Assembly (NCBI GenBank): GCA_048882505.1
Contig: JBHLRO010000005.1
Span: forward strand, 1-32,000
DNA: 32,000 nucleotides
From: Candidatus Thorarchaeota archaeon
Lineage (GTDB): Archaea > Asgardarchaeota > Heimdallarchaeia > Hodarchaeales > Hodarchaeaceae
Reading direction: 5' to 3'
Shown here piece by piece: positions 1-32,000 of the stretch. The position numbers were made by a program, and so were the translations under genes. The notes beneath the pieces are model-generated. The model was not told the origin of the DNA and made no database searches. It worked only from the letters and a program-made list of their open reading frames with translations. Each line of letters opens with the position of its first letter. Positions within the stretch are counted from its first letter, which is position 1.

Positions 1-1308
1 TTACATTTCATCTTTTATGAACGGTGTTCCGCAGTCTCCACAGAATTCTGCATCAAAGGTCAACTTCAAAGCGCCACACACGCTACAAACCTGATTTGGT
101 TTTTCTAAGGCTTTTTGACCTTTAATTCGTGATACGGAATCGGCTGTAGCCAAAGGGGCTCCTACTCGAAAAATGAAGAACGAAATTATTCCCATCAATG
201 GAAATAACAGTAAAACCTCTATTATCATTTCTAGGAGGTTTTGGTAAACCCCAAATTGTTCCAAAATAGCCGGGATGAGAATAACAATGATATTTCTTCC
301 ACCTTCTATTATTGCGAATACCAAAATCAACCATAACACTGGTAAAAGGCGAGCCCTTCTAATGTTTATATCCTTCAGAATGAGCAGCCAAGTAGGCTGT
401 GCTTCTTCGGAATCCCAATAACGTTCGATTGTAAACAAAACACCAACGAACACCAAGAAGCCGACAAGAATTCCAATCAAGAGCCAATATCCCGCCAAAG
501 TTATTATGAATCGATCATTACTTTGGATAGCAAGCGTTGATAAAGCCAAAAAGCCATTGGAGATCCCGTGTAATACAATTGGGTAAAGGACGTTTCTTGT
601 TCTTATGTATATATAACCAAACGCGACCCCGCTGGCAAAAATAGAGGCAAAATTAAGGGCTGCATAATGGAGGGAGTTTTGAAATAGATCTATGGGTGTA
701 TGAATACTAGCAAAAAGCATACTGGAGAGAATGAGAATCCAAAAAGTTCCAAATCCACGCCGTTCAAGAAATGGAATAAGTGTTCGACGGAAAATTAACT
801 CCTCTGCAATTGCTGCGCCGATGACGATGACAACAATGTATAGGACGATATAAGGCGGAAAATCAGCTAATTCCGCGGTCGGGCCCAGGCCTCCAGTGCT
901 TATCTGGTAGGTTTCTGTTATGGAGGTACCAAGTTGAGTTTGGAGAATCTGATCAATTAAGGTTAAGCCAGCAACCAAAAAGAGGAGAAGTAATGTATAT
1001 ACTAAATATAGGCTCCTCCAGTGGTTTCCAGGGGGCATTTTTACGTCATCTGGTTCAATCAACTCCTTTCGTGACAAGAAAACATATAATGAAACTGCCC
1101 CAACTTGAGAGAACAGGATGAGGATCAAATTTGCCATTGGTTGGTATGTGTTGGTGTCAATTTGTAGAACTTGGAGGAAAAAAAACGACAGAAAACTTGC
1201 CCCAGCGACTCCTCTAGATATATCAAGGAAAAGAAGGAGAACTAGGACCACTGCGAAGGGATAAATCAAATCTTTCCTTAGTACTGAAACAGATGCGGGA
1301 TCTTCCAA
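1..1308 (-). CDS. CPBP-family (CAAX/Rce1-like, Abi) intramembrane metalloprotease with C-terminal double zinc ribbon
   Basis: 435 aa, many hydrophobic segments. CPBP motifs EExxxR (AEELIFRR), FxxxH (LFASIH) and HxxxN (LHGISN) are intact. C-terminal CSVCG...FCGDCG. TTG start; TAA stop at 1-3. Confidence 0.85.
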   Translation of the reverse strand: MEDPASVSVLRKDLIYPFAVVLVLLLFLDISRGVAGASFLSFFFLQVLQIDTNTYQPMANLILILFSQVGAVSLYVFLSRKELIEPDDVKMPPGNHWRSLYLVYTLLLLFLVAGLTLIDQILQTQLGTSITETYQISTGGLGPTAELADFPPYIVLYIVVIVIGAAIAEELIFRRTLIPFLERRGFGTFWILILSSMLFASIHTPIDLFQNSLHYAALNFASIFASGVAFGYIYIRTRNVLYPIVLHGISNGFLALSTLAIQSNDRFIITLAGYWLLIGILVGFLVFVGVLFTIERYWDSEEAQPTWLLILKDINIRRARLLPVLWLILVFAIIEGGRNIIVILIPAILEQFGVYQNLLEMIIEVLLLFPLMGIISFFIFRVGAPLATADSVSRIKGQKALEKPNQVCSVCGALKLTFDAEFCGDCGTPFIKDEM

Positions 1309-1388
1309 TAATAACCAACCAATAAGTTTGGTAGGATTATTATATTTTTTTATTTTAAAATGTAAATATTTGTTTTACAATTTTCGAG

Positions 1389-2840
1389 CTATTTGGAAAT
1401 TCCGTCTAATTCCGTTCCACAAAACACGCAGAACGATGAATTCGGTAACACATTCTGGTTGCAAGTCGGACAACGGGGCTCTTCTTTCAATCTCTCCCTG
1501 ATATCGGTCCCACAAAAGACGCAGAAGGTCACTCCAGAAACATTCCGCTTATTGCAGGAAGGACAAAGAATGGATCTTCCGGATCCTGATTGGAATAACG
1601 CTGTACCTAGCTGAGTGGAATGTCCAGAGGCAAATGGTGAGAGGACCGATGGCGAAATCCAATCTGGCACCGTCATCGGTTGGGTCATACGGAATACAAA
1701 ATACGATAAAGCTGAAATTATGATCAAAAAATAACCTGTTTCAATGATTAGCTCCAGAATGGTTCTTTCTCTGCTTATCGGACCTAAAAGATCAAATATT
1801 CTGCTAAATACTATGTCTCTTCCCCCTTCGATCAATATGAATCCTACCATCATTATGAGAATTGGAAGAAGGCGATTATCCCGATATCTAAAATCTGTAA
1901 TGATTCTCTTCCAGGCTGAAGGTTCCGTAGATGTTCTGAAGAAGTCCACAAGCAGCCAAAAGAAGACACCAATCCCAATTAGAAATGTTACCAGCAGAAA
2001 ATAGCTAAGAATATTCATAAGGATGAAATTTTCTGATTCCAAAGCAATAATGCCAAGACCAGAAACTCCATTAGAAAGCCCATGCAAAATCATCGGATAA
2101 ATTACTTTTCTAGTTCTAATATACAAATATCCGAGAGTTAGACCGCCAGTGAAAGTTCCTAAAAAATGAACCAGTGTAAAACGAATACTACCTAGTAATA
2201 GATCCGAAGGCGTATGAATCAGTGAGAACATGAAGGAGGATATCAGAAGCGTCCAAAACATGCCTATTCCCCGCCGCTCCAAAAGAGGAATTAAAGTTCG
2301 TCTGAAGATCAGTTCCTCTGCTACGGCCGCGCCAAATACAAGTACACCAAAAAAAAGGAAGTAATAGACGGGATTCGCCAAGAGATCGGGTGTCGGAAAT
2401 ATATCTTTATAACTACTAACACTTTCTCCCAGCGGTTCAAGAAGAAGGTCAACGAAATATAAAACACCAAGTAAGAACGCAATATCAAGAGCAAATACGT
2501 AATACAAAACCTGTAAAGGATTATGTTGTGGCATTCGTTTCTCCTCAGGTTCCACTTTGTTGGCCCTTTGAAGGAGCAAAAACATAAGAATGCCTCCAAG
2601 TTGAGCAACAATATTAATTGCAAGGTTTAATAACGTGGTTAAACTCATATCTAGTTGAAATATATTAAGGAGGAGCATTGTTATAATTCCAAAAGATGCT
2701 AGAGTTCCTGTTAGGTCGAAGAACGAAAGCATCAATAACACAATCGCAAACGGGTAAAGTAGATCTTTGGTATCGACCGAACGTTCCTTGTGTTTGGTAT
2801 CTGGCGAAGTCTCTATACTTGCTTCAGTTTCATTTTTCAT
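1389..2840 (-). CDS. CPBP-family intramembrane metalloprotease with two C-terminal double-zinc-ribbon units; paralogue of the adjacent gene
   Basis: 483 aa with AEELIFRR, FSLIH and LHGLSN motifs. Tail CPSC...CVFCG...CPTC...CVFCG. Visibly similar to 1..1308 (KDLLYPFAIVLL vs KDLIYPFAVVLV). AGGTAGG SD-like site upstream. Confidence 0.88.
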   Translation of the reverse strand: MKNETEASIETSPDTKHKERSVDTKDLLYPFAIVLLMLSFFDLTGTLASFGIITMLLLNIFQLDMSLTTLLNLAINIVAQLGGILMFLLLQRANKVEPEEKRMPQHNPLQVLYYVFALDIAFLLGVLYFVDLLLEPLGESVSSYKDIFPTPDLLANPVYYFLFFGVLVFGAAVAEELIFRRTLIPLLERRGIGMFWTLLISSFMFSLIHTPSDLLLGSIRFTLVHFLGTFTGGLTLGYLYIRTRKVIYPMILHGLSNGVSGLGIIALESENFILMNILSYFLLVTFLIGIGVFFWLLVDFFRTSTEPSAWKRIITDFRYRDNRLLPILIMMVGFILIEGGRDIVFSRIFDLLGPISRERTILELIIETGYFLIIISALSYFVFRMTQPMTVPDWISPSVLSPFASGHSTQLGTALFQSGSGRSILCPSCNKRNVSGVTFCVFCGTDIRERLKEEPRCPTCNQNVLPNSSFCVFCGTELDGISK

Positions 2841-2858
2841 CTATCGTTTCCTACCTAT

Positions 2859-3809
2859 TTACGGGATAAAGAACGCACCCAGGAAGAAAGCACCCATGGC
2901 AGTCCACAAAGACCAACGGGTGTATTTTCGTGCCTTTTTTCCTCCAAGTTCTTTCTCAGTTAGAATTGTGTAGGATGTCAATCCTAAGATCAAGGTTAAA
3001 ATCACTAATAGACTCCAGAAAACAACGTTTTCATAAACTAAAAGACCTACAAGAGTTGCACATATTATTGCGATCAAAAAAAGACCGCTCGCAATCCATC
3101 CTGCCCTAACTGGACCAATTCTAACTGGTAGAGATTTCAAGTTAACAGATTTATCACCCGCAAGATCCTGGATGTCTTTCACTATTTCTCGGCCCGTAGC
3201 AAGGAAAAAGGTTACTCCAAGCATTAGTCCACAGGCAAAGAGAATAAAATCTTCTGTTGGACTTAGGAGGAAAAACCCTGTGAATAGAGGCGATACATAA
3301 CCTACTGATACCCACATATTCCCGATGAAGCCCGTTTCTTTTAGCCCCAAGTTATAGAAAACACCTACAATGATAAAAATTATGGTAAATCCAAGCAACG
3401 CAATGGTTACATTATAGACAAGAACAAGAAAGGATATGATCACGGTAGACAAGACAAAAAAGGCAATACTCAAATTTTTAACATATCGAGGGGTGAAAGC
3501 GCCTCTTGCGATGGGCCGATCGTACCTCCGATTGGCAATGTCTGTTTCGACATCAAAATAGTCATTTATACTTTCAATAGCTGATGCCAAAAGCAGAGTG
3601 GCAATTACTCCCAAAATCAGGCCATCAAGTGGTAAAACACCGTTTTCAAACATGAAATCAAGAAAATTGGGGGAATTTCCCCTCATGACGTATACGATAA
3701 ATCCTGCAGCCAAAACTGCAATGACGCTCAAGATCCCCAAGGAAAATCTGAAAAGATCTAGATAGTCCTTCGTTCGTCCATACGAAGGAATCGGGTTTTC
3801 ATTCAACAT
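2859..3809 (-). CDS. UbiA-family prenyltransferase, DGGGP synthase-like (archaeal ether lipid synthesis)
   Basis: 316 aa polytopic protein with Asp-rich motifs NDYFDVETD..NRRYDRPI and REIVKDIQDLAGD. The second motif resembles the REIxKDIEDxEGD motif of archaeal DGGGP synthases. Confidence 0.8.
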   Translation of the reverse strand: MLNENPIPSYGRTKDYLDLFRFSLGILSVIAVLAAGFIVYVMRGNSPNFLDFMFENGVLPLDGLILGVIATLLLASAIESINDYFDVETDIANRRYDRPIARGAFTPRYVKNLSIAFFVLSTVIISFLVLVYNVTIALLGFTIIFIIVGVFYNLGLKETGFIGNMWVSVGYVSPLFTGFFLLSPTEDFILFACGLMLGVTFFLATGREIVKDIQDLAGDKSVNLKSLPVRIGPVRAGWIASGLFLIAIICATLVGLLVYENVVFWSLLVILTLILGLTSYTILTEKELGGKKARKYTRWSLWTAMGAFFLGAFFIP

Positions 3810-3813
3810 TTCG

Positions 3814-5697
3814 TCAGTTACTCCGACGAAAGATCGTAACTTTAACTTTTCCCTTCCTCTTAGTAACGAGCTGCATTAATTGGCCAGAGTTATCAATTGA
3901 ATATTCCCCTTCGGACGTTTGTGCCTTAAATCCGTTTGGATATTGAATTCTCGGGATAAAAATCTCTGTTACCAGTTTAGAATGCCCGTTACTTGTGAAG
4001 ACATAATTGAAAATCCCCTTCTTCTGATTAAAACTCATTTCCAGCGGTGTTCCCGCTGTTCTCTGCACATAAGGTCGGCAAAATCCTATAATTGCTCTTC
4101 CACCACTGTTGATATTATCAGGGTGATTCTGTTGATCCCGACTAAAAATTGACAAGTCTTCCAGGTTCCATCGATCACCCCATTCGTTAGAATTGTCAGA
4201 TGTATAATTCCATATGGTGGAATGAAGCAACAAGCGATCTATTGCATCATAGTACATGGTCAAGGCTTGGACATGCCTCTTATAATTCCCCGTCCGATAA
4301 GCTTGTTTATTTTGGAGATCGAAAGGAACCCCAAATTCTCCCAGGAGGGTCGGGACACCATTATGAATTCGTTTGGAGATTTCCTTGAGGCTTTTCAGAC
4401 CATTGAGGTACATTTTCCTAACATTATGTGGTAAAAAGATAGGCCTTTGGGTAGAAACGTCGATGTTTACCCATGGGTTAAACTTCTTGGTAAACAGAGT
4501 GAATCCATTATACCAATGGGGCGCATTTACCACGTTCTTTGGATCAGAGTCCTCCCAAACAAGCTCGTCAGGTTTCAGTACCTCTCGATTTATTAAAATC
4601 AGACTATCTGGTATTATTGCCCCAACTGCGTCCGTAAATTCACGGATGAAGGGTTTAAGAAAATTTTCGAAGAAATGTATTTGGATTCCATCATGAGTTG
4701 TAAAGAATGTGGGATTCAATAACCGAGGGGTTCCGTCATTCCTTTCCTCCCATATGCCCTCCTCTTGCCATATATCCTTACGGCCTTGTAACCAAACTGA
4801 TACGTTATCAGGATTCACGATTTCTTTTCTAACTTCTCCAATACCTAATCGTCTACGACCATAAACTGAGATCTCTCGGGAATGGCCTCCCGCCGTTATC
4901 ATCGCCTCGTATGCGGTTGGAGCTAAACCTGGAATCACTAGGTCAGGTAAACGGTTCAAATTGGGGTTACCAATAAATCCCCTACTCGGTTCATTAAGGG
5001 CCTCCCATCCAAAGATATGGTTCATATCTTTACACCGTTTGACTAGCTGCACAATCGATTGTATGAAATGTTGTTGGAGATATCGCTGAATATTATCACC
5101 TTGAACCCGTAACCTGGGAGTAAAAGAGCTTCCAGCAAAGAATAGAGAAAACATTGTTGCTGTTGCAAATAAATTATAATTACTGACCCACGACATGGCC
5201 TTATATCGATCTGGGAAACGATATTGCATTAGATGCGCAGCGTTCGTTTCCTCAAATTTGGTGAAATCTAGGCCTGCTGTTTCGAATGTCCATCCTGGCG
5301 CGCCATCACCTCCAGACATACGAGCCCAGACATCTTGGTGAGGATCAATGAAGATATAGAAATCATAGTCGCCAGCCATACTCAAAAGTTCCTCGACATA
5401 TTCTAAGTAGTCCTTATCGTACTGTTCGGGGCCCGAATGTTCAATAGCCTCCCAAGTGATTAAGAATCGGATGCAATTAAATCCCCAGTGCTTCAACCTC
5501 GTAAAATGTTCTTCGGCTTTGTTTAAAGGAAAGGGCCTGTTTACAAAGGACACTTCTCTGTGATCGCGGAAATCAGTCCTAATATGCGTTGCTCCATCTG
5601 GAATCGCGGGAATCTTGCTACTACCTCCCAAGTTAACACCCCTGAGTAGAATTTTTCGTCCTTCTTCATCAATAAACCAGTGCCCTTGTATTTTCAT
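3814..5697 (-). CDS. Glycoside hydrolase family 5, endoglycoceramidase / steryl-beta-glucosidase-like, with C-terminal beta-sandwich
   Basis: 627 aa. N-terminal FIDEEGRKILLRGVNLGGSSKIP; RFLITWEAIEH; DPHQDVW. Acid/base motif EALNEP and nucleophile motif LLGEFGVP are present. C-terminal RPYVQRTAGTP is followed by beta-rich segments. No signal peptide seen. Confidence 0.85.
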   Translation of the reverse strand: MKIQGHWFIDEEGRKILLRGVNLGGSSKIPAIPDGATHIRTDFRDHREVSFVNRPFPLNKAEEHFTRLKHWGFNCIRFLITWEAIEHSGPEQYDKDYLEYVEELLSMAGDYDFYIFIDPHQDVWARMSGGDGAPGWTFETAGLDFTKFEETNAAHLMQYRFPDRYKAMSWVSNYNLFATATMFSLFFAGSSFTPRLRVQGDNIQRYLQQHFIQSIVQLVKRCKDMNHIFGWEALNEPSRGFIGNPNLNRLPDLVIPGLAPTAYEAMITAGGHSREISVYGRRRLGIGEVRKEIVNPDNVSVWLQGRKDIWQEEGIWEERNDGTPRLLNPTFFTTHDGIQIHFFENFLKPFIREFTDAVGAIIPDSLILINREVLKPDELVWEDSDPKNVVNAPHWYNGFTLFTKKFNPWVNIDVSTQRPIFLPHNVRKMYLNGLKSLKEISKRIHNGVPTLLGEFGVPFDLQNKQAYRTGNYKRHVQALTMYYDAIDRLLLHSTIWNYTSDNSNEWGDRWNLEDLSIFSRDQQNHPDNINSGGRAIIGFCRPYVQRTAGTPLEMSFNQKKGIFNYVFTSNGHSKLVTEIFIPRIQYPNGFKAQTSEGEYSIDNSGQLMQLVTKRKGKVKVTIFRRSN

Positions 5698-5809
5698 CAG
5701 TAACTCGTTTTAGGAGTGAGAAAAGTGAGTTTTATCAACATTTCTAGTCTACTTGAAAGAATAGATAAGGCAAATTTAGCAAAACTGCGTAAATAATTGG
5801 AAATTTGGT

Positions 5810-6265
5810 TCAATTTCTTTGAAGTCTCGATTTAATGATAAATTTTAAATGTCTCCCACCATGAGTGGCAAAAATTTCAAGATATTGATCTAACGTAAGG
5901 CTACCGATTTCAGGATGAACGAGAGTCCGAGTCCAAGCTTTTTCATCTAATTCGTTTAATACTGGGATAATGCGCTCATGCACTGAACGAATAATCGCCA
6001 AGGATACTTCGATATTCTGCTTATAGTCTGGGAGCTCCGCCCATGCAGATTCATCGTAAGCTTTGATAGTAGGATTCTCCTCGGTTAAGACCATCTTGAT
6101 TCGAATATAACTATTGAGGTGTGAATCAGCTATATGGTGCACAACCTGCCTTAGAGACCATGTTACGACCTTTTTATCTAATTCACCAGTTGGTAGGCCT
6201 TTAACTACGCTTTCTAATTCGGTGGGGAATGTTTCTATCATTTTAAGAAGTTTGGTTCTTTTCAT
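5810..6265 (-). CDS. DinB/YfiT-family metal-dependent protein (bacillithiol S-transferase-like)
   Basis: WSLRQVVHHIADSH, ENPTIKAYDESAWAELPD and HGGRH metal-ligand pattern. Start placed at ATG 6265 (MKRTK) with a GAGGT SD upstream, instead of the ORF-track start at 6358. Confidence 0.85.
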   Translation of the reverse strand: MKRTKLLKMIETFPTELESVVKGLPTGELDKKVVTWSLRQVVHHIADSHLNSYIRIKMVLTEENPTIKAYDESAWAELPDYKQNIEVSLAIIRSVHERIIPVLNELDEKAWTRTLVHPEIGSLTLDQYLEIFATHGGRHLKFIIKSRLQRN

Positions 6266-6956
6266 CCTTATACCTCGATCTGCTCTGAAATATTCAGGAC
6301 ACCTTCTTAAACCGCGAGGACACTGAAAAACAATGAACATAAGGCCAAATTCAAGCAATCATCGCTAAATAATATCCGATACTTGACTCTTAAGTATTCC
6401 AAGAAAACTTGCTTCTGAGAGGCCGCCATATTAGCTTAGACGTAAGAAAATATAAGTTCATGATCTACCAATCTGTACATAAGTAATCCCAGTTCAAATC
6501 CTCCATGAGACAAAAAAAAACCAGGTAACCGTCCCAATATAAACCCTAAAATCTCCTCCAAAGCTTTTTGATTATCAAAATCAAGTGGCCTTTAAGTGAT
6601 AGGGCTAAATTTTGAGTTTATTATAATGGTTTTATGGTACAGCTAGGCAGAAGAGAAGCATTTAAGTAATCCAGATTGATTAAGTTCATTGGACTACCCA
6701 AATCCCCGGATTGAAATGAAGTCCTATATTATCTCTGTCTGCAAAGATATTTTATCAAGTAAACATCTCAGGGTGGAGAATATTAATACTAAGATCCTTC
6801 TACCCAAAAGGATTACTTTCATTCATCCTCTTCTAGCGGAAAAAGAACAGTTACCTATTTTCCAGGTATTCTTATTTCAAAATAAAAGTGTATGAATGAC
6901 TAAACAGCTTCAGACATTGAGAGTTAAGTAAAACCCGAATCAAGAGAGAATGAATC

Positions 6957-8225
6957 ATGCCTGAACAACAAAGAGTATTTATAGCGGGCGGTAATACTAC
7001 CCCCTTTGATTATCCGCTTAATCTCCAAATCGAGGAAATGACAGCCAATGTTGTCCGCCAATTATACAAAGATGTACCTGAATTTCACCTCAGGGATGTA
7101 AGAGACCACGGAATGGTGGTATACTCCCATTTTTCAGTCCACTTCAGTCATCAATTGACCGCATACTGGGTTCTACACGACCATCTTGGCCTGGTCGGTG
7201 TTCCGCATTTTAGAATAGACAATGGTGGAAATACCGGTGGATCTGCCCTGTATGCCGCCTATGCCTTGATAAGAAGTGGGCTCGCGGATGTGGTCCCAGT
7301 AATCGGATATGAACTGATGGCTTCGGTCTCCCAATCTAAAGGAAGCGAATTCATCGCCATAGCTTCTGATACTAGATATGAAGCCATGTTAGGGGCAAAT
7401 TATACCAATTACTATGCAGGCTTAGCCCGGGTCTTTATGGAAAATCATAATCTTTCTGAAGAAGAATTTGCCGAAATTGCAGCGAAGAATAAGAACAATG
7501 CTATGGCGACAGGTGAAAAAACCCAACAATATCGTAGTGTGGGCCGAAAAGTTACAGTAGACGATGTAATGGACTCTCGACTCATAGCATACCCTCTGAA
7601 AAAACTTGACTGCTGTTTTATGTCCGAAGGGGCCGCTGTAGTATTGCTTTGTAATGAAAAATTTGCGAAACAATATAACCCCGATCATTACGTGGAAATC
7701 ACTGGTGTTGGCCTATCTTCGTGTACCATCCGCGCAGGAGATCGATATAATTTTCCTGGCTGGACCCAACGTTATGGTGAGGGATATCCTGGGCTTGGAG
7801 AATTCGGCGCCTGTCGTAGAGCCGCGGAATTAGCTTTCGATATGGCTGAAATCCCATGGAAGAACTCTTACAAACATTTGGATGTCGCTGAAGTCCATGA
7901 TGCCTTCTCAACATCTGAGGCCCAAATCTATAATGCGTTAGGCTGGTGTGAGTCAATGTCAGTCAAAGAGTTCATTCGTGATCGTCTTCCCATGATGGAA
8001 GGTGAAATTCCTACAAATCCTGGAGGGGGTTTGATTGGATACGGCCATCCCGTGGGAGCCACGGGCCTAATGAGCACCATAGAATGCTATTACCAATTAA
8101 CAGGACGGATTCCCAAGGAACACAAGTCTACAGACAACGAAGTCAAAGATGCAGAAGTAGGACTCGTTAATAGTCACGCTGGCACTGGAACCAGCATTTC
8201 AAATTTCGTACTACAAAGAGCTTGA
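6957..8225 (+). CDS. Thiolase-fold protein of SCP2/archaeal type lacking the catalytic cysteine
   Basis: 422 aa with DCCFMSEGAAVVLL, VAEVHDAF and NPGGGLIGYGHPVGATG motifs. The nucleophile loop reads DNGGNTG instead of xNCATG/ACASG. Confidence 0.9.
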   Translation: MPEQQRVFIAGGNTTPFDYPLNLQIEEMTANVVRQLYKDVPEFHLRDVRDHGMVVYSHFSVHFSHQLTAYWVLHDHLGLVGVPHFRIDNGGNTGGSALYAAYALIRSGLADVVPVIGYELMASVSQSKGSEFIAIASDTRYEAMLGANYTNYYAGLARVFMENHNLSEEEFAEIAAKNKNNAMATGEKTQQYRSVGRKVTVDDVMDSRLIAYPLKKLDCCFMSEGAAVVLLCNEKFAKQYNPDHYVEITGVGLSSCTIRAGDRYNFPGWTQRYGEGYPGLGEFGACRRAAELAFDMAEIPWKNSYKHLDVAEVHDAFSTSEAQIYNALGWCESMSVKEFIRDRLPMMEGEIPTNPGGGLIGYGHPVGATGLMSTIECYYQLTGRIPKEHKSTDNEVKDAEVGLVNSHAGTGTSISNFVLQRA

Positions 8226-8230
8226 GGTGA
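8224..8230 (+). promoter_or_regulatory. Shine-Dalgarno site for the DUF35 gene, overlapping the thiolase stop codon
   Basis: TGAGGTGA followed by taatt ATG (8236); suggests translational coupling. Confidence 0.7.
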
Positions 8231-8235
8231 TAATT

Positions 8236-8895
8236 ATGTCAGATCATTTACATCCGACTCCATTCAATAAGGATTTTCGATGGGATGCTTGGAAAGAAAT
8301 TTCTACATTGGTTCCTGAGAAGGGATGGACATGGCAAAACGTCCGAACGGGTACCGCTGGAGGGGTGGAGTGGGTCGAGCAGCAAATATATTTTGACATG
8401 TTGTATACATTCCGTTTAGGAGCTTTGAGTCCCTACGCTAAAGGTTTACTGGAGGGGAAACTCCTAGGTACGAAATGTCCAAATTGTGGTGATATCACGT
8501 TCCCTCCGAGAGTTAATTGCTGGAATCTTGATTGTGATCTAATAAAAATGGATTGGGTCGAAATGCCGAGAACTGGAACCCTTCACGCCTGGACAATATG
8601 TGGATTCGCTGCCAAAAGCGCCTTGAAGAAGTTGCCATTTGTTTTAGCCTATGTTCTGGTTGGAGACAGCAAAACTGCAATCGCAAATATACTACATATC
8701 GAAAAACCTTGGCACACCGAAACCGAAATGCCCGTAGTGGTAAAAATGGCACCGAAAGGGGAAAGAGTGGGGAATCTCATCGATTTTTGGTTTGAACCCG
8801 TGCCAGATTGGAAACCTAGTCCAATGAGTCCAGAAAAGGAACGCATCAAACAGCTGTGTGAACCAGTTTATGCGTGGGTCGCCCAGATGAAATAA
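8236..8895 (+). CDS. DUF35 (zinc-ribbon + OB-fold) thiolase partner protein with N-terminal extension
   Basis: GKLLGTKCPNCG..FPPRVNCWNLDC zinc ribbon followed by the OB region WVEMPRTGTLHAWT...PFVLAYV. Directly downstream of the thiolase-fold gene. ATG 8236 chosen by SD spacing. Confidence 0.85.
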   Translation: MSDHLHPTPFNKDFRWDAWKEISTLVPEKGWTWQNVRTGTAGGVEWVEQQIYFDMLYTFRLGALSPYAKGLLEGKLLGTKCPNCGDITFPPRVNCWNLDCDLIKMDWVEMPRTGTLHAWTICGFAAKSALKKLPFVLAYVLVGDSKTAIANILHIEKPWHTETEMPVVVKMAPKGERVGNLIDFWFEPVPDWKPSPMSPEKERIKQLCEPVYAWVAQMK

Positions 8896-8924
8896 TTTGA
8901 TCATCAAATATCTTGTTACCCCCC

Positions 8925-9215
8925 CTATGGCGATGACCGCCCAATAAACATCAATGATACAAAGAGAGATCCAGCCAATCCAACTCCTAAAGCGGCACCA
9001 ATCAGTTTCAATTTAAGGGCCTCTGGTAAGAAGGTCTCGCCAGGCGTTTGGAGACCGCCGGTTTCATTGAGTACAATCATTGCCACCGTAGCACTAACAA
9101 AGTGATCAGCTAGATTAAAAACCGTACAAGTTGCATTATACAGTCCGGCTACTGAATAAATTATCGTCGCTTCGTCCCAAGAAAACGCCGTGCCTACTGA
9201 ATCATTAAAGAGCAT
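8925..9215 (-). CDS. Small putative membrane-anchored protein with PKD-like segment and C-terminal TM helix; possibly frameshifted or a remnant
   Basis: 96 aa. FSWD..IIYSVAGLYNATCTVFN resembles the PKD WDFGDG...YxxxGxYxVxLTV pattern. Hydrophobic C-terminus LIGAALGVGLAGSLFVSLMFI. Confidence 0.4.
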   Translation of the reverse strand: MLFNDSVGTAFSWDEATIIYSVAGLYNATCTVFNLADHFVSATVAMIVLNETGGLQTPGETFLPEALKLKLIGAALGVGLAGSLFVSLMFIGRSSP

Positions 9216-9281
9216 CTGGATGTCGAGGGGAAATCAAGAGCAATCGTAAAAGAACTACCTGCTTAGTTTTAATACACCATT

Positions 9282-11636
9282 TCATACGAACGAGGGAGAC
9301 TGTTTTGAGAGAAATTCCCCCTTCTTGTTTCCTAGGACTCTAGATTCAAACTCATTATAATAAGCTTCGAGCTTAGAGTCAACGCTAGGAAAGCAGTCCT
9401 TTAGTGCACTCTCAAAATGCTCAAACATGATGACACGTTGGTTAAAATCCGTTCGCAGTGCGCTCATCACAGCTTCCCGACATAAGTTCTCCAGATCGGC
9501 CCCAGAATATCCAGCTGTTCTTTCTGAAAGTGAATCAAGCAGGTGATCACGTTCACCTTGAAATGGAATTTTCCTTGAGTGAATATCTAGGATTTCTCGA
9601 CGTCCTGCTTGATCTGGGGAGGGAATTAGAATTAGCTTATCTAACCTGCCTGGCCTAAGCAATGCCAAATCAAGGGCGCCTGGTCTGTTTGTGGCGCCTA
9701 TAACAAAGATATCCTGTGTATCTTCTATCCCATCCAAGAGAGTGAGGAGCTGATTTACCGTTGCATCAATCTCTCGGCCGCCATCTGATTCGTCCCCTCC
9801 TCGGCGGGGAACCATTGCATCAATTTCATCAAAAAATAGAATACAGGGCGCCAGTTTTTTTGCCTTACTAAACAGTTCTCGAACAATTCGGGCAGATTCT
9901 CCAAACCAAACAGATAACAGTTCTGGACCCTTGATTGAGATGAAAGAGGCCTCAAGTTCCGTGGCAATCGCCCTCGCCAGCAGCGTTTTCCCATTACCAG
10001 GTGGCCCATAGAGAAGGATTCCTCTAGGAGGGGTGACACCCATCTCCTTCAAAACCTGTGGCTGATGAAATTGCCATTCAAGTTGTTCTTGCAGGAGATG
10101 TTTGATTTCAGTAAGCCCTCCAATATCATTCCAATGAACATTGGGTTTTAATATGCGAGAATGGACCGTACGAAGCGCAGATGGCTCTACAGTTCGAAAA
10201 GCTTCTTCAAAGTCCTCACGGGCTACTTTGATTTCCAACATCACAGTTGGTGGAATCGAGGTTCCCCAGAGATTAATTAATTCCGCATATCGAGCAACGC
10301 AGCGCATGCAGGCCTCTTTGACAAGAGCAGCAATGTCCGTTCCTACATATCCAGTCATTCTGCTTATGTAAGACCTCAAATAATCTTCGGTAACATCATT
10401 TTCAAGTGGAACAGTTCGTAAATGAATATTAAGTATCTCCTCACGCTCTTGTTCTGATGGAACATTGCATTCCACTTCGATATCAAAGCGCCCTGGCCGG
10501 CGTACAATAGGATCGATATCATCAGCTGACTTACAGGCTCCTACAACAAATGCTCTGGTTCCTTTGAGAGTGTCCAGTCCCAACGCAAACTGGATTGAAA
10601 ACCTACGTACGTATTCTGGCAGGTTTAAATTTGGTGCAGGCGTTAGAGTATCCAGATCATCCAATATTAGTAGAGCTGGACTTTTCTGAGCGGTTTTTTG
10701 GACATCAGCAAAGAGCGTCCGGATATTCTTCTCGGTGGGCCCTACACCTGCAAAGAGGTTGGAAGGAATTCGAAATATTCGTGCGCCAGATTGGGCCATT
10801 TCAGCTGCCAATGTATCCAGTAGTAGGGTCTTACCCACCCCAGATCCACCAACAAGAAGAATTCCATGCGGAGGACTTATATTTATTGCACTAAAGACCT
10901 CAGGTCTTCTGATAGGCGTAATAACCAACTTCCTTAATCGTCGGATTACAGGTTTGAGACCTCCGATGCTCTCCCAAGAAATAGCCTCCAACTCTTTAGA
11001 ACTGGGAATAAAGGTTTTGCTAAGCTGAAACTTAGTGGTTTTAGGATTAATAATAACAATTCCATCTGGACTTGTCGCTTTAATAAATAGGGTTTCCTTT
11101 TTGAATGTATAACCAGCTAGATTAATTTGGAGTCCCGAGGACACGGGTTGGTTTTTTAACTGGTTTCTTAATTGTACCAGAAGTAAGTGGCGTTCCGCAT
11201 CATCAAGCTTCTTTGGGTCTCGTCCAACGAGAGTTACATGAACTATTTTAGCAATCGCAGGTTTCAATATTGTATCAACTTCGACGAGGTCTCCAAGAGA
11301 AAGACCTAAGGATTGCCTTACCTCCCCGTCCAATCTCGCGGTAAAAATACTCTCGCGATCTATTTCCGAATACCCCTGAAACCGACGACCTCGTGGCCTC
11401 GGAAGATCATCTTCAGAACTTTTCTTTTGTTTCTTCTCCCTTTCCAAGGGTGGTATCGACTGCTCGACCATAGGCACATCTGGTTTAACAATGACCCCGA
11501 ACCGCTTATCCTTGTGAATAACCTCAATAACTGTTTCGTCTTCCACACCAAGAATTACAAGTGCCTCTGGTGGTAAACGGATTATTCTTTTGCCAAAATC
11601 TTCAGTTTGGGGTTCTGCTAGTTCACAAGCAACCAT
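9282..11636 (-). CDS. cdc48: CDC48/VCP-type double-ring AAA+ ATPase, paralogue A (degenerate D1, intact D2)
   Basis: 784 aa. N-domain EDFGKRIIRL...RLDGEVRQSLGLSLGDLVEV. D1: GGSGVGKT, LILDDLD, RRPGRFD. D2: GPPGNGKT, FFDEID, GATNRP, RPGRLD. GGTGGT SD upstream. Confidence 0.92.
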   Translation of the reverse strand: MVACELAEPQTEDFGKRIIRLPPEALVILGVEDETVIEVIHKDKRFGVIVKPDVPMVEQSIPPLEREKKQKKSSEDDLPRPRGRRFQGYSEIDRESIFTARLDGEVRQSLGLSLGDLVEVDTILKPAIAKIVHVTLVGRDPKKLDDAERHLLLVQLRNQLKNQPVSSGLQINLAGYTFKKETLFIKATSPDGIVIINPKTTKFQLSKTFIPSSKELEAISWESIGGLKPVIRRLRKLVITPIRRPEVFSAINISPPHGILLVGGSGVGKTLLLDTLAAEMAQSGARIFRIPSNLFAGVGPTEKNIRTLFADVQKTAQKSPALLILDDLDTLTPAPNLNLPEYVRRFSIQFALGLDTLKGTRAFVVGACKSADDIDPIVRRPGRFDIEVECNVPSEQEREEILNIHLRTVPLENDVTEDYLRSYISRMTGYVGTDIAALVKEACMRCVARYAELINLWGTSIPPTVMLEIKVAREDFEEAFRTVEPSALRTVHSRILKPNVHWNDIGGLTEIKHLLQEQLEWQFHQPQVLKEMGVTPPRGILLYGPPGNGKTLLARAIATELEASFISIKGPELLSVWFGESARIVRELFSKAKKLAPCILFFDEIDAMVPRRGGDESDGGREIDATVNQLLTLLDGIEDTQDIFVIGATNRPGALDLALLRPGRLDKLILIPSPDQAGRREILDIHSRKIPFQGERDHLLDSLSERTAGYSGADLENLCREAVMSALRTDFNQRVIMFEHFESALKDCFPSVDSKLEAYYNEFESRVLGNKKGEFLSKQSPSFV

Positions 11637-11653
11637 TTCGATACCACCATTTC

Positions 11654-13924
11654 CTACACGAACGTCCTTTCTTCATTTGAATAGTCCGAAATTCGGTGTC
11701 TTTTCATCGCCTGTACCTCTACCTCGAAATATTTAACTATATTCTCGTTAATGCTCGGTCGACACTTGGCCATCGCAACATCAAAGTCTTTAAAAGAAAG
11801 GGATCGCGATGTGAAATCACGACGTAATCCAGCAAAGGCGGCCTCTCTACAAAGGTTTTCAATATCAGCTCCTGTGAAGTTTTCAGTCGATTTAGCAAGC
11901 TTCTTCAAGTCCACTGTGTCATCCAGATCCATATGACGAGTGTGTACCTCAAGGATCTTTAATCGGTTTTCCATATCTGGAATAGGGACATAAATCAGCC
12001 TGTCCAAGCGACCAGGACGGAGTAACGCTGGATCTATGGCGTTAGGTCTATTGGTAGCACCGATTACATATACGCCAGTCAGTTTTTCCATTCCATCGAG
12101 AGACGCTAGTAACTGGTTAATGATTCTGTCCCTTTCTCTTGATGAATCGGTAAATCCTCCTCCTCTTTTTCCGGCAAGAGCATCTAGCTCGTCAAAGAAA
12201 ATGATACACGGGGCCAGTTGGCGTGCTCTTTGAAATAACTCTCTTACCATCCTCGCTGACTCTGAGAACCATTTAGACAATAATTCAGGTCCTCGTACAA
12301 CTAGGAAATTCGCTTGAATCTCATTGGCAAGGGCTTTGGCAATTAGGGTCTTACCAGTTCCTGGAGGGCCATATAATAGAGCTCCTCGCGGCATTCGAAT
12401 ATTCATCTCTTGAAACACCTCAGGTTTCCGTATGGGCCATTCCACCATTTCTCGCAGTGACTGTTTAACATCTTCCAGTCCGCCCACATCCTTCCATGAA
12501 ACCAATGGAATCGATGTTGTAATTTCTCGCGTTGCTGACGGTTTTACTTCTGTTAAGGCGGTCAAAAGATCCTCCTGAGATAAGTGGATTTCAATACCAT
12601 GAGCCTTGGGATTAACCTCACTCTCCTCGCTTGAGACCTGAGCAATTTCTGGCTCCAATAAGTTCTGTCGCTCTAAAGCGTGCATGCCTGCCATTTTTAT
12701 TAGGAATTCTAGATCTGCGGGAGTGTACCCGCCGGTGTTCTTTGCTATGTCTTCTAGGTCAAGTTCCTTAGCGGGAATACCTCTAACGTGAGTTTTTAGG
12801 ATTTCCAGACGATCAAGATAATTCGGGATTGGTACTGCGATTTCAATCTCAAATCTACCTGGTACTCTTAGAGCCGGGTGAACACTATCGGCATCAGTTG
12901 TCGTAGCAATAACAATAACTTTTCGGCCACGGATGATTTTATCTAAGTTCTGAATCAGACTCATTGTTGTACGTCGTTCAAGGTCCGATAGGTGCCGACT
13001 AGGAGCCGGCGCAAGAGCTTCGACCTGATCGATAACGATCACTGCGGGTTCGTACTTGATAACATAGTCAAAATACTTGTTGACATCCTTCTCAGTTGTC
13101 CAATATCCTCTAATCATCTCAGTTGCCATGATGAAAAATCGGGTAACTCCTGATTCGCAAGAAAGAGCCCGACTTAAATGACTTTTTCCAACCCCCAATG
13201 GACCTGTAAGCAAAATTCCCTGTGCAGGTTGGATATTAAGCATTTCGAAAACCTCTGGATATCTTAACGGTAGTTCAACCAGATTTCTTAGCCGTGAAAT
13301 TAACTCAGAATGCCCTCCTACTTCGTCCCACATGACAAAGCGGTCCAGTTCATCATCTACTAGTTCCTTGGGTATTTCATTAGATATACGAACGTCCGTT
13401 TCTGGAACGATTCTTACTATCCCTGAGGGAGTTGTCGATAAAATTGCCACTTTGAGGTCCTTACCTCCGAGCAGTCGCCGAAGTTCAATTGTCTGCCCTC
13501 TAGTCACTGGTCGATTGAGCAAATACTCAATGAAAACTTTATCCTTATCTTCCATGCTGAATGTGCTTATCAGTACCTTCTTAGCTTCAGGACAAGCAGT
13601 TTTATCCAGGAAAACTTTCTGACCAATTCCTACGCCGAGGTTTGCTCGAAGGAATCCATTCAAGTGCAGAATGAGATCCCCTGTCTTACGAATTGACCGT
13701 TGAGGGGAAGGGTAGAGAGGTACTTCCGGTAGTTGGGATGGAGAACTAATTTCCTCCAGAGGTTTCAACAGGATCCCTACTTTCCTGTCTCCACTGACGA
13801 CTTCCACGACCTCTCCTTCTCTGATATCAAAATCATCAAAACGCTTTTGTGGAATTCGTCCTATATTTTTGCCGTAATCATCTTGGAAACCGTCAGCTAC
13901 CGTTGCAATAACCACTGTTGTCAC
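11654..13924 (-). CDS. cdc48: CDC48/VCP-type double-ring AAA+ ATPase, paralogue B (degenerate D1, intact D2)
   Basis: 756 aa as tracked. D1: GPLGVGKS, IVIDQVE, LRVPGRFE. D2: GPPGTGKT, FFDELD, GATNRP, RPGRLD. The true start may be GTG 13915 (MVIATVAD), which aligns with paralogue A (MVACELAE) and has an AGGTG SD. Confidence 0.92.
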   Translation of the reverse strand: MTTVVIATVADGFQDDYGKNIGRIPQKRFDDFDIREGEVVEVVSGDRKVGILLKPLEEISSPSQLPEVPLYPSPQRSIRKTGDLILHLNGFLRANLGVGIGQKVFLDKTACPEAKKVLISTFSMEDKDKVFIEYLLNRPVTRGQTIELRRLLGGKDLKVAILSTTPSGIVRIVPETDVRISNEIPKELVDDELDRFVMWDEVGGHSELISRLRNLVELPLRYPEVFEMLNIQPAQGILLTGPLGVGKSHLSRALSCESGVTRFFIMATEMIRGYWTTEKDVNKYFDYVIKYEPAVIVIDQVEALAPAPSRHLSDLERRTTMSLIQNLDKIIRGRKVIVIATTTDADSVHPALRVPGRFEIEIAVPIPNYLDRLEILKTHVRGIPAKELDLEDIAKNTGGYTPADLEFLIKMAGMHALERQNLLEPEIAQVSSEESEVNPKAHGIEIHLSQEDLLTALTEVKPSATREITTSIPLVSWKDVGGLEDVKQSLREMVEWPIRKPEVFQEMNIRMPRGALLYGPPGTGKTLIAKALANEIQANFLVVRGPELLSKWFSESARMVRELFQRARQLAPCIIFFDELDALAGKRGGGFTDSSRERDRIINQLLASLDGMEKLTGVYVIGATNRPNAIDPALLRPGRLDRLIYVPIPDMENRLKILEVHTRHMDLDDTVDLKKLAKSTENFTGADIENLCREAAFAGLRRDFTSRSLSFKDFDVAMAKCRPSINENIVKYFEVEVQAMKRHRISDYSNEERTFV

Positions 13925-14086
13925 CTAACAGATAGGATTCCTCATTCTTGCGTCTCAGTATAAGTTGTGGTTGTGGAAAGATCAGATATATATTAACGTA
14001 CGCAGACTATAATCAAAGCGAAATCAGGTTTTTCGAACTGAAGAGGTGCCTGGGTTCGCTAACGGATTATAAAATCTAAAACCAGG

Positions 14087-14120
14087 GCCGTTCAATCCTG
14101 TAAGCCGTTCAATCCTGTAA
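14087..14120. repeat. Perfect 17-bp tandem direct repeat (GCCGTTCAATCCTGTAA x2)
   Basis: Read directly: 14087-14103 and 14104-14120 are identical. Intergenic, upstream of the cdc48 pair. Confidence 0.95.
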
Positions 14121-14222
14121 GGTTTAGAAGTTTTTTCCATCCCAGGTGATACTATCTTGTAATGTCTCTAGGCCTTGAACTAGAACTCTTTTTTTGCTGT
14201 ATAATGAACCTAGGAGTCCATA

Positions 14223-15578
14223 TCAATCTTGAGAACTAACTCTCGCCACAAAAATAAGAGTACCGACAATTAAACTTAATATAACGCCCCCTAGAAAGAT
14301 CAACAGTTCGATTCCTGGATTGGGGTTTGACCAGGAGACAAAAGCGATAAGTAGATTCAACCCTGAAAGAGATCCAAAGAGCGCTGTCAATAAATTAAGG
14401 CGGCGAGTCATCCTTTTCTCTTGATCTAGGGCCAACAAGTTCATTTTGCCTCGAATATACGATGTTGCGCCTTCAACACTTCTTTCGACACTCCTCGCAA
14501 AGTCCAGCCAGGAATTGATTAACTCCAAATTAAACTGGGGCATTAACTTCTGAACAAGAGGATCCGATAACAAAGGGACTACGGGGCTCAGATGGCCTTG
14601 CATGGAGGAGAGGGTAGGTTTAATTTTGAGGAACTGTTCTTGAATGTCCTGAATATTATCCAAAAGCTCACTAAGCCTTGAAACAGTTAAATGAGGATTG
14701 ATGACCCTCATTTCGCTAGTGATAACTGACAAGTCACTTAATATATTGTCCAGAGTAGGTTTGATTGTCTCCCATTGAATCATAAGCCCTTTTTGCATAA
14801 TGAGGGTCTCGTTAATTTTTTGAAACGAGAGGGCTGGGATATGCTCTTGGCCCATGTTCACGATACATTTTTCATCAGCATAGGTACTTTCATAATCTGG
14901 CGCAAGAATATCTATAATCATGTTCTCTTCCGTTTCGAAACCCAAGTAATAGGAGGCATAATAGGACATCTTTTCATATCCCGCGTTCGAACTTACCGCG
15001 AAGAACTCTGGGGGATCCATTTGAAAATTAGTACTCAGCCACTCGAGAACATCTCGAAACAATTCCCGTAATTGAGAAAAAACCGTTGCCCCAGCTCGGG
15101 ACGGAAATCCAGCTAAACCAAAAACCAGGGGATCACGTAAGAATGAAATATTCATATCTAAAGGCCAGAAATTGTGTCTAATTGTGCAAATCCAATTTAT
15201 ATGGTGAGTAAAACTGATTTCAATCGTCCATCCGTGTTTCCACTCGTAAAGCAGGCCAAGCTGCTTAGTCGGGACTTTCTCAAGCCTAAATGCCGATCGT
15301 AAGATTTCTTCTGTAATTGCGGTTCTAAGGGGAATTACGATCTGAAATCCCGCCATAAAAACACTCCCCTCATTCCAATGTGTTAGCATGGATTCTAAAC
15401 CATGCTCAACAAAGATGCCACAGGATGGACAACAACTATAGCCAGTATGAACACGTTGGGGACAGGTATCCACGGAACCCAACGACTTGGCCACCTCACA
15501 TCTCATACAACAATGTAAAAAGTCAGGGTCGTTGTTGAGTTTCAATCCATGATTCCGAGAGAGATCGTCAAGTTTCAT
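14223..15578 (-). CDS. Uncharacterised two-TM membrane protein with CorA/DUF155-like layout and Cys/His-rich N-terminus
   Basis: 451 aa: CCxxC...C...H...CCxxC...H N-terminus, mixed alpha/beta middle, long helices, stalk ending QEKRMTRRLNLLT, then two hydrophobic helices. No GMN motif. Confidence 0.5.
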   Translation of the reverse strand: MKLDDLSRNHGLKLNNDPDFLHCCMRCEVAKSLGSVDTCPQRVHTGYSCCPSCGIFVEHGLESMLTHWNEGSVFMAGFQIVIPLRTAITEEILRSAFRLEKVPTKQLGLLYEWKHGWTIEISFTHHINWICTIRHNFWPLDMNISFLRDPLVFGLAGFPSRAGATVFSQLRELFRDVLEWLSTNFQMDPPEFFAVSSNAGYEKMSYYASYYLGFETEENMIIDILAPDYESTYADEKCIVNMGQEHIPALSFQKINETLIMQKGLMIQWETIKPTLDNILSDLSVITSEMRVINPHLTVSRLSELLDNIQDIQEQFLKIKPTLSSMQGHLSPVVPLLSDPLVQKLMPQFNLELINSWLDFARSVERSVEGATSYIRGKMNLLALDQEKRMTRRLNLLTALFGSLSGLNLLIAFVSWSNPNPGIELLIFLGGVILSLIVGTLIFVARVSSQD

Positions 15579-15823
15579 TCTTGCTCACATGGGCTGTTAG
15601 GCTCATTTATTCAGCCTTGTACCATAAAAGGACCCCTAGATGCATTCACCCGACCAGATGAGTCCATTTCCCCTCAACACTTTTTATTCTTATCCTCCTC
15701 GTTTTGAAATCTCTTCTCGTCTTAATTTTGAAAAAGGGGCGTATTCAATTCATTTCGAATAGAGATTTCACTACAGAAAAATATAGTATAACAAATCGCG
15801 ATTTTATAGAAGGTCATCCAAAA

Positions 15824-16756
15824 ATGGTACTTGAGGAGTCTTTAGGTGTTTTGCTAGCACTTTCTGCAGCTACTGCTTGGGGTGCGGCAGTAGTAATGTC
15901 AAAATCAGCGTTGAAAATTGATCACTCACTTGCCATGGTAATGGTCATTCGAGGAACTTTCGCGGTTCCATTTATCGCAACCCTTGCAGTAATCGTGTTC
16001 GGTATGGAGTCAATTTTACGATTTTTTCAACCTGACGTGTTCTGGTTGATGGTTCTCTCCTCGATTTTTGTAGGGATAGGGGATTTCTCGCTTTTTTCTG
16101 CATTAAAAAGAGTGGAAGTTTCCAAAGCTCAACCCATTACCTCAGTATATCCCCTTTTTACCGCAGTTATTCTAATCCTTTTTGGAGTGGAAGCTATTAC
16201 AGAATTTGTACTCCTAGGAACACTATCTATTGTATCTGGCGTGGGTTTAATCTCCACACAGAGATCGTCAGTCCAAGAGACGGGGACATCTATCGAAACG
16301 ATCGGATTATTGTTAGCAATTGGAGCGGCTTTTTTCTGGAGTTTTGCAATCTTGACACTCCGGATGGTTCTTACATTTTCTGAGGTACAGGTTCTGGGCC
16401 TGGCAACGGTGCGTTTTGCCATGATGACCATTCTAATGGCGGGCCTTTGGATAGCCCAAACATTTCTAATACCCCGATTTTCAAACAAGAAGGATTTTCG
16501 ACTTTTAAACATTGGGAAAAGGGATGCAATAGTTTTAGGAATCGGGGGACTTGTCACGTGGGGAATAGGCGGGGTAGCTTTCTTCTACTCAATTGATATG
16601 ATCGGTGCAGCTCGTGCAACTCCAATATCATCTATAAATCCGCTAATAGCGGTTCTCTTGGGTGTTTTGATTTTAAAAGAACGTCTAACGCGGATTCATA
16701 CCCTTGGAATCCTATTAGTTACCCTGGGAGTCATTTTCATATCGATTTTCCAATAA
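15824..16756 (+). CDS. DMT/EamA-family transporter
   Basis: Two EamA repeats, about 10 TM segments (ALKRVEVSKAQPITSVYPLF; IDMIGAARATPISSINPLIAVLLGVLILKERL). Start placed at ATG 15824. Confidence 0.88.
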   Translation: MVLEESLGVLLALSAATAWGAAVVMSKSALKIDHSLAMVMVIRGTFAVPFIATLAVIVFGMESILRFFQPDVFWLMVLSSIFVGIGDFSLFSALKRVEVSKAQPITSVYPLFTAVILILFGVEAITEFVLLGTLSIVSGVGLISTQRSSVQETGTSIETIGLLLAIGAAFFWSFAILTLRMVLTFSEVQVLGLATVRFAMMTILMAGLWIAQTFLIPRFSNKKDFRLLNIGKRDAIVLGIGGLVTWGIGGVAFFYSIDMIGAARATPISSINPLIAVLLGVLILKERLTRIHTLGILLVTLGVIFISIFQ

Positions 16757-16804
16757 ATAGATGTCCGTATTCTTGTTTCTTGATCCAGACTTGGTCTTTC
16801 AAGC

Positions 16805-17422
16805 CTACTTCTGAAAGGATTTAGGGACCATTTTAGCACTCTCAACAAACCATTTTTCACTCCGGATCTTGTGGAATGCATTGCAGTCCATTATCAGAGT
16901 AGAAAGAATTGCTGGCGATGATCTAGATTCCTTGAGAAACAACAGACAATCACTAATAGTTTGTTGCAGCGGTTTTCCTTCTCTGCTTAAGCCAGGACAT
17001 TGTTTTATCCTTCCTTCATCATCATTTAACATTTTCAAAGCAGGTTCAAGGGTTATCATGATCTTCTCGTCGACAATAACGGGAAAATAAGGATAGATAC
17101 GACATCTAAGAGGGCGATAATGATGTATGGAGCAACATAATCCAGCATTATTGGACTGAAAGAATGTACATCGCCTTGAACGAACACTGATCCAAAATTT
17201 CTCGTCTTTTAACGTTAGGTGTTCCTTTATATAATTTGGGAGGTTTTCGACCTCCGATGGCAAGTAATAGGCGTATCCACAGCACTTTGAACACTGAGCG
17301 ATACATAAGAAGTTTGCATATGCCGAATCTGATGTAAAATCAAGTATAAGTTCGCTATTCAACGCCTTTTTCAGAATCCGCTCGTTTTCTGTTGGTGACA
17401 CGATCGTTGAACTCCCTGCCAA
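16805..17422 (-). CDS. YkgJ/UPF0153 cysteine-cluster (Zn/Fe-S chelating) protein
   Basis: FLCIAQCSKCC...RRCTFF...CCSIHHYRPLRCRIYPY...CPG matches the CxxxCxxCC / RPxxCRxYP family pattern. Confidence 0.8.
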   Translation of the reverse strand: MAGSSTIVSPTENERILKKALNSELILDFTSDSAYANFLCIAQCSKCCGYAYYLPSEVENLPNYIKEHLTLKDEKFWISVRSRRCTFFQSNNAGLCCSIHHYRPLRCRIYPYFPVIVDEKIMITLEPALKMLNDDEGRIKQCPGLSREGKPLQQTISDCLLFLKESRSSPAILSTLIMDCNAFHKIRSEKWFVESAKMVPKSFQK

Positions 17423-17428
17423 ATCTGG

Positions 17429-18049
17429 CTATTTTCGGAACACTGGCACATGAAAGGTAAGGTTTGCATTGTACATAAATCGTGCTAGACTCTTTCTTAA
17501 ATTATTGGCGGTTAGTAAGGAAACACAGAAGAAAGGGGAATTCACCGCCGAATTTAAGTGATCATTCTCATGGAACCTCTGCCTTAAAGCATCACTTGAA
17601 TAATTTCGAAGGTCAGTTTTATTCCCAAAAATGCCCTGATAGATCCCATCCACTGTTAGCCGCGCCATTACACCTTTGTACAAATCCATTCCTTCAGCTA
17701 TACTCTGGTCAGCTGATACATCGACAAGAAAAATAATGGCAGTCGCACCATGAGTCATTGGGCTCCATTCTTCGTAAGAAAGCTCGTTTTCTATGATATT
17801 AATCGCTCGGAGTAGTGTATTATCCACTCTTACCTGTTCAATAGGTCTACTAGGAGCCATGGGGGCATTTTTATAGAAGATTCCTGAGTAGAGTCGATAA
17901 AGTAGAGAGGTTTTTCCAGAATTGGGTGTACCCAGAATTATTAAAGCGGGCCATTTTTCAGCTTCTTCGTAGGGGATGTCCATACCACCTGGAATAACTA
18001 TCAAAAAAACCTTTGATTCTTTCATACTAGTTTTAACAGGAGATCTCAA
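17429..18049 (-). CDS. Small GTP-binding protein, Arf-like, with degenerate G3 motif
   Basis: G1 GTPNSGKTS, IIFLVD strand, G4 FGNKTD, G5-like VSLLT. G3 DxxG is replaced by NIIEN. Start codon uncertain. Confidence 0.75.
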   Translation of the reverse strand: MRSPVKTSMKESKVFLIVIPGGMDIPYEEAEKWPALIILGTPNSGKTSLLYRLYSGIFYKNAPMAPSRPIEQVRVDNTLLRAINIIENELSYEEWSPMTHGATAIIFLVDVSADQSIAEGMDLYKGVMARLTVDGIYQGIFGNKTDLRNYSSDALRQRFHENDHLNSAVNSPFFCVSLLTANNLRKSLARFMYNANLTFHVPVFRK

Positions 18050-18528
18050 AATTAACCCTCTATTATGGTTAATAAATGTATTGGTTCCCTAATGATACTG
18101 ATCAAAGATAATGAACGATCTCATAAAATGATTCTAGCGCAATTCCGCCTTTCAGTTAATTCGGAGTCTTTCCCAGCACGTTGAAAGGGATTGGGATAAA
18201 CAAGCGATTCTTATGAAAGTTAGTAAGCTTAGCATACAAGTAAACTGTTCTTGGTTCCAAGTTCTTATTAAACAACCAGATCCAGGTTTATATATCGTAT
18301 CAACACTGTTGATCAACATAACGCACTTTTGGAGAAATAAAAATCCTACTTTTATGTACCCGATAATGCAAGTTTATGGGATTCCTTCTATGGGGAGACA
18401 TAATAACCACTTTTGATACTAAATCTAAGAAAAAATGTTTGAAACGATAATTGTAACGATCAAGAGATACATTAGCGAACAGGGAACTCGTAAACAGTAT
18501 TAAGTAATTAAGGGAAGAATGAGTTATC

Positions 18529-19728
18529 ATGCCTCCCAAAGTTTATTTTGGCTCTGTGCAACACGGGGTCAAGAAAAAGTTTGCCTCATTTGCTGCCAAG
18601 GTTGACCGAGTTATAGAAATGCTGGATCTCTCTACTATTGAGAAACAAGATAAAGTAGTCTTGAAAATGCATCTTGGTAATGGTGACGGATACCAAACTG
18701 TCCCCGTTTTCTTTATCCGTCGAATTGTTAAAGCCATTAAGGATGCAGGCGGATGGCCTTTCATAACTGACAGCCCTACGGCAGTATACAACGCTGCTGA
18801 TCGTGGTTACACACAGGAAACATGCGGATGTCCCATCATTCCTATTACCGGGATCAAGGACGGGTATGTGGTAAAAACACCAGTAGAATACGGACCTGTA
18901 GATCAAGTAAGTCTGGCTGGGGTATTACACGATGCTGATGTTCTCTTTGATGTAACACATGTAAAGGGCCATAACTCATGTGGTTTTGGAGGAGCTATTA
19001 AGAATCTGGCGCTCGGAGGGTTTGCTGCGGAAACACGATGGAAAAAAATTCATGGGATATTTAGTTCTATCCCTTTTTGGGACGCTGAAAAATGTACACC
19101 AGAGCATGCTGAAAAATTAGTTAAATCCTGCCCATATGAGGTCATCAAGTATAAAGCTGAGGAGCACAAACTTACTATTAACTTCAACGGTTGTCAAAAC
19201 AGCAATTGTTGGGAGTGTATGAAGGCAGACGAAGGTGTAGGAAGTCTAAATTTAACACAAGAACACTTTTCTGCATTCAATGAGCTTATGGCAGTTACAT
19301 CTAAGCAAGTTATTGATACTTTTACGGAAGACAAGCGGTTCTATCTGAGTTTCCTTCTCCAAATTACTCCTACATGTGATTGCTGGGGTATTGGCCAACC
19401 AAACATCGTAAATGATATCGGAGTACTTGGGAGTCGTGACATTGTGGCGATAGAAACTGCCTCTCTCGATTTGATCGCGAAAGAGGGTCTTATGGAGAAA
19501 AATATCCCCCTATTCATGAAGCATGTAAATCTAGACCCTAATGTAGATCTACATCCGTTTCAACGCCTGCAAGGGCCAATGAAGGATCCGTATTTGTCGC
19601 CCAACTATCTTGAAAAAATCGGTGGTGGTTCAAGGGATTACGATCTGATCGAAGTTCTTTCACCGGAAGAAACTGTGACAATTCCTCCACCACAACGAGT
19701 AACCGAAAAGGCCCCAACCTTCTTCTGA
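18529..19728 (+). CDS. DUF362 iron-sulfur protein with ferredoxin-like insert
   Basis: VVLKMHLG, THVKGH..CGFGGAIKNLALG, TPTCDC and DIGVLGSRDIVAIETAS motifs. Confidence 0.85.
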   Translation: MPPKVYFGSVQHGVKKKFASFAAKVDRVIEMLDLSTIEKQDKVVLKMHLGNGDGYQTVPVFFIRRIVKAIKDAGGWPFITDSPTAVYNAADRGYTQETCGCPIIPITGIKDGYVVKTPVEYGPVDQVSLAGVLHDADVLFDVTHVKGHNSCGFGGAIKNLALGGFAAETRWKKIHGIFSSIPFWDAEKCTPEHAEKLVKSCPYEVIKYKAEEHKLTINFNGCQNSNCWECMKADEGVGSLNLTQEHFSAFNELMAVTSKQVIDTFTEDKRFYLSFLLQITPTCDCWGIGQPNIVNDIGVLGSRDIVAIETASLDLIAKEGLMEKNIPLFMKHVNLDPNVDLHPFQRLQGPMKDPYLSPNYLEKIGGGSRDYDLIEVLSPEETVTIPPPQRVTEKAPTFF

Positions 19729-19761
19729 GACTGCAAAATAGGAATAATTGGGGATTGTTGA

Positions 19762-21726
19762 CTACAACTTGTCCTTAATTTGCTCGAAATAATCTAAAGA
19801 CTCTGGATTTTGAAGGGCGTCCCTGTTCAAAACAGGTTTTCCGTGTATAATATTCGTGATAGATATTTCAACCTTTTTCCCTGAAAACGTGTATGGAATG
19901 TCTGGCGTCTCCAATATTAGGCTCGGAACATGTCGTGGTGAACTTTTGGTTCTAAGTTCGGACACTATCTTTCTCTTCAAATCTTCATTGAGGTCTTGGC
20001 CTTCATTCAGCTTGACAAAAAGAATTACGCGTTGATCGCCTTTCCAGTTTTGGCCGATGGCTACACTATCAACGATCTCGGGCAGTGATTCCACGATATT
20101 GTATATCTCCGCGGTTCCGATTCGAACACCACTTGGCTTTAGAACCGCATCTGATCTTCCATAAAATGTAACACCTCCCGTTTTACTGTTTATAGCGATA
20201 TAATCTCCATGTCGCCATACATTCTTATTTTGAGGTTTATAGAAATCAAAATATGCTGCAAGATACTTTAGGTTTTCAGGGTCATCCCAAAAAAACAGCG
20301 GCATGCTAGGTGACGGAGCTTCGCATACTAGTTCAGCCTGCTGATCAATAACAGGTTCGCCATCCTCATTATATGCAAAAACTTTCATTCCCAATCCACG
20401 AGCTTGTAGTTCCCCAGCGTAGACGGGGAGAGTAGGGCTTCCGGCTGCAAAGCAACCGTTAATATCTGTTCCTCCTGAAATCGAATTAAAATGAACATCA
20501 GATTTTATATGATCATATACCCACTCCATCCCTTCCGCAGAGAGAGGAGATGCTGTTTGCGAGATTTCACGGAGCGATGTTAAATCGTAGCTCTTACCAG
20601 GTGTTGCCTCGACACCCATCAGATAGTTGATATAACTGGCACTACAACCCAATATGGAAACTTGTTCTTTCTGAACTAGCTCCCACATTCTCGCCCAATC
20701 AGGGTACAAGGGGTTCCCATCATATAAAACAATCGTTGCTCCGACTGCTAGTGAGCTGATAAGCCAATTCCACATCATCCACGACGGACTTGTGATATAA
20801 CAGATTCGATCTTTACGCTTCAGGTCTGTATGGAGAACTAGCTCCTTTAGATGATTTATCAACACCCCAACGCCTTGCACCATGCATTTGGGTTTTCCGG
20901 TTGTTCCTGATGAAAACATAATATAGATTGGATGATCGAATGGTAATTGTTCAAACGGTATTGGATCAGTGAGCGAAGTTGAGAGCCGAAACTCCTTCTC
21001 TAGGACACCATTTTTAATAGAGCTGATATCAAGGCTTTTTTTAACGTAAGGTACGATGACAGTTTTCTGAACCGAAGGGACTCCATTTACTATTTGTTCA
21101 ACCTTGGATAGGTTAGAGAACTTTCTATCCTTGTAAAAATAGCCATCAGCGGCGAATAATACTACAGGTTCGATTTGACCAAATCTATCTAGAACTGCTT
21201 GAGAACCCAGTTCTGCCCCGCACGAAGACCAGATTGCGCCGAGGCTAGTGGTTGCTAACATTGCCATAGCGGTTTCAGGTAAATTGGGCATATATCCCCC
21301 GACTCTGTCTCCTGGCTTAACTCCAAAATCCCTTAAAGCAGCAGCCAATGCCGCCACTTTTTCGTACAGTTCCCTATAGGTTATTTGGGATGACTTTTGG
21401 TTTTCTCCATGGAACATAAAGGCCAATTGGTGGTCACGAAAGCGTAAAAGATTTTCTGCGAAATTCAACCTGGCCCCAGGAAACCAAGCTGTTCCAGGGA
21501 ATTTTGACAGGTCATCTACCACCATATCGTACTTTCTGGAATAAATTATATCCCCAAATTTCCATATGGCCTCCCAAAATTCCGGAATATTGTTAATAGA
21601 CCAATTGTAGAGTGAACTATACGTTTCGAGGCTCAGATTATACTCTGCATTTACCATCTTAACAAAACGTGTAATATTCGCCTCTTCTATCGTTTTTGCA
21701 GAAGGTTTCCAGAGTAACTTGTTCAT
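19762..21726 (-). CDS. Acetoacetate--CoA ligase (acetoacetyl-CoA synthetase)
   Basis: 654 aa. LLWKPS N-terminus, WFPGARLNFAENLL, AMP-binding IMFSSGTTGKPKC, SISGGTDI, VWRHGD, GRSDAVLKPSGVRIGTAEIY, SPRHVP, GKKVE. Confidence 0.93.
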   Translation of the reverse strand: MNKLLWKPSAKTIEEANITRFVKMVNAEYNLSLETYSSLYNWSINNIPEFWEAIWKFGDIIYSRKYDMVVDDLSKFPGTAWFPGARLNFAENLLRFRDHQLAFMFHGENQKSSQITYRELYEKVAALAAALRDFGVKPGDRVGGYMPNLPETAMAMLATTSLGAIWSSCGAELGSQAVLDRFGQIEPVVLFAADGYFYKDRKFSNLSKVEQIVNGVPSVQKTVIVPYVKKSLDISSIKNGVLEKEFRLSTSLTDPIPFEQLPFDHPIYIMFSSGTTGKPKCMVQGVGVLINHLKELVLHTDLKRKDRICYITSPSWMMWNWLISSLAVGATIVLYDGNPLYPDWARMWELVQKEQVSILGCSASYINYLMGVEATPGKSYDLTSLREISQTASPLSAEGMEWVYDHIKSDVHFNSISGGTDINGCFAAGSPTLPVYAGELQARGLGMKVFAYNEDGEPVIDQQAELVCEAPSPSMPLFFWDDPENLKYLAAYFDFYKPQNKNVWRHGDYIAINSKTGGVTFYGRSDAVLKPSGVRIGTAEIYNIVESLPEIVDSVAIGQNWKGDQRVILFVKLNEGQDLNEDLKRKIVSELRTKSSPRHVPSLILETPDIPYTFSGKKVEISITNIIHGKPVLNRDALQNPESLDYFEQIKDKL

Positions 21727-21913
21727 AATACCACTTCATCCGCCTTAACTTCTGTATACCAATTTTTGGTCAGATATAAAGATCTTACCTGTCCCGTCAA
21801 TTGCATTTATTATGTACCTGCTTTTCTCAAGAAATGCATTAAAACCTGAATTTTTGAATAATTAGGTCAAAATTCATCCAAAAAATGAAAATAATGGATT
21901 TGGTAATGGTTCG

Positions 21914-21939
21914 TGGCATAAATGAACCTTTTTATGCCA
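21914..21939. promoter_or_regulatory. Perfect 9-bp inverted repeat in a divergent intergenic region (candidate operator)
   Basis: TGGCATAAA-tgaacctt-TTTATGCCA between the divergent ligase and HhH genes. Confidence 0.45.
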
Positions 21940-22185
21940 TAGGGGCTTTTATTTGCTTGAGGAATTCTTTTTTAATCAGAAAGGTAGATTTTCAATTTAA
22001 TGCCTGATTAAGGTTTAGGAGACCAATGCAGGATTCACTTCCTTAAAATCCCTATAATATTTCAACATGGTATTTTTCAACATATTGAAAACAGATTATC
22101 CATGGATGAAGGTTGAATCGCAAAAAAAGGTTGATTGACGTCTAATCAAAGCTATCGAACGGTTCTTTACATAAAGGTCATTGTT

Positions 22186-23367
22186 ATGCCTACCATAAGT
22201 TTGTCGTTATCTCAAGCCCCCTATTCACAGGCTTTCTCATTTTCTCCAGGGGAAAAGATAAATATCCACGTTTTATTCGAGGAAGGACAGATTCCTGAGA
22301 GCTACCGTCTTCAAATTCTTGATCATAAAAAAAACACCCGATTGAATCGCTATGGAAAAGGTTTCCCTGATATCGTGGTGAATGCATGGCCCATTCCCAC
22401 TCGATTGCGTGATGAGCATTTGGGGGTATGGCAGGTTTGGATAGAGGATTTAAAAGGTACTACTAAGCCTTATGGACATTTTTTCTATGTTGAAAAGGAG
22501 GGACGACGAGAAAAGCCCATGCTTGAAGGGATTTCTGTACCTGAGTTGCCTGAACAGCTCTCCTTGGATCAAATTATGGAAAGTGAACCTCTAGGAGGAC
22601 CAGAGATGGTTTCTCCAAGAATGACGTCCCAAACACCCACAAGCGTAGTTACTGAATCTGCAATCCCCGTTACTACTATTCATGGAATTGGAAAAACCTA
22701 TGCAGACAGATTATCTCAATTAAACATATTTTCCGTATCCGATTTATGGAATTTTCATGATCGGTTAACCCTTGCCCAAACAATGCGGGTATCGGACAAA
22801 AAACTGGGTTCCCTCCTGCAAAATGCTAGTCTTATCTTGGAGCGAGAACCAAGGTCAGGCGTTTATGGCTCATTCAAAGGCGTAAAAACGGAACCAATGA
22901 CCCAGCTAAAATCTGATGATGCCTTACGCATGTCTGTAACGAAAATTAAAGGGATAGGTCAGGTAACTGCTAGGGAATTGAGTGCATTAGGGATCATTAC
23001 GGTCGAGGATTTTCTTGGCTCCAGCTATGCTGATATGGACTCAATAACGACCAAAAAAACGTTTTCAAAGTGGAAGAACAACGCCTCCCTGCTAGTGTCG
23101 GGCCCTAAAGGTAAAAAAGATACCCCACCAGCTGCTAAAAGCCAAATTCTCAAACCCACGAAAGGGCGAGTTACGGTAGATCTGAAAGGAGGACAACTTT
23201 CAAGTCTCAGGGGAATTGGCCATAAAACAGAACACAAACTAAACCTATTGGGCATTTATACGGTCAAAGATATGACCACCTATAACAACCAAGAAGAACT
23301 TAGGAAGGCCCTTAGAATGTCTCAATTACGTTTTCAAACCTTTTTGAACTCCTTAAAATTGGAATAA
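22186..23367 (+). CDS. Protein with N-terminal Ig-like beta-sandwich, Pro/Ser/Thr linker and three helix-hairpin-helix (DUF4332/HHH_5-like) repeats
   Basis: Repeats IHGIGKTYADRLSQLNIFSVSDL, IKGIGQVTARELSALGIITVEDF and LRGIGHKTEHKLNLLGIYTVKDM. N-terminal FSPGEKINI...LGVWQVWIED. ATG 22186 preferred over TTG 22135. Confidence 0.7.
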   Translation: MPTISLSLSQAPYSQAFSFSPGEKINIHVLFEEGQIPESYRLQILDHKKNTRLNRYGKGFPDIVVNAWPIPTRLRDEHLGVWQVWIEDLKGTTKPYGHFFYVEKEGRREKPMLEGISVPELPEQLSLDQIMESEPLGGPEMVSPRMTSQTPTSVVTESAIPVTTIHGIGKTYADRLSQLNIFSVSDLWNFHDRLTLAQTMRVSDKKLGSLLQNASLILEREPRSGVYGSFKGVKTEPMTQLKSDDALRMSVTKIKGIGQVTARELSALGIITVEDFLGSSYADMDSITTKKTFSKWKNNASLLVSGPKGKKDTPPAAKSQILKPTKGRVTVDLKGGQLSSLRGIGHKTEHKLNLLGIYTVKDMTTYNNQEELRKALRMSQLRFQTFLNSLKLE

Positions 23368-23535
23368 CGTATTCTATAACATCCATACTAGTATCGTGGA
23401 AATTTTACCCGAGTAATTGCGTTTTTAAAACTAAAACTCTTGCGTAAAATTTTATTACTTCTCGAGATTGTTACTTTCCTACGACAAATTATTGTTTACT
23501 ACCCGTTAAAATTGAAAGATGTGATCCTAGTGTCG

Positions 23536-25746
23536 ATGCAATTTGAAAATCTTGAAGCTAGTGATAAAGATACTCGAACAAGCGCGGCTATCGCGTTGGG
23601 AAATGTTCGTACGAAATCTTCTCTTCGTGCGCTTTTAGACGCGGCAAAAAATGATCTGGAAAAGGATGTAAGGAAAGCAGCCATCGATTCGATTGCCAAG
23701 TTGGGAGATCCAGAGGCCATATCTGTTTTGGAACAAATTTCTACTGATGACAATGATCGGGGAACTCGAAACAAGGCAAAAGAAGCTATTGCCACCATTC
23801 GTGCTTCTGGAGTTTCTTTGCCTGAAAGCGAGGATTACTCCGAAAGCGATGCAGATCGAGCACGATCCGATTTTCGGGCGTTAGAGGATCACGAAAAAGG
23901 GCAGCCAGGGCTTAAGGTTAGACTACAGGAGCTCATAAAATATCAGATAGATCGGGAAAATAATCTGGTAAACCTAGAAGGGGACGAAATTACATCTTTG
24001 ACTGGTACTGGAAAGCTTGAAATTGTTAACACCGGAAAAAAAGATAGAATTTGGGGTATTGATGCAAAGATGGAGGGGGTGGAAAATGTACTTTTTGATG
24101 CGGATTTTGAGCAAGGTACCGCGGTATTTGATGATTCTTTCGCACTAAAAGAGTTGAATCCGTCAGAGGCGAAAAGCGTTCCATTTACATTTGATCTGGC
24201 GGCCCCCCGAGTGTTACTCGTAGAAAACTTTTGGGATTCAGAAAAAACTGATTCTCCGCCTATTTTTTCTCGTGGAGAAGAAGCAAGTATGCGTTTCACA
24301 ATTGAAGTTTCCAATCAGTTCGATTGGTCTCTGAAAAATGTGGTAATCAAGAAATATATACTTGACAGCGAAACTGGATTAAGTAATTTTGAAACCGATA
24401 CTGGAGCGATGACTGAGAACTCGGATAATAATGGACGTCATTTATTCTGGGAAATCGAAGAGATACCTGCTAATAGTAAAGTAAATGCTAGTTGTCGTTT
24501 TACTGTCATTTTACCTGAAGGCACAAATGAACCGTACAGGATTGGAAGTACAATGATTACCTATTACGGGCTTGAAACTAATCTTTCTGGCCTGAATCTT
24601 AAAACTGTCACGGGGAGCTCATCGGTTTTCCAGTTTATTTCCAGAGAAGAGCAGGAAGAAAATCCCGGTGATTTTGACTGCAGGTTTGAATTGGAGAATA
24701 CCAGCGAATTTGAAATGGATCTAAAAACCGTCCGAATTTATGAAGGACCGCTGGATGAAGGTAATGTCAGAATAGAATGGCTGGGAAGAGATTTTCCTGA
24801 AGAGGAGCGATCCATTGATCCTGGTGAGATATTTACACTGGATCCTTGGACTATCACGGTTGACGAACCGGATAATATCCCACAATTTGGCCGTGAATTA
24901 GATCTTAGCGTCAAATACTTGTTTGATTCTGAAATAGTTGCTGAAGTTACTTCGGCTGGTTATGCCTTACCTTTAATGGCGATCGAAGTGAAACAGAACT
25001 ATAATCCCCTAGAAATCCCTTCATATCGTCGTGCTGAGGTTATATCCGGATATTCAATAAAGTCTATTGGTAGTACCGAGATTGAGTACTTAAAACTCGT
25101 TAGTAAGTTACCTGAAGGATTTGAAGGACCTGAGAGAGGAAATATTCAAGTAAAAAAGGGAGATATACGATTAGAAGACTTTGACGCTGACGTATCGTCT
25201 GAAACAGTTACTATAACAATGGAACATCTCGAAGAGTCACCAATAGGTGCTTTCGCGCAAGGAGAAGAAATAGAAGTAAAATATCCCATATATGCTATGG
25301 CGAAACCTGACGAGGAATTCACGGGCTCTGTGATTGTTTACGGAAATCTTTATCCGGAAATAAAACCAATAACAGCAGAAGCCGAAGCTGGTCCTATCAC
25401 TGTCATTCACCAACGAAGAAAGCTAAAGATTGGGAAAATGGTTTCATCAACCGCTAGTGAGGATCCAAACGAATATGAGATCCTCATTCGTGGTGAGAAT
25501 GACGGAACAGCGATCATTAGAAATGTTGAAATTACTGATTTCTTGCCAGCAGGTTTTGAATTGGCATCAGATACAGAGGAAGATCCACCCGTAGGTTTTG
25601 AAGATCAATACTCCGTTCACGGCGGAAGAGCCATGAAATGGGTTTTTGAAGAGGTTAGTCCGGGGCAAAAAGTGCATATTCGCTTTAAAATCAAAGCGCC
25701 TGGCGATCACGATCCCAAAGATGTCTATAGAATGTTACTTGGGTAG
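23536..25746 (+). CDS. Acidic protein: N-terminal HEAT/PBS repeats + putative mu-homology-like domain + further Ig-like/DUF11 beta-sandwiches
   Basis: HEAT repeats RTSAAIALG, VRKAAIDSIAKLGD, TRNKAKEAI. Beta-rich remainder, with NVEITDFLPAGF...WVFEEVSPGQ (DUF11-like) at the C-terminus. ATG 23536 preferred. CDS is secure; the MHD call is inference. Confidence 0.7.
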   Translation: MQFENLEASDKDTRTSAAIALGNVRTKSSLRALLDAAKNDLEKDVRKAAIDSIAKLGDPEAISVLEQISTDDNDRGTRNKAKEAIATIRASGVSLPESEDYSESDADRARSDFRALEDHEKGQPGLKVRLQELIKYQIDRENNLVNLEGDEITSLTGTGKLEIVNTGKKDRIWGIDAKMEGVENVLFDADFEQGTAVFDDSFALKELNPSEAKSVPFTFDLAAPRVLLVENFWDSEKTDSPPIFSRGEEASMRFTIEVSNQFDWSLKNVVIKKYILDSETGLSNFETDTGAMTENSDNNGRHLFWEIEEIPANSKVNASCRFTVILPEGTNEPYRIGSTMITYYGLETNLSGLNLKTVTGSSSVFQFISREEQEENPGDFDCRFELENTSEFEMDLKTVRIYEGPLDEGNVRIEWLGRDFPEEERSIDPGEIFTLDPWTITVDEPDNIPQFGRELDLSVKYLFDSEIVAEVTSAGYALPLMAIEVKQNYNPLEIPSYRRAEVISGYSIKSIGSTEIEYLKLVSKLPEGFEGPERGNIQVKKGDIRLEDFDADVSSETVTITMEHLEESPIGAFAQGEEIEVKYPIYAMAKPDEEFTGSVIVYGNLYPEIKPITAEAEAGPITVIHQRRKLKIGKMVSSTASEDPNEYEILIRGENDGTAIIRNVEITDFLPAGFELASDTEEDPPVGFEDQYSVHGGRAMKWVFEEVSPGQKVHIRFKIKAPGDHDPKDVYRMLLG

Positions 25747-25870
25747 TTCAGATCGAGATCGCTACCCTTTCTTCCCTTTATCATTTTTGTTCAGCTTAGT
25801 TTACAAGTTATTGGCCCCATAATCCACGCATAAATCAAGCGAAGCGGGACTATGAAGCAGGTGCCAATAG

Positions 25871-27391
25871 TTAGTGCAATGAAGGAGTTAGATCCCGAAG
25901 TTTGATTGCTTCCTGGAGGTAGGCTTCCACCTCTGAAAAGGCAATCCGTTCTTGTAATGGGGCATTTCGATCTGATAGATCCTTCCATTCTGATAGTTGC
26001 TTCTCCAAGCGATTTTGTTCTTCTTTTACTTCAGCCAATAAGTAGCCCAGACCTTTCTTCTCTGCGACTTCTGCGGCTTGCGTTAACAGCTGGAAAGCAT
26101 CTTGTGCATCCCCCTTGACAAGTTTGAATTTGGCCTGCAGAAGTTGAATCCTGATCATGTCTGGAATGAATTGCCAAGATTGCGCTAAATCCCCTGCCTG
26201 CAACGCCAAGGCCTGTGCTTCTGTGAACAGGTCTTTATCCCCCAGTAGACTAAATTCTTGTAGAAGCAAATCACATAAATGCAACATTGCAGTAAACTTC
26301 ATGTGATGGAGCGTATTTTCATCTTTGAAAATTTCCCGTAACAAATCCTGGGCTTTTGCTTTATCTTTAAACCGTTGGCTTGCTTTGAGAAACTGAGCTT
26401 CTGCCATTTTACAGTACAGGGTGGTCATTAAATCAGGATTGTCAGATTGATCGGCTTGGAGGAGCTTGAGATGTTCGTGTGCTTGAGCACGGTCATTCAC
26501 GTCGAGAGCTAGCAGTAATAGCCTATACTTCGGTTCAGTTTGATCCGCAAAAGCCTTCACGGGAGTTTGTTTAAGAAGAGCCAAACTATCCAGGTAATTC
26601 TGCTTTGCTTGCTTCTGATCCCCTCTTGCATGATAGAGTGTCCCGAGCGCCTTCTTTATACGAGCCAAATACAGCGTAAATTCGTGTTGCTTGGCAAGAT
26701 CAAGTGCTTGATGATAATATTCAGAGGCCCGATCCAGGTTTCCTTGTCTTTGGTACATTCTCCCTAATAGCATATACGCGTGAGATTTGAATGGAGCATT
26801 ATTCAGCTGATCGCATACATCCAATATTCGTTCGTAGAAGTCTGTAGCAAGAGCCCAATCCCCCCTCCTCTCCGCAAGGACTCCCAAATCATTAAATATC
26901 TCAATTTTTAGGCTTTTCAAAGGGAAATCCTCCTCCTCAGCCACTTCCAATGCTTGGAAGTAGAGTTCTGATACCTCATCATTATTTCCCTTGGATATAG
27001 AGTACACAGCTTTCATATATTTGGCTATACCAAGAAGGAATTTAGGCCTGAAAATCTTTGACTTGATATTATGATCTCCAGGGGGTAATTTCGTTAACAA
27101 CAGTTCTACCCGCTGATATTCTGCCCAACCTTCTTTGTATTTGGCTTGCAGCATTAAAACCCAGAATTTTGCCAAGAGCGCCAGTGTATGGAGATAAGAG
27201 TTGTCCAAAATCCTTGTTAAGACATCTTCAATAATGGAATTTGCCTGATCTACGCTTCCATTTAATACAATGAACATGGCTTTCACAATCTGCGCTTCGG
27301 ATCGTTGGTCTCCGCTGAGCGAAGCTGCTTCCTGAAAAGCTTGTGTCATCAAACCCTGGTCGAGCAGTCGATAAAATTCCTTTAATCCCAT
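25871..27391 (-). CDS. Tetratricopeptide-repeat protein
   Basis: 506 aa all-helical. TPR units such as FNDLGVLAERRGDWALATDFYERIL, YMLLGRMYQRQGNLDRASEYYHQAL and KKALGTLYHARGDQKQAKQNYLDSL. Confidence 0.88.
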   Translation of the reverse strand: MGLKEFYRLLDQGLMTQAFQEAASLSGDQRSEAQIVKAMFIVLNGSVDQANSIIEDVLTRILDNSYLHTLALLAKFWVLMLQAKYKEGWAEYQRVELLLTKLPPGDHNIKSKIFRPKFLLGIAKYMKAVYSISKGNNDEVSELYFQALEVAEEEDFPLKSLKIEIFNDLGVLAERRGDWALATDFYERILDVCDQLNNAPFKSHAYMLLGRMYQRQGNLDRASEYYHQALDLAKQHEFTLYLARIKKALGTLYHARGDQKQAKQNYLDSLALLKQTPVKAFADQTEPKYRLLLLALDVNDRAQAHEHLKLLQADQSDNPDLMTTLYCKMAEAQFLKASQRFKDKAKAQDLLREIFKDENTLHHMKFTAMLHLCDLLLQEFSLLGDKDLFTEAQALALQAGDLAQSWQFIPDMIRIQLLQAKFKLVKGDAQDAFQLLTQAAEVAEKKGLGYLLAEVKEEQNRLEKQLSEWKDLSDRNAPLQERIAFSEVEAYLQEAIKLRDLTPSLH

Positions 27392-27784
27392 TTCAAGTCC
27401 TCTTATCTAATACCTTAAGTTGATAGAGTTGCAAGGAGAGCAAGAGCTTTTCTTCATCGATCCATAGATCGAGGCAAATTTATTTCACGACAAATCATTC
27501 TTATCCGATCATTGAAAGATATTCGCATAGTCAAACGATTTCCCTTTATAACACAATTCTTAGAATGAACTGGATTCTCCAACTAATTTACGAATACAGA
27601 CCGTTTTCTCATTTCTCGTGTATTTTTTTTGGGAAATTATAATATCGGAAGGAAAAGGTCTTTTTTTATATTTAAACACTCTCATTCAAATTTAGGGTTG
27701 TCTCTCGCTCTAATACCATGGACTTCATATAGCTATCGATTTCTGGACGTTTTGCAAGATTATATTATTTAGGAAAGATTGTAT

Positions 27785-32000: not shown

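What the first reader, a model, noticed from the sequence alone, without database searches (positions are those of the whole stretch)
9282..13924. Tandem CDC48 paralogues, both with crippled D1 and intact D2: candidate archaeal heterohexameric unfoldase with Pex1/Pex6-like logic
Seen: two full-length CDC48-type genes, co-oriented and 17 bp apart. In paralogue A, D1 Walker B is LILDD (10656-10661, catalytic Glu to Asp), sensor-1 ATN becomes ACK and the pore loop is FAGVG. In paralogue B, D1 Walker B is IVIDQ (13025-13030, the classic hydrolysis-dead E-to-Q change), sensor-1 is ATT and the Arg-finger segment is LRVPGR instead of LRRPGR. D2 in both retains Walker A, DE, ATN, RPGR and an aromatic WF pore loop. 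Established: canonical p97/VAT is a homohexamer with a conserved D1, whereas Pex1/Pex6 is a heterohexamer with degenerate D1 and active D2, and AFG2A/AFG2B (SPATA5/SPATA5L1) is another heteromeric paralogue pair. Inference: these co-transcribed, independently degenerated paralogues may assemble together, giving an archaeal parallel or precursor of heteromeric CDC48-like machines.
Basis: partly seen in the sequence, partly recalled or inferred. Interest (0 to 1): 0.85.

Follow-up and report, generated by a model that had tools for sequence, protein, structure and literature searches.

The report
Paired Cdc48 genes, inactive first ring
Two adjacent copies of the protein-unfolding motor Cdc48 in a Hodarchaeales (Asgard) archaeon are always inherited together, have each lost the ATP-splitting residues of their first ring, and carry a matching charge swap where they would touch, so they probably build one mixed ring: an independent archaeal parallel to the mixed AAA rings of eukaryotes, not their ancestor.

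Summary
Two co-oriented CDC48/VAT-type genes lie 17 nt apart: B at 11654-13924 (upstream) and A at 9282-11636, both on the minus strand. Both keep the D1 Walker A motif but lack the D1 catalytic Glu (B has DQ, A has DD) and the sensor-1 Asn. B also lacks one Arg finger. D2 is canonical in both. None of 192 canonical archaeal CDC48s shows any of these changes.

A and B are sister paralogues found only in Hodarchaeales. They occur in 7 of 22 species of the window's own genus, in 0 of 61 other genomes of the class, and in several metagenome contigs. The order is always B then A, with spacers of -1 to 17 nt in 11 of 12 loci. Their trees mirror each other, and D1 is under purifying selection.

New evidence for co-assembly is a charge swap. 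Canonical CDC48 has Arg (lid) facing Glu (neighbour) in D1. All 20 B proteins have Glu at the lid position and all 20 A proteins have Lys or His at the neighbour position, while the reciprocal positions are neutral. The pair is therefore satisfied only at a B:A interface.

A mixed ring is likely (about 0.6) but unproven. The pair is a lineage-specific, convergent analogue of Pex1/Pex6, not a precursor. I found no description of it in the papers searched.

The parts
11654..13924 (-). Gene B (756 aa, GTG start): upstream CDC48/VAT-type paralogue with N domain, D1 (inactive) and D2 (active)
   Evidence: TIGR01243 632 bits (cut-off 802.65), two PF00004, CDC48_2 hit
9282..11636 (-). Gene A (784 aa, ATG start): downstream CDC48/VAT-type paralogue with N domain, D1 (inactive) and D2 (active)
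   Evidence: TIGR01243 581 bits; N-domain fold matches p97-N
11637..11653 (-). 17-nt spacer GAAATGGTGGTATCGAA with a GGTGGT Shine-Dalgarno-like element before the A start codon
   Evidence: in relatives the spacer is 17, 0, 0, 0, 3, -1, 8, -1, 1 and 0 nt
13181..13204 (-). B D1 Walker A GPLGVGKS (intact P-loop)
   Evidence: GxxGxGK[TS] in all B orthologues
13025..13042 (-). B D1 Walker B VIVIDQ; the DQ codons are 13025-13030 (catalytic Glu replaced by Gln)
   Evidence: DQ in all B orthologues except P0135, which has DE
12896..12907 (-). B D1 sensor-1 segment ATTT (Asn replaced by Thr)
12854..12871 (-). B D1 Arg-finger segment LRVPGR (the middle Arg of the canonical RRxGR is Val)
   Evidence: canonical RR..R in 192/192
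13100..13111 (-). B D1 pore loop RGYW (family consensus KGWW, aromatic pair kept)
12671..12673 (-). B Glu418 in the D1 lid: charge-swapped partner (canonical Arg)
   Evidence: Glu in 20/20 B; Arg in 181/193 canonical
10929..10931 (-). A Lys236 before the D1 Walker A: charge-swapped partner (canonical Glu)
   Evidence: Lys 18 and His 2 of 20 A; Glu in 193/193 canonical
10827..10850 (-). A D1 Walker A GGSGVGKT (intact P-loop)
10740..10754 (-). A D1 pore loop FAGVG (no aromatic residue at the canonical Phe/Tyr position)
10656..10670 (-). A D1 Walker B LILDD; the DD codons are 10656-10661 (Glu replaced by Asp; Asn in most orthologues)
10530..10541 (-). A D1 sensor-1 segment GACK (Asn replaced by Cys, invariant in the A family)
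10488..10502 (-). A D1 Arg fingers RRPGR (intact); in the model they sit on B's nucleotide pocket
11361..11480 (-). Disordered, variable insert (residues 53-92) in A's N domain, ending in the conserved LPxPxGxxF motif
9819..10007 (-). A D2 catalytic core: Walker A GPPGNGKT, pore loop VWFGES, Walker B FFDEID
12182..12370 (-). B D2 catalytic core: Walker A GPPGTGKT, pore loop KWFSES, Walker B FFDELD
9285..9293 (-). A C-terminal tripeptide S-F-V (penultimate aromatic residue)
   Evidence: penultimate Tyr/Phe in 19/20 A
11657..11665 (-). B C-terminal tripeptide T-F-V (penultimate aromatic residue)
   Evidence: penultimate Phe/Tyr in 18/18 B
13987..13996 (-). TTAATATATA, a TATA-box-like element 63-72 nt upstream of the B start; possible promoter of the two-gene unit (unverified)
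   Evidence: read from the sequence only

Best explanation
A and B are sister paralogues of the archaeal CDC48/VAT unfoldase. They arose by one duplication within Hodarchaeales and have since been kept as a two-gene, translationally coupled operon in the order B then A. Shown: both keep a p97-type N domain, a D1 with an intact P-loop but no hydrolysis residues, and a fully canonical D2. Inferred: D1 binds ATP without turning it over and serves as a permanent assembly ring, while D2 is the motor that threads substrate. Inferred: the two proteins co-assemble into one mixed double ring, most simply alternating A3B3. In that ring A's intact Arg fingers close over B's Walker-B-Gln (ATP-trapping) site. 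This B:A interface is held by a Glu(B lid)-Lys(A) pair that replaces the canonical Arg-Glu pair. Speculative: the C-terminal x-[FY]-x tails dock the ring on the 20S proteasome or on another partner. The arrangement works like Pex1/Pex6 (mixed ring, silent D1, active D2), but it evolved independently.
For: (1) The pairing is constant. B then A is adjacent in the window and in 6 genus-mates. The one apparent 'B only' genome has A residues 1-203 running into a scaffold gap. The pairing recurs in metagenome contigs L057, L060-62, L063 and L064, and with one gene between in L059. No orphan copy was found. (2) The spacers between the B stop and the A start are 17, 17, 0, 0, 0, 3, -1, 8, -1, 1 and 0 nt. 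(3) In the tree, A is 100/100, B is 100/100, A+B is 100/97, and the two subtrees share the same branching order. (4) Both share derived D2 motifs: W-F..ESA and RPGRLD, against canonical W-V..ESE and RPGRFD. (5) D1 is constrained, not decaying: dN/dS is 0.045 for A D1 and 0.055 for B D1, and within-family D1 identity is 0.63-0.65. (6) The degeneration is asymmetric: A keeps both Arg fingers but lost the aromatic pore residue, and B keeps KGWW but lost one Arg finger. (7) There is a charge swap. At the modelled contact B418-A236, canonical CDC48 has Arg (181/193) and Glu (193/193). B has Glu in 20/20 and A has Lys or His in 20/20, whereas A's own lid position is Ser/Ala/Gly in 18 of 20 (Arg in 2) and B's own trans position is Thr/Ser/Asn/Ala. 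The equivalent D2 pair stays Arg/Glu in all A and B. (8) The complex model of B-D1 + A-D1 + ATP supports binding: score 0.64, best of 3 controls 0.00. That mark was reached by 58 of 80 solved complexes and 2 of 110 mismatched pairs. The runs agree in at least 71% of contacts and partner pLDDT is at least 82. A's Arg-finger loop lies on B's Walker A, Walker B and sensor-1. Because AAA rings are solved many times over, this pass shows likeness and cannot separate hetero- from homo-oligomers.
Against: There is no experimental or direct evidence of co-assembly. The charge-swap argument rests on one modelled contact, chosen after inspecting about 40 contacts. A second canonical salt-bridge pair (B410/A254 columns) shows no clean pattern. 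The homo-interfaces would lack the salt bridge but are not repulsive, so A6 and B6 are not excluded. A related single-gene clade in another family of the same class ('S', genus g6) also has a dead D1 (Walker B DN) without any partner gene, so a dead D1 does not require a hetero-partner. In contig L059 the two genes are separated by an opposite-strand gene. Fifteen of 22 genus-mates, some 96-99% complete, lack the pair, so it is dispensable. The C-termini do not fit the strict HbYX pattern [LVIMGAPFYW][FY]x (PMC3493965).
Confidence: 0.6

Rival explanations
1. A and B form two separate homohexamers. They are co-expressed because they act in the same pathway or on related substrates, for example with different N-domain specificities, but they do not mix.
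For: Known archaeal CDC48/VAT structures are homohexamers: VAT entries 5g4f and 5vc7 hold six identical chains. The single-gene S clade shows that a dead-D1 CDC48 can exist alone. The D2 interface residues remain canonical in both, so self-association is not excluded. The N domains differ strongly (24% identity).
Against: This reading does not explain why Glu in B and Lys in A are invariant at positions that would meet only across paralogues, while the reciprocal positions went neutral. It also does not explain the near-universal stop/start overlap or the absence of any orphan copy.
Confidence: 0.28
2. One or both proteins are regulatory pseudo-enzymes that mix into, or cap, rings of the four canonical CDC48 paralogues of the same genome.
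For: The genome encodes four CDC48s above the TIGR01243 cut-off. D2 interface residues and motifs in A and B are canonical.
Against: D2 in both A and B keeps every catalytic motif and is under strong purifying selection, so neither is a pseudo-enzyme. The D1 interface has diverged from the canonical one at the Arg/Glu pair. A and B are absent from most genus-mates that still have the canonical paralogues.
Confidence: 0.07
3. The pair is an evolutionary precursor or orthologue of a eukaryotic heteromeric pair such as Pex1/Pex6 or AFG2A/AFG2B.
For: The host is a Hodarchaeales archaeon (source names; taxonomy), a lineage often placed next to eukaryotes. The functional logic is the same: silent D1, active D2, two paralogues.
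Against: A and B are sisters from a lineage-specific duplication. The pair is restricted to 7 of 22 species of one genus among 83 genomes of the class. Only two 50%-identity clusters of A exist among 1.84 billion representatives. The ranking against solved eukaryotic paralogues is the same as for the ordinary CDC48 of the genome, and no Pex1/Pex6 appears in the best 60. Published trees keep all archaeal sequences apart from the eukaryotic family members (PMC5070193).
Confidence: 0.03

Closest known systems
Archaeal CDC48/VAT (Thermoplasma VAT; NCBIfam TIGR01243)
   Same: Same domain order: p97-type N domain, D1 with lid, D2 with lid. VAT is the best solved-structure match for both proteins (598 and 588 bits). 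D2 motifs are canonical, and the penultimate residue is aromatic as in many archaeal CDC48s.
   Different: Both score below the family cut-off (581 and 632 against 802.65). D1 lacks the catalytic Glu and the sensor-1 Asn, and B lacks one Arg finger; all are present in 192/192 canonical members. The genes are encoded as an obligate pair. They evolve about three times faster than the canonical paralogue of the same genomes (55-66% against 82-88% identity).
Pex1/Pex6 peroxisomal heterohexamer
   Same: Two type II AAA paralogues, a hydrolytically silent D1 ring and an active D2 ring (as described in PMC5070193). The inferred alternating ring is the same idea.
   Different: The two systems are not orthologous. 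In Pex1/Pex6 the D1 Walker A and B motifs and the Arg fingers are all severely degenerated (PMC5070193). Here the P-loops are intact and A keeps both Arg fingers, so D1 most likely still binds ATP. Heteromeric assembly is proven for Pex1/Pex6 and only inferred here.
AFG2A/AFG2B (SPATA5/SPATA5L1) of the 55LCC complex
   Same: These are Cdc48-family paralogues that sit together in one solved particle: entries 8rhn and 9lgo hold both chains.
   Different: There is no special sequence affinity. A and B score against AFG2A and AFG2B in the same proportion as the genome's ordinary CDC48 does. The origin is an independent duplication.
Non-hydrolysing assembly rings of type II AAA proteins (NSF D2; p97 D1 with Walker B Glu-to-Gln)
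   Same: An intact P-loop with a disabled Walker B Glu is the classic ATP-trapping, ring-stabilising state. This rests on general knowledge of AAA+ enzymology, not on a test here.
   Different: Here the trap is natural, fixed over the whole B family, and combined with a second paralogue that supplies the Arg fingers.
Single-gene dead-D1 CDC48 clade 'S' of another family of the same class (loci L047-L049)
   Same: It groups with A+B outside the canonical CDC48 clan (100/100). Its D1 Walker B is DN, its D1 pore loop has no aromatic residue, and its D2 is canonical.
   Different: It is a single gene with no partner. It keeps the canonical D2 W-V..ESE and RPGRFD motifs, and two of three members keep the canonical trans Glu.

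Membership tests
CDC48/VAT family (TIGR01243) | N domain of the p97/VAT type (double-psi barrel plus beta-clam) | tested here: met
   A: the model of residues 1-225 (pLDDT 80) matches p97-N with Foldseek E 2e-11 and TMt 0.82. B: PF02933 CDC48_2 at 1.2e-9, and the TIGR01243 alignment starts at profile position 5.
CDC48/VAT family (TIGR01243) | Two tandem classical AAA modules, each with an AAA lid | tested here: met
   PF00004 twice and PF17862 twice in both proteins.
CDC48/VAT family (TIGR01243) | Score above the curated family cut-off (802.65 bits) | tested here: not met
   A 580.8 bits and B 632.3 bits. Four other genes of the same genome score 877-1082 bits.
CDC48/VAT family (TIGR01243) | Catalytically complete D1 (Walker B DE, sensor-1 Asn, two Arg fingers) | tested here: not met
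   A: DD, Cys, RR kept. B: DQ, Thr, one Arg lost. Canonical members have all three in 192/192.
CDC48/VAT family (TIGR01243) | Catalytically complete D2 with an aromatic pore loop | tested here: met
   GPPGxGKT, W-F, FFDE[IL]D, GATNRP and LRPGRLD in both proteins and in all orthologues.
CDC48/VAT family (TIGR01243) | Placement inside the canonical CDC48 clan in a tree | tested here: not met
   A+B+S lie on the other side of a 100/100 branch from 38 canonical sequences. Long-branch effects cannot be excluded.
Pex1/Pex6 | Orthology to the eukaryotic peroxins | tested here: not met
   No Pex1/Pex6 chain appears among the best 60 solved-structure matches of A or B. A and B are sisters from a Hodarchaeales-specific duplication. 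No eukaryote-inclusive tree could be built here.
Pex1/Pex6 | D1 Walker A and Walker B both degenerate (no nucleotide-binding signature) | tested here: not met
   Walker A GxxGxGK[TS] is intact in all A and B. Pex1/Pex6 D1 is described as severely degenerated in PMC5070193.
Pex1/Pex6 | Alternating heterohexamer | not testable with these tools
   Only indirect support is available: operon coupling, the charge swap and a two-domain model.
AFG2A/AFG2B (SPATA5/SPATA5L1) | Orthology of A and B to the two eukaryotic partners | tested here: not met
   Bit scores to AFG2A and AFG2B scale as for the genome's ordinary CDC48: A 437/369, B 477/362, canonical 629/469.
HbYX proteasome-activating ATPases | C-terminus matching [LVIMGAPFYW][FY]x (definition in PMC3493965) | tested here: inconclusive
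   The penultimate residue is Tyr/Phe in 19/20 A and 18/18 B, against 97/193 canonical. The third-last residue is mostly Ser/Thr in A and Glu in B, which is off the pattern.

The most novel reading that the evidence does not exclude
A and B form an obligate alternating A3B3 double ring. This would be the first heteromeric Cdc48-type unfoldase known outside eukaryotes. Its ATP-locked D1 ring is held together by a paralogue-specific, charge-swapped interface. It would have evolved independently in the archaeal order closest to eukaryotes, giving a two-gene natural experiment on how homomeric AAA rings become heteromeric.
Probability: 0.5. Interest if true: 0.72.

Novelty: new variant of a known kind. 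Interest (0 to 1): 0.6.

Why it matters
Eukaryotes turned many homomeric archaeal rings into fixed heteromeric ones: Rpt1-6, Mcm2-7, CCT, Pex1/Pex6 and AFG2A/B. How such rings become dependent on several paralogues is mostly reconstructed after the fact. Here is a young, simple two-gene case in Asgard archaea with a clear candidate molecular signature: an Arg-Glu interface pair turned into Glu-Lys split over the two paralogues, and complementary loss of the Arg finger and the pore-loop aromatic residue. Both proteins should be expressible in E. coli, so the idea can be tested directly by co-purification, cryo-EM and a pair of point mutations. Its reach is limited. The pair is confined to part of one genus, it is dispensable, and it is not the ancestor of any eukaryotic machine.

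Tried and rejected
(1) A eukaryote-inclusive type II AAA tree (p97, Pex1, Pex6, AFG2A/B, NVL, NSF) could not be built, because no tool supplies eukaryotic sequences as references. I used bit-score ranking against solved structures instead.

(2) The 'B without A' case in genome G015 was rejected. A's first 203 residues follow B and run into a 100-N scaffold gap.

(3) P0242, the second-best hit of the A-D1 profile, is not an A orthologue. It is a 1019-aa CDC48 with three canonical AAA modules whose score is summed.

(4) An anti-phage defence reading was rejected. PADLOC gives only generic AAA similarity (IetA, TRIP13) to D2.

(5) Conserved neighbours were rejected as partners. The 451-aa upstream gene and the 96-aa downstream ORF have no family hits, and the upstream gene recurs only in the 93%-identical relative. 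A thiolase/DUF35 pair recurs next to A in five loci but is convergently oriented and looks metabolic.

(6) A species tree from the canonical C2-type CDC48 was too poorly resolved to tell one origin with losses from patchy transfer.

(7) A second canonical salt-bridge pair at the modelled interface (B410/A254 columns) gave no clean paralogue-specific pattern.

(8) The complex model cannot compare A:B with A:A or B:B, because only one job is allowed and 1000 residues is too few for a ring.

(9) Four literature searches found no description of this pair.
Full report
OBSERVATION. The window carries two minus-strand ORFs. B is at 11654-13924 (756 aa, GTG start) and A is at 9282-11636 (784 aa), separated by 17 nt. 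Both contain two PF00004 AAA modules with lids, and both align along their whole length to NCBIfam TIGR01243 (CDC48). Their scores, 632 and 581 bits, are below the 802.65-bit cut-off. They are 36% identical to each other.

A's Walker B 'DD' is GATGAT at 10656-10661. B's 'DQ' is GATCAG at 13025-13030. A's N-terminal 225 residues fold with pLDDT 80 into a p97-type N domain (Foldseek E 2e-11, TMt 0.82). A disordered insert at residues 53-92 interrupts it. B's N domain is recognised directly (CDC48_2, 1.2e-9).

NOT CHANCE. I aligned 193 canonical CDC48 proteins collected from the two homology searches, plus the genome's own four canonical copies. All 192 with residues at these columns have D1 Walker B DE, sensor-1 Asn and the three arginines of the Arg-finger segment. 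A and B break this in family-specific and conserved ways.
- About 20 A-type proteins: Walker A kept, Walker B [DE][ND], sensor-1 Cys, RRxGR kept, pore loop F-A-G-[VI]-G.
- About 18 B-type proteins: Walker A kept, Walker B DQ (one deep member, P0135, still has DE), sensor-1 Thr, the middle Arg replaced by Val/Ala/Thr/Ile, pore loop K-G-W-W.

D2 is canonical in all of them. D1 is not decaying. Between the window and its 93%-identical relative, dN/dS is 0.045 for A D1 and 0.055 for B D1, as low as for D2.

WHO HAS IT. Names attached by public sources to the orthologues are Candidatus Hodarchaeales, Hodarchaeota and Heimdallarchaeota, and one is Candidatus Hodarchaeum mangrovi. The window's genome (4.3 Mb, 83 contigs, 94.6% complete) has four canonical CDC48 genes above cut-off in addition to this pair.

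B's N-D1 finds orthologues in 7 of 22 species of the window's genus and in none of 61 other genomes of the class. A profile of A's D1 run against 1.84 billion representative proteins finds only two true A clusters before scores fall to the generic CDC48 level. The pair is therefore rare, lineage-specific and dispensable. Genus-mates that are 96-99% complete lack it.

THE PAIR IS A UNIT. In the window, six genus-mates and four metagenome contigs, the order is always B then A. In one contig a single opposite-strand gene lies between them. The one genome that seemed to have B alone has the first 203 residues of A directly after B, cut off by a scaffold gap.

The distance from the B stop to the A start is 17, 17, 0, 0, 0, 3, -1, 8, -1, 1 and 0 nt. 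In the window the spacer holds a GGTGGT Shine-Dalgarno-like element. Flanking genes are not conserved, apart from a convergently oriented thiolase/DUF35 pair in five loci.

ORIGIN. In a careful maximum-likelihood tree (61 sequences, LG+C20), A is monophyletic (100/100) and so is B (100/100). A+B lie together on one side of a branch (100/97). The two subtrees show the same branching order for the same genomes. A and B also share derived D2 motifs that canonical proteins lack: W-F..ESA and RPGRLD. So they are sisters from one duplication, not descendants of two different CDC48 paralogues.

A single-gene clade ('S') from another family of the class joins them outside the canonical clan (100/100). 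It also has a dead D1 (Walker B DN). The changes at sensor-1, the Arg finger and the pore loop clearly arose after the duplication. Whether the Walker B Glu was already lost before it is ambiguous: S and A have Asn, B has Gln, and one deep B has Glu.

A and B evolve about three times faster than the canonical paralogue of the same genomes: 55-66% against 82-88% identity.

RELATION TO EUKARYOTIC MACHINES. Against all solved structures, both proteins rank VAT (598 and 588 bits) above p97/Cdc48 (about 505 and 532). Next come AFG2A/Drg1, NVL, AFG2B and Rix7. No Pex1 or Pex6 chain appears in the best 60. The genome's ordinary CDC48 gives the same order with proportionally higher scores. There is thus no special affinity to any eukaryotic heteromeric paralogue.

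A published family tree also keeps all archaeal sequences apart from the eukaryotic members. It describes Pex1/Pex6 D1 as having lost Walker A, Walker B and the Arg fingers (PMC5070193). Here the P-loops are intact. The resemblance to Pex1/Pex6 is functional and convergent, and only partial.

DO THEY CO-ASSEMBLE? This is the core inference and remains unproven, but three lines now point the same way.

First, the operon evidence above.

Second, a model of B-D1 with A-D1 and ATP supports binding.
- The score is 0.64 and the best of 3 controls is 0.00.
- That mark was reached by 58 of 80 solved complexes and 2 of 110 mismatched pairs.
- The runs agree in at least 71% of contacts, and partner pLDDT is at least 82.
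- The model places A's Arg-finger loop (A379-383) on B's Walker A, Walker B and sensor-1.
- Many AAA rings have been solved, so this pass shows likeness. It cannot distinguish hetero- from homo-oligomers.

Third, and most specific, is what the modelled contacts reveal when read against the alignments. At the contact B418 (D1 lid, 'cis' side) to A236 (helix before Walker A, 'trans' side), canonical CDC48 has Arg (181/193) facing Glu (193/193).
- All 20 B proteins have Glu at the lid position.
- All 20 A proteins have Lys (18) or His (2) at the trans position.
- A's own lid position is Ser/Ala/Gly in 18 of 20 (Arg in 2), and B's own trans position is Thr/Ser/Asn/Ala.
- In every one of 16 genome-matched pairs the combination is acidic in B and basic in A.

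The swapped pair can therefore meet only at a B(cis):A(trans) interface. The equivalent D2 pair remains Arg/Glu in all A and B.

In that interface A's intact Arg fingers meet B's Walker-B-Gln site, the classic ATP-trapping configuration (general AAA+ knowledge, not tested here). The complementary losses fit the same picture: A lost the pore-loop aromatic residue and B lost an Arg finger.

CAVEATS.
- The charge swap rests on one modelled contact found after inspecting about 40.
- A second canonical salt-bridge pair shows no clean pattern.
- Homo-interfaces would lack the bridge but are not repulsive.
- The single-gene S clade shows that a dead D1 does not by itself need a partner.
- Function beyond 'D2-driven unfoldase' is open.
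- Both tails keep a penultimate Tyr/Phe (19/20 and 18/18, against 97/193 in canonical proteins). However, the third-last residue (Ser/Thr in A, Glu in B) is off the HbYX pattern used for archaeal proteasomal ATPases (PMC3493965). Proteasome docking is therefore only a possibility.

VERDICT.
- Conserved, coupled pair of dead-D1 CDC48 sister paralogues: certain.
- Mixed ring: likely (about 0.6).
- Convergent parallel of Pex1/Pex6: yes.
- Precursor of eukaryotic machines: no.

I found no description of the pair in the papers searched or in earlier notes of this scan on other DNA. I class it as a new variant of a known kind, of moderate to high interest because it is cheap to test.

Noticed in passing
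L047:5156-7525, L048:7020-9326, L049:1206-3572: A single-gene CDC48 clade ('S') occurs in another family of the same class. Its D1 Walker B is DN, its D1 pore loop has no aromatic residue, its Arg-finger segment is altered (RRADR) and its D2 is canonical. It groups with A+B outside canonical CDC48 (100/100). This is a second, partner-less dead-D1 lineage.
   Followed up: partly
window 11373-11408 (A residues 77-88): Inside the disordered, variable insert of A's N domain there is a short conserved motif, LPxPxGxxF (Pro79, Pro81 and Gly83 invariant, Phe86 nearly so, in 16 orthologues). It looks like a short linear docking motif. Its partner is unknown.
   Followed up: no
P0242 (1019 aa, metagenome protein): This is a CDC48 with a CDC48_N domain followed by three complete canonical AAA modules instead of two.
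   Followed up: partly
G007:C9:113320-114471 and G002:C36:55056-56207; P0090, P0206: One canonical CDC48 paralogue of some genus-mates lies in a 1241-aa open frame. Related database proteins of 1271-1318 aa carry intein and LAGLIDADG Pfam hits, so CDC48 in this group probably contains an intein.
   Followed up: no
window 17429-18049; L060:972-1562; L063:9797-11794: An Arf-family small GTPase gene lies within about 4 kb of the B-A pair in three otherwise different loci. In L063 it is a 665-aa Arf plus Gtr1/RagA protein directly downstream of A. This may be chance, given how many small GTPases Asgard genomes encode.
   Followed up: no
window 6957-8895; L041, L043, L044, L064: A thiolase-fold gene and a DUF35 (zf-ChsH2/OB) gene sit next to A, convergently oriented, in five loci. 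This is the only recurrent neighbour of the pair.
   Followed up: partly
window 5810-6358; L057:5546-5995; L058:28-477: A DinB_2-family gene lies directly upstream of B in the deepest-branching pair (L057/L058), and about 3 kb from A in the window.
   Followed up: no
window 14223-15578: The 451-aa gene upstream of B has no Pfam or PADLOC hit and recurs next to the pair only in the 93%-identical relative.
   Followed up: no
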